This document shows positions 1-64,000 of a stretch of DNA of 64,000 nt, piece by piece. Numbering within the stretch: position 1 is the first letter of the stretch; each line of letters opens with the position of its first letter. This stretch comes from Paramoeba atlantica (lineage: Eukaryota; Protista; Discosea). The stretch is taken from contig CDRNVI010000079.1 in the NCBI GenBank assembly GCA_977017575.1, forward strand, positions 1-64,000, written 5' to 3'. Position numbers and translations under genes: made by a program. The notes beneath the pieces were generated by a model. The model ran no database searches. It was not told the origin of the DNA and saw nothing but the letters and a program-made list of their open reading frames with translations.

Positions 1-1661
1 TACGAGGCATGTGTCCCACTCCACCTCGAAGGGAAAAATTAAACGAACTGACCATTGAGTATGCAAAGCAAACTAGAGTAAAGATGTGCGTTGACCTTGG
101 TTTTAAATTTTCGCGTGTGAGTTTATGTTTAGACACAGCCACTTTTCACCATCGTACGGACCTGCGCCGTTACAATGATCAACTATGGTGTGTCTATGTG
201 TTGGACCGTCAGACCCATGCCCGCAAGTGATGCATCCGCCTTTCAACTATTAAAAGAGGTTATAGAGGAGCTTTACGCCGATCGAATTTTTGTGGCGCAC
301 GTGGTTTCAGACGCAGGAGCTGGAATCAAAAAGGGTTAATGATAACCGCTGAAGAGAGTGGAATAGCTTATACTGTTTGCATGGTCCACTCGCTTCAACT
401 TTGCATGGGGCACATAATGCGGATGGAAAATACTGATGAGATTTTAGGCCTCGGAAAAAATTACGAAAAGTGGCGGGCACCTTGTCCGACACGTTGGTGG
501 TCGATCTTTGACTCGGTCGAGCGTGCTCTGGGTGATTCTAATTGGGAAGCGTTTACGACAAAAGCTCGAATGTTTTCGTGGCTTGAGTCGCTTCTCATTT
601 ATCGCATTGTTGGCAGATTCATGGAAAGAGATGATTGTACGCTCCCCACGGCAATGCGAATGAGGATACAGCTAATAAATGACGTACCTCAGCCACATGG
701 GATGGTCTTGGCTGATCGTCTCATGCGAATATTACGACACGAACATCTTCTTGCTGCATCACTGTCTCCATGCATTGACTGGAACGGACGGTCTTGCATT
801 GTAGGACTCAGCAAGTGCTGCTCGCAATTAGCGATAAAGTTGTCAAAAACCCCTAATAAAGAAGCGTCCGAGTCGGGAGTGCGTCAAGATTTGAAATTGT
901 GGTTTAGTGGACGTGTGCAGGAGTTTTTTAACATGAGCGAAGGTTCCTCTATTGAAAAAGAAAGTGAAATGTTTCAGTTTTGGTCGGATTTATTAATTAA
1001 AGGAAAATTTTTACATTTGTCTAGGGCGGCACTGAAGCTGACTTCCTTTGTTGCTTCTGAGGCAAATTGTGAGAGATTGTTTAGTTCCGTGGGATTTATA
1101 TATGATGATCTTCATGCGCGTATGTCTCCAGAAATGGTGGCGGCAGAAACATCTATTCGATGTAGTTTACGTTCTTCCGTGGAGAAGCAGAATCCGCTCC
1201 CGCAGGCAACAGAAGTTGAGTTGGACCCGGTCGCCGAGGTAGCCCACGTAGCAACAGGAGATGGAATCAGCGCTTTGAAAGCCCAGGGGCAACGGATAGC
1301 TCATAAATATTCCTCTCTTATGAAACAAGACTCCGTGAACACGTCGGAGATGGATTTTCTTTGGAGTCTGCACCGCTGCAAGTCAGTTTTTACTATGATT
1401 TCTTACTAAAAACGGATACTTCGAGTTTGGGCTATATTTTTTTTGGCTTTGGGCAGGCTAAGTGCGGAGGTGGAGTGACGATGGACGTATAAAAACGCGT
1501 GTGTGTTACTCACTTACACAAAAAATACCATTTGGAATGCAACAAAAGTTTATAGTTTTCTTATAGTTTTATAGTAAAATATAGTAAATATAGTACTATA
1601 TAGTAACTATATTCAATAAAAAAAACTATATTTTACTATATTATAGTTTCTGCGAACCCTG
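1..1661 (+). mobile_element. hAT DNA transposon, + copy (5' part outside window), ending in TIR ...ttatagtttctgcgaaccctg
   Basis: ORFs 9..230 and 339..1409 match the 591-aa transposase at 1846..3621. One extra G (~159, catcgtacGgacc vs catcgtacgacc) frameshifts this copy. TIR CAGGGTTCGCAGAAACTATAA (reverse complement) at 1641-1661; TATAG subterminal repeats. Confidence 0.9.
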
Positions 1662-3819
1662 CTATATTTACTATATTTTACTATAAAACTATAAGAAAAC
1701 TATAAACTTTTGTTGCATTCCAAATGGTATTTTTTGTGTAAGTGAGTAACACACACGCGTTTTTATACGTCCATCGTCACTCCACCTCCGCACTTAGCCT
1801 GCCCAAAGCCAAAAAAAATATAGCCCAAACTCGAAGTATCCGTTTTTAGTAAGAAATCATAGTAAAAACTGACTTGCAGCGGTGCAGACTCCAAAGAAAA
1901 TCCATCTCCGACGTGTTCACGGAGTCTTGTTTCATAAGAGAGGAATATTTATGAGCTATCCGTTGCCCCTGGGCTTTCAAAGCGCTGATTCCATCTCCTG
2001 TTGCTACGTGGGCTACCTCGGCGACCGGGTCCAACTCAACTTCTGTTGCCTGCGGGAGCGGATTCTGCTTCTCCACGGAAGAACGTAAACTACATCGAAT
2101 AGATGTTTCTGCCGCCACCATTTCTGGAGACATACGCGCATGAAGATCATCATATATAAATCCCACGGAACTAAACAATCTCTCACAATTTGCCTCAGAA
2201 GCAACAAAGGAAGTCAGCTTCAGTGCCGCCCTAGACAAATGTAAAAATTTTCCTTTAATTAATAAATCCGACCAAAACTGAAACATTTCACTTTCTTTTT
2301 CAATAGAGGAACCTTCGCTCATGTTAAAAAACTCCTGCACACGTCCACTAAACCACAATTTCAAATCTTGACGCACTCCCGACTCGGACGCTTCTTTATT
2401 AGGGGTTTTTGACAACTTTATCGCTAATTGCGAGCAGCACTTGCTGAGTCCTACAATGCAAGACCGTCCGTTCCAGTCAATGCATGGAGACAGTGATGCA
2501 GCAAGAAGATGTTCGTGTCGTAATATTCGCATGAGACGATCAGCCAAGACCATCCCATGTGGCTGAGGTACGTCATTTATTAGCTGTATCCTCATTCGCA
2601 TTGCCGTGGGGAGCGTACAATCATCTCTTTCCATGAATCTGCCAACAATGCGATAAATGAGAAGCGACTCAAGCCACGAAAACATTCGAGCTTTTGTCGT
2701 AAACGCTTCCCAATTAGAATCACCCAGAGCACGCTCGACCGAGTCAAAGATCGACCACCAACGTGTCGGACAAGGTGCCCGCCACTTTTCGTAATTTTTT
2801 CCGAGGCCTAAAATCTCATCAGTATTTTCCATCCGCATTATGTGCCCCATGCAAAGTTGAAGCGAGTGGACCATGCAAACAGTATAAGCTATTCCACTCT
2901 CTTCAGCGGTTATCATTAAACCCTTTTTGATTCCAGCTCCTGCGTCTGAAACCACGTGCGCCACAAAAATTCGATCGGCGTAAAGCTCCTCTATAACCTC
3001 TTTTAATAGTTGAAAGGCGGATGCATCACTTGCGGGCATGGGTCTGACGGTCCAACACATAGACACACCATAGTTGATCATTGTAACGGCGCAGGTCGTA
3101 CGATGGTGAAAAGTGGCTGTGTCTAAACATAAACTCACACGCGAAAATTTAAAACCAAGGTCAACGCACATCTTTACTCTAGTTTGCTTTGCATACTCAA
3201 TGGTCAGTTCGTTTAATTTTTCCCTTCGAGGTGGAGTGGGACACATGCCTCGTACAATTCTGTTAAGAAACCAAGGATGCTCAAGAGCTGCGGTTGAAAT
3301 TCCGAACTCTGCTTTCCAAACTATTATATCCTTATGGTCCTGAGGTTTGGACGCTTGTGAAGAGATGTTTAACGTCGGATTTGCACGTTGACGCTTTTCG
3401 TTTTGTTCAGCACACCAGGTATCATATTTTTTCTCGTGTTTCACTAAGTGTTTCTCTGCGGAATGATAATCTGTCGATAGCCCTCTTGGAACCAAAAAAC
3501 GCTTCTTACTTCCCTCCTCACACAGGTTGCATTCCACCGCTGGTTTCTGTCCTTCCGTGCGCGGTACTTCACTAAAATAGTCTTTACAGAAATTTCCCCT
3601 CGTCAGTTTCGTTTCGGGCATCTGTTTCGGTTTTAAAATGAAGAAAAATTAAGAAAAAAAGGGATAAAAACACATTTGCATATGACTAGGATGGGTCAAA
3701 GGGCTTAAAAGCACCTTGAAATACGAAGAAAAAAAATATAGTTTTTTATAGTTTTTGAAAAAAGTTTATAGTAACTATATAGTACTATATTGATAGTTTT
3801 ATAGTTTCTGCGAACCCTG
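1662..3819 (-). mobile_element. hAT transposon, inverted copy lacking the last 68 bp of its 3' end; 5' TIR at 3799-3819
   Basis: Reverse complement of the + copy (coordinates sum to 3255 near the centre, e.g. 1409/1846 and 1593/1662); TIR ttatagtttctgcgaaccctg ends at 3819. Confidence 0.88.
1846..3621 (-). CDS. hAT-superfamily transposase, 591 aa, intact ORF
   Basis: N-terminal BED-like zinc finger (YF...CNLC...KHLVKH); SLCLDTAT (D), VVSDAG (D), CMVH (CxxH), PTRW; C-terminal dimerisation motif ASEANCERLFS (E). Confidence 0.9.
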   Translation of the reverse strand: MPETKLTRGNFCKDYFSEVPRTEGQKPAVECNLCEEGSKKRFLVPRGLSTDYHSAEKHLVKHEKKYDTWCAEQNEKRQRANPTLNISSQASKPQDHKDIIVWKAEFGISTAALEHPWFLNRIVRGMCPTPPRREKLNELTIEYAKQTRVKMCVDLGFKFSRVSLCLDTATFHHRTTCAVTMINYGVSMCWTVRPMPASDASAFQLLKEVIEELYADRIFVAHVVSDAGAGIKKGLMITAEESGIAYTVCMVHSLQLCMGHIMRMENTDEILGLGKNYEKWRAPCPTRWWSIFDSVERALGDSNWEAFTTKARMFSWLESLLIYRIVGRFMERDDCTLPTAMRMRIQLINDVPQPHGMVLADRLMRILRHEHLLAASLSPCIDWNGRSCIVGLSKCCSQLAIKLSKTPNKEASESGVRQDLKLWFSGRVQEFFNMSEGSSIEKESEMFQFWSDLLIKGKFLHLSRAALKLTSFVASEANCERLFSSVGFIYDDLHARMSPEMVAAETSIRCSLRSSVEKQNPLPQATEVELDPVAEVAHVATGDGISALKAQGQRIAHKYSSLMKQDSVNTSEMDFLWSLHRCKSVFTMISY

Positions 3820-3895
3820 AAATATAGTACTATATAGTAACTATATTCAATAAAAAAAACTATATTTTACTATATTATAGTTTCTGCGAACCCTG
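3820..3895 (+). repeat. Detached 76-bp hAT 3' terminus with TIR
   Basis: Matches 1586-1661 (aaatatagtactatatag...gtttctgcgaaccctg). Confidence 0.9.
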
Positions 3896-4672
3896 CTTAT
3901 GTTTACCATAGCCCTACGTAGGTAATTGAGGGGTCGGTGTACCGGATGCTTGGCCATAACGCGGGCAAAAAGGTCCTTGGCCTCTTCGGCCACCCCGATA
4001 GAGTTCGACGAACTTTCTCAATTTTTTGCAGGCGCAGCGTGACAGTTATGGATTGGCCGTAGATACGGATTATAGGTGAGATTCTGGGTCGGTCCTCCGT
4101 ACTTCAGACCAGCTAGAGTCGCAACTGGCCCTCATAACGCTCAATTTTGGCTGTCACGAAGCGTCACGCGCTGACTGCACAGTCACCTATGAAGTCACTA
4201 AGTATTTGATCTGAATGCTGATTTGACGAAGTCCACTTCGTGCTGATTGTAGTGAAGCAGCTTGTACTTGCCAATGTGTGCAACGAACCGTTCAACGCTG
4301 TTACAGATTCTTCGAAATTCTATATCGAACGGTTCGTCCACGTTGTCTCCTATCTCCTGACAGAAACAATGCGGCACGTTTCTGTACGCCTTCTCGACCA
4401 TGATTCGTTTACCTTTTGCGTGCGGAAAGACAAGGAGTCTGAGTTGGCGAAGCATTCACTGTCGTGTATCCGCCCTTCGAATGGACTCCCACGCCAAAGG
4501 GCGGCCATCTATCATTAACAACACTTGGAAAGTCCAATATTTTGTCAAGTCCTTTCCGTTGTACAGCTCCTTAGGGCCGCGAGAGTACATGGGGACGCCA
4601 TCTAGGATGCTTAAACACGCTACAAATTCTGGCTTGAGGACAGTGGACCCCCAGCAACTTCGGTACATTTCT

Positions 4673-4720
4673 GGGGCCACTATGGGACACTGTGGGCCAC
4701 TATGGGACAATCGGTGCCAC
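4673..4720. repeat. GGGCCAC-motif cluster (second cluster at 7279-7340), possible subterminal repeats
   Basis: gggccactatgggacactgtgggccactatggg occurs upstream and a similar cluster downstream of the 4908-7159 gene pair. Confidence 0.5.
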
Positions 4721-4907
4721 GATTGGACACTTCAAAGTTTAAGTTGTGCCTTTTGATTGCTTTTATGTTGTGTATATTGAGTTCGTAAGGATTTCGTTCT
4801 CATGTATTTTTGGTCGACCACGTACAGCAGTTGTAAAATAGAACGAAATGAAGTAACTATGTACATCTAGAATTAAACGTCTGTTTCACAGTAATGAAGC
4901 TACTAAA

Positions 4908-5804
4908 ATGGAAAAAATGTTTTGTCCACGCTGCAAAGCAGACCGTAACGTAAGTCTTGGAGAACCCCGAAGGTGTGTAATGTGTGCCTGTCCCATCGAA
5001 TGCGATGTAAAGGACCCCTGTATTCAGTGTCACAGGGTTTCAGTTCTCATAGGTTCAAACTACTGTCCGTTGTGCAATTCCCCTCAAGATGGAGAACGAC
5101 TTCCCGCCAACACCTTAGACCACATTTATGCTCGTGGTCTGAAGGAAGAAAATGTTCTTAACGCATGTGCTGAGTACGTGGGTCGCATGCTCTGCGGTAC
5201 GAAGCTTGCGTTCGGACATGTGGCCCACATCCTTATTCTTATCAAAAGGGCAAAAGATGTTTCTATAAAAAGATATATCCCGCGTTCGGCCGAAGCAGTT
5301 TGCTCGTATTTTAACCATGCGTTGCATCCAGAGGAGCGGGGCTCTCTGCAGGAGTTTTTGCGAAACCTCTGGAACTTGTATGAGGGCAAGCGCGCCAATG
5401 AAAAGAAGGTTCTGAGAGACACAAAGACTGCGTTGGTAGCAAGTTTTTTGTCGGTTCTAGGTGACTCAACATTTGAAATTGATCGAAAGTTTGTTCACCA
5501 AGTTCAGGGTGAGATTACGGACAAACTTGGCAATTCAATGGAGGAGAATGTTCCTACTGAACTTCTTTCTATCCGGGACGACCTTGTTCAACTGCGGATT
5601 CTCAAGAAGGGAAAGACTTCGAATGCTCATCTTATTCACGTTGCCCGACCTCCTCGTCAAACTTTGACTGCCGCAGATCAGGAAGTTGAGATAGTTGAAG
5701 TTCGGAACGATGAAAACCTGGTCAGCAATCCGAAGCGGCAACGCGTTTCCCGCATTGCTTCAACTTCAAGTTCGAACACTTTGCATTTTAAAAGTCGTAA
5801 GTAA
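4908..5804 (+). CDS. Zinc-ribbon (multi-CxxC) protein, probable accessory ORF of the Harbinger-like element
   Basis: CPRC, CVMC, CIQC, CPLC in the first 60 aa; basic C-terminus (PKRQRVSR); directly upstream of the DDE_Tnp_4-like ORF. Confidence 0.6.
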   Translation: MEKMFCPRCKADRNVSLGEPRRCVMCACPIECDVKDPCIQCHRVSVLIGSNYCPLCNSPQDGERLPANTLDHIYARGLKEENVLNACAEYVGRMLCGTKLAFGHVAHILILIKRAKDVSIKRYIPRSAEAVCSYFNHALHPEERGSLQEFLRNLWNLYEGKRANEKKVLRDTKTALVASFLSVLGDSTFEIDRKFVHQVQGEITDKLGNSMEENVPTELLSIRDDLVQLRILKKGKTSNAHLIHVARPPRQTLTAADQEVEIVEVRNDENLVSNPKRQRVSRIASTSSSNTLHFKSRK

Positions 5805-5977
5805 GTTGTAGGCCTGTAAATCGCAAGTAAGTTTTAAGCGGTTATGTTGTAAGTGAAAAAGTTGCAAGTAAGGAATTTGGAAGTAAGGAATTCGAAAAAA
5901 AAATCGTAAATCAAAGAATTTTATTTAATATAGAATCTTTCTTTCCTCTAATAAAATCATAATAATCTTTCCTCTAC

Positions 5978-7159
5978 TTGATACTGATGCTTGGCCGTAT
6001 TGACACCCCGGAATATGACACACCCGTTAATATATCTGAAACCCGTGACGCACCACCTGATACATCCGGCGATGCACCTGAACCTGATGCTCCCTACGAA
6101 AATAAATATTCAGAGTTGTCTTTATGCTGTTTAACGCATCGCGCTCTCACCTTTCTAAAACAATTTTATCCCTTTGAAGAAATTTTTGCGAGCTTTCTTT
6201 TTTTGCGGTGTGGGGGTAGCTACGACATTGTATCAGAACTCATATCCTTGAAATTCGGAACCGGTTGGTCTGAACGTTCTTGTTCTGACAAGATACCCGC
6301 GTTTTTTAAAAAACTGCATTCCGATATGAAGGATACATGGCTTTGTTTGGATGCTGATATTTTGCACCATGAATCAAACGCAGTTCTTCCTTTTTGGGAT
6401 AAGGACATAAAGGTGGTGATGGACACAGTGCCACTGTACGTTGATAGCTTGCCTCACTGCTATCAACCCAAATATGCTACGCACGTCGTGAAAGCGCTCG
6501 TAGCATCTACAATGTCTGGGTATGTTTGCTTCACAGCAGACACATTGTACTGTGGAGCCTCATCCGACGCCGTTATTCAGGACTGTAGTGGTATTCTGGA
6601 TTTTCTGGCACACAATCGTGTTCGCGCTCTTGCTGAGGGGGGATTTTACGATGGTCTTACTGATAGATTAATAGTACCCCATTCTAAAGCCAAAATTTGG
6701 TGTTCGAAGCGCCCAAAATCTAAGTCTATGCAGAAACATCATGATTCAGAAGCAGATGGTAAAATGTGCTTCAATGAAAAGTTGGCTCACTTTAGATCGC
6801 GGGTCGAACACATTTTTTCTCGTTCGTGCTGTGGCAAATGGCTGGCTTTTAAGCAGTGGACTCGTAGTCCAGATTTTCTTTACTATGCTTTTTCGTGCGC
6901 TCTCATGGTTCATAACATGGAAGTGTTTCATAAACATGGACCTCAAGGAAGATATCCACCTCTTACCCCTGAGAAAGTGGAAGCAGTTAAAAAGAAGATA
7001 ATAGAGCACAAAGGACAATCTTCCAGATATGGAGTATCTGACAGTTCTACTATCACAGGTCCGATGGACAAATACACGTATCCTAAAAATCTTGATGCGT
7101 ATGTTTTTTTTCGTGAACAACAATCCCCCCACCAGCACTCAACCAATAACCCCCTATGA
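5978..7159 (+). CDS. PIF/Harbinger/ISL2EU-like (DDE_Tnp_4) transposase
   Basis: VVMDTVP (D), YQPKY, YCGASSD (G..SD), LAEGGFY (expected ADxGY), NEKLAHFRSRVEHIFS (N..R..VE), MVHN. The ATG at 5987 is the likelier start. Confidence 0.75.
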   Translation: MILMLGRIDTPEYDTPVNISETRDAPPDTSGDAPEPDAPYENKYSELSLCCLTHRALTFLKQFYPFEEIFASFLFLRCGGSYDIVSELISLKFGTGWSERSCSDKIPAFFKKLHSDMKDTWLCLDADILHHESNAVLPFWDKDIKVVMDTVPLYVDSLPHCYQPKYATHVVKALVASTMSGYVCFTADTLYCGASSDAVIQDCSGILDFLAHNRVRALAEGGFYDGLTDRLIVPHSKAKIWCSKRPKSKSMQKHHDSEADGKMCFNEKLAHFRSRVEHIFSRSCCGKWLAFKQWTRSPDFLYYAFSCALMVHNMEVFHKHGPQGRYPPLTPEKVEAVKKKIIEHKGQSSRYGVSDSSTITGPMDKYTYPKNLDAYVFFREQQSPHQHSTNNPL

Positions 7160-8084
7160 TCATACACTCTACGCTCATATACAGTTGCCCCTCCTCACTA
7201 TACTTAGCTAGGTACGCTACTTATCAGAGAATCACTTGCCTCTATGTCGTCACGATTCTCCGGCGACGCTCGATTTTTGGGGCCACTATGGGCCACTGTG
7301 GGTCGTCTTGTGCCACTTAGTCCACTACGGGCCACCCGGGGACTGCATTGGGTCCAGTGTAGCGCCGCTCCTTATCCGCGAGATTGCCGACAGTATCTGA
7401 AGCACGAAGCGCAGGATGCAAAATATTTTGCCCAAAAATTCAATATTTTGTAAATATATTTTTTTTGATTAGCAGAAACGGGCTCCAAATAGCGTACACA
7501 CGATATTCAGAACGAGATCTCTCGTTTGCAACAAAAATCAGCTCAAACGGCCTCAGGACGCTAAAATGCGGACCTTGTCAGTTTTCGTGTCCCCCCCTGT
7601 ATACATAGTAGTGTTTATAGTACTATAAACAAGGTTTATAGTACTATAAATTTTCTTGAAACACTATAAACTATCTATAAATAGTTTTAGTGACCTCTGT
7701 AAATTTTCACATAGGTAGTCTAGTGGTAAGTCGCCTTTTCGGAGCGCGGAGCTTCTTCCACTCTTTGTCAAGATTTGAATTTAACATCACTGAAATTGTC
7801 TACGTTTATCGAATTCTGGGCGCACGAAAGCGTCAAAGAAGCAGACGGTTCAGAAGATTCGATCGGTAAGACTCGACCAGAAGATTGGTCGTCTGATTTA
7901 CATTCAGTGCATTTCAGAGAGGGGGGAGTACGAACTCGATATTCAGGGGCTTTCATTGACGTTGACTTTTCATTCTGTGTTGTGGAATGACTTGGGGACG
8001 TTTCTATCCATGAATATTCCTTGGCGGGTCGTTTGATGTAAGTATGGGCCACTCGCAAAATGCTTGCGCGATGTTTCACTTCAT

Positions 8085-8260
8085 ACTACAGAATGCGCTT
8101 TTCCGAAGAGTGATGTAATCCCCACGCGCTAAGCAATTCATTGTATGCTCTCTTGAAGATTCGATCATTCACTTGAATTGCCTTGTGCACCCTCCTGGTA
8201 TGGTGCCGGGATCACAGTTTTCGTGTAGCTCATCAGGTACGATGACAAATGTAATCATCA
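8085..8260 (-). pseudogene. pogo-type DDE_1 transposase remnant
   Basis: My translation IPGGCT / frameshift / AIQVNDRIFKRAYNELLSAW resembles FIPSGCTSLIQLMD...FKHYY of the 20322 ORF. Confidence 0.4.
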
Positions 8261-8354
8261 GTGACAATGGCTTTCGAGGGAGGGTGTGTTTGGGCGTGTC
8301 AGGGTGGCTGGGTGGGGTGAGGGGTGGCTGCGCGGGAGAGAATGGCCTAGTTGC

Positions 8355-8487
8355 GGGGTTGGCTGGACAGAAAATCTACGCACTCATGGCCAAAAAAGAC
8401 CTTTGCCCACCAAAAAAGCATACCCCCCCAGTAACAAGGATTAGGACTTTTTAGTCCAAAATCGATTCTATTACTGGAGGGGGGGTA
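8355..8487. repeat. Dispersed TE-end fragment ending ggggggg|ta; inverted copy at 54282-54411
   Basis: ~130 bp near-identity between the two loci. Confidence 0.75.
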
Positions 8488-8550
8488 TACGGTAGCAAAG
8501 TAAAAAAACGGGGTGGGTAAGAGGAGTGAATAGCAAATAAGAACAAGAAT

Positions 8551-10020
8551 ATGTTATACTATTTATTCGTATCACTAAAAAGATGTGTGCGTAAAAATGA
8601 GGAGTATAGAAAACATAAGTTTAGGACACATTTTTTTTATAGAATCTTTGAAGAAAACAATGGCTTGAGACGCGATCTCACTTACATGATTCTCATAACA
8701 CAAACGTGTGATGATCAGTCACCACACATGAAACGTAAGAAACAGCACCGAGACGTCTCAAGTAGCGCGGAAGTCTGTAATCCATCTAGCCGCCCTGGCA
8801 AAATACGTGGAGCTCTTTTACCGCAAGAATATGAACTGCAAAGGCTTATTTCCGATGTAATGTCTCCAGACCCATCCTGGAAGACATCCACAGCTGCATG
8901 CGATTGGGCAGGAGTGACGTGCAACGAACAAGGAGAAGTGACGGAAATTGATTGGAGTTACAGCTCGGTACTTCGTGCATACGGCGGCTCAATTGCTCGC
9001 CGATTATATTTAGAACATATTCCCAGAACCGTTTTACGAGTATACTTACCAAGCAACGGCTTTTCTGGGTTCGATTGCTTAAGTAATTTGCCTCCGAATC
9101 TAACGCATCTTGATCTTTGTTTCAACACTTTTACAGGCACAATAAAGTTTTCTAATTTTCCAGCAACGTTGCAAGTAATTGATTTGGGGTACAATAAATT
9201 TGAAGGTGGCGTAGATTTGGGTAGCCTCCCAGCGCATTTAAATAAATTGAATTTGAGTGGAAATCAATTTTCGGGCACGATTAACATATTTGATTTACCA
9301 AAGTGCTTGGTAAGTTTAAGTTTAAACGCGAATGAATTTACGGGCTACACACGTATTCATCCGCGGACGACGCATTCAAGCCACGGTCCGCCCTACCAAG
9401 ACCTGGACTTTTCTGCTCTCCCAGCCTCCATGGAATATTTTGAAGTTGCGTGCAACCGCCTTACGGGTAAGCTTCACCTCGAAGGTTTACCATCTTCGAT
9501 TAAGAAAGCGGACTTTTCAAACAATCAATTTGATGGTCCTCTTCAACTTGATTTTCTTCCTGAGAACATATTTTCATTTTGCGCTGCAGGCAACAAACTT
9601 ACCGGAGTGTTGTGCCTTGATAAGTTGCCAACGTGACTATCCGATTTGAACCTTTCCAGAAATGTATTTACCGGCACGCTAGACTTGAGGCATTTACCGT
9701 GCACTCTTAATGACATTCAGTTCTCTCGCAATCAGTTCACGGGAGAGGTTGACCTTTGCGCTCTACCTGCTTCACTCACCCAACTTTGTTTGGACGAGAA
9801 CAAGCTATCTGGGTCACTGGATCTCAGTGAACTGCCGGAGGACTTGATTTTTATGGACATCAGCAGTAATGAGTTTGAGGGTCCTATAAATTTAGATACA
9901 CTTCCACCTTCACTTGAGATTTTACGAATCAAATATAACCAATTTACGGGTAATCTTGACCTCAACGACCTGCCTGAGTCGTGCAAACATGAACATCGTT
10001 CATTTTTCCTTTCAACATAA
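8551..10020 (+). pseudogene. LRR-family gene interrupted by an in-frame TGA (9634-9636)
   Basis: W...C.W.GV.C cap, then LPxxLxxLxLxxNxFxGxxDL repeats. ORFs 8551..9636 and 9646..10020 are in the same frame. True start is probably downstream of 8551. Confidence 0.8.
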
Positions 10021-10248
10021 TAACTTACCCAGAGTATTTAAAGAAACCGAGAGGCGTCTTTTCGAAATGCGCTGTGCCCTCGTCCCCTCACTGCACTGAC
10101 CCACTCTTGCATTACGCGCCAACTCGCGACAAACAGTGCTGTGACTTTTGCCAATTATGCGAGCTATGCTTCGCCGACTCTCGCCAGGTGCGAAGAGTGA
10201 TTGAATACGATTACGATCGTAAAGACTAAGTCTTGAATAATGGCACAT
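10012..10248 (-). pseudogene. IS30-like N-terminal HTH transposase fragment
   Basis: LSLYDRNRIQSL...GESRRSIARIIGKSHSTVCRELARN...AQRISKRR fits the IS30 HTH pattern (R..I...G.S.R.IA..LGRS.STI.RE..RN). Confidence 0.55.
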
Positions 10249-10318
10249 TTGTAGAGTAGATACGAAGGATATTATAAAATAATATTTCTTTAAATAATTG
10301 CGGTATTAAAGCTTCTGT

Positions 10319-11395
10319 GGGTAACATTGGGTAACACAGGCGCTGGGTAAAAGTTTTTGAATCATTCTCTTGCAGTCTCTGCAGTACTATCCCCCCCTAT
10401 CCTAGCATTGCCTCGGTTGTCTTTTAGACTGTCTCTTGCCGCACCCCTACTTTGCGACAAGAGGGATAGTTCCTCTCCTAGCGCCATCCGGAAACGGTCA
10501 TTGGACCTTCTGCAAGTCCGCCTTTTTAGAAGTTTCTATGGGTAACACTGGGTAGCACAGGTTGCACTGGGTAAATTATTTTCAAAAAAAATCTTTTTTA
10601 AATCTATATTTTTGAAATTAGTGCTCTTTGAGATTTCTGAATACAAAAGAATAAAAAATAATTTTTCAATCAAACTCCGTATCATGATTTCTTCCTGTAT
10701 GGCTATGTCTGGGCAAGATTCTCTTCCGCAGCTTTACTGCGGAATGTACGGAATGTGGAAAGAAAACGTTTTTTTCGGTGTTGGCTCCTAGGTGTTGTCT
10801 CGTGTGTCAAGCACCAGAAGACGCAGCATCTACCATCGTGGATGTGGAGACATGCCTGCGCTGTAATTACAAAAACGTGCCCGTCACCGCCAACATACAT
10901 GTATCTCCCGTAAGTACCGCTCCGAAAAATATTGAAGAGATATCCCGCGCATTCAAGGAAACGCTGAGTGCCGTGGGTGTCAATGTGGAAAGCGCACAAC
11001 GGGTTTGCTGCACATACAGCAAATACTGGTTGTGCATGAAACGGCTGACTTCCGATGATATAGCCCAGATTCTTTGGCAAGTAGCTACGTGCCGCGGGAT
11101 GCCTGCATTCGCGCATCACGTTTCGTCGCGCTTTATCATTTCAAAACGGCTCTTCATCCTGACGACTACCTCAAAAAATACCTCCACCGGGCCCACTATT
11201 TTCGACCGTTTGGCGCCGACCTCCAGGTACTGTCTTCACCCCCGCCACTGCAAGTGGTCGAGGGTGGTGGTCGAGGGGTCACCACCAGTGACCTTGCAAA
11301 AGTCTTCTCTGGGTAACACTGGGTAGCACAGGTTACACTGGGTAACACAGCATACACAAGATCACACTGGGTAACTGCAGAATCTCCATCGACAT
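10319..11395 (+). repeat. Three clusters of ctgggtaacac/ctgggtagcac direct repeats (~10319, ~10540, ~11310)
   Basis: The same motif block recurs three times in the same orientation. Confidence 0.65.
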
Positions 11396-11454
11396 AGTAA
11401 AAATATGCCTGTTTCCGGGAGAGAAAAGATGAGCTAGGAAAAAAGTACCAAGAA

Positions 11455-11848
11455 GGTACACCCCCCCCTGGTACGCGCAGGAGGGGTCCGACAAGGTCAA
11501 AATGTCCGAAATTTTTGGGGTGACCAAAAAAACAAATTTGAACCAAAGAAAAGTAAAACTATTATTTTTCCAAAATCTACTCCTAATACGTGTTTTAGCA
11601 GTTTAGGATCCCAGCTACCATTCTACGACGTTTTTTTCGTCAGATTCGCCTCTTACCCCTTTTGGTAAGTCATCAAAAACGGCCCAAATTCGGGTTCTTT
11701 TTTCACCCAACAAAATAGGTAATTCATGACCTTTTGGAAAATTTTATTTTTTGGGCTCTTCGTTAAACACGGTGGTAGTTTTCAACGCGAAGCGAGCAGC
11801 ATGAGTGACTTCTAAGTTGAAAACAACCATCGCGTTTAACGAAGATCC
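11455..11848 (+). mobile_element. One arm of the hairpin-ended foldback family (cf. 54751-55883)
   Basis: Colinear with 55490-55883; terminal hairpin at 11754-11848. Confidence 0.8.
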
Positions 11849-12137
11849 TAAAAAAGTTAATTTGCGGTGGTTGTATAACTACCGCTCTATTGAGGGAGAT
11901 ACGGAGTATCTAACTCGCTTACTAAGGTTAATTCCAAAACTTGAAAATGTCTCCCAAAGAAGCGTAAGTGTAGATATAGTGGCACTTGAGAGACTGATAG
12001 CAGTGGCACGTGAGGCAGTGACTGCAGTGATGCAGTGTAGCTGCAGTGGCCCGTCCGAGAGTAAGTGTACTTCCACGTGAGGCAGTGACTGCAGTGATGC
12101 AGTGTCCTACCTATCCTAATAGACCGATTTTCATCGG

Positions 12138-13004
12138 TTAAGAGTACTTCCGTTTTTGTTTTCGTTTCGACGTCTTTATCTCAGGTGAATTCGCCCCGGC
12201 ATGCGTCTTGGCCGCTGAACCGGGCGTGGCGATTCCTTCATGCACATTTTCATTTTCGATATCGCTATCCTTAGGCAAACACTCCTCGTCAGAAGTTTGT
12301 CCCACTCCAGTAATCCTTACAGGGGGCGAGGTACCCATTTTGGTCAGAGGATCCTCCCTTGCAGTCTTGAAGTAGTCTCGTCTTTTCCCTAATGGCTTAG
12401 GTATTGGACCACTGTTTTTCCTAGGACGTTTCATGATTTGAAAGGTTTGCGAGCTAACCCTGTGAGCTGCGGCACTTGTCTCAGTCTTTTTCCTCTTTGT
12501 TTCTGAGGTTGGTATATTTTTTCGTGTACCTGCGAGAGCCAAGGTGTCTGCCTTATCATTGTATATGTTCCCATTGTGCGATTTCACTTTGCACACGTAA
12601 CACCTTTTATCTCTTGACTGGAGAGTTCGTATTTCGAGATCTAATTTCTCAAGGATATTTCCATTTGGCACGTTGCTATACCCAATGTTGCGCCGTCGGA
12701 TGCGTGTATGATGGAAAAAATTCCATGCATAGAACGAATCCGTGTGAATAACAACGGTTTGAGACTCCTCAGGTATCCTTGCCAACGCTTCTCTCAGTGA
12801 TTCAACCTCAGCCCGTTCAGCTGAGCCAGCATGGGGATGCAGTGTAGCTGCAGTGGCCCGTGTGAGAGTAAGTGTACTGCCACGTGAGGCAGTGACTGCA
12901 GTGATGCAATGTTTAGCTAAAGTGGAACGTGGGTGCAGGTGGACTGCACATGAGACACCCACATGAGAGACCGTGCGCCACCAGTCGCCGCACTGGTGTT
13001 CCAT
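12138..13004 (-). pseudogene. RNase HI-like domain fragment disrupted by a 67-bp repeat
   Basis: SAERAEVESLREAL (E), VIHTDS (D), KVKSHNGNIYNDKADTLA (H, D). No first catalytic Asp seen. The repeat at 12836-12909 also occurs at 12007-12105. Confidence 0.65.
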
Positions 13005-13026
13005 TTAGAGAATGTTGTTCCAGATC

Positions 13027-13107
13027 GCCGTGTTGCGGAAGAGTGGCTAGCTGGCCGTGTTATGGAAGAGTGGCCAGCTGGGCATGTTGTGGAAGGGTGG
13101 CTAGCTG
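13027..13107 (+). repeat. 3 x 27-bp tandem repeat
   Basis: gccgtgttgcggaagagtggctagctg variants. Confidence 0.85.
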
Positions 13108-13224
13108 AGAGAGCTATAGTGCTCTGAGAGCAAAAATACGCAAAATTAACCCTATTTTTAACCCGCTATTTTTGGCTTAAATCCTTCCTGTTTCTTCCAC
13201 TTTCGAAGCCAATTTTGCTTTTTT

Positions 13225-13292
13225 AGGTTTTTCGTTAAACGCGAAAGTAGTGACTTTTAAGTTGAAAACAACCACTGCGTTTAACGAAGAAC
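13225..13292 (+). repeat. Internally deleted copy of the ~95-bp terminal hairpin
   Basis: ttcgttaaacgc[deletion]gaaagtagtgacttttaagttgaaaacaaccactgcgtttaacgaag. Confidence 0.75.
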
Positions 13293-13301
13293 TCAAAAAA
13301 G

Positions 13302-16300
13302 AAATTATGGCGTTCGATAATTATATCTATACAGGGCATTACCTGTAGAGTAATAAAGTCTAACAGGACGTACGCATATGACGTCGCCTGCTAGACCATT
13401 TGCTAACCAAAGCTTTGGTTGTCCCATAAAGGGGATTCCCTTTTCAGCCAGAGTTGAAAGCTGCTCCGGATCGCCGTTCGGATGACTTCGACACGGCACT
13501 TATCTGAGAGTGCCTTGTCACCCAAAAAGAGACGGTTGATGTGACGCAGCGTCGTAGAAGGGAGACCTCTAGCTCCAACTTCAAAGCATATCAAGTGGCA
13601 GTCTGGGTACCTTATTTTTCGTCGGTGTAGAATATTTATGTACTTTTCTACTTTTCGGCAGTGGGCTTCGTGTACGTTTTCCTCCCAGGGCATCGTCAAC
13701 TCAACGATAAATTCAGTTCCGTCGTTGAGTTTGACGACTCCATCTGGGCGAAGCTGTGTTTCCAGGTCGGACCACCATGCGGGTAGTTGACGTAGGTGTG
13801 GGAGATCAAAATGTGCTTCTGCGGTATGGGGGGAAGAGAGTATCGCGTTTGCAAAGGTGGAGAGTACACAATCATGGCGATATGTGTAACGTCCCTGTTC
13901 TAGTGATACCTTGCACGAGGATAAGAGGTGTCGTAATGTTTCCGGTTCTTGTTTACAAATTCGGCATTGTACTGTATCTGTGCCGTGAATTCCCCATGTC
14001 CTCAGCATTGTCCTAGTAGGGAGAGTGTTTTGTACCATTAAAGAAGTTGCGAAGCGGCTAAGGGAAGTGCTACGTAATCCGTTTATCGCGGCGCTGAAAT
14101 CTTTCGCCTGTTCTTCCTCGGAGGCTATATCCCACCATTGAATAGCGAACGTTGACCTGCGGCGTAGTGCGTTGATCATTCGGTCCTCATTAAGCTCAAG
14201 AAGAGTTCGTTTTGCGAGGTCGCGATCCTCCAGTATGTGTGTGATGTCACATGCTGGTCGAATTTGGCCTTTCCTGCGCTTATGTTCTTCAGCCCGTATT
14301 CTTTCCTGCAGTGCAGCGGTAACGTTCGGGTCTCGGGACCGCTTCATTTGACAGAGAAGATCAGCTGTACAGTCCTCCCAGAGTCTGGACAAGCTGCAGA
14401 TGTTCATCCACGCTGAGAGTAGATTGCTTCGCTGCATGTAGTTCTAGCCGCATTGATCCACCGTTTCAGGGAGTGAGTATACATTTTCTGAAGGCGTAAA
14501 ATAAAGTTTAGCGTGATACATGGGTGTATAGTAAAGGTGAAACGTAGCCGAGAGATGATTGCGTGTTGATATATCCAAATTTTTGATGGGAGGTCGTGGG
14601 CCGACTGGTCAATGTTATGAAGCCATCGCTTCAATAAGGGCCTAACTTTCGTGAAAAGGGCTCGGGATTGTTGAGAACCGGGGGCAATATTCATGCCAAG
14701 AAACGTACTTCCTTCGTCGCATATATGCGGTATAGCTTCGTTCTTGATGAAAATTTGAGGACGTCGTGTCATGTAGCCGGGGTGTTCATCATTTTTCTTG
14801 GACGCCATATATTGGACTCTGCACTTTTTGACGTTGATGGAAAGGCCAAGCGAACCGAGTACCGTGGATAGTGTTTCAACAGCCAGTTGCATTTCTTTTT
14901 CACTATTCGTCAGGACCGTGAGATCGTCGGCGTACGCTTTTAGGAAGCTTTTTGGAAATCCAGGGAGGTTCAATCCAAATGAGGGAAACGATTTTGCCAT
15001 GTAACGTAGGGCTAGCTCCATAATCACCAGAAAGAGCGTAGGAGAGAGAGTGTCACCTTGCAAGACACCTCGTTTAGCTGGGATCGCGCTGGACAGACCT
15101 TCGTAACATTTAATGCGGGTACTTGCGTCAGTGTATAAGCATTGGACGTATTTAATAATGTTTGGGGAGATTCTCGCTCATTCCAGTGCTTCAAAGATGA
15201 TGTTGCGGGGGACTGAACCAAAGGCGTTACTGAGGTCTAGCTGGGCCATGCAGTAGTTCCACTTGTTCTTCCGGTAGTGGCGTAGGAGCTCTGAGAGGGA
15301 TTGCGTATGTTCGAGAGTACCGTTAATGGCGGGGAGAAAGCCTTTCTGTATCTTGGGGTCAATGACAGAGGCTTCAAGTAGGAATTTCGTCATTTTCCGG
15401 CTGATGATGGAATGCAGGAGTTTCCCTAGTACGCTAGTCAGGCCGATGGGACGCCAGTTTTATGGGTTGTCAGGCTCTCCTTTTTTGTAAATGAGGCGAG
15501 TAACGGATATTTTCCACGACGTCGGACATGTGCTGAAGCGCACTAGCGCGTTGAAGACGTTTGCCATGTGGGTGTGGGAGCTGTGGCATCGCTTTAGAGT
15601 CTGGTACGTAATGGAGTCCTGGCCTGGAGCACTGCTGTTTTTCTTTGATGTGAGAGCGTTCGAAATGTCGATTGAAGCCAGTTCGTCCCAGGTCATTTCC
15701 GCCAGATGACGGTTTCCGAGGACGTCGTGGGGTGGTAAGTGATGCACTGTAGTGGGGTCTGTAAGTAATGTTGTGAACACACTTTCCACTTTCTGTACAT
15801 TGCGAGTCGGATAGGCCGGTACACTTTCTGCTTCTGTCCTTTTGTCCAAGGTTTGACTCGCAGCCGTCCATGGATTGCGGTTGAATTGTTGAAGTGCCCA
15901 GCGACTTTCCAGTTCCCGTTTTTGGGCCATGGCTTCTGCGCTGTATATACGTTCCGCCTTTTTGGTTTCCTTAATCTTTTGTTTCAACGCCATGCGGGGA
16001 GCCTTGAAGTGTGTGTATCGCAGCTTCATTTGTAGTTGTTTTACATGTCGAGAGAAGGAAAAGGCAACTTTTTCGCTTTCTAATGGACGGACTTTCCCCT
16101 TTATGTGTCCTCGAGCCGTTCGGATGATGAAACCCTTCCTGGAGTCGACGTCTCGCGCTACTTCATATGCCGACACCGCCAGTATTGCACTCAGTAGTTC
16201 TGCGTTATGGACGGCGGAGAGTGCGTCGCCAGAGACAGTGAGCAAGGTGTTGCATCTGTGGAGGGCCCTACGTTCCACCTCGTGCCAGTGCGCGTCAGCC

Positions 16301-18260
16301 AAGTTTATGTTTAACTTGCCCCCCTGGATGTGTCGTGCCGTGCGGAAAAGGTACTCCGTCTCGTCGAGTGGTCTCGGAGAGGAAGCGGAAGTGGGGGGGG
16401 GGGTTAAGTTCGGGGTGTTCTTGCTCTTGTCCTGCGTTGGGGCTCCCCTCAGAGTCTCCTTCGATTCCCTGATCGTGGGATGGTCCATAGATTTTGCAGC
16501 ATGGATGGCTGCATTTGAGTTTACTTATGCATCGATGTTGGCATGGGTGCGTCCGCTTCAAGGAGGAGGCGTGGTCACGCGAAATAATCTCGTATGGTGG
16601 AAGTATTGGGACCGTTTGGGGCTTTGATGGCTGTACTTCTTCTTTGTCGTCGGTGCGAAGGAGCAGAACGATCCGAAACGCCGATAACCCAGGGACCGCT
16701 CTCCCGTTCAGTACCTTATTTACCGCTTTACCCATTGAGCTAGGTGATGCGTAGTGGTTGTATAATTCCAGGTGGCTGTCGTGAAAAAGAGATACCCAGT
16801 TCGCGTGGCGAGAAATGTGACTTGTTGAGTCTACTCTACTAACTTCTAAAAAGTCACACGCTCTCTTTTCCATAAGCTCGTCTACGGTACACGTTTCTAC
16901 GACGACGTCGTGTGCTGCACTTTTCCCATTGAGCGCTTTGGACAGGGCGGCTTCAGCCCCCTGGGGGGAAGGGATACGACTACGCACAAGTTGGCTTACG
17001 CATGCTGCATGCACATCCGGGAAATATCTCCATGTGTTGTCGTTGACGAGGCGGAGTTTGACAGGTTTTGACCGGGACTGGATAAAGTGGAAACGTTGCT
17101 TGTGTCGATTATGGGTTACGGGATGCGTGGGGTCCTGGGGCGGCGGGAGATACTGTGACGGGCTGTCGGGAGTTTGTGTGGAAATCTGGGGACCCTCGGA
17201 TTCATCCGAATGTAAATGGGTGTCCAGTTGTGATGGGGGTAAGGGGCTGCCTTGTTCAAGCGGCGGGCTTTGTATTCGCCCTACGCTGTGCGCTTGTTGG
17301 AAAACCCAGGATGGGACTTCGTCATCGCCATTCTCATTCCGCGGACTGTGTTGGTGTGCTGGGGAAGATGAGTCCAAGAGAATGATACTTTCCGGTGCCT
17401 TGTTTTTGGGAGTCGGGATGGCTGGTTCCCTGGCAACGGCACGGTCAGCTGTCGTAGTGGTTGTGTTTAGGGACGGTGTGACGAGATTCTTGGGAAGGGT
17501 ACATGGGCCGGTGGGTAGAGTATCCTGCCCATCCAGTTTGCTTATCGGTGTGTCAAGCGAAGTCAACGGTGTGCCAGTGCGTTTGCAGCAAGGATGGCCG
17601 CACCCTGCTTTGTTCTTACATTTAAGCTTACAGGGCTCGACACGGCCTGCTTGTTCGGAGGCAGGGCCTAGGCCTTGCTTGCCGCACACGTGCTTACATT
17701 GATCTTTACTCTTGCAGATATGCTTGCATACACTAGTTAAGGCGTGGACCTGAAGTTGTGTTGGAGATTTAGGTTTGGGGAGGCTTTGGGAGTCCGGAGT
17801 TTGACATGGAACGCCGTTGAAAAGTAGGAATTTGGCAAGCGAGCAGGCAGTTGATGCGACGGCACGACCGACGGTAACAGTGGGTGATTTTTGATGGGGA
17901 GTAACCTCCTTGGGTGGGGGTACATGTAAATCGTGTTCGTCTTTTGGACAGGGTGCTATTGTGTACAAGCGTTCCTGTCCGGTGCTGCTGTGAGGTCGTA
18001 CGGTTACCGCCAGGGTTGAGGGAGTGCCGTTAGCGTACGGTTGAGTGCGGCTTGAAAACAGATATCGTGTTGCAGCTCGCGCTGCCATGCCAAGTAGGTT
18101 GCTTGATTTCGGTACTTTCACATCCTGTGTTACGCGGTCACGGGTGCATGGCGGTGACGTTTCGTCCCTTTGTCGCGTACTTGGAGCTTCTTTGGGCCCG
18201 GATTCTTGACCGCTCGCCGTAGTGTCGTGAGTTCGTATGTTGTTGGTGTAAGATTACGTT
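13302..18260 (-). mobile_element. Near full-length degenerate non-LTR retrotransposon, RLE type (R2/NeSL/HERO-like), family 1
   Basis: Cys/His-rich 5' ORF 16295..18121. RT: SAPGQD, KKGEPDNP*NWRPI, QKGF, LDLSNAFGSV, QGDTLSP, YADD. CCHC CRIC..ETLRHLLSSC; RHD, RPDG, ELTMPWE, KVEKY endonuclease. Two in-frame stops and at least one frameshift. 5' limit approximate. Confidence 0.88.
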
Positions 18261-18589
18261 TGCAACATGGGTACTGTTATAGAAGATAAACATTACAACG
18301 CCGCCACACCCAACCATAATACTTTCGAAAACGCAATTGTATGTCTCTCAGAAACCGCGATTTCTGCAGCTGCCGCCCATAGAATGATTGATCGGGTTTT
18401 GGTAATGTTTCACTCCCCTGTTGCGTATTTTGTGCATGGCACTTCAAGAGAGCCCGTACTTATTCTGTATCTTGGATGGTTAGTTTTTATCTAAATAGTG
18501 TTTAATGGGTCATTAAAGTTAATTGTTTTGAAAGAAAGCGCAAAAATAAATCGGCGCCGCTTCGCAGCTCCTGTTTTCAACGTTTATAA

Positions 18590-19208
18590 TTTGCTATTGC
18601 ACACCAGCATTGGACCGTCCAAGACTGGAAGCGGGTACTTTGGACAGATGAAACCAAAGTAAACCGTTTCAGTTCGGATGGGAGACGCTGGATGTGCGTC
18701 GGGTGAATGAGAAGCCCGACTCCCGGAACACGAAAGGGACGGTGAAATATGGGGGCGGTAGCTTGATGGTGTGGGCGTGCATTGCGCACACAGGGGTGGG
18801 CAAGATACATCTGATTGATGGCAATTTAAACGCTCATCAGTACGTTGAAATTCTGCTCGAAAATCTTGCCCCCTCCATTGAAACCCCGACGAAGTCTTTT
18901 TTCAACAAGACAATGACCCTAAACACGCAAACAGGCTTGCCAAAGAGTGGTTGGCGAGCCACAGCTATATAGTTTTGAAGTGGCCCCCGCAATCCCCAGA
19001 TCTCAATCCTATTGAGAAAATGTGGGGACACTTAAAACGGCGTCTCTCTGCCTATAAGAAGGACCCAGAGGGAATGGTCGAGCTTTGGGGCCTGGCTAAA
19101 GTTGTGTGGGACGCACTTCCCAGTGCCCTATGCGCGTCTACGGTGAGCAGCATGCCTCGCCGTGTGAGAGCGGTGATTGCTGCGAAAGGGGGGCATACAA
19201 AGTATTAG
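18590..19208 (+). pseudogene. 5'-truncated Tc1 (DD34E) transposase with frameshifts
   Basis: WTVQDWKRVLWTDETK, KYGGGSLMVWAC, QQDNDPKH...WPPQSPDLNPIE; 34 residues counted between D and E. Confidence 0.9.
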
Positions 19209-19407
19209 TTTTACCTTGTTTTTACCGTTTATTAATCAAGAAATAATCCATCTTTTTATCAAAAAATCCTCACTCGAAAAGAGTGCAAAAAACGTCTCAA
19301 TAATATTTTTTACTCAAAGGTGTTACAGGTCCTCGTGGAAGCTGCTGCATAGGTAACGGCCCTCATCGTCAGTGTGATGGTACATACCCCTACATAACCC
19401 CCATATA

Positions 19408-21658
19408 CCGTTACCCCCCCCTTACTTATCCAGGTACGCTACTTATCACAAAATCCCAAACCTTACTTATCCGCAAGGATAAGTAGCGTACCTGGACCTT
19501 GGCCTTTTTTCCGAACTTTTTTATTGTTTTAGATTTGAGGTAGCTGTACAATGCGTTGCTATTTTAAAGTATTTATCTATCTACAACTCTTGAATTCTTT
19601 TTTCTACAACTCATCCTCCCTCTCTCTCTCTCTGAATGTCTGACTTGAATCGGCTGGTTTTTCATGCAGGGCAGGTCCGCAACGCACTCTTACCACAAGA
19701 GGCGGTTGTCGTAATTCCGGATCCGAATGCCGTAGTCAATGTTATCCCAAACGTTGAACTACTGGCCCATGCTCAAGTTGAACAAGACCGTCCACGGAAA
19801 AGTCGGGTCGAGCTTACTATCCAGCAGAAACTTAACATTTGTGCTGCAATAGAAGCTATGAAGCCCGAAGCAACAGTTGCCGCAGAGTTTCGCATCACTC
19901 CTTCCACGGTGCTAAAAATCGCCCTGCAGAAGGAAGAGTGGATGAGGCTTGTGCGCCTTGGCCACGGAAGTTCCTATCAATTCCACCCGCCGCGTCAGAA
20001 TCAGGAATTGTACACTCAGGGTTCTCGCATGATTGCGGTCTTGCGTGACGCGCTCGTCGGGGTCACGAAATGGTCTCACAGAGAATGGGAAGGTAAAGTT
20101 CTGGCAGCGCTTTTGTCGATTTGCGAACGTTCGTCGCCGCCGTGTAAACGGTTGCACTCAACTCGTTCCGTCAGATGCTGATGAGCGGGTCAGAAACTTT
20201 CTCGAGATGCTTACTCTGATGAACGTCGATCTTTCACTCTTTACTCTGTCATCCTCACGGGTGATGAGACCGGAGTAGTGTGGGAACTTGTAAGTAGTGT
20301 TACTATTGAACTTCGTGGGACGTGGCGGGTGCGAGTTCGCACAGCCGGAACGGAACGCCAAATGACGACAGCATGTTTTGCGGCGCGCTCCGTTCGAGGC
20401 GCGGGTGGCGTTTGGGACCACACCATGCCCCCTCATCTCATCTGGCAGGCGCAGTCCTCCACAGGCCTCATCTCTCGGGAAATCAACGCGGCAGCTGTAA
20501 CCGTTGTACTGCCACCACAACTGCATCGGGGTGGACAAATGGCGACTCTTTTCTGGCATGGCTTCAAAGAGAGTTGTTAGACCATGCGCGTTATCCTCCG
20601 CGACAAACTTTACTGGTGATTGACCTCTATGCTGCTCATCGAACTCACAAAATTCTTTCTTACCTTCGTGAGCGAGAGGTTGATGTCTTGTTCATTCCTT
20701 CAGGTTGCACCTCGCTCATCCAACTCATGGATGATGCAGTCAACCGAGCGTTCAAGCACTATTACCGGGATAAATTTTCTACCTGGCGTGCCTCTCAGAA
20801 CGGGTTTCGCCGCCCCACGCGTCAGAAAATCACGCGTTTTGTCACTGAAGCGCTACAGTCCTTTCCTGCAGTAGAAGCCTATCGTGTGGAATTTGAACGC
20901 AAGCTCTCATCCCACCTTCTACGAGTCGCAGAAACAATTTCCCCCCAACGGGTACAATCTCTACGTGGTAGTACCCTTGTGGTTGGCGCAACGCCTGCAG
21001 AAGCTGCTTTGGAGACAGAAGTCGTCTCCAATGCTTTTCAGCAGCTTTCTTTCGGTGAGGAAGTGATTGATGCGGATACTGATCAATGAGCGCTTTTTGA
21101 TATAAAATTGTGTGCACTCGGGCGTAATATGATAATTTTATAATATGAGAATAGATTCAACTGAGGCATATCGAATATTTTTCGTTCGCTTTTACTCCTG
21201 GGTTGGTCGGAATGTCATTCTATAAAAATATTATTCCTCATATTTTTCTGGTTTTTTTTCCATGCTTTTACATGCCATCAACAACCAGCAACGACTACAC
21301 TTTTTCCCCCCGCTTATTTTTTGTCATGCAATTAGCACTACTTTTTTTCGTGTTCTATGATGTTGTTCTTATAATGTGCATGACATTCTCTTAGCCTTCA
21401 TTTGTGTCACACTCGCGTTGTTTTTTATGTACCTTGTATATTTCGATTACTTCTCTCTGTTTGTTGTACAACTTTGTTTTCCCTATGTTATTGATTTCAT
21501 TTATGGCAGGACGCTTCCGAAAACCACTCACCAACCTAAGGTACACTACTCAGGCACGCTACTTATCCAGGTACGCTACTTATCCAGGCACGCTACTTAT
21601 CACAAAATCACTGATTTTGGGGTCAAAATGCGGGATAAGTAAGGGGGGGGGGTAACGG
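19408..21658 (+). mobile_element. Complete pogo-family element (DD35D), frameshifted transposase, TA TSD
   Basis: TIRs CCGTTACCCCCCCCTTACTTATCC at both ends flanked by TA. HTH_psq-like LTIQQKLNI...AAEFRITPSTV, DETG, LLVIDLYAAH...IPSGCTSLIQLMD (35 counted). Subterminal ggtacgctacttatcc repeats. Confidence 0.92.
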
Positions 21659-22011
21659 TACTATGATAATTATTCGTCGTTCATTTCAAAGATAATCATT
21701 AAACAAAATATTTTTTCATGACATTGAGACATTTTTTAACGTCACTGTAAGTAGGGGGTGGTGAATTTACTATCTTTTTCTCAGAACTGAGAAAAAGGGA
21801 GTAGGGGGAGCGGTGACAATTATGTGTGCTGGGATAGTATCAACTTTAATTGTTAAGCAAAACTTTACTTGTTAAACTGAATGGGCTTTATTGGAGAAGG
21901 AAGACATGAAAACGTGCACTGAAGAAAGACGAAAATTACTACTATTCAAAAATCAACTTCTTCGACAAAAAATAACTTTCTTTGCCAATTCTAAATACTT
22001 CTACTCAAAAT

Positions 22012-22293
22012 TCATAGACGTAAAGGTGTATTGCTGCTGATACATTGTTGTGCATTCCTTCTTGGTACTCTTGCGATACGTACTGCTTTGATTTTTACTT
22101 GTTCTGTCGTATCAAAACAAACATACGCACGTTTGAACTTCTCAATGATTGTGGCAAGTTTCACCTCACCAAAGAAAGCGTAATACTCAGTTAAGTACCT
22201 TTTCCTCATTTCCGACGGAAGATGCCCCACAATGATCGAGCGCTCGTCACGCTCTCCCAAAGCTGAACTCAAGTTCATCTCTGATTCGTGCAA
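22012..22293 (-). pseudogene. RRM-like fragment
   Basis: RSIIVGHLP...LTEYYAFFGEV...RAYVCF resembles RNP2/RNP1. Confidence 0.35.
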
Positions 22294-23991
22294 GTCATCC
22301 CGCTTCCGCTTAACATCTAATCTTCAGCGAAAAATCGCGTTCTTCGGTGGGAGCGTTCTCCGGATGAGTAGATATAGTGTATTGTCACACGTTGTGGTTC
22401 CATGGAACACGGAACACCGTTGTAAGTATATACAATGGAATGGTATCTTCCGTTAAAGGTTCTTTTGTCACATCGGAACCCTACAAACCGGGAGATACCA
22501 TTCCTGTTTTGTGGTGGTTTGACAAAGGTTCTTTCGCACATTCTGATCCGTCCTTTGCCTCTTCACCCTTGAATTGTCCGTTTCTCCTGTTAAAGCTCTC
22601 TTGTATTTGATACCGGGGGTACTTTTTTCCCTGTGAATAATGTCTTTCGAATGCTGCGAAATTGTCGTTCCTCAAATAATGCAGCGGTATTTCATTGGAA
22701 CACTGGCGATTACTGGGCGGGCGTTTCATAACGACTTGGCGCTCTGTTCAGCGCTTCCAGCCGACCGATAATGAAAAATGTGTCGTTCGTTTATCTAATG
22801 TGTCGTTCGTTTATGTGGGCAGTCTCTCATCATACATACGACTGTATGATATGTATGTATGATCCGGGGAGCGGCACGTAAAACATAATGGTCGGCTTCC
22901 GTGGGGAGATGCACTGTAGTTTCCATACGAAAAATGTTGTGGTCGAAACTGTTGAAGCCTCCGATTTCCTGAAAACGTTCAGTATCGGCTGCATATCTTT
23001 TCGCTCTCATTCAGTTGGTCAGTACGTATTGACGCGGAAGGGTGAAAAGGATAAAGTGAATGAAAAAGTGAAGGGTTCAATGTACAGGGTTCAATGTACG
23101 GTACGGTGAGAACCCATTTTCGTGTCTCGTGTCGACTCTCGGTTACTACGCAGAAGCACAATCATAGACCGTTCATCAAGTACATGAATAAATACATGGT
23201 ATTATTGGTATACGGCCGTGATGGAGGCTTGAGCCTAAATTCCCGTTGTCGAGATTCATCTATCTGAACCTCAACCTCTCTGAGGTCTATTTCATTTTCA
23301 TGAAGTCTTCCTCCAAAAAGCGCTTCTCTTGTTCAATAATGAGGTCTATAGCTCCTTCGTGCTTTAGAATATTACAGCACCGTTCGACTGAACTTGGAAC
23401 AGCTCTACCTTTCGCACATACTTTGTACTCTACGAATTTCGCTACCGTTGGAACTTTCTGTGCCAGGTACTATACAGAAGTAAATTCGCCCATTACCCAT
23501 CGTGTCACACCGCCAAGCTTAGGAGTCTCACATGCACATGTCGTTTTCGCTTTCTCGAGTTCCTCCAAGATGTGGGGCACTAATATTGTGAGGGCTGTGT
23601 GCTTTTCTGTATGTGTTTTTTCCGAGCTCAGCGTGAAGTGAAACCGCGAGACGCGGGACGTAACGCTTTAACAGATAAAGCATTAAACATATAAATTTAT
23701 GTCGCCTGAAGGAGTGGAGCTTATGGAACGTGTCATTGTGTTTAGTTTCTTCCCCCCTTTATTATGATTCGCCCCGCTTTAATGTGCACAAACTCCAAAA
23801 CAGTGTGCATATTAAAGGGGGGGCGCAGTACTGCGTTCCTCTTTATACATGTATGTTTATACATGTATGTTTGCTATTTTTGTTCACTTTTACTTCATTA
23901 AGCAAGGTTGGAGCTGTAGTTATAATTATTCGCAATAATTCCTCATGGGGGGGGTGAATCTTCAACTTGGTTAATCAAGAACCCTTGCATA

Positions 23992-24801
23992 ATGTATGTT
24001 TTTTGCATTGATGACGAATCCGATTTGCGTCGGGGTAAAGTGACCTCTCTGCTACTACCCCAAGAGGATATGTTGGAACGATTTATTTCGAACCTAACTA
24101 AAACGCATAAATCCTGGCGCACAACAACAAAACAAATGTTTGGACGTGTCAAACGTGTATCGGTATGCCAATGGCGGGGTGTGGCATGTCACAAAGATCA
24201 AACAGTGAGCCAAATTGAATGGTTTTCAATGAAACTTTCTGGCACCTTACAGTGGGAGTTCTTGCCGTATACGTTGCAATGTTGTAACCTTGTCAATAAC
24301 AGACTAGGCGGCTCTCTTCAACTTGACATATTGCCAGCACAACTTACATATTTAACACTATCGGTGAACACCTTTATCGGTGAGTTAAACTTAACCCAAT
24401 TGCCAAACACATTGCACACACTTGAGTTGCGTGACAACCAATTTGAAGGAAGTGTTAATCTCACGAATCTGTGTTCTGCGTTGAAGTTTTTATACCTTCA
24501 CGAAAATAAACTTTCTGGTGCCGTCGATCTTTCTCACCTGCCGAAGAATTTACAATACTTACAATTGTCCAGGAACAGACTTACAGGATCGCTTTCCTTG
24601 CAGCACTTACCTTCATCGCTGACGTATTTTCTTTCGGATCACAACTGTTTCTCCGGTTTAGTTGTGTTTGGCTGTCTTCCTGAAAACTTGCAGTTTTTGT
24701 CAATGAGCAACAACGTGGGCCTTTACGGCGAGATTGATTCGTCTGTTCTTCCGAAGACTTTACAACTTGACTTCTGCAATACCAACATTCGCTATAAGTA
24801 A
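23992..24801 (+). CDS. Short LRR-family protein
   Basis: DLRRGKVTSLLLPQEDML leader, CQWRGVAC cap, LPxxLxxLxLxxN repeats. Confidence 0.88.
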   Translation: MYVFCIDDESDLRRGKVTSLLLPQEDMLERFISNLTKTHKSWRTTTKQMFGRVKRVSVCQWRGVACHKDQTVSQIEWFSMKLSGTLQWEFLPYTLQCCNLVNNRLGGSLQLDILPAQLTYLTLSVNTFIGELNLTQLPNTLHTLELRDNQFEGSVNLTNLCSALKFLYLHENKLSGAVDLSHLPKNLQYLQLSRNRLTGSLSLQHLPSSLTYFLSDHNCFSGLVVFGCLPENLQFLSMSNNVGLYGEIDSSVLPKTLQLDFCNTNIRYK

Positions 24802-25754
24802 AACAGTGAAAAATATGAAAGTGAAAACGAAGAGCCATTTTCAGAACCCGACCACAAGGGTCTACTGATAGGAGTAGGGCGTTTTTCAACACTCTCACTC
24901 CCTCTACCCTCCCTAAATCCTCCAGTGCTCATTCTTCCAAACCTTTTTTTGTCCCAATACTTATTTTTATCTCTCTTCTTCATTTTTTTATCTCTCTTCT
25001 TCATGTTTTGAATTCAATCCAAAACGATTGGCCGTTCGATTTACGCGATCTTCCGATGCAACGACGTCCCATTCCTCCATCCCCTCCCCTCACACAGTTC
25101 CATTCTATACGACACGATGAAAAAAAAGAAAATGATGAAAAAGGAAAGGAAGACGAAGGGAATGCGCTTCCCGTGTTGGTTCTGCGCACACGAGTTCGCC
25201 TGGAGGGCCCCGAGGGCTCCGGCCCTCACGTGTCGTGGGCGCCCGATGTCGTGGAACGGAAAAACCAGAAAACATCAAAGAAATGCTGCGTGTTCCATCC
25301 CGCATGGAAATTGTCGAATCACGAAATAGAGAACAGCGACCAGGAGGAGGAGGAGGAGCGCATGGGGAAGAATCAAAAGGAAAGAATGCCGGATGTTGAA
25401 GGGCGAGCCCATCCGGTGTGCTCTAGGGCGGCTTGCTTCTGTGATACTACGCTGCCGTGAATCTTCGGTTCGTTGTTCTTTTCGCTTGTTTCTCGTATTG
25501 TAGCTTGCAGTTCTTTTGTCAAGTCTTCCTACTTCAGTGTTTGTAGGGTAACTTTAGCATGGGAAACATTAATTAACCCTTTTTTGTCTCCTACTTCTAC
25601 AGATTTTCCTTTTTTGTTGCGATTAGTGAAAAGGTGGAAGAGTACATGCAGTCTAAATCTACGTCCCTTCCCCCCACCCCCCATCCCGTCAATACTTCGC
25701 ATTCCTGTTCTGGCACTGAGATAAGGAGGTACATTGTCTTTTTTCTATTTTGTA

Positions 25755-26384
25755 AAGGGGGGGTACACCCACTATTGGCAAACTGTTTTGCCAATAGTGG
25801 GTGGTTTTTACCCCCTTTGTCCAATAGTGGGTGATTTTTAATTCTGATCACCCACTCTTGGACAAAGGGGTTTTACAAACGCATTCAAAATTCCTCTTTT
25901 ACCGCAACGATTTCGACAAATTGTTCTATTTCTTCTACTGAAAACCCCCGAAGGCCCCCGACGTGCGGACACCCACCCCCTACGCCATATGCGCCTCCTG
26001 TGGAGGCTCCCGAGCCAAATCTCTCTTACTGGGGGATCTCTTACTGGGGGGTGTAAGGTAGTAGGAAAATCGTTGTGACATTTCTCGTCATCTTCGAAAT
26101 CGGACGCAAAATCACTTTCGATGTCAGAGTACACTTCTACACCGATATCACCTGAGTTATCACTTAATTTATAATTTACTATTCCTTTATGGCGGCAGCC
26201 TTCAAGGTGTCCATTAGTTGCTACTAATTAGAAAGTTGCTACATTTAGAAATTCCATCTTAACAAATTTTGAGGTAATTAATTATTTACCAATAGTGGGT
26301 GAGTTTTCCAATAGTGGGTGATTTCCAAGAGTGGGTGATTTTCAAGAGTGGGTGATTGCCAATAGTGGGTGTACCCCCCTTTTA
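25755..26384. mobile_element. MITE with TIRs (aaagggggggta)cacccactattggcaa and ccaatagtgggtg subterminal repeats
   Basis: Inverted match between 25755-25782 and 26356-26384; several ccaatagtgggtg/caagagtgggtg copies inside both ends. Confidence 0.75.
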
Positions 26385-26509
26385 GTGTAGCAGCATTTAG
26401 AAATCTCGTTTTTGGACGGCAGGGAGATTGGAGACCGCAGCGAGATCGTACTGAATCCCCACCCGCAGCCCCTCAGATGGTAGCGAACGTACACCGGTTC
26501 GCAATCTTA

Positions 26510-26600
26510 CAGTCCTAAGTCGTCTCCAAACCAAAGTTAACTTTGTGTATACTGCAACGTAAGCCCCGTGACAATCGCTTATTGAAAACGTATCGCCCTA
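26510..26600 (+). repeat. Dispersed ~95-bp repeat; second copy at ~28587-28680
   Basis: cagtcctaagtcgtctccaaac...tttgtgtatactgc...gacaatcgcttatt shared. Confidence 0.75.
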
Positions 26601-26774
26601 CTCTAACTAGAGAATTAGTGTACTATCACTGCAGGAAAAGAAAACAAAATTAATATCCAATATTACACCCCCCGTTCTACGATACCTTGTTCACACGTTT
26701 TAAGTACTCTGAACACATTTTTTGGCCGCTACTTTTTTGTTTCTACTTTTTGGGGCGAAGTGCTTCTTTCATGT

Positions 26775-26835
26775 AGCTTGCCATCATGGCTCGAATGTTA
26801 TCCACAGGGTTCAGGTCAGGATACTTAGGAAGCCT
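26775..26835 (-). pseudogene. Tc1 DDE remnant
   Basis: My translation LPKYPDLNPVDNI resembles WP..SPDLNPIEN. Confidence 0.4.
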
Positions 26836-27334
26836 CCTAAGTGCCTGTGGAACATCTGTGACTTTGTGATGGTGTGCGTCGGGGCGTCATCCGGGTGAAG
26901 TACCGCGTGTCTGTGATCGCGAATGTATCGTACAAAACCGATGTCTTTCGAAGCCTCCATGGGTAGCAATGTGTCGCGTCCATAACATACTCCCCGTCAT
27001 TAATAATGATTATCTTAAAAAAATCCAGGTATAAAGGGGCGAGGGCAACAGATGGATGCAACAGGTGTAGCAGATTCCCAATGAAAGGAAATCGTATCTC
27101 CCTGCACGAAGTTGGCTCCAAGCTAGCAAGCGCATTGGTAGGCATTTCTCGTGCAGGGAGATGCGATTTCTTTTCAGTGGTAATCTTCTACATCTGTTGC
27201 TTCGTATCTCCCTCGCCCCTTTATACCTGAATTCTACAAAAACAGTTTCGTCGTATCAATCAGTAAAATTCGTGGGCGTTCTCGCAGCAATAATTGCCAA
27301 CACAATGCCAATCTTCTTCTAAAAAGTGGCTTCT

Positions 27335-27480
27335 GGCAAAGTGGTCAGTTGGCCACCTCCTAAAAGAGTGACCACCTGGCCATCCTCTGAAAAAGTGACC
27401 ATCTGGCCACCCCCTGAAAAAGTGTCCACCTGGCCACCCCCTGAAATTGTGCCAGGGGGTGGCCAGCTGGCCACCTTTTC
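27335..27480 (+). repeat. ~28-bp minisatellite (aaaagtgaccatctggccaccccctg), about four copies plus an inverted one
   Basis: Direct inspection. Confidence 0.75.
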
Positions 27481-28326
27481 AAGGCCGAGAAAATCATACC
27501 TTTTTTTCGTTTATTTGGTATGCCGTCGGCGAGTGAAATGTGTTTCAAAAAAAAGATAGTTCTGGAAGTTAGTTAAGGAGCTCAAAAATATTCCCCAAAC
27601 TTTGAAACAGCTGTAGTCTGTCAATTTTGGGAACGTAATCAAGCATCTTTTTTTCGGATTTGAAATGTTCGTCTCTGAGTCGCACTCCGAGTCGCGTTTT
27701 TGGTAAAAGGGTTCTAAAAACTGCTTACTGTACTCGATTTTTTTCATTTTTGGAGTATTACAGATTGATTAATGAGCCATACCCCTGTTTTTAAAATTTC
27801 AAAAAAAATGTTTTTGTGCTCGTTTTATGCCCATTTCGGGTTCGCGGAATTAACCTTAGTAAGCGAGTTAGATACTCACCGTATCTCCCTCAATATCATT
27901 CTATGTGGTGAAAACTCTTAAAAAATTATCAACTTATTTTCGTGCACGCAGGATTTTCGTATATTATTTTTGTGTCTCAAAAAAACTTTTCTTTGAACTA
28001 AAAAAGTATCAACTTATTTTCATGTTTTAGACCGCATTTTAGTATTTTTCCATGACTTCTCGATCACTGAAAAAGAAGCGCCCATTAGAAGAATCGGGTT
28101 CTATTGAAACGTTTACAAGCTTTGGGGAACGGCCTTCCAAGTGGACTGCGGCAGACAGAAGCTACACTAGGTCATTAATAATGATAATGATAATAATAAT
28201 TTCAAAGAAAATCTTTCTTGAGGATTATCATCATCATTATTAATGATGGGTAGTAACCCTCGGTAAAGGGGCCGCCCATTACGACTACAATTGAACGTTT
28301 TTTCATCGATTTATATTTAACTTTTC

Positions 28327-28440
28327 GGCACTTTGCAGTGGAAGTTCTTGCCGTACACGACGCAGTTTTTTGGGCTGTACAATAATGAACTAGGAGGATC
28401 GCCTCAACTTGACATGCTTCCATTACAACTTATGTTGTAA
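28327..28440 (+). pseudogene. LRR-family gene fragment
   Basis: My translation GTLQWKFLPYTTQFFGLYNNELGGSPQLDMLP matches GTLQWEFLPYTL...NRLGGSPQLDTLP in 49815..50597. Confidence 0.75.
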
Positions 28441-29022
28441 TGCGTTGTGTTCTCCGGAACAAACATTCGTTATAAATAATACAATGTATGGAATGCGTTA
28501 CTATTCGGTCCACACGCGAAGGCTTGGTAAAAGGGCCTTCCAAAAGTTTTTGGGGGAACGACCGTCCCTTTTGACCCTAAATTATTCAGTCCTAAGTCGT
28601 CTCCAAACAAACGTTTACTTTGTGTATACTGCCACGTAGGTCCCATGACAATCGCTTATTTAAAAATTATCGCCCTATTCCCTATTTTTCTGTTTACGAA
28701 ACAAATGGATATACACCCCCTTTCATTCGTAATGATAATTGAAAAAAGATTTTCACCTCGAACTGTGAAAATTACTCAAAAAATATCAAAAATAATTCAT
28801 TCTATCATAACTCCTCCGTGACAGCTCGAGGTTTTTTCCGTCATCTCTTTATTCTTGTCTTGTTTTTTCCTTCGTAGACGTAAGTAACCCCCCCCCTCGC
28901 TTATATACACTGTATACACTTACGGTTATACACTTATACTACTGTATAAATAATTTACACACTTACACTTATCTATCCAATATAAGATAGATCTCGTTGA
29001 CATCTAGGAAGAAAGAGGAAGA

Positions 29023-31568
29023 AAGACCTTGTTTACCCGTCTGCAAGACGAAAACATCTGACGTTAGTGGGAATCAATTTGCGAAGCCCAACAATTCCAC
29101 CATACCCAACCCGTAATAAAGCCAAGACCTTGTTTACCCGTCTGCACGATAACATCTGACGTTAGTGGGAAGCAATTTGCGAAGCCCAACAATTCCACCA
29201 TACCGAACCCGTAATAAAGCCAAGACCTTTACCCGTCTGCAAGACGAAAACGTCTGACGTTAGTGGGAAGCAATTTGCGAAGCCCAACAATTCCACCATA
29301 CCCAACCCGTAATAAAGCCAAGACCTTGTTTACCCGTCTCCGAGACGAAAACGTCTGACGTTAGTGGGGAGTATTATGCGAAGCCCAACAATTCCACCAT
29401 ACCCAACCCGTAATAATGCCAAGACCTTGTTTACCCGTCTGCAAGACGAAAACGTCTGACGTTAGTGGGAAGCAATTTGCGAAGCCCAACAATTCCACCA
29501 TACCCAACCCGTAATAAAGCCAAGACCTTGTTTACCCGTCTGCACGATAACATCTGACGTTAGTGGGAAGCAATTTGCGAAGCCCAACAATTCCACCATA
29601 CCGAACCCGTAATAAAGCCAAGACCTTTACCCGTCTGCAAGACGAAAACGTCTGACGTTAGTGGGAAGCAATTTGCGAAGCCCAACAATTCCACCATACC
29701 CAACCCGTAATAAAGCCAAGACCTTGTTTACCCGTCTCCGAGACGAAAACGTCTGACGTTAGTGGGGAGTATTATGCGAAGCCCAACAATTCCACCATAC
29801 CCAACCCGTAATAAAGCCAAGACCTTGTTTACCCGTCTCCGAGACGAAAACGTCTGACGTTAGTGGGGAGTATTATGCGAAGCCCAACAATTCCACCATA
29901 CCCAACCCGTAATAATGCCAAGACCTTGTTTACCCGTCTGCAAGACGAAAACGTCTGACGTTAGTGGGAAGCAATTTGCGAAGCCCAACAATTCCACCAT
30001 ACCCAACCCGTAATAAAGCCAAGACCTTGTTTACCCGTCTCCGAGACGAAAACGTCTGACGTTAGTGGGGAGTATTATGCGAAGCCCAACAATTCCACCA
30101 TACCCAACCCGTAATAATGCCAAGACCTTGTTTACCCGTCTCCGAGACGAAAACGTCTGACGTTAGTGGGAAGCAATTTGCGAAGCCCAACAATTCCACC
30201 ATACCCAACCCGTAATAAAGCCAAGACCTTGTTTACCCGTCTGCACGATAACATCTGACGTTAGTGGGAAGCAATTTGCGAAGCCCAACAATTCCACCAT
30301 ACCGAACCCGTAATAAAGCCAAGACCTTCTTTACCCGTCTGCACGATAACAACGTCTGACGTTAGTGGGAAGCAATTTGCGAAGCCCAACAATTCCACCA
30401 TACCCAACCCGTAATAAAGCCAAGACCTTGTTTACCCGTCTGCACGATAACATCTGACGTTAGTGGGAAGCAATTTGCGAAGCCCAACAATTCCACCATA
30501 CCGAACCCGTAATAAAGCCAAGACCTTCTCTACCCGTCTGCACGATAACAACGTCTGACGTTAGTGGGAAGCAATTTGCGAAGCCCAACAATTCCACCAT
30601 ACCCAACCCGTAATAAAGCCAAGACCTTGTTTACCCGTCTCCGAGACGAAAACGTCTGACGTTAGTGGGAAGCAATTTGCGAAGCCCAACAATTCCACCA
30701 TACCCAACCCGTAATTAAGCCAAGACCTTGTTTACCCATCTGCACGATAACATCTGACGTTAGTGGGAAGCAATTTGCGAAGGCCAACAATTCCACCATA
30801 CCCAACCCGTAATAAAGCCAAGACCTTGTTTACCCGTCTCCGAGACGAAAACGTCTGACGTTAGTGGGAAGCAATTTGCGAAGCCCAACAATTCCACCGT
30901 ACACGTGGTTCACTGACGTTCGTGGGAAGCAATTTGCGAAGGCCAACAATTCCACCATACCCAACCCGTAATAAAGCCAAGACCTTGTTTACCCGTCTGC
31001 AAGACGAAAACGTCTGACGTTAGTGGGAAGCAATTTGCGAAGCCCAACAATTCCACCATAACCAACCCGTAATAAAACGAAGACCTTGTTTACCCGTCTG
31101 CGAGACGAAAACGTCTGACGTTAGTGGGAAGCAATTTGCGAAGCCCAACAATTCCACCATACCCAACCCGTAATAAAGCCAAGACCTTGTTTACCCGTCT
31201 CCAAGACGAAAGCGTTTGACGTTAGTGGGAAGTACTATGCGAAGCATAACAATTCCACCATACCCAACCCGTAATAATGCCAAGACCTTGTTTACCCGTC
31301 TGCAAGACGAAAACGTTTGACGTTAGTGGGAAGTATTATGCGAAGCATAACAATTCCACCATACCCAACCCGTAATAATGCCAAGACCTTGTTTACCCGT
31401 CTCCAAGACGAAAACATCTGACGTTAGTGGGAAGCAATTTGCGAAGCCCAACAATTCCACCATACCCAACCCATAATAAAGCCAAGACCTTGTTTACCCG
31501 TCTCCAAGACGAAAACGTTTGACGTTAGTGGGAAGTATTATGCGAAGCATAACAATTCCACCATACCC
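29023..31568. repeat. Satellite array A, ~101-bp unit, ~25 copies
   Basis: Unit ccaagaccttgtttacccgtctgcaagacgaaaacgtctgacgttagtgggaagcaatttgcgaagcccaacaattccaccatacccaacccgtaataaag (e.g. 29419 to 29520). Confidence 0.97.
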
Positions 31569-32863
31569 GCGTTCGCAAGGACGCTCAACACTCTGTCATG
31601 TCGATACGTGTAGCGTCCTTGGTCTAAGGATGTCCTGCAACCTGAGAGCAGGTGCCTTAAGGTTTCGGGTTCTGAGTTGCAGATACGGCAAGACACACTA
31701 TTTGCACCATTCTTCCCCCATGTTCTGAGCATGGTCCGGGTAGGAAGTGGGGCATCACATGTGTAGCGAATCTGCTCAGTGAAGTGCTCCTAAGGCCGTT
31801 AATGGCAGCTGCAAAATCTTTCGCCTGATCTTCCTCCGTGTTCGTGTCCCACCACTGTATGGCAACCGTGGTGCGGCGTCGCAGAGCGTTAATCATACGC
31901 TCCTCGTTCAGGTCAACGAGAGTTTTCCTGGCGCGAGATCGGTCGTTCAAGCAGTGCGTTATGTGAGTTGCGGGCCGTATTTGTCCTTTCAAGCGTCTCT
32001 CCTCTTCTTCCCGTATTTTGTTCCGAAGCACAGCTGCGGCAGCCGGATCTTTGGATTTCTTTAACTGGCACATAAGGTCTGCAGTACATTCATGCCACAG
32101 TTGCGACAGGCTCCTCAGTCCCCAGCCGCGCGATGAGTAAATTGCTTCGGGACTAGAGCCACGCGCCACGTTAATCCAACGCCGCAGGAAGTTGGTACAG
32201 AGTTTCTGGAGTCGGAGGACAAAGTTCATAGTGATGCACGGGTGGATCGTAAGCGAGAAGCGCAAGCGGGAGATAATGGCATGCTGATATATCCATAGTC
32301 GCGAAGGGAGGTCGTGGGCGCTCTTATCGATGTTTCTGAGCCATGACTTAATGAAAGGACGTAGCTTCATGAACAGCGCACGGGACTGTTGTGCTCCAGG
32401 GGCGATGGTCATGCCCAGAAAGGTGCTACCTGCATCACAGATTTGGGGAATGGGAATGTGATTGACCAGAATTTGTGAACGGCGTGTCATGTAACCTGGG
32501 TGTTCATCGTCCGGTCGCACGGCCATGCATTGTACCCTACTCTTTTTCACTTTTATAGATAAACCTATTTTGCGGAGGATTGAGGATAGGGCTCCAAATG
32601 CGATTTGTGACTCCTTCGGGTTGGTGGTGAGGACCGTGAGATCGTCAGCGTAGGCCTTTATAAAGCAATTCGCATTTGCCTAGCAGATCGAGTCCGTACG
32701 CGGGAAAGTTAAGTGTCATATAACGCACTACTTCCATGACGATAAGGAATAGAGACGGGGAGAGGGTGTCGACTTGGAGTACCCCACATTGCATAGGAAT
32801 TGTAGAGGAGAGACCTTCATAACACTTTATTTGCGTAGACGCTCCGTTATATAAACTACTGAG
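31569..32863 (-). mobile_element. RLE retrotransposon family 2, doubly truncated copy (RT C-half to CCHC/RHD)
   Basis: Near-identical to 34264-35558 at offset 2695. Confidence 0.9.
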
Positions 32864-33729
32864 GTTAGTGGGAAGCAATTTGCGAAGCCCAACAATTCCA
32901 CCATACCCAACCCGTAATAAAGCCAAGACCTTGTTTACCCGTCTGCAAGACGAAAACGTCTGACGTTAGTGGGAAGCAATTTGCGAAGCCCAACAATTCC
33001 ACCATACCCAACCCGTAATAAAGCCAAGACCTTGTTTACCCGTCTGCACGATAACAACGTCTGACGTTCGTGGGAAGCAATTTGCGAAGCCCAGCAATTC
33101 CACCGTACACGTAGTTCACTGACGTTCGTGGGAAGCAATTTGCGAAGCATAACAATTTCACCTTACCCAACCCGTAATAAAGCCAAGACCTTGTTTACCC
33201 GTCTGCAAGACGAAAACGTCTGACGTTAGTGGGAAGCAATTTGCGAAGCATAACAATTCCACCATACCCAACCCGTAATAAAACCAAGACCTTGTTTATC
33301 CGTCTGCACGATAACAACGTCTGACGTTCGTGGGAAGCAATTTGCGAAGCCCAACAATTCCACCGTACACGTGGTTCACTGACGTTCGTGGGAAGCAATT
33401 TGCGAAGCATAACAATTTCACCGTACCCAACCCGTAATAGCCAAGACCTTGTTTACCGTCTGCAAGACGAAAACGTCTGACGTTAGTGGGAAGCAATTTG
33501 CGAAGCATAACAATTCCACCATACCCAACCCGTAATAAAACGAAGACCTTGTTTACCCGTCTGCAAGACGAAAACGTCTGACGTTAGTGGGAAGCAATTT
33601 GCGAAGCCCAACAATTCCACCGTACACGTGGTTCACTGACGTTAGTGGGAAGCAATTTGCGAAGCCCAACAATTCCACCATACCCAACCCATAATAAAGC
33701 CAAGACCTTGTTTACCCGTCTGCAAGACG
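32864..33729. repeat. Satellite array B (same unit, with ~49-bp insertion variants)
   Basis: Direct inspection. Confidence 0.95.
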
Positions 33730-35558
33730 TATTTATTCAATACAGAATCATATTTAGATTTGCAGAGGTAAATTTCTACCTATGCTACGGTCGCATACGA
33801 CGACCCCGCATAGGCTGTTTTACTAGCCTAGCCGCCCCCTTTCCAGTCGGGTGATTCCCGGTTTAGCCAAATAACAAAGCTACTACGAATTGCTTCGCGT
33901 ATGGCTTCAAGTTGGCATTCCGTGGACAGCCCTTTGTCACTCCCAAAAAGGCGGGCTACCTGCCGAAGAGGGGAAGCCGGCAATCCTCTTACACCCACCT
34001 CCATACACAGCAGATGTGTGTTCGGGTGGTCCATCCTGCGGCGATGCAATATATTCTGATATTTTTCCGTTTTGCGGCAGTGTGCCTCCGCGATGTTGTC
34101 TGTCCAGGGTACGGTCAGTTCAACGATAAATTCAGTTCCATCGTGAAGCCTGACCAGGCCATCTGGACGCAGAGTGATTTCTAGGTCTGCCCACCAGCTT
34201 GGGAGGTTACGGAGGCCCTCGAGGTCGAATGAGGCCCAGGAGGTGTTGGGGGAGCCGACGATCGCGTTCGCAAGGACGCTCAACACTCTGTCATGTCGAT
34301 ACGTGTAGCGTCCTTGGTCTAAGGATGTCCTGCAACCTGAGAGCAGGTGCCTTAAGGTTTCGGGTTCTGAGTTGCAGATACGGCAAGACACACTATTTGC
34401 ACCATTCTTCCCCCATGTTCTGAGCATGGTCCGGGTAGGAAGTGGGGCATCACATGTGTAGCGAATCTGCTCAGTGAAGTGCTCCTAAGGCCGTTAATGG
34501 CAGCTGCAAAATCTTTCGCCTGATCTTCCTCCGTGTTCGTGTCCCACCACTGTATGGCAACCGTGGTGCGGCGTCGCAGAGCGTTAATCATACGCTCCTC
34601 GTTCAGGTCAACGAGAGTTTTCCTGGGGCGAGATCGGTCGTTCAAGCAGTGCGTTATGTGAGTTGCGGGCCGTATTTGTCCTTTCAAGCGTCTCTCCTCT
34701 TCTTCCCGTATTTTGTTCCGAAGCACAGCTGCGGCAGCCGGATCTTTGGATTTCTTTAACTGGCACATAAGGTCTGCAGTACATTCATGCCACAGTTGCG
34801 ACAGGCTCCTCAGTCCCCAGCCGCGCGATGAGTAAATTGCTTCGGGACTAGAGCCACGCGCCACGTTAATCCAACGCCGCAGGAAGTTGGTACAGAGTTT
34901 CTGGAGTCGGAGGACAAAGTTCATAGTGATGCACGGGTGGATCGTAAGCGAGAAGCGCAAGCGGGAGATAATGGCATGCTGATATATCCATAGTCGCGAA
35001 GGGAGGTCGTGGGCGCTCTTATCGATGTTTCTGAGCCATGACTTAATGAAAGGACGTAGCTTCATGAACAGCGCACGGGACTGTTGTGCTCCAGGGGCGA
35101 TGGTCATGCCCAGAAAGGTGCTACCTGCATCACAGATTTGGGGAATGGGAATGTGATTGACCAGAATTTGTGAACGGCGTGTCATGTAACCTGGGTGTTC
35201 ATCGTCCGGTCGCACGGCCATGCATTGTACCCTACTCTTTTTCACTTTTATAGATAAACCTATTTTGCGGAGGATTGAGGATAGGGCTCCAAATGCGATT
35301 TGTGACTCCTTCGGGTTGGTGGTGAGGACCGTGAGATCGTCAGCGTAGGCCTTTATAAAGCAATTCGCATTTGCCTAGCAGATCGAGTCCGTACGCGGGA
35401 AAGTTAAGTGTCATATAACGCACTACTTCCATGACGATAAGGAATAGAGACGGGGAGAGGGTGTCGACTTGGAGTACCCCACATTGCATAGGAATTGTAG
35501 AGGAGAGACCTTCATAACACTTTATTTGCGTAGACGCTCCGTTATATAAACTACTGAG
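33730..35558 (-). mobile_element. RLE retrotransposon family 2, 5'-truncated, intact 3' end
   Basis: LYNGASTQIKC...GVLQVDTLSP, frameshifted KAYADD, CRIC...RHLLSGC, RHD, RPDG, ELTVPW, KTEKY; ~100-bp 3' UTR. Confidence 0.9.
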
Positions 35559-36121
35559 GTTAGTGGGAAGCAATTTGCGAAGCCCAACAATTCCACCATA
35601 CCCAACCCGTAATAAAGCCAAGACCTTGTTTACCCGTCTGCAAGACGAAAACGTCTGACGTTAGTGGGAAGCAATTTGCGAAGCCCAACAATTCCACCAT
35701 ACCCAACCCGTAATAAAGCCAAGACCTTGTTTACCCGTCTGCACGATAACAACGTCTGACGTTCGTGGGAAGCAATTTGCGAAGCCCAGCAATTCCACCG
35801 TACACGTAGTTCACTGACGTTCGTGGGAAGCAATTTGCGAAGCATAACAATTTCACCTTACCCAACCCGTAATAAAGCCAAGACCTTGTTTACCCGTCTG
35901 CAAGACGAAAACGTCTGACGTTAGTGGGAAGCAATTTGCGAAGCATAACAATTCCACCATACCCAACCCGTAATAAAACCAAGACCTTGTTTACCCGTCT
36001 CCGAGACGAAAACGTCTGACGTTAGTGGGAAGCAATTTGCGAAGCCCAACAATTCCACCATACCCAACCCGTAATTAAGCCAAGACCTTGTTTACCCGTC
36101 TGCAAGACGAAAACGTCTGAC
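35559..36121. repeat. Satellite array C
   Basis: Same unit; the first ~430 bp duplicate the start of array B. It abuts a foldback-family fragment (36122-36205). Confidence 0.95.
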
Positions 36122-37346
36122 TTTGGGCCGTTTTTGATGCCTTACCAGTAAGGGTAGGAGGCGAATCTGACGAAAAAAACGTCATAGAATGGTAGCTGAG
36201 GTCCCAAACTATCAAAATACGTACCGTCCCCCCCCAATTTAGTGTTTAGTAGAATTGGGCAAAATCGAATACTAAGTAGGGGAGAGGAAAGATCAATGTA
36301 AAAGACGTGAAAAACAGATATAAAATGAAAAAATGAACGGAAAAAAAATGGCGCCGCGAAGCGGCGCCGTGTTCGTTGATGCCGAAACTACACTTGAAAA
36401 CTTTCGAAACGAACCACCTGATGGTTCGCCTACGGCTACCTTCAATCCTCCACACCCTTAGTTCCACGCTTTTCAAGAGTTCTAACCTTTCGTTTAGTCT
36501 TGCAGAGTTTGTTACGCAGCCTCTTGATAATTGCACCCTTGGCATTGATTTTTTTTAAGGAAAAACTCCCTCGTCACTTGGATCTGAAATTGATTGTGGA
36601 ACGGGTTCTTCCTTTTCAGGGGATAAAGAGTCAAGTCTGGTATCGTCATCAGCTCCGCGCGATACATCGGAGTTAAGACCCTTTATTTCCCCTACCGCTT
36701 CTAAAAGCTTTGCGTCTAACCCAGGCGACAATTGTCCATTTCATTGCGCTTCGGTACTATTTTTTCGGTGTTCTCTGTGGTAATCTGATTATGCCTGAAA
36801 AAACATTAACCGAAAACAAGTCTCGCAGCTCTTTCAAGGTTGGTTTCAAGGTTGGTTTTTCGTGAACGGGGTTGTAAAAAAAATTTGTACGCCACTTTCT
36901 ACGAAGCTTTGAAATTAAACACTAAATAGGGGTGGGCAAGGTACTAAATAGTAAATAGGGGGGGACGGCAATAGTAATCGCTTTTGGGAAATATTGTTTT
37001 TGCTTTTTCTTTGGTCGAAAATATATAATTTTTAGGTCATCCCTAAAATTTCGGGAAGTTTGACCATGGAAATATTCGCTATGGGAACACGGTTTAGATA
37101 GAAACGGAATATCGTCTTCTCGTAACCAGTCTCACGTGGTGTACTCAGCGACAGATTGTATTCCTCACCTTGAGCGAGACGGATCCTCTTGTGGGAATCA
37201 TTGACCCACTTTTACATTATTTTGTTTCGCAAATAGCGCTTTTGAACCTTTCATCGAAGAGGGGTTTCCTGATCACTTACTCTATTCGCATGAAAAAGAA
37301 ATCCTAAAAAAGATAACATTAGACAACTGCGTCTTCTTTTTATGAA

Positions 37347-38147
37347 ATGGATGACAAATTCGCTACACGTCCTAGTAAGGTTAGCCCTCTTCTCTTGTCT
37401 CAGGAGGATATGCTGGAGCGTCTCATTGTGCATCTGACGGGAAGACATAAAACTTGGATTGGTACTCACAGCAAACTCTTCGGACGTTCCAAGCCTGCAT
37501 CTGTGTGCAAGTGGAAAGGTGTGACCTGCGACAGCCATACACGCGTTACGGAAATTATGTGGGAATCAATGAGTCTAGAAGGACGTTTGCAATGGGACAG
37601 TCTGCCCAAGTCCGTTATAACTTGTTCTTTCAATAATAACAGACTTACGGGTCCCATTCAACTCAATGCTTTGCCCTCGCAGCTTACCCACTTTGATGTA
37701 TCCTGGAATTCTCATACGGGTGAGTTGTCTTTTGTTGACTTGCCGCATACGCTAGAGACTCTCTATATGCGTCACAATCAGTTAGAGGGAAATGTAGATT
37801 TTACTCAACTGCCTCGGGGTCTAATCAATTTAGATATCGCACTGAACCATCTTTCAGGGGAGGTTAATCTAGCTTGCTTTCCGAGTTCAATGCAATATAT
37901 TTATCTGTCGAATAATGAATTTACGGGACCTCTGCGGCTAGAATCCTTACCTTCCTCATTGGAATGCATCCACTGCGACAGAAATGATTTTTCTGGATTA
38001 ACATTTTTTGATGGACTTCCAAACGGATTGCGTGAACTGCGACTGGAAAAGAATAAAGATCTTCATGGAGAAATCGATACCACTTATCTACCTCAACATC
38101 TAGAGCCGACAATTCGTGAGACGAATATTCGTATAAAATATGATTGA
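37347..38147 (+). CDS. Short LRR-family protein
   Basis: LLLSQEDMLE leader, CKWKGVTCD cap, LRRs. Confidence 0.88.
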   Translation: MDDKFATRPSKVSPLLLSQEDMLERLIVHLTGRHKTWIGTHSKLFGRSKPASVCKWKGVTCDSHTRVTEIMWESMSLEGRLQWDSLPKSVITCSFNNNRLTGPIQLNALPSQLTHFDVSWNSHTGELSFVDLPHTLETLYMRHNQLEGNVDFTQLPRGLINLDIALNHLSGEVNLACFPSSMQYIYLSNNEFTGPLRLESLPSSLECIHCDRNDFSGLTFFDGLPNGLRELRLEKNKDLHGEIDTTYLPQHLEPTIRETNIRIKYD

Positions 38148-38553
38148 ATTATGTTTCAATTTGGTGCTATTGGTTGTATACATGCAGTCTATAGGTTGTA
38201 TACAGGTCTATAGGTCTATACAGTACAGTACGTTGTATACATACTGTAGATTAGATTGATCGCTTTTTTACCTACACAGGGAGGAAATGTTACCCACCAA
38301 AACTTGTAAATTTTATGAACAAATGAAACGATTTCTGTTCAGTTTTGAAGGCTTTTACAATTTGAAAGCGATGAACTCTTCTTTCCATTGAAACTTGTAA
38401 CGTTCTCGATCCTACTACTAATTCCTACTAACTGGGCGAAGGGTATACGGGGGGAACCCTATTACTAATAGGATTTACCGAGCGGACTACTAGTATCTTT
38501 TTACATCTTCCATACAAGAACTGACTTTTCTTCATTCCCCATATTCCCGTTCC

Positions 38554-41500
38554 ATGTCTCAACGAAACGAATCTCACTTCCCTAGTGCCTCAACCTTAAA
38601 TCGCACTCACATTCCTTCCAAAGGATTTCCCTCGACGGGTTCCCATGTAAGGTCCCCATGTCTGCCTTCTCGCTCGCTTCCACCACGCTTTCTGTTGCTT
38701 CTTTCTACCTTCTTGTGTTTGTTACTTTCCTGCGATGCCCTGCACATCTCTCTCTTCGCTTCTCATCACGACCTTTGGAAATCACCCCAAAAATCCTCAA
38801 CTCCTCTTTCTCCTCCAAACGCCGCTTTTCGCCCCCGCTTTCCACTTCCCTCCATCTCGGCTACCCCAGGAAACGCGCGACCAAAAGCAAAATCCGCGCA
38901 TCATCTCAACTTTCGCCGAGCCCAGACACTTTTAGCACCGCTTTCGCCGTTACAGCCTTCTTCCTCTTCTTCTTCTTCATCGAATGAAAATTCTTCCTCT
39001 CCCTTTTCCACGGCCAACACATCCGATGCGATTTCTTCTTCATCGTCTTCATCATCATCTTCTCTCTCCACTCCACAAACCCTCCAAGACATCGAAGGCA
39101 CTCTACACAACGAATCCTCACAAACCTTTCCCTCGATTGCTCCGCTCTCTGAAAACTCGTTTTCTTCTTCTTCTTCTTTCTCCTCTTCACCGCTCTTTCG
39201 TTTCCTTCACTCGCTCCAACGCTTTCTGTATACTTTATTCGCCTCGATGTGTAGAAATTGTACATTTTCGAGCCGATCGAATCTTCATGATGGTGAGTCT
39301 TCTTTTTCTTCGCGCTCTGCTGGTGCTATGGGGTCTTCGTCATCGTCGTCGTCTTCTTCATCGTCTTCTTCATCGTTTTCATCATCATCTTCATTCGAAA
39401 GCGCTGCGGATTCCAATGCTCTGTCTTCTTTCTCATCGTCTTCTTCGTCTCTTGCTGATTTCGCCTCATCCATCCATGCGCTTTCCCTTCAATGCCACAC
39501 CCCGGGGACAAAACAAAACATAAAGTTAGGTTTTGAAAATACACAAAATGGAAAACAAAATGTAAAGCAAAATGTAAAACAACAAAATGCTTTTCCTATG
39601 AAAGAGAGCCAAGCCGCTGCTGCAGCAGTAGCCGCTCTTTTTCATCATCGTTCTCCCATCCCCCTTGGAGATTACGCTTTCCCTCATCATCCTTCATGGA
39701 GAGTGGGAGCGAAGGCGAGAGCTAACGGGGAATCCAACACACATCAGAGCAATCGTTTGAACCCAAACGGTACAAACGTTTGCGAGTCAAAAGCACTCAA
39801 AGCTCAAACTTTGAATCAAAAGTACAAAATCGCTCTCCAGCATGATTTCTCGTTTCATGTTGAAATGAAAACGGGAGCGAACGGTTTAAGCCTAATTTCA
39901 CAAAAAGGGGGGGATAGGGAACGACGGGGTTTGATCCAAAGCGTACTGGTGCGGTATTATGCCACCGTGCTGGATAGTTTTGTGGAGGACACCTGGGGGA
40001 GGGAGCAGAGGAGAGCGGACAGGGCAGCCGATAGGGAAAAAGCGGAAGGGGAAAGAGATGAAAAAGAGCAAGAAAAGGGCCTTTTTATTCCCACGCTTTT
40101 ACTTCACCCTTTTGAGAGTTCTGCTTTACGTCCTCGATTTTATGTAACGGAGCGAAATTATCCAGGAGTGGAGTATCGGCTTTTTTTCGACAGTGGTTTG
40201 TTTTCTCTTCGTGAGGAGATTCTTCCCGAGGCGTTGGAGCGTTTGGAGAAAGATTTACGACGCCGCATGACAGTGCAGTTCTCGGATGTGAAAATCCAGT
40301 CCGCAGAGTCGAATCTCTCGGCCTCGTTTGCCGCGAGACGATCCGAGGGGGATAAAAATCGGGAAAAGTATTATTGGCTGCAAACGCTGTTGGAAAAAAA
40401 TAAGATTCAAGTGAAAGACACTCCGATTGAGTTTCCCGCAGCACGAGCGTCGTTGGATGACCGGTGCGTGTTGGTGATTCCACAACTTCGAGAAGAGGAG
40501 GGCGAGTGTAACAAGAGGATAAGAAAGGCAGAAGGCGAAGCGAAAGATCATGATAATCGCTTTTCTACGACACGACGAAGTCTTTTTACGGATCAAGAAG
40601 AGCAGTCATCGTCGGAGGATGCTGGAACTTCCGAATTTTCTTTTTCAAAATCGAAATTTTCGCCCTCGTTGAGCTCTTCTTCCACGCCGACGACAGCGTC
40701 GAGCGCTGAACAAAACCCAACCGCTGCAAATTTAGCCCACAATCTTCGATTCCCGCACGGCGCGCGTCGTACCCATTTATGGTCCTCTCACCCTCCTGAT
40801 ATTCTCCCTCTCGATGCTCGTCCGTATTTCGAACTCCCGGAGTCTTTTCGACATTCGTTTCAACGACTCGCGCAGAGTTTGAAGCTTTCAACGACGCAGT
40901 TGGATGAGTTGCGATGGGAAACGTTACAGTGGCTTCAGAAAAGAGTAAGGAAAGAAAATCAAAAAGGGGAAGAAGAAAATGAAAAGGACGGGATCGAGGA
41001 TAACGAAAACCATGAAAGTAAGGAAGAGGAAAAGGAGGAGAAAATGCAGGACAGTCCTGGAACGCGCAAATCTGGAATAAATATGAGTAAGGGCTTAAAA
41101 AAGAGTAAACCGCCGAATGCCTTCGAAAGCCCACCTCCCGAAACCCCTTGCTGGGAGGAAACGCGTGTTTTGGGGTCTCCCTCCGGTTACTGTCCTGCAG
41201 AGCCTGTGGGATTATACGGCGCCGGTCCGGCTTCGTTTTTTCTTCGTGATTTACGACACCGTTATGTGTGGGAAGCGGTGGAGCCAAGCCAACGAAGTTC
41301 GGGTCTATGGCACACCAAAGGGGTCTCCTCGCAAAGTTACTTTTTGAACACAAATGCGGGAGTATCAGAGGGCTTTCAGCCGTGGAAAGGGTTTCACCGC
41401 AAAGGGGTATGCACGGTTCCTCCTTTTTTGTGGAAAACACAACAAGAGGGGGAGGAAAAGAACAAGGTGGGTGAAAAACAGGAGGCGGAGAAACAACAAA

Positions 41501-42762
41501 GAGAGGGCACTCCGTATTCCCGTCCGTATTTGCTCACGCCTCTGGTGCGCCTGTCCTCTCGTTTGTTATCTACTCCGAAATCGAGCGGAGTTGTGGAATC
41601 TGGTACCGCTCGAAACGAACCTTTCGGAGATGTGTTTCATGACGAGGAGAGTGAAGAGGAAATCGAGGCATTGTCTTCGGAAGAAGACGAAGAGGATGCA
41701 GAAAGTGATTACGAAAGTTCTGCATCAGATTGGGAGGAAGAAAGCGAGGACGCAGTTTTGGCTACACCGGAGAAACCTGCAATGTCGGAGAAATTGTCGA
41801 TGAAACCCCGGTCTAGCTTTTTAATCGAACTATGGAGACGTGCATTTTCCTCACCGTATTTCACAGGATCTATTGGTTCTCAAGAATGCACAGAATTTCA
41901 GGATTCCGACTCTCATCCTCACGAAAGTGATGTTCACGAAAAGCATATCCCCCATGGCAGAAAGTTACACACACGCGTGCACGATAAAATCGGATTACAT
42001 CCAAACCCAATTGGTTTGGCTGAATTGGGAGACACAACACGCAGTACCGTTTTGAGTGACAATGGAAAGCCACCCAGTTCCACAACCAACACAACAATGT
42101 CGTATCTGGACTCCACTTTAGAGCGAGAGAATCACCGAGACGATACCCAACGAAAATTGAAGAAACGCCGAAACATGAACTCTCGTCGTTTTCCCTTGAG
42201 CGCCGCAAGGACGCTTCCCCAGTCGTTACCTAATGTAATGTACCAACCCAAACCATCTTTGCAAACGACAAAGCCTTCCGAAGAATCTAGTGACCTTTTA
42301 GAACTTCAATCAGAGCCTCATTCTACATTAAAAAGAAAAAGTGACAAGGAGCAGGACGACGCTTCAAACCGAGTGTCGGGTTCTTCCCAGGACCACATAT
42401 CGGTTTCACAAGCTACAAAATTGACCTCTACCCAAGATCCATCATCTTCTTCTGTTTCGTCAAAATCTCGAAAACGCCGTAAACGAAAGAAGGATCGGTC
42501 CTGGATAAACACGCTGTCTACGTTTGCGCGCCCCTTCTTCCCCCCGTTCTTTTCAACCCCCAAACGCGCCCCTTCCCTTTCCAAACGCCAATCGTCTCGT
42601 TTCTTGTTATCCGCGAAACGAAAACCCAATGCGAAGCCACGGAAGCGATCGCCCCGAGAGCTTTGGTTAACACGAATGGAACATATGCAGATTTTATGTC
42701 CGTGTAACTCGGCGTCTGCTTTTTCGGACCGGCAAATGAAAGTTTCGGTCAGAGCGTTGTAG
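38554..42762 (+). CDS. Hypothetical 1402-aa Ser/Glu-rich protein with an N-terminal hydrophobic segment
   Basis: 4.2-kb stop-free ORF; FLLLLSTFLCLLLSCDA is signal/TM-like; no family recognised. Confidence 0.75.
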   Translation: MSQRNESHFPSASTLNRTHIPSKGFPSTGSHVRSPCLPSRSLPPRFLLLLSTFLCLLLSCDALHISLFASHHDLWKSPQKSSTPLSPPNAAFRPRFPLPSISATPGNARPKAKSAHHLNFRRAQTLLAPLSPLQPSSSSSSSSNENSSSPFSTANTSDAISSSSSSSSSSLSTPQTLQDIEGTLHNESSQTFPSIAPLSENSFSSSSSFSSSPLFRFLHSLQRFLYTLFASMCRNCTFSSRSNLHDGESSFSSRSAGAMGSSSSSSSSSSSSSSFSSSSSFESAADSNALSSFSSSSSSLADFASSIHALSLQCHTPGTKQNIKLGFENTQNGKQNVKQNVKQQNAFPMKESQAAAAAVAALFHHRSPIPLGDYAFPHHPSWRVGAKARANGESNTHQSNRLNPNGTNVCESKALKAQTLNQKYKIALQHDFSFHVEMKTGANGLSLISQKGGDRERRGLIQSVLVRYYATVLDSFVEDTWGREQRRADRAADREKAEGERDEKEQEKGLFIPTLLLHPFESSALRPRFYVTERNYPGVEYRLFFDSGLFSLREEILPEALERLEKDLRRRMTVQFSDVKIQSAESNLSASFAARRSEGDKNREKYYWLQTLLEKNKIQVKDTPIEFPAARASLDDRCVLVIPQLREEEGECNKRIRKAEGEAKDHDNRFSTTRRSLFTDQEEQSSSEDAGTSEFSFSKSKFSPSLSSSSTPTTASSAEQNPTAANLAHNLRFPHGARRTHLWSSHPPDILPLDARPYFELPESFRHSFQRLAQSLKLSTTQLDELRWETLQWLQKRVRKENQKGEEENEKDGIEDNENHESKEEEKEEKMQDSPGTRKSGINMSKGLKKSKPPNAFESPPPETPCWEETRVLGSPSGYCPAEPVGLYGAGPASFFLRDLRHRYVWEAVEPSQRSSGLWHTKGVSSQSYFLNTNAGVSEGFQPWKGFHRKGVCTVPPFLWKTQQEGEEKNKVGEKQEAEKQQREGTPYSRPYLLTPLVRLSSRLLSTPKSSGVVESGTARNEPFGDVFHDEESEEEIEALSSEEDEEDAESDYESSASDWEEESEDAVLATPEKPAMSEKLSMKPRSSFLIELWRRAFSSPYFTGSIGSQECTEFQDSDSHPHESDVHEKHIPHGRKLHTRVHDKIGLHPNPIGLAELGDTTRSTVLSDNGKPPSSTTNTTMSYLDSTLERENHRDDTQRKLKKRRNMNSRRFPLSAARTLPQSLPNVMYQPKPSLQTTKPSEESSDLLELQSEPHSTLKRKSDKEQDDASNRVSGSSQDHISVSQATKLTSTQDPSSSSVSSKSRKRRKRKKDRSWINTLSTFARPFFPPFFSTPKRAPSLSKRQSSRFLLSAKRKPNAKPRKRSPRELWLTRMEHMQILCPCNSASAFSDRQMKVSVRAL

Positions 42763-43646
42763 ATCAAGGAAGGGTCGTAGATTTGATGACGTACACATTA
42801 TGTAGAACAGTAAAGGTACAGCGCTAAGTACTCAATATAGAAGTAGAATACTTTTTTGGTGTAACATACAGGTGTAATTACAAAACACGAATTCTCATGC
42901 GTTATATGGGGTGTAGAAACGAGATACTGCACGCTTTTGCACAATTCACTAGAGGGAATTGCAAGAGCTCTCGAATGCGCTATTATATTTATTTTCCTGT
43001 TACGGATCTTAAACACCCTTCAGATTTAGCTGGGAACTTCTGAACTATACGGCTCATGTAACCATGATCTCGGGAGATCTCAGATTGATCCGTACCAGCC
43101 GTCCTTAAATTCATAGAGGCACCGGAGGATGACATACCCGAATAAGCTTCCTCCACATTGTACTTTAATTTTTGTAGAGAACGAAATCGGTGGTGACATT
43201 TCCATGTTTTCCCCGATGTTTTTCTAAAAACAAGTGTTGATCAAATTCTTCCCTAATATTTTCAAGTAGCAAGTATTGAGACAACATTGAGTGTTGATTG
43301 TTTTTCGAATTCGTGAATAATATTCAATGAGTTTTTTATTGTTCAACACATTAAAAAGCTACACAATAAGAAATTCACACTTCTTTGCTAGCACGGTATC
43401 TCTTAACGCCCTCTTTCATGCTAGATCCTCGCCTTTTTGAGGGTACAATGATCTAAAACATACATGCAGGACATTTTCTATTGAATGTGGGATAAAAATT
43501 ATAACTTAAAAATGACTTAAGCAATCGATGAAGATGAAGAAAAGATAAAAAGACAAAGAACAAACAAAATCCATTTTCCCATATTTTTGGCCACTGGAGT
43601 AACTCCTTATCCTTTATACGTCATCCTTTGCACCTGAGAAGCTCAA

Positions 43647-44585
43647 ATGCGGAGCTGTACATTTCTTATGATTCGTTTTTTGAGTCCGGTTCTTCGATCT
43701 CCCCCTTCCGTACCTCAGCAACTTTTGCATGAGTGGTACAGCTCCGAGAAATGGTGTAAGCTTTGCGCATGCCCAACGTCGGCTATGGGTATACATATAG
43801 GGGAGAAAGATCACCAGGCTCTGGAGATCTTTGTTGATAAAATTTGGCAAGGCGATCACATGTCTTGGTGGGCACAGCACGTGTACGCGTCTGTTGGTTT
43901 ACTTCGGGCACCGTATGCATCGCTTTACAAAGTTTTTGATAAATTTGAAAATCAAAGGTTATTCGTCTTGCACGAAGCCATCAAAACGCTTAAGGAGAAA
44001 AAGATTACTCGTGTAACGAGAACGGTTCGTGATGGAGGTGGAAGAACTCTATTTCTAGTTGCCTCTCGTATGAGTCACATGACATCTAAGATTTTAATAG
44101 GGCTTCTACCTAATGCCGCATCTCGCGAACTTTCGGCAGCTCTAAATATGATAACTTCGGAGTTTTCTATGGAAACCGTGTACGATATCCTTAGGTTGGA
44201 TCTCCTGTACGGAGATTTAGGTAATCGGTCTCCCAACATATTGAAAGCCATACTCGGAAATTGTCTTGATATTACTTCGGACTATTCCCGCGGGTTATGT
44301 CATGGAAGAAGAGCCTTGATCACGCCTATGATAAAGGAACTGTGTTACTACGTTCAATGGGGTATCATTTGTGAGGCGATTATTTCTCGTATGCAAGAGT
44401 ACATCGCTCGAGGGCAAATGGTGTGGGTGAATGAGCTGAATTATGAAACGAGAAAGAATCTATTGGCTAATAAAAGTACTCATAGATTGGCACCTGTACA
44501 CGAATCTACATCCGACATGCTAAAAAAAAGATTTGAAACCGATTTATGGAAACATGATGATCTGTCTGGAAACGTGATGATGTGA
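43647..44585 (+). CDS. KREPB4: KREPB4-like RNA editing complex (editosome) subunit: U1-type zinc finger plus degenerate RNase III-like domain
   Basis: WCKLC-x9-HIGEKDH finger; LLPNA..ELSA, ETVYDI, KAILG, CEAIISRMQEYIARGQMVW blocks match my recollection of trypanosomatid KREPB4/B5. Exact paralogue uncertain. Confidence 0.65.
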   Translation: MRSCTFLMIRFLSPVLRSPPSVPQQLLHEWYSSEKWCKLCACPTSAMGIHIGEKDHQALEIFVDKIWQGDHMSWWAQHVYASVGLLRAPYASLYKVFDKFENQRLFVLHEAIKTLKEKKITRVTRTVRDGGGRTLFLVASRMSHMTSKILIGLLPNAASRELSAALNMITSEFSMETVYDILRLDLLYGDLGNRSPNILKAILGNCLDITSDYSRGLCHGRRALITPMIKELCYYVQWGIICEAIISRMQEYIARGQMVWVNELNYETRKNLLANKSTHRLAPVHESTSDMLKKRFETDLWKHDDLSGNVMM

Positions 44586-45138
44586 CTCATCGCACCGTTT
44601 TCCTTCTTTGTATTCCAGTTCGAGTACTTGTTGTTGTTGTTTAACCCGTTTGGCCATGACTGGCTACGGGTTCAGAGTACACCCTAGTTATTTAGTGCTC
44701 GTGTGAAACGGCACCGGGTATTACCGTACCCCGTGGGTGGTACGCTGTCAGTCGCGCGCAGACTTTCCCAGAGGGATGCCGCACTCGCCGATAGACGAGC
44801 AATACCTGTCAGGTTGCGAGGCCTGACCCGTCATCCGTGACTTCACTGCCCGATGGATTCGCATCCTGGGGCAAAGAAGTAGTGGAGCAGTCGTTATATT
44901 CTGTTCCACCACCAGGGATGACTCACGCTAGGGTGTGTGGAGCTTGTGAGGCTCTCTCACCAGCGGGGCTCACAATGGAGCGCGACCAGTGCCCTTCACA
45001 ACTTCAATTATTGCGTATGGATACTATCCTAGTTTATTGGCGTCTTGTTTTGCTGACACCGGGTAGCTCCACACAAGGGTCCGGGGAAGGGGAAGGCGAC
45101 TGGGGGGACGGAGAAGGGCCGGCGAAGCGGTGACGAAA

Positions 45139-45214
45139 CCGAGGTTTCGCGAAGGGTTTTATCGAGGTTTCGCGAAGGGTTTTATCGAGGTTTCGCAAGG
45201 TTTCGCGAGGTTTC
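45139..45214 (+). repeat. 23-bp tandem repeat (cgaggtttcgcgaagggttttat)
   Basis: Two full copies plus degenerate partials. Confidence 0.8.
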
Positions 45215-45342
45215 ACCCGCAGCCCCTCGTATGACTGTTTTGCTTCTGCTTCGTTTGGCAGGTATTGTATGCGAGATGTTCGTTCCTGAATCAATGCGCA
45301 TGTATCTGACTCGTGGAACCTGGCGATTAACGGACGGGCATT

Positions 45343-45994
45343 TCATAACGTCTTTGCGCTCTGGGGGGTGTTGCCAGCCGTCCGCTGACGAAAATCCGGC
45401 TGTGACGTGTGTTTGTACGGGCAATCCTTAATGAAATGGTCTGAGTATCTGCAATTGTAACACTGCGGTCGATAATTTCCGTACGATGGGCGCAACGATT
45501 GTGGGTGTTGCCCTGTCGATCCGCCTCTAAAATTATTTTGGAAGGACACTTTTGGGGACATACATGTATTTTAGATATGTCCCCGTTCGTCGCGGCGCAG
45601 AGAAAGAAATATAACGACTGTGTTGTTCACGCTCACTCAATTGATCGGTTACGTGCTGATAGAATTTATCATGCATGCGATCATCTTTATCCATGTTTCG
45701 GTGTACCGCCTCTACGTCCATCCTACAGGCTCGCCAATAGGCATCGCGGAGACTTTGTATTATCGCTTTTCCTAACTCCAAGAACGGACCTGTATACTTT
45801 TTGTATGCCGTCGTGTAAGTTTCATATAGAGTACAAAATAACATGCAAAATACAGTATGTTGACTCCGCAGTAAGAAATGTGGTCCTTTTTGGGCTGACC
45901 CCCAGTAAGAGAGATTAGGCTCATGATACCCACAGGAGGCGTATAGGGAGTAGTGAGTGTGTGTCCACATGTCGGGGCCTCGGGGGTAACCCAA
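45343..45994 (-). pseudogene. gag-like retroelement remnant with CCHC knuckle (possibly VIPER/DIRS type)
   Basis: CYNCRYSDHFIKDC is C-x2-C-x4-H-x4-C; fragmented upstream ORFs on the same strand up to ~46900. Confidence 0.5.
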
Positions 45995-47129
45995 ATAAAC
46001 GTTTTAACATATTTTTAGAATAAGAAATATGAAAATCTTGTCAAACGAGTTGGAAGAAAAGAGAAAACTGGCCAAAAAAACATGAGCACGTGCATGGGTG
46101 GCCAAGTGGGACACTATAGCCTTATTATTGTTGTCCGCAGCTTCTCCCATCATAATTTGTTCCAGAGTCTCCGCGGCCACCCCAACTCCCTCATGACGAA
46201 GGCGATGAGTTAAGAGAATGGACCCTAATTTGCACAAGAGGGTCCAGAGGCCGAGACGAACGCCGTCCTCCTCGATGTTCGGGAATCGCGTATCCGGCGG
46301 CATACTAGCCAAACTTTTGGCGTAGTGCACCATGTCCAGACGCCCCCCACTGCGTCACAGACTCGACGCTTTACCTCTTGTGTTAGCCACGGCTCGCCGC
46401 TAAACCCCGTTTGTGTTAAGCATGCGTGCAATTGTGGGCCACAACGAGGGTCTTCCTGGGTTCTGATCAAGGATCGGAACGCTTCGCAGATATCTTTTGA
46501 TCGCAGATATCCGACTGTTCGACGGGGACAGTAGCGGTGCTCGGAGGGCGAAGCATAGCAGATTCCTCTGCGCACAGTTCATCGCGCAGTTTGACCAGTA
46601 CTTGGGGAGCTACATCCGTGCTGGAGAAGTCACCTCGTTGCAAGGCACTCAAGTTACGACGAATCACTTGAGTACCTCGGATTGAGTCACCATTGCTCGT
46701 GCATGCGGATGCGCGCTCCAGTATGGGATCAATGATTACGAATTCTTTGGCAAACTGAATGGCGCCGGGAAGGACCCCAACGAGGTCCCGTTGCACGGTT
46801 AAACCAAGTCGCTTCATGGAGCAAAGCTCCATATAAGAGGTCTTTGGGGTAGGGGTGTTGTTCACCACAGGGACAAGCTCAGGAATAGTGTCTACCATAA
46901 TACAAAACTAGAACAAGAATTGTAATTCAGATAATACTAGTTCTGGTAAACCATGTGTCCCTCTCAACATGAGCTTATAAGCTCCTGTATAAATCTCAGT
47001 GAATGGACTGTGGACATCTTTGGTGTATGCATGGTTACATGAATACCTACTGTATGTACGTATGTATACACACGTATGTATGTACATACATTATTGCGGT
47101 GGTTGTAAAACTACCGCTCTACACTTGAT

Positions 47130-47761
47130 TATTGAAAAAAAAAAGTGAACAAAAACAGTGAAAATATAAAGAGGAACACAGTAATATAATAGAAGAAAAA
47201 AATATAAAGGGGGGCTCCGGTGATCCAAAACTGAAAAAAAAAATTGAAAAAAATGGGGGGTCCAGGGGGGGGGGGTCATGGTCGAGCAAATTTTTTCGAA
47301 AAAATTAGTTTTCGAAAACAAACCGCAGAAAGGGTAGCCGGGGTCTTGGCGCGCATTTTCTACCCCCCTACCCGGGGGTGACCCCCCGGGTATCTGCAGG
47401 ACGGGTCCGCCAAGTTCGGATTTTTTCGGAAAAAAAATTTTGAAAAAAAATTCAACTTGGCGAAAAAAATGACAAAAACAATATTTTTCCAAAATCGTTT
47501 CCCCTATTGTATTTTGATAGTTTGGGACCTACACTAGCTTTCTCCGCAGTTGTTTTCGCAAGGTATCACTTCTTCGAACCGTGGCGCGCCCCTCAAAATG
47601 ACCCATTTTTGACTAAAATAGGTGAAAAAGTATTTTTCGGACCCCAAGGGGCATTTTTGTGTCGAAAGAACTTCGTTAAACGCGGCGGTAGTTTTCAACG
47701 CGAAGCGCGCAGCATGAGTTACTTCTAAGTTGAAAACAACCACCGCGTTTAACGAAGAGCC
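47130..47761 (+). mobile_element. Foldback-family variant: central spacer plus terminal hairpin (47671-47761)
   Basis: gtgaacaaaaacagtgaaaatataaagaggaacacagtaat shared with 55257-55300; hairpin matches. Confidence 0.75.
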
Positions 47762-47861
47762 TAAAAAAGAAAATATTATACATTACATACATTATTATAC
47801 ATAAATTAAACGGTGGTTATGGAGCCCACATAAGCCCACTGAGCGAATTGTGGCACGCTTA

Positions 47862-47940
47862 CTACATACGAGTCCACCCACGGTGGATCGTGCTACATAC
47901 GAGTCCACCCTCGGTGGATCGTGCTACATACGGGTCCAGC
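47862..47940 (+). repeat. 2.5 x 31-bp repeat, each with a tccacc-NNN-ggtgga hairpin
   Basis: ctacatacgagtccaccc(a/t)cggtggatcgtg. Confidence 0.85.
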
Positions 47941-48402
47941 CCCCGATAAATAGTAGGTATGTGCGTGCGCAGGTAACGGTATGTAACGCGGTATGTAGCG
48001 CAGCGATCTCATAAGTCGTTAACGTGTACTTATCAACACAAATTAGGTACTTATAAAAGAAAATTTGCGGGCCCAAGTAAGCCGTCGTTCACTACGGAGT
48101 GCATTCGACCCGATCGTGCGACAGGAAGTGTGCATAACATCCCTAAAGGGTAGTAATGCGATACTTCTTCCGGAGTCATTACAATGGTTTTCTTGTCACG
48201 ATACACAAATACATTTGAAGCATGTGTAATGTTGAACTTTCCAGTTGTAGGTCTTACTGCTAATGCATAAAACTAGCATAACGATAATGCGTTTGGATAT
48301 TGCGACTCTCTTATAGAGACTCTTTTATACAGCGCATCGGTAGGACTTTACCCCGTTTATAGTTTTAGATGTGACATGCTCCTTCAGTAAATCCTTCAGT
48401 AA

Positions 48403-49299
48403 ATGATAGAGGATCGTCCGAGAATTGTTTTCCTTAAAGTTCCAAAATTGGGGAAAATTCTTTTTGTGCGTGCTATTACTAAAATGTTTAAATTCTCAGT
48501 AGCGTCTTTCTACTTTGCAGCTCACGACACAAATACTGAATTACCGCACGAGAGTCGTCGAGGCAAAATACGGGGAGCCAACTTACCACAAGAATATGAA
48601 CTGGCTCGATTTGTCGAAAACATTTTAAATATTGATCCTTCATGGAACACGTCTACTCCTGCATGTGATTGGAAAGGTGTGTCTTGTGACGACGAATTAC
48701 ACGCAACGAATATCGATTGGTATTTAATGAAACTTTCTGGTTCTTTCGAATGGAAGTACATTTGTCACACAATTCGTTATATTAACATATGCAGCAACGA
48801 ACTTTCTGGAGGTGCACCACTCGACATATTACCATCACAACTGATTACGTTCGGAGCGTCATCAAATTTGTTTTCCGGGGAGTTAAATTTCACACATTTG
48901 CCGGACACAATGTGTTCACTCTGGCTGTCTCACAACAATTTTCACGGGCGCGTAGATCTGACCCATTTGCCTTCGACAATGACATGTCTGCAGATTCACA
49001 GGAATCAGCTTTCTGGCGAAGTTGATCTTACTCACTTACCATCAGACATGAAATATTTGGAAATATCAAATAATTGTTTTACTGGGCCGCTTGACTTACA
49101 GCATTTGCCTCCATTGTTACTTTCTCTCAGGTGCCAAAAGAATCAATTCAGTGGTCGTGTGATACTTGATTGTCTTCCTGCGCTCCTACGTGAACTGAAT
49201 TGCAAACATAATTCTAAGTTACGCGGTACATTGAACTTAAATCCACAAGACGATTTGAAAGTGTACGTGACCGGTACTGAAATCTACTTATATTTATAA
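48403..49299 (+). CDS. Short LRR-family protein (RRGKIRG subfamily, like 8551)
   Basis: RRGKIRGANLPQEYEL, WNTSTPACDWKGVSCD, LRRs; true start may be downstream. Confidence 0.87.
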   Translation: MIEDRPRIVFLKVPKLGKILFVRAITKMFKFSVASFYFAAHDTNTELPHESRRGKIRGANLPQEYELARFVENILNIDPSWNTSTPACDWKGVSCDDELHATNIDWYLMKLSGSFEWKYICHTIRYINICSNELSGGAPLDILPSQLITFGASSNLFSGELNFTHLPDTMCSLWLSHNNFHGRVDLTHLPSTMTCLQIHRNQLSGEVDLTHLPSDMKYLEISNNCFTGPLDLQHLPPLLLSLRCQKNQFSGRVILDCLPALLRELNCKHNSKLRGTLNLNPQDDLKVYVTGTEIYLYL

Positions 49300-49814
49300 A
49301 TATGAGAGGAAGCATATCTAAATTGTGCAACACAAATATACTTTATAACTTTTTATTTCAATGTAAGTTGCATTATGCATTGCATAATACGTACCCCTAC
49401 CGGGTAAATGGGTAATTACCCACATGCGGGTAATTTACCCGTAGTATGCTCTTCACTATTTTTGACAAAGTATTTTTCTTCGACACGTCAATGGGGAATG
49501 TGCGGGTTTTGCCAGGTCTTGCCTTTCATAGGTTTCAACCCTCTTAGTCGACGTTGTCGACCACTCAATAAGTTTGAGGGCGAAAATAAATCGAACTCTT
49601 TCGTGGATTATACATTTTTTTAATCAATGAATTGAGAGCGAGAGTTGTAATTGATATTGCCCACCTATTGATACACATAATTAAGACAAATTTATATTTT
49701 TTGCTTGATCTATGCGGTTGACTTTGTGAAAGGCAAAGCTCACATCAGAACCAATTCCGAATTAGACTTCAAACTTGAGATACTGAACTCTTTTTCTAGA
49801 CCTTTTTCATCGGC

Positions 49815-50597
49815 ATGGGTTTGTTTGTTTTATTACATTTACCTTTAAGCTTAATGTACAGCAATTATTGCATCGACGACGGATCCGATTTACGTCGAGG
49901 CAAAGTGACCCCTCTGCTGCTACCCCAAGAGCATATGCTGGAACGTCTAATTTCAAACCTAACTAGAAAACACGAATCCTGGCGTACGACTAAAACGAAT
50001 ATGTTTGGACGCGTCAAACATGTATCGGTATGCAATTGGAAACGTGTGATCTGTGATGAGGATCAAACAGTGATCGCACTTGAATGGCATTCCATGAAAC
50101 TTTTAGGTACCTTACAGTGGGAGTTCTTACCATATACGTTGGATCATTGTAACGTTTGCCGTAACAGACTAGGAGGATCACCTCAGCTTGACACGTTGCC
50201 GTCAACCCTTATTTATTTAAGCTTAGCGAGGAATGATTTTGCCGGTGAGTTAAACTTAACCCAATTACCTAACATATTGGGTTCCCTTCGGTTGCATGAG
50301 AACCAATTTAAAGGAAATATTGATTTTACGAATATATGCTCTGGGATAAATTATTTATCTCTTCAACGAAATAAACTTTCAGGCGCCGTCGATCTTTCTC
50401 ACTTGCCAAAGAAGTTGTTTTTTTTGGATTTGTCGAATAACAGATTCTCCGTTTTAGTAATTCAACGTCCTCCTGGAAACTTGCAGTATTTGTTTGTTAG
50501 CAACAACGTGGATATGTGTGGTGAGATTGACAATGCGGTTATTCCTGAGACTTTACAAACTTTTTTTTTCGAGAATACAAACATTACTTTTCATTAA
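49815..50597 (+). CDS. Short LRR-family protein
   Basis: YCIDDGSDLRRGKVTPLLLPQEHML leader, LRRs. Confidence 0.88.
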   Translation: MGLFVLLHLPLSLMYSNYCIDDGSDLRRGKVTPLLLPQEHMLERLISNLTRKHESWRTTKTNMFGRVKHVSVCNWKRVICDEDQTVIALEWHSMKLLGTLQWEFLPYTLDHCNVCRNRLGGSPQLDTLPSTLIYLSLARNDFAGELNLTQLPNILGSLRLHENQFKGNIDFTNICSGINYLSLQRNKLSGAVDLSHLPKKLFFLDLSNNRFSVLVIQRPPGNLQYLFVSNNVDMCGEIDNAVIPETLQTFFFENTNITFH

Positions 50598-51903
50598 CTT
50601 TTCTACCTTATGCGTCGCAGAAAAGTAGCTGAGGGATCAACTGTGAGTGTCCGCTTTTCTACACTTTTTTCAGATACATGTTTTCGGACAAAAACAACCT
50701 AAATTCCGCAAAAAAATATTTTTTTAGGAAAAACAACACCTTTTCTTTACACTGATAATTTTCATTTCGATCTTTTCAATGATAAATGAAAAACGATTTT
50801 CACCTTGGGTCGTGAAAATTACTCATAAAATATCAAAACAGTTTCTTTCTATCGTTACTCGTCCATGTCAGCTCGAGAGTTTCATCCTCAAAGGGCTTCA
50901 ATGTTGTTTGGCAAATTTTGTTTATCATGTGGCCAACGCAAGACAAAATTATTATAGAAGGAACTCGAGCTGCAATACCCTTCTGAAGAGCAACCGTGTC
51001 AGAGACCCCAATGGGGAAATTCTGTCGTATATTGAATACAATTCTGTCGTATATTGTATACGACAGCGAATACTATTCGCTTTAGGAGGCCCTCGCAATT
51101 CTAGCCACATGATTGACTGAACTTCCATCATCGATCATAAATTTTAGCTTCAACAAACGTTACTCACCAAGATTGGCCTGCAGAGTACAGATTAGCTGCT
51201 CTTCCATAGTTTTTCCATCGATTGTTCGATGTCTCGGTGAATAAATGGGAGGTAGTAGGTATTCCTCCGGGCCAACGTACATACAACTGACGTACAATCA
51301 GTGTTTGACGGCTTGGCCGTTAAACGGAGGTTTGTTGCATTACTGAAAGGGCGTGACTAACGACGCGTGTTTGGGTTTTGGTTGGGAGGGGAGCCCAGGT
51401 GGCATCTGGGCTCCGCCTTCCCATTTTGCCGGTTTTCACGGAACAGTAAAGCCGGTATCCTTTATCCACATGGGGGGAGACGTAGTCCTTCCCAGGGCAT
51501 GGAGGTCCTAACACTTTATCGTACTTTGTGAGAGAAAATTATTGCAGAAACATGTTCTTTTATATCGAATACACTATTTGTTTTCTTTCGTATAGGCAAG
51601 AAAAGGTAGGACATCATGCGAAACGTGTCGACTATAGTGCCTGCCGCACGTAACTTACTCATGTGACTAAGAAAAATGGATTTGTACGTTTCTTTTTTTA
51701 TAAATAAATTGTATTCAAATTTAATTCCACGATGAAGTACATTTTAGCAATCTGATTAAGTGAGACATCGATTAAGGGAGACTCACTTAATCTTGAGTGA
51801 TACTCGCTTACTGAGTACATGTAGTCTGCATGTAGACAGGTCCTTGAGATCAGGTAATATTTAGTTCATTTCTATTATTATCTTAATTATTTGATGACAG
51901 ACT

Positions 51904-52521
51904 TCAATTACCTTTTTTGTTATCAAAACAACCATGCACAAGAAATTCATTGCGTGGTACGTACGTCACCGCCTTATCCATGTACTGAGATAGCGACCAT
52001 CGTAGCAAGCAATTTACGGTGCTGGACAAACGAATTTTCACATCTTCTTCGGTGTAATTCGTAAGTGGTCGTGTTCTGATATCAGCAACATTGTGCTGAG
52101 ACAATATATCGGCCACAACCATTTTTACGTTCGCAGATATTAACAATTTAACGATTTTTTCAATGACATAATCTACTGACGAAGACGCAGAATAGCCTTT
52201 TTCCATGCACCGACCTGCAACAGTATTATCTGAAGCTAGGAGTATGAGCACAGGATGCTGATCTAGTGATCTTATGATACCCTCTTCTAGAGCCAACGCT
52301 TCCGCTACTTCGATTTCCGTTTATTGTTGTAGATTATATTCAAATTTCTGCACAACGGCTGGTTCATTGATGTTAATTCTCCACGCTGCCACCCGGAAGG
52401 GTGTAGCATCTACTGCAAAACATACTGTTTTTGTAGTTAAAGCTGAAATATTGGGAATGTGAGAGCGCTTGTGTCTGAATTTTAATTCTATCTTACACAA
52501 TAGACATTTGACAGCCCGCAA
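51904..52521 (-). pseudogene. DIRS/VIPER-type RNase H remnant
   Basis: FAVDATP (D), in-frame stop, EIEVAEALA (E), LASDNTVA (D), HNVADIRTR (N.AD..R). Confidence 0.65.
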
Positions 52522-54750
52522 CGATTCCTTGAGAACGCATAGCTCTTCATGTTTTCATGCCATATTTTCAGATTTTTTTGCGGAATGATCATTTTAATGG
52601 CGCTGGCAGGTACTTCCGGGCGTAGCTCTTCGTACTTCTTGATTAGCCAGACAAAACGGCTCGAGGGAAGGTTTGCGAGGGTTTGCAGGCATGGGAGAAC
52701 CTTTCCATGCCCTTTTTTACTACCGCTTTTTAGGATACGGAGATCTCCTCTTCAGTTGCTCTAGCCCGCTCCCTCCCTTTATGACACTCTCGTCGGTGCT
52801 TGTGATATACAGGGGGGTGCAGCTAAATCCGGGGTGGCCTTGCATAACGGGAATAAGGTCGAAAACGTCACTTGCAAACTTTTTTGTAAAGCTTACCTCA
52901 GAATGAGACCCTTTTTTGGCGTACTTTTCCAGACGAAGCACTATGATTGGTTTTGATCTGCCCAATGAATCGCAATGAGCCTTTTAAGAAACTTCCTGGC
53001 GAATGCACTCATCTTTCATTCACAAATACTGAAAAAACGTAAAAGAACATGCCAAAAAAAAACATAATGCAAGAAATGTCTTTTGCCAATTTTTTTTGTA
53101 TTTTCGTTATAAAAAAGTTGATCAATACGAACCTTGGAAGGAAGTCTAAAACCATGTGTTTTGGACCCAGTGGGTCCCTACAAAAAAAGGGCAGCAAAGC
53201 GCTTAACCAGGAAAACGAAATCTATTCAATGCTGCGAAAATGAGGAAAAACATATAAAAAGACTTAAAATTCCGCGGGGGGGAAGATATCTTGAAACCAC
53301 TGTACTTGTTTCTCACTACGTTTTCGCATTAACACGACTTTTGTCATTAACGCAACATTTGTCGTCTCGACTTTTCTTGACATAACTTTTTTCCCCCTGT
53401 AAGCAAAGGCTTCTGAAACTGAGGCGCCGCGAAGCGGCGCCGATTTTGTTTTCGTGTTTCGGATTTTTATTTCATCCCCCCTTTAATAGAGACAAATGAC
53501 GAAATTGTGTCTACATTAAAGGGGGGGGTCACAGTATCCTCATGGGGGTATGGGCAATCAGGGGGGGCACCGGGTTAACGCGTGGTGGTCGGGGAACGCC
53601 TTCAATGTCATTTTATGGCGATTCGCCTGCGAAAAGCGAACTTGCCTTGGAGAGTCACCCTGTGACTCTGTTGGGGATGATACATCGAGTGTGGTATCCC
53701 CCCGGGTAGAAGACTTTCGGCGTCGGCTCATAGGAGTTGAAGTGATTCTTTATACTAAATCCCGTTCCGGTTTAATGTACAGTAAACGTCACTATTTTCA
53801 GAATGCTCAGTTGTACGTTGACACAGAAAAAACGGCTTTTTTGTCGTTTTTCGTCACTATTCTCAGAATTGGTCTGTTGAACGTTGACAGGCACTTTTTT
53901 ATGAGGTCAAATCATAATTCTCATTTTTAAAAAAGAAAACGTTTTGCAAGAAAAATGTTAGCAGCGGAGCAAGAAGTCGCTTTGGGTGCACAAAAATGAT
54001 CCCCAGAGATCTCCCACTATCTCCTTGGTTTGCGGAGTCGCCGCTCTATCAGAAGAACACCGCGCAGTCAAACAGTGCAAGTTTTCCTTTTGTGTATTAG
54101 CGTTTTGTTTTCAGAAAAACAAAGTTTCATTACTCGTAGTCACCTAAATCAGTGTTTTCTTTTCTTTTTTTGGTCTCACTAGGACATTTGTGTGCCTTTC
54201 ATGAATGGAAGAAGAGAGGGGACAACGATAAAAATAATCTCCAGTGATCCTCTGTGACCCCCATCTATCTCCACCTACCTGTACCCCCCCAATAATAGAA
54301 TCGATTTTGGACCATAAAGGCCAAATCCTTGTTACTGGGTGGGGTATGCTTTTTCGGTGGGCAAAGGCCTTTTTCGTTCATGAGTGCGTTGATTTTCTGT
54401 ACAGCCAACCCAGAAACCTTGTTACTGTGTGTCGGCCGAAAAATGGCGAAATCTCTATATAAAAATCTATACAATAATCCATATAAAAATCTATAATTTT
54501 TTGAAGGATTTTCGGTGGGTTTGGATAAGTTTTTCCTTCAAAAGAGAGTCCTTGTAGCTTCTTTTTTCTCCTGTGGCGGAAGAAGCACAAGCAAAAAACT
54601 GAAAACTAGGTTTTCTTCCGCGAAACATAAGAAACTTAATTAAGCGTGTCATAAATTGACTTTGTAGTTGGTGTCATTCGAGCTAAAAGAGAGCATCAAA
54701 ACGCTTTTGAGCTCTTCTTCCTGTTATAGATTTTTATAGATTTATTTTTT

Positions 54751-55883
54751 AGGCTCTTCGTTAAACGTGGTGATTGTTTTCAACTTAGAACTCACTCATG
54801 GTGCGCTCTTCCAGTTGAAAACTACCACCTCGTTTAACGAAGAATCTAAAAAAGAAAAATCGCCAAAAGATCATGAATAATCCAGTTTTTTGGGTGAAAA
54901 ACCTCGATTTTTCGACAAAAATTGCGAAATTTTAACCCGAATTTGGGCCGTTTTTGATGCTTTACCAGTAGGGGCAGGAGGCGAATCTGTCGAAAAAAAC
55001 GTCGTAGCATGGTAGCTGAGGTACAAAACTCTTAAAAGACGTTTTAAGAGTCGATTTTGGAAAAATGGTATGTTTACTTTTTTTCGGGTCAAAAAAAAAA
55101 ATTTGGTCACCCCAAAAATTTCGGAAATTTTCACCTTGTCGGACTCCTCCCGCGCGTACCAGGTGGGGGGGGTGGAAAGTCATCGCCGCGGCCTAATCTA
55201 CCACTTCCCTGCGCTCGATTTCGAAAATCAACTCTACCCTCAATTATTGAAAAAAGGTGAACAAAAACAGTGAAAATATAAAGAGGAACACAGTAATATA
55301 ATAAAAAAATAAAAGGGGGCCCCGGTGGTCCAAAACTGAAAAAATTCAAAAAATAGGGGGTCTAGGTGGGGTCCAGGGGGGGGGCATACGTCGCGAAATT
55401 TTTTTTCGAATTGTTTGCTTTTTAAAATCGAGCGCAGGGAAGTGGTAGAGTAGGCCGCGGCGATAATTTCCCACCCCCCCCCCTGGGGGTACCCCCCCTG
55501 GTACGCGCAGGAGGGGTCCGACAAGGTCAAAAATTCCGAAATTTTTGGGGTGACCAAAAAAAATTGTATTTCTCCAAAATCGACTCCTAAAACGCATTTT
55601 AAGAGTTTGGGCCCTCAGCTACCATGCTACGACGTTTTTTTCGACAGATTCGCCTCCTGCCCCTACTAGTGAGGCATCCAAAACGGCCCAAATTCGGATT
55701 GAAATTTCGCATTTTTTGCCGAAAAATCCAGCTTTTTCACCCAAGAAAATAGATTATTCATGATCTTTTGGCGATTTTTCTTTTTTAGGCTCTTCGGTAA
55801 ACGCGGTGGTAGTTTTCAACGCGAAATGCGCAGCATGAGGGACTTCTAAGTTGAAATCAATCACCGTGTTTAACGAAGAGCCT
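54751..55883. mobile_element. Complete ~1.13-kb non-autonomous foldback element with ~470-bp TIRs, each ending in a ~95-bp hairpin
   Basis: 54751-55230 is an imperfect inverse of 55424-55883; ta|ggctcttcg...cgaagagcc|ta ends. Confidence 0.82.
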
Positions 55884-56215
55884 AAATATAGTACTATAAG
55901 TTTTTTTAAAATGCCTTAAATATGTATATAATATATTTTCAGACCCCTGGTTTTTTGTTTATATTTTTGTTTTTGGTATTTTTATCGTTATGTTATCTGT
56001 TATGTACAGTACAGCGTTAATGACGGTATTTGCTTTGAGAGCGCTATTCCCAGAACAAAACTTCCTCGTTACACATGCGCAAGCCCTGGAGAATGCGAAT
56101 AACGCGCGAACTTCCTTTAACCGATAAAGAGCCATTGGCGAGTTCGGCAAAGAATTTCATGCGCGCTTCACGCTGGTTCTCAGTGCATCCCAAGTTTCCA
56201 TTTCAGGACTTCAGT

Positions 56216-57060
56216 TCATCTTTTAGGAGATTGTTTGCGGACCCTACTTTGTTGATGTGAACATCTGTGGCGGTCACCCACTCTTTTGAATGATGAATTG
56301 TGTTGTGGCGGTATTTCCGACAGGCATTTGCTTGCGGCCGCGGCATTCGCATAAACTTGGGTTCTGTTGTTCTGTGCGAGATGGGTTACATCGAACTCCA
56401 CATGGTGTGTGACTTTTTATTCTTCAAGCCTCGCACATAAATATCCTTCATGGGGTAGTGCATTTGACTAGTCGAATCCAAAATTTCATCACAGTTGACC
56501 AACTTGTGATACCACGATGTACCTTCCTTGCGAAAACGCTTGCTCTTATTGTGTTTCGAACTTTTGATACGCGAGACGCAGGTTTCGTCTTTTTGCATAT
56601 ACACAACCGTCCCTTTCGCCAGTTCCCATCGCCAATCATGCATTACTGCGATTATTCCTTCGAAAAGGTCCGCAAATTTTAACACGCACTTAAGTGATAA
56701 TAAGGCTTCACGAACAATTGTTTTAACAGCGACACCAACCGTGAAGCCATAAATCATTTGCAAGGTTTCTTTTATGCCTCTATGTTGGTGCCCGCCAAAG
56801 AAAGGAAGATGAGCGTGGTATCGCGCACGGCATTCGACGTATCCCCGGGAAGGACAAAACCAATGATTCTCTTCACGTACACACAAAACTTCCTCGTTCT
56901 TCGGGTGATATTTCTCCTTTCCACACCACACAGCTTGCGGAAAGAGTTCGTGGGCCTCCATCCAGCGTATTATATCCGATTCAGAGGCTTGTGCAATGGA
57001 TGAGAAATTGAGCCTTCGCGCACACTCGAAGTCGGAACAATCGCGGCAAGTCCAGTCCAT
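56216..57060 (-). pseudogene. Merlin/IS1595-type transposase, degenerate
   Basis: Cys-rich zinc-ribbon N-terminus, VVYMQKDET...KHNKSKR...SW; 3' part fragmented. Confidence 0.6.
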
Positions 57061-57405
57061 AAAGAAGTAAAAGGAAGAAAAGTTTCTATTAACAATTTTT
57101 GTATGAATTTTTGCCAGAAGATTTGCATAACGTAAATTTCACGAGTGGATATGTACATGCGAATAAAGTGGTTAATGAGTCGACGTAGCGTTGTGATGAC
57201 CACCTTACAATAACCCATTTTCCAAACCTAAAAATACATCACCCATACATTGTGTCGCATGCGACACCAAAGGGCACCGCTGAGTAGGACGAGGCTGGTT
57301 ACTTGAGTCGCAAATCCTCATTCTACAATACGCTACCAACTTAGCAAGAGTTCTCGATGCCGGTCCGTGCGATTATTAGACAACTTATGGTAACTTATAC
57401 AATTT

Positions 57406-58335
57406 GTGGTAACTTACACAATTTATGGTAACTTTCCCCCCTGTACACAATTAACAAATATATTTCTTGCTTTCGTCGCTCGACCCCTTTGCAAATCTCA
57501 CCTAATGTATGGTAATTATTGCATCGATGACGGCTCCGATTTACGTCGAGGCAAAGTAACCTCTCTGCTACTACCTCAAGAAGATATGCTAGAACATCTA
57601 ATTTCAAACCTAACTGAAAAGCATAATACTTGGCGCACTACTAGAAAGAATTTGTTTCGGCGTGCCAAGAGTGTATCCGTGTGCACTTGGAAAGGGGTGA
57701 CATGTGACAATGAGCAACATGTAACTGAAATCGATTGGAGTTCGATGCGTCTTGCGGGATTCTTGCAATGGGAATATCTACCCCGATGGTTACTACGTTT
57801 GACTTTGATGAGCAACAGCCTTCGCGGGCGCGTAACACTAGACGCGCTGCCACCTGGACTCAAATGTTTTCAAATTTCATACAATCAATTATGTGGTCCA
57901 TTATATCTAACACAGTTGCCCAACACATTAGAGACTATGGAATTGAGCATAAACCAATTCGACGAGAGCATCGATCTTACGCATTTGCCATCAAATCTAA
58001 GTTCTTTGGATGTGGCAGTTAACTACCTTGTTGGTGGCGTGGATTTATCCAGTTTGCCCCAGAGGCTTAATGACATTAATTTGTCCGGTAACAAATTTTC
58101 AGGGCCTCTTCAGTTACGGCAGTTACCTTCCGCACTTCAATATTTCTTCTGCTCGAGTAATGATTTCTCCGGAGTAATCATATGTGACCGCCTTCCTGTA
58201 GGACTGAAAGCACTATGGTTGCATAAAAATGAAAATCTGTGTGGTGAGGTTAGTGTGTCCACTCTTCCCAAGGCACTGGCAGCCGACGTGGGCAGAAACT
58301 TTAATATTCTCGGCACACAGATTCAATTAGTTTGA
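57406..58335 (+). CDS. Short LRR-family protein
   Basis: Same leader and cap; likely start at ATG ~57506. Confidence 0.88.
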   Translation: MVTYTIYGNFPPCTQLTNIFLAFVARPLCKSHLMYGNYCIDDGSDLRRGKVTSLLLPQEDMLEHLISNLTEKHNTWRTTRKNLFRRAKSVSVCTWKGVTCDNEQHVTEIDWSSMRLAGFLQWEYLPRWLLRLTLMSNSLRGRVTLDALPPGLKCFQISYNQLCGPLYLTQLPNTLETMELSINQFDESIDLTHLPSNLSSLDVAVNYLVGGVDLSSLPQRLNDINLSGNKFSGPLQLRQLPSALQYFFCSSNDFSGVIICDRLPVGLKALWLHKNENLCGEVSVSTLPKALAADVGRNFNILGTQIQLV

Positions 58336-58397
58336 ATATTGAGTCCTTAGATCTGTCGGAAAACTCCTTTACTTATGCAATAGTCCTTTACTTCCAC

Positions 58398-58724
58398 CTA
58401 AATTGCGCGCAAATGACCCTCATACGTGCAACGTAAACAACTGCGCCATCTTTCAATAGCGTTTTTTGATTCCGTGATATGATCTCCACTCATCTGTAAT
58501 GACGATGGAATTTCTTGAAATTTTCTTCCTTCAATCACCTTTGTACAAATGCAGACAAAAATAGGTTTCGTTCGCTTTGAAATGGCCTTCCAGTAGGTCT
58601 GTACAGATTTCCCGGTAAGCGGGTCGCTGTTACGAACCAGAATCCTTCTGGTTCTGCGCGACTGTTTTCCACGATTATGAAGTCTCTTTCCGATGTAAGT
58701 TTCATCCACCATCAGGTACTTCAT
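58398..58724 (-). pseudogene. Merlin/IS1595 DDE fragment
   Basis: VDETYIGKRLHNRGK matches the VDEt.iGkrK.nrGr motif. Confidence 0.7.
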
Positions 58725-58780
58725 GGTAAGTGGTATGTAGAGGGGCCGGGGAGTAACGCGAAGGCGCGTTCTAATTCATA

Positions 58781-59216
58781 TAAACCACAGTCCGGTTTAG
58801 CACTCATGTAGCTAGATAACATTCCGGGGGGGATGTTATGATGTTCCATGCGTTTTTTTAACATTCCCCCCCTGAAAAACCCCCGTGCCCCCCCGTGGCT
58901 TACAGGTTCACTCACTCTACCGACGAAGAGCCACCACGGGAGATTCTCAACTCTGATCCCCTACAGGGTCCTCCAGGTTTTCGGTACGCATGTACGCTGA
59001 CGGAGTACTTTAAGAAAGTTCAAGAACGCCAAGAAAGTGAAGCAAAAAAAGTCGAAGCAATAGGCGAAGAGGAAGATACTGGATAAACGAAGTTATTTTT
59101 ACTTTAAAAAAAGAATCTCAAAAAGATATCTTGAAAATTTAACATTACTGTAGCTACTTAACATTCCTGTAGCTACTTAACATCCCCCCCGGAATGTTAA
59201 ACCGGGCTGTGGTTTA
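58781..59216. mobile_element. ~436-bp MITE-like inverted-repeat element
   Basis: taaaccacagtccggttta...taacattccgggggggatgtta mirrored at 59178-59216; no TSD seen. Confidence 0.55.
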
Positions 59217-59749
59217 AATCGGTATGTATTTAACGCCTGCCGCGACCAGTTTGCAAAAACACGCTTTCTTTTAAATTTCTAAGCTCTAAATTTGGCAACG
59301 AGACGGGTTTTCGACGGCAAAACTGGCTCAAATTCGGGGTGATCTTCATCCGACATGATGTAAAAGCAGTATGAATTCGTATTGGACTTCTACCCCCTCG
59401 CCTTATACAGGATACCGGGCCCGGAGTCTCTGGGCCAGAGACCTTGAACTTCCTCAACAAGGTGGACCGGGCCCACACGTCCGATAAAAACGGATGCCTT
59501 TCGCACCTCTTGATGGCCTTGGGAGTGGCCAGAGGGACAATGCCCAGATCGTGCAGGCGGCGGTGCTAAACTGGTACCTCCGCGGTGTATGAGGTTAGCG
59601 GGTCGAGGGCTTAGGAAGAGGAAAAAAACTTCGGGTGCAGACAACTTACACTAGGTGTATATTATACCCACTTAAGAAAATATTTTCTTTTGACCAGTTT
59701 TCAAAATAATATCCTCTTTTCCTCTTGTACATTCGAAAAATATAGAGCC

Positions 59750-60000
59750 TAACTGCTCAGTCCCTTTCAAAACTTCGAATGGTACGTGTGAAAGTGAACT
59801 TCGAATTGTACGATGATCCATGCATACGCTAACATCTGAAAATTCGAACCCGAATTCAATGCATGTCTTTGTTCGGGCTTGCCCCGCGTACTCTGTACTC
59901 TCATCTTTTCTCTTCGAGGTGGAGTATACACCTCGCATGATTTTATTTCGAAAAAGCGGATGCTCAAGAGCTGAGCTTGGGATCCCACATTGTTGCTTCT
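59750..60000 (-). pseudogene. Diverged hAT transposase fragment related to 1846..3621
   Basis: GIPSSALEHPLFRNKIMRG...EYAGQARTKTCIEFGFEFSDVSVCMD aligns with GISTAALEHPWFLNRIVRG...EYAKQTRVKMCVDLGFKFSRVSLCLD. Confidence 0.8.
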
Positions 60001-60172
60001 GAGGGTTTTTTTCGAAAAATATTTTTTTCAAAAAAAATCTTGCGGTATGCCCCCCCCCTAAGCCCCCGCTAGACCCCCCCCCTAGGCCCCCCCTAGACCC
60101 CCCATTTTTTCAAAAAAGAAAATTTCAGTTTTGGACCACCGGAGTCCCCTTTTATATTTTTTTTTTCTCTTA

Positions 60173-61744
60173 TAGGGGGGTGCACGAAAATATGGGGGGG
60201 GGGGGTCAAAATTCGTATAACTCGGCCAATTTTGGAAAATAATGCCGTATTCGAGAGCTCTCACAGAGTTACGTGTCATGTGATATTACGTTTTACGTAG
60301 TTTCCAGGTATATGCATTCTCCTGAATACCGTAGAAAGGGCAACTGCAAGTTCTTTTTCTGGAAAAAAAAAAGTTAGTATCCACAATTTCCACATTTTTT
60401 TTCCAACACAATTTTCATGCGTTTTCACGCATTTTCACACATTTTCACGCGCGTTGGAACACTCTTTAAAGTTCTCAAAAATACATCGTATCGCTCCCGT
60501 TTTAATTTTTCGACCCCAGAAGCGATCGCTCGTCTCAAATCTTCACGATTCGTTGGACAAAGCGCTTTTTTATGCTCGTCCATTAATCCCCAAATGTTTT
60601 CTATTGTGTTTAAATCTGGGGATTTGGGTGGCCAACACAACATCTTCACTCCTTCGTCATTAAAGGCACGACGAGGGCTATTGTGAATTGTACAATTATC
60701 CATAGCAACGACTGCCCCCCGATGTCTTCGTAAAAAAAATAAGAAACCGTCACGTTGTAGCATAGTTTTTTTGAAAAGGTCCCCATGCACTGAAATTTTA
60801 TTACCCTGTTGATCTTTATTAGGGAATTCATGAAAAAAGAAACCGTGCTTAATGCTGACCCCCATCCACACCATAATACCATCACCCCCCAACCACTTTT
60901 CCCGCTCACCGGCGTGCTCCTTTGGGGGGTCTGAACGACGGCAAAGGTAGGTAATTTTGCGGCTGCCCCCGCAAGTAATTTTTTTCTCGTCTGTCCAGAC
61001 GATAGCCTCAAGCCGAGCAGGGCTCCGTGTTGCCAACTCCTGGCATAGCTCTACTCGTTTCCTTTTGTGCTCCTTTGTGAGTGCAGGGTTTCGACGGACT
61101 TCGGGATATGATACCCTCCTTCTTGAGGGAACGTATCAGAGCGCGACGGGAGCATCTGAAACCCTCTCCTACAAGAAGATTCAGAAGGTGGTCCCAAGAA
61201 GCAATACCATAGGTTTCATCCCTTGTTGATCGATAAGATCGAGTGCTCGCTTCAACAGAGGGTCAGATATTACAGGAGATTGGCGAGTTTTATAGTGAGA
61301 CCTATCGACCTCACCAGTCTCTTCGTAACGCTGCACCCAACGCTTGACAGTGTCCTCGTGGCACCTAAACGTCTTGGCGACAGCTGAAAAAGAACCAGTT
61401 TCCTCAATTTTTTTCACCAAAAGTATCCTGTGAGATGCTTTAAGTTGCCCACGAGGCGAATAACAGAATCCACTCGGTTTCTGCACCTTTTTATTATTCG
61501 AATATGACCTTTTCTGGGGCATAGTAGTGTATTAGGATCAAAAAAGTGGATAAATTCACAAAAAAAGCAGTTTTTTCAAAAATTTCAATTTTTTTTAAAT
61601 TTTTAAAAAATCTAAAAATGCTGGAAACGCATTATCACATGACACGTAACTCTGCGAGAGCTCTCGAATGCGGTGCTACTTTCCAAAATTGGCCGAGTTA
61701 TACGAATTTTGACCACCCCCCGCATATTTTCGTGCACCCCCTTG
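60173..61744 (-). mobile_element. Complete Tc1/mariner element with frameshifted transposase, TA TSD
   Basis: TIRs gggggtgcacgaaaatat...ggtcaaaattcgtataactcggccaattttggaaa at both ends; HTH ORF 61181..61522; VWTDEKK, MDNCTIH, WPPKSPDLNTIE in 60425..61036. Confidence 0.88.
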
Positions 61745-61909
61745 TATTGTCGATCACAACGGAATAATGATGATTAATGCGACACAATAAGTGCGTGTGC
61801 TGTACTCTCTCCTGCAATGCTACTTGACTTGTAGTGCCTTATACACAGTATAAGTAGTTATACACTATATAACTACTCAGTAGTTATACAACCACCGCAA
61901 TCTAGAGTA

Positions 61910-62863
61910 ATGAATGAAGTGGGAAGTATAATGATTGTTCCTCAGTCTCTTCCTCAATTGATTTTTTCCTCAAATGATTGTTCCTCAATCTCTTACTTTT
62001 GGAAACTATTTTCTAGTGATTCTGAACCAAACCTCCTTTGCACTATGTACTGCATATACAGTGTTGATGACGGTTCCGATTTACGTCGCGGCAAAGTGGC
62101 CTCTCTGCTTCTACCCCAAGAGGATATGCTCGAACGTTTAATTTCAAACGTAACTGGAAAGCACAAGACTTGGCGTACGTGGAAGAAGAATATGTTTGGA
62201 CGCGTCAAACGTTTATCTGTATGCCAATGGCGAGGCGTGACATGCGATAAGGATCAAATGGTGAGCCGAATAGAATGGTTTTCAATGAAACTTTTAGGCA
62301 CGTTACAGTGGGAGTTCCTACCTTATACGTTGCAACATTGTGACATTTGCACTAACAGACTATCCGGATCTCTTGCACTTGACACGTTGCCATCACAACT
62401 TACATATTTAACATTATTGGGAAACGCTTTTACCGGTGAGTTAAACTTGACCCAATTGCCCAACACACTGTATGCACTCGGGGTGAGTGACAACCAATTT
62501 GAAGGAAATGTTGATCTCACGAATCTATGTTCTGGATTACAATATTTGTATGTTCATGAAAATCAACTTTCGGGTGATGTCGATCTTTCTCACTTACCGG
62601 CAATGTTGCGACACCTATACTTGTCCAGGAACAGATTTACAGGATCGCTTTCCTTGCAGCACTTACCTTCATCACTAACTCATTTTATTTCGGATCACAA
62701 CTTTTTCTCCGGTTTAGTTATGTTTGACTGTCTTCCTGGAAAATTGCAATTTTTGTCCGTGCACGGAAACAGAGATCTCTACGGTGAGATTGACACGTCG
62801 GTTCTTCCTAGGACTTTAGAACCCACTTTTCTGGTCACGGAAACGAACATTCGTTATAAATAA
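61910..62863 (+). CDS. Short LRR-family protein, close paralogue of 23992..24801
   Basis: Near-colinear high similarity (WFSMKL.GTLQWEFLPYTLQ); likely start ~62046. Confidence 0.88.
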   Translation: MNEVGSIMIVPQSLPQLIFSSNDCSSISYFWKLFSSDSEPNLLCTMYCIYSVDDGSDLRRGKVASLLLPQEDMLERLISNVTGKHKTWRTWKKNMFGRVKRLSVCQWRGVTCDKDQMVSRIEWFSMKLLGTLQWEFLPYTLQHCDICTNRLSGSLALDTLPSQLTYLTLLGNAFTGELNLTQLPNTLYALGVSDNQFEGNVDLTNLCSGLQYLYVHENQLSGDVDLSHLPAMLRHLYLSRNRFTGSLSLQHLPSSLTHFISDHNFFSGLVMFDCLPGKLQFLSVHGNRDLYGEIDTSVLPRTLEPTFLVTETNIRYK

Positions 62864-64000
62864 ATATGTAATTATTTACGTACTGCCCCCCCCCACATAA
62901 ACGCAACCCGGTTTTGGCCCAAAATTGCGCATAAGTAGCCAGGTCAAAAAAAAGGGTGAAAAACAAATTTCGCGCCGCTTCGCGGCGCGTGTTTTATTCA
63001 TGAGTTATATACGCGGGGTGCCCTTGGGGTCTGCTTTTTATATTGTGCCCCCCCCCCTAGTTATCTGTCACAACTTTCCGTGCAAAGGTGACAGATAACG
63101 CAAGTACAGCTTGAAACTTCCATGGTTCTTCGCTCTAAAAATTACCTCGCTTCGATGGACATTTTTATAAAATTTTACGGAAAAAATGAATTAGGATATT
63201 AAGCTAATTAGGAAAATCATCCAATTAGGATTTTGATTCGCCCCCCGGTTTAGGATGAAACACGAATTGCGTTAAATGAAATTAGACGCAGTCCTCCCTG
63301 GGTCCAAAAAACATGATTTTTTGATATCATTTTCCTGGAACGCACCTCTTTTTTTGGTGAAGTGAAGGAAACTTCTCCTTTTTCAAACGAATATTAGTTT
63401 TTCCAAAACAATATTTTAAAAAGATACAAACAAGGTACTTATTGTGGTTGAGCAACATTCAGTGTGTCGTACTCTAAATATCTACTACGGTTGTTCAATA
63501 CAACGTTAGCCGGACCTATTTTGGTCGATATCATGCTCTATAGGTCACCTGTTCCTTACAAGGTTTTCGTGGTTTGAAAAATGTCTCCCTTTTCCTTAAA
63601 CTCAAAAAAAAGATGATACAACGAAACAGAGGTGTAGTACGCTTTACTTTTTGTTTCTGCCTTTTCGGTGTTTTATGTCTTTGACTTCCGGACTCTGAAC
63701 CCAAACCCTTCGCACACACAAAAACGAAATGTCTTGCTTCCTTTCTGTGGCATTTCTTTCTCTCTTCCTATCCCTCTTCTCCCCACCTACGAAAACGGTG
63801 ACCGGTCTCCAGCACGCGTCCCTTCAACTCCAATCGGATTCCACCCCCTTTTCCGTTTCTTCCGATTTCGCCTCTTTGTTTTTGCGCTCGGACGATCCCC
63901 CCCTATCCAACCCTTGTCGGGAAAAGACGAACCCTCACCATCCACAGCTCTCCCCCGTGGGCCGCTTCCCCCTTGTATTTCCTCTTTACCCGCTCTGTTC

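Follow-up and report, generated by a model that had tools for sequence, protein, structure and literature searches.

A hAT double element formed by self-insertion in the genome of Paramoeba atlantica

The window analysed here is the whole stretch of 64,000 nucleotides that begins at the first base of Paramoeba atlantica contig CDRNVI010000079.1 (hereafter C79), and its left end is occupied by a composite built from two copies of one transposable element (Table 1). A direct copy, cut by the contig end at window position 1, is joined at its 3' tip to an inverted copy. The reverse complement of window positions 1662-3254 is 100% identical to positions 1-1593 save for two 1-bp indels, near 158 and 336, and the repeat finder also returned a 78-nt perfect direct repeat (1586-1663 = 3820-3897). 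Three same-facing tips ending in ...ctgcgaaccctg are found at 1661, 3819 and 3895. The TIR, with 21 perfect matches between the two element ends, starts with CAGGG as in Ac. The breakpoints in the target are exactly 8 bp apart, and the strand chemistry fits, as each ...CCCTG-3' tip is joined to the opposite strand of the target. Chance cannot have caused this geometry, because both junctions (1661/1662 and 3819/3820) coincide with the final base of a TIR and the spacing of the two target breakpoints equals the TSD length of the family, 8 bp, as measured in six other copies. An earlier note on this DNA had described an inverted duplication with an exact 8-bp TSD and three same-facing ends, and all its coordinates were reproduced from the sequence and by the repeat finder.

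Table 1. Parts of the composite element, in window coordinates
Feature	Position	Strand	Evidence
Direct hAT copy, last 1,661 bp of the complete element	1..1661	+	sequence, repeat finder, C31 comparison
Transposase frame of the direct copy, C-terminal part	339..1409	+	ORF list, direct indexing
Target octamer T (aaatatag), native site, 76 bp from the 3' tip	1586..1593	+	direct indexing
X, 68-bp 3' terminus of the direct copy; spacer of the palindrome	1594..1661	+	
3' TIR of the direct copy, 21 bp	1641..1661	+	
Inverted copy, element positions 1-2158 (all but the last 68 bp)	1662..3819	-	repeat finder
ctatattt, reverse complement of T; start of the inverted copy	1662..1669		direct indexing
591-aa hAT transposase ORF of the inverted copy	1846..3621	-	ORF list, Pfam
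5' TIR of the inverted copy; directly abuts T with its tip at 3819	3799..3819	-	
Second copy of T (aaatatag), the internal TSD	3820..3827	+	direct indexing
Displaced X, identical to 1594-1661; third same-facing TIR tip at 3895	3828..3895	+	
cttatgtt, right TSD of the whole 4,460-bp composite	3896..3903	+	direct indexing

The outer borders of the composite could be followed on two other contigs. Contig C31 terminates within the direct copy and supplies the 5' part missing from the window, the first 1,212 bp of the element lying at C31:42469-43680 and overlapping window positions 1-646. A 5' TIR with cttatgtt in front of it had been predicted by the earlier note to the left of the window, and it is present, the left TSD being at C31:42461-42468 and the TIR following right after. 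On contig C56, the left flank, a single cttatgtt (C56:242217-242224) and the right flank follow one another without an element. When flank sequences were compared, C31 and C79 were collinear with C56 over at least 19 kb on each side; a collinearity probe taken from window positions 30000-33000 matched repeats only. The borders on the three contigs thus place in one insertion site, and absent from its counterpart, a 4,460-bp composite of the order flankL-cttatgtt-(complete copy, 2,226 bp)-(inverted copy, positions 1-2158)-(aaatatag + 68-bp terminus)-cttatgtt-flankR, with inverted arms of 2,158 bp and a spacer of 68 bp. The two 1-bp indels are probably consensus errors at the contig end, because both are absent from C31 and from the inverted copy. 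The composite also accounts for C31 and C79 not being joined, which may be of use to assembly curators.

The element belongs to the hAT superfamily by its 8-bp TSDs, its CAGGG TIRs and its dimerisation domain. This last is recognized in the 591-aa ORF as Pfam Dimer_Tnp_hAT (PF05699) at residues 438-508, with a score of 29 bits, above the gathering cut-off of 21.4. For an RNase-H-like DDE core related to that of Hermes or Ac, DUF659 reaches just 17.5 bits, below its cut-off of 34.7. A search of solved structures gave insignificant matches to Hermes chains (E 0.14-0.24), confined to the C-terminal domain, and a word search found no protein relatives of the transposase at E 0.001 or better. The direct copy, when the C31 sequence is used for the overlap, likewise encodes a 591-aa ORF, in which R78Q is the sole difference. 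The inverted copy had been credited earlier with an intact transposase of 591 aa; its frame is indeed open over that length, but the copy in contig C48 encodes 676 aa, which qualifies the word intact. The family comprises several full-length copies and many deleted ones in this genome, and six other copies (in C48, C51, C60, C66, C84 and C30) have single termini flanked by 8-bp TSDs (tccaaaag, ctaataaa twice, agtattag, cattattt and caaaatag).

The arms of the composite are at least 99.8% identical and differ by two substitutions and one homopolymer indel, all three within the outer 431 bp (the outer 20%) of the arms; two private G-to-A changes are found in the inverted copy, at element positions 369 and 431. 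Both arms lack a 122-200-bp segment that is present in all three of the other full-length copies. The next closest copy, that of C48, is about 99.1% identical and carries an additional 122-bp segment missing from both arms, and on these grounds another extant copy as donor was ruled out. Judged by their sequences, each arm has its closest relative in the other, because they show so few differences and share the absence of the 122-200-bp segment, as a sister origin would predict.

The locus is a genuine hAT double element made by transposase self-insertion into the element's own 3' subterminal region. The earlier note had ascribed it to the joint insertion of a 3' end and a 5' end contributed by two separate copies; self-insertion with an 8-bp duplication holds, but the joint-end route is not fixed by the junctions, which are identical in both isomers of the structure considered below. 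A hAT element had inserted at the target cttatgtt, and a 5' and a 3' tip, both of that element's lineage, later attacked aaatatag, at its place 76 bp from the 3' tip, with the usual 8-bp stagger. We consider a one-step hybrid-end (sister-chromatid) transposition to be the most likely route, with a probability of roughly 0.47. Following replication, the 5' end would have been cut on one chromatid and the 3' end on the sister, and the two would have synapsed and inserted into the aaatatag of the first chromatid's element; the freed segment from the 5' TIR to the target would thereby have been inverted and the 76-bp tail left behind it, while the reciprocal product, an excision chromatid, would have segregated away. 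If C56 is the allele, its empty site would imply that the second copy came from the sister chromatid and not from the homologue.

The feature expected of hybrid ends is present: one staggered 8-bp target is joined on one side to a 5' tip and on the other to a 3' tip from a different copy. The order as assembled is the direct one-step product of this route. The retained outer TSD and the sister-level identity of the arms also fit, although a nested insertion predicts both too. In maize, alternative transposition of hAT ends on sister chromatids is known to produce inverted duplications with 8-bp TSDs (PMC3744419; bioRxiv 10.1101/2020.01.07.897926). We count against the hybrid-end route that the composite sits at the end of a contig, at the point where the assembly broke, and that the orientation of the spacer relative to the flanks is known at the level of the assembled contig. 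Also, a single element generally transposes by its standard cis ends more often than by hybrid ends.

The foremost alternative, whose chance we would put somewhat short of even, starts from a true double Ds, made by ordinary nested insertion in inverted orientation, in which the 68-bp spacer later flipped. A full-length copy, either a sister or a nearly identical one, would have excised normally and inserted inverted into the resident's aaatatag, with a product of the order B-A-T-rc(X)-rc(T)-rc(A)-rc(B)-T-X, and X would then have been turned by intramolecular recombination, by replication template switching or by the assembler's choice of orientation at the contig end. This product and the assembled isomer differ only in the orientation of X between the 2,158-bp arms and have identical junction sequences; the nested junction was considered as a discriminator and is uninformative, being the reverse complement of the observed one. 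The nested route predicts the junctions, the internal TSD and the outer TSD identically, and standard transposition suffices for it. Long, perfect and closely spaced inverted repeats are prone to recombination, which counts in favor of a flip, as do the assembly break exactly at the composite and the location of the arm differences in the outer 20%, as if the inner parts had been homogenised. If real, this confinement to the outer 431 bp is a hint of conversion between the arms close to the centre, and so of flipping. It was noted in a study of Galileo that hybrid-element insertion and recombination between two copies yield nearly identical products (PMC2775673). However, the nested route with a flip takes two events as against one for the hybrid-end route, and the contig that runs from the unique right flank via an arm into the spacer has the non-nested orientation. 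Other 2.4-kb copies were crossed mid-contig, so the reads were probably long enough to anchor the orientation of the spacer. The junctions and TSD fit those of a double Ds, whereas the structure matches one only after a flip of the 68-bp terminus beside the left arm.

An assembly artefact, in which the true state is a simple single insertion and a chimeric or fold-back read mimicked a molecule that does not exist, is very unlikely and was rejected as the main reading. The palindrome does lie at the very start of C79, C31 terminates within the same element, and the consensus there is poor, with both 1-bp indels in the first 340 bases. However, the 3819/3820 junction, in which a TIR tip is joined to an internal octamer, lies 3.8 kb into the contig and would be left unexplained, and the turn-around coincides with the tip of a TIR, the offset being precisely 8 bp. 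From a single element, a fold-back read would instead carry the flank together with the flank's reverse complement. C31 and C56 fix the outer borders independently. A break at the 3' tip followed by fold-back priming was likewise rejected, as 1661/1662 shows no microhomology for such priming and the 3819/3820 junction could not arise in that way. The weakest proposal, that an unrelated genomic copy inserted or that a doubled terminus is native to the family, has the several full-length and many deleted copies in its favor but is largely refuted and hardly credible, given that all other complete copies are single-ended (the six named above rule out a native doubled terminus, in the comparison of genomic copies that the earlier note had proposed), that the C48 copy, though next closest, is set apart by its divergence and extra segment, that the junction of the 5' TIR with aaatatag is unique in the genome, and that among the 76 exact TIR ends listed element sequence adjoins only two, both in C79.

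In the maize double Ds, the chromosome-breaking 'state I' structure, one Ds sits in inverted orientation within an identical Ds. The present composite resembles it in the hAT superfamily, the inverted self-insertion, the 8-bp TSD of an internal target, the near-identical copies that form long inverted arms, and the clustering of 5' and 3' tips. It differs in that its complete copy occupies an edge rather than the middle (as assembled, with the 68-bp segment in the opposite orientation), in that only 76 bp separate the target from the tip, which makes the structure a nearly perfect palindrome, and in that the host is a protist, where breakage is only a prediction. The maize B73 genome yielded no double Ds, and selection against chromosome-breaking nested Ds has been suggested (PMC3260210). 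The cooperation of 5' and 3' ends from different chromatids would be shared with Ac/fAc sister-chromatid transposition in maize and with hybrid element insertion of the Drosophila P element. The inverted duplication bounded by an 8-bp TSD, with the original flanks kept, is also as in alternative transposition (PMC3744419; PMC2775673; bioRxiv 10.1101/2020.01.07.897926). Unlike alternative transposition of two linked elements, the ends here would come from two sisters of one element, and the target is inside the element itself; therefore, only element DNA was duplicated and host DNA was not rearranged. Inverted transposon duplications at Mu killer and 'Ac killer' loci give rise to hairpin RNA and silencing of the family. 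The composite is like these in that its long inverted duplication takes in a TIR and the transposase gene, but unlike them both of its arms have an open transposase frame. The genome also encodes Piwi/Argonaute ORFs of 973-976 aa with a Piwi domain (118 bits).

Two standard end pairs appear to have been kept, one for the left copy and one for the composite as a whole. [quoted passage not shown] The more far-reaching proposal, that a fresh one-step sister-chromatid self-insertion is now both a chromosome-breakage site and a 'killer' locus, whose 2.1-kb palindrome transcript would be channelled via Argonaute into silencing of the hAT family, seems to us improbable.

The mechanism itself is not new and has been textbook knowledge since the work on the Drosophila P element and on maize Ac/Ds, where this kind of structure is classic; the locus is a clean example from nature. 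As a hAT self-insertion it is well documented, with both copies of the outer TSD, an empty counterpart and near-identical arms, and would be suited to measuring palindrome flip-flop, aberrant transposition and hairpin-triggered silencing from long reads. The composite shows recent mobility of this hAT family, in a protist lineage whose DNA-transposon activity has been little described.

The repeat finder and direct indexing of the window place the octamers, the 8-bp offset, the doubled 68-bp terminus and the three same-facing tips exactly where the earlier note had read them, and the 591-aa frame that it reported for the inverted hAT copy is present as an ORF. Positions 1-1593, which begin at the start of contig C79 (window = C79:1-64000), are the reverse complement of 1662-3254 with 100% identity except for two 1-bp indels, and 1586-1663 is repeated exactly and directly at 3820-3897. 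The direct copy, inverted copy and tail form a composite of 2,226 + 2,158 + 76 = 4,460 bp. With the element written as B-A-T-X, where T is the octamer, X the 68-bp 3' terminus, B and A the remaining parts and rc the reverse complement, the order at the locus is B-A-T-X / rc(T)-rc(A)-rc(B) / T-X. The ...CCCTG-3' tips sit on opposite target strands, 8 bp apart, as in normal strand-transfer chemistry.

Coordinates of the composite and of related insertions (plain numbers, window; C numbers, contigs of the same assembly)
Feature	Position	Strand	Basis
aaatatag	1586-1593, 3820-3827		direct indexing of window
ctatattt	1662-1669		direct indexing of window
Identical 68-bp termini	1594-1661, 3828-3895		direct indexing of window
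cttatgtt	3896-3903		direct indexing of window
Three ...ctgcgaaccctg tips, same-facing	1661, 3819, 3895		
591-aa ORF	1846-3621	minus	
~1-kb non-autonomous relatives	C62:66371-67506, C50:29962-31097, at least 15 similar loci		
Recurrent insertions, examples	C26:466335 / C26:478371 / C59:337353; C67 / C185; C50 / C62; C20 / C63; C19 / C43; C44 / C66		

The direct copy continues on C31 (43,680 bp), which terminates within it and whose final 646 bases overlap window 1-646. The two indels look like contig-end consensus errors in C79, because at both positions C31 has the sequence of the inverted copy; with the overlap taken from C31, a 591-aa frame is open in the direct copy too, with R78Q as the difference. 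The cttatgtt predicted before a left 5' TIR was found directly before the TIR at C31:42469. On C56 the left flank (98% identity) runs through a single cttatgtt straight into the right flank (94% identity), with no footprint, and C31 plus C79 are collinear with C56 over at least 19 kb per side (94-99% identity, with indels). The composite fills one insertion site and is missing from an allelic or paralogous counterpart. The site lies within repeated DNA. Over its first 165 bp (3896-4060) the right flank matches C81, C62, C117, C29 and C26 at 83-90%, and the last ~65 bp of the left flank (about 1418-1482 of the left-flank stretch L006) match C52, C8, C24 and C11 at 79-83%. Just to the right, 10-bp units (gggccactat / gggacactgt; repeat family D2) form a short array at 4674-4733. 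Farther along, within 29023-36124, 31568-33000 recurs at 34263-35695 with 100% identity, and ~1.3 kb of it (31568-32865) is also on C37, C21, C11, C4, C41 and C99 at 97-98%.

The composite is a near-perfect 4.4-kb palindrome. Such a palindrome probably folds on itself and looks like a missed-adapter read, a kind that assemblers often trim or split, and this may have broken the assembly between C31 and C79; other 2.4-kb copies of the family are traversed mid-contig.

The 591-aa ORF has a hAT dimerisation domain (29 bits; cut-off 21.4), and a perfect 21-bp TIR starting with CAGGG is common to both element ends by direct indexing. Its catalytic core is too divergent to give a significant Pfam or Hermes score, and a word search across 5.8 billion proteins found no relatives. 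In each of six other copies the termini are single and the 8-bp TSDs perfect, so the doubled terminus is not native to the family. Internally deleted copies and ~1-kb non-autonomous relatives are also present. The latter are probably mobilised by this transposase, since they have the TIR tips of the full-length element and ends similar to it (5' subterminal region 76-78% identical, 76-bp 3' end 99%). Targets in the family are A/T-rich by eye, and the element's own subterminal repeats, being likewise A/T-rich, are plausible targets. In the genome-wide TIR-end list many identical-flank insertions recur on two or three contigs, as if the assembly held both haplotypes or large recent duplications, unlike the composite, whose sole counterpart is the empty site.

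Two G-to-A changes (element positions 369 and 431) are private to the inverted copy, the other arm difference being one additional A in the TIR of C31. A 122-200-bp segment that C48, C51 and C60 carry near element position 1968 is absent from both copies, and the closest other copy in the assembly, on C48, is ~99.1% identical, none being as near as the two are to each other. Given these few differences, the common absence and the lack of so close a relative, the second copy evidently derives from the lineage of the resident element, its sister chromatid being the simplest source. The extra segment (in the C48 copy, L002:1243-1560; same region in stretches L003 and L004) lies near the stop codon; in C48 it is flanked by a duplicated ~48-bp stretch and starts much like the TIR (tttctgcggaccc); the C48 ORF including it is 676 aa versus 591 aa, the first 590 aa being 98% identical.

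We tentatively favour, at a probability of roughly 0.47, formation by hybrid-end or sister-chromatid transposition, documented for Ac/Ds and P elements (bioRxiv 10.1101/2020.01.07.897926; PMC2775673; PMC3744419). In such an event the element's 5' tip on one chromatid and the 3' tip on the sister would insert together into T of the first chromatid's element, giving the assembled order exactly, and the excision chromatid would be lost. Also quite conceivable, if short of an even chance, is ordinary nesting of an inverted copy (double Ds, reading B-A-T-rc(X)-rc(T)-rc(A)-rc(B)-T-X), with a later spacer flip: standard transposition is expected at a higher rate, and all three arm differences cluster in the outer 431 bp, a hint of arm-to-arm exchange, but the assembled order needs only one step by the sister-chromatid route and comes from a contig that unique right-flank sequence anchors. 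The two routes differ in the orientation of X alone, between 2,158-bp perfect inverted arms, and one crossover between the arms, or one template switch, is enough to interconvert the isomers, as is an assembler's orientation choice. All junction sequences are common to both because the centres are reverse complements of each other, and a search for a discriminating 'nested' junction recovered the observed junction, read from the opposite strand; the outer TSD, empty site and arm identity are likewise predicted by both. The junctions and TSDs bear out a transposase-made self-insertion of the double-Ds-like kind, as the earlier note proposed; the specific route that it gave, with ends of two copies moving together, is a candidate, as the junctions fit both isomers. 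An assembly artefact is highly improbable, and other readings are more so.

The composite belongs to an already known structural class and its novelty is modest. The left copy would keep a standard 5'/3' tip pair and the whole composite another, and among the tips at 1661, 3819 and 3895 there would be 5'/3' pairs in direct orientation, an arrangement shared with maize structures in which sister-chromatid transposition and breakage occur (PMC3744419). Piwi-domain proteins are encoded in the genome; ORFs of the Piwi/Argonaute type, 973-976 aa long, number three on C29 (C29:781160-806353) and two on C49 (C49:216883-238621), and their identical scores and 11-24 kb spacing point to a putative tandem duplication of an Argonaute gene. 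In maize, Ac is silenced by comparable inverted duplications of itself (bioRxiv 10.1101/2020.01.07.897926), and read-through transcription of the composite, if any, would yield a long hairpin RNA.
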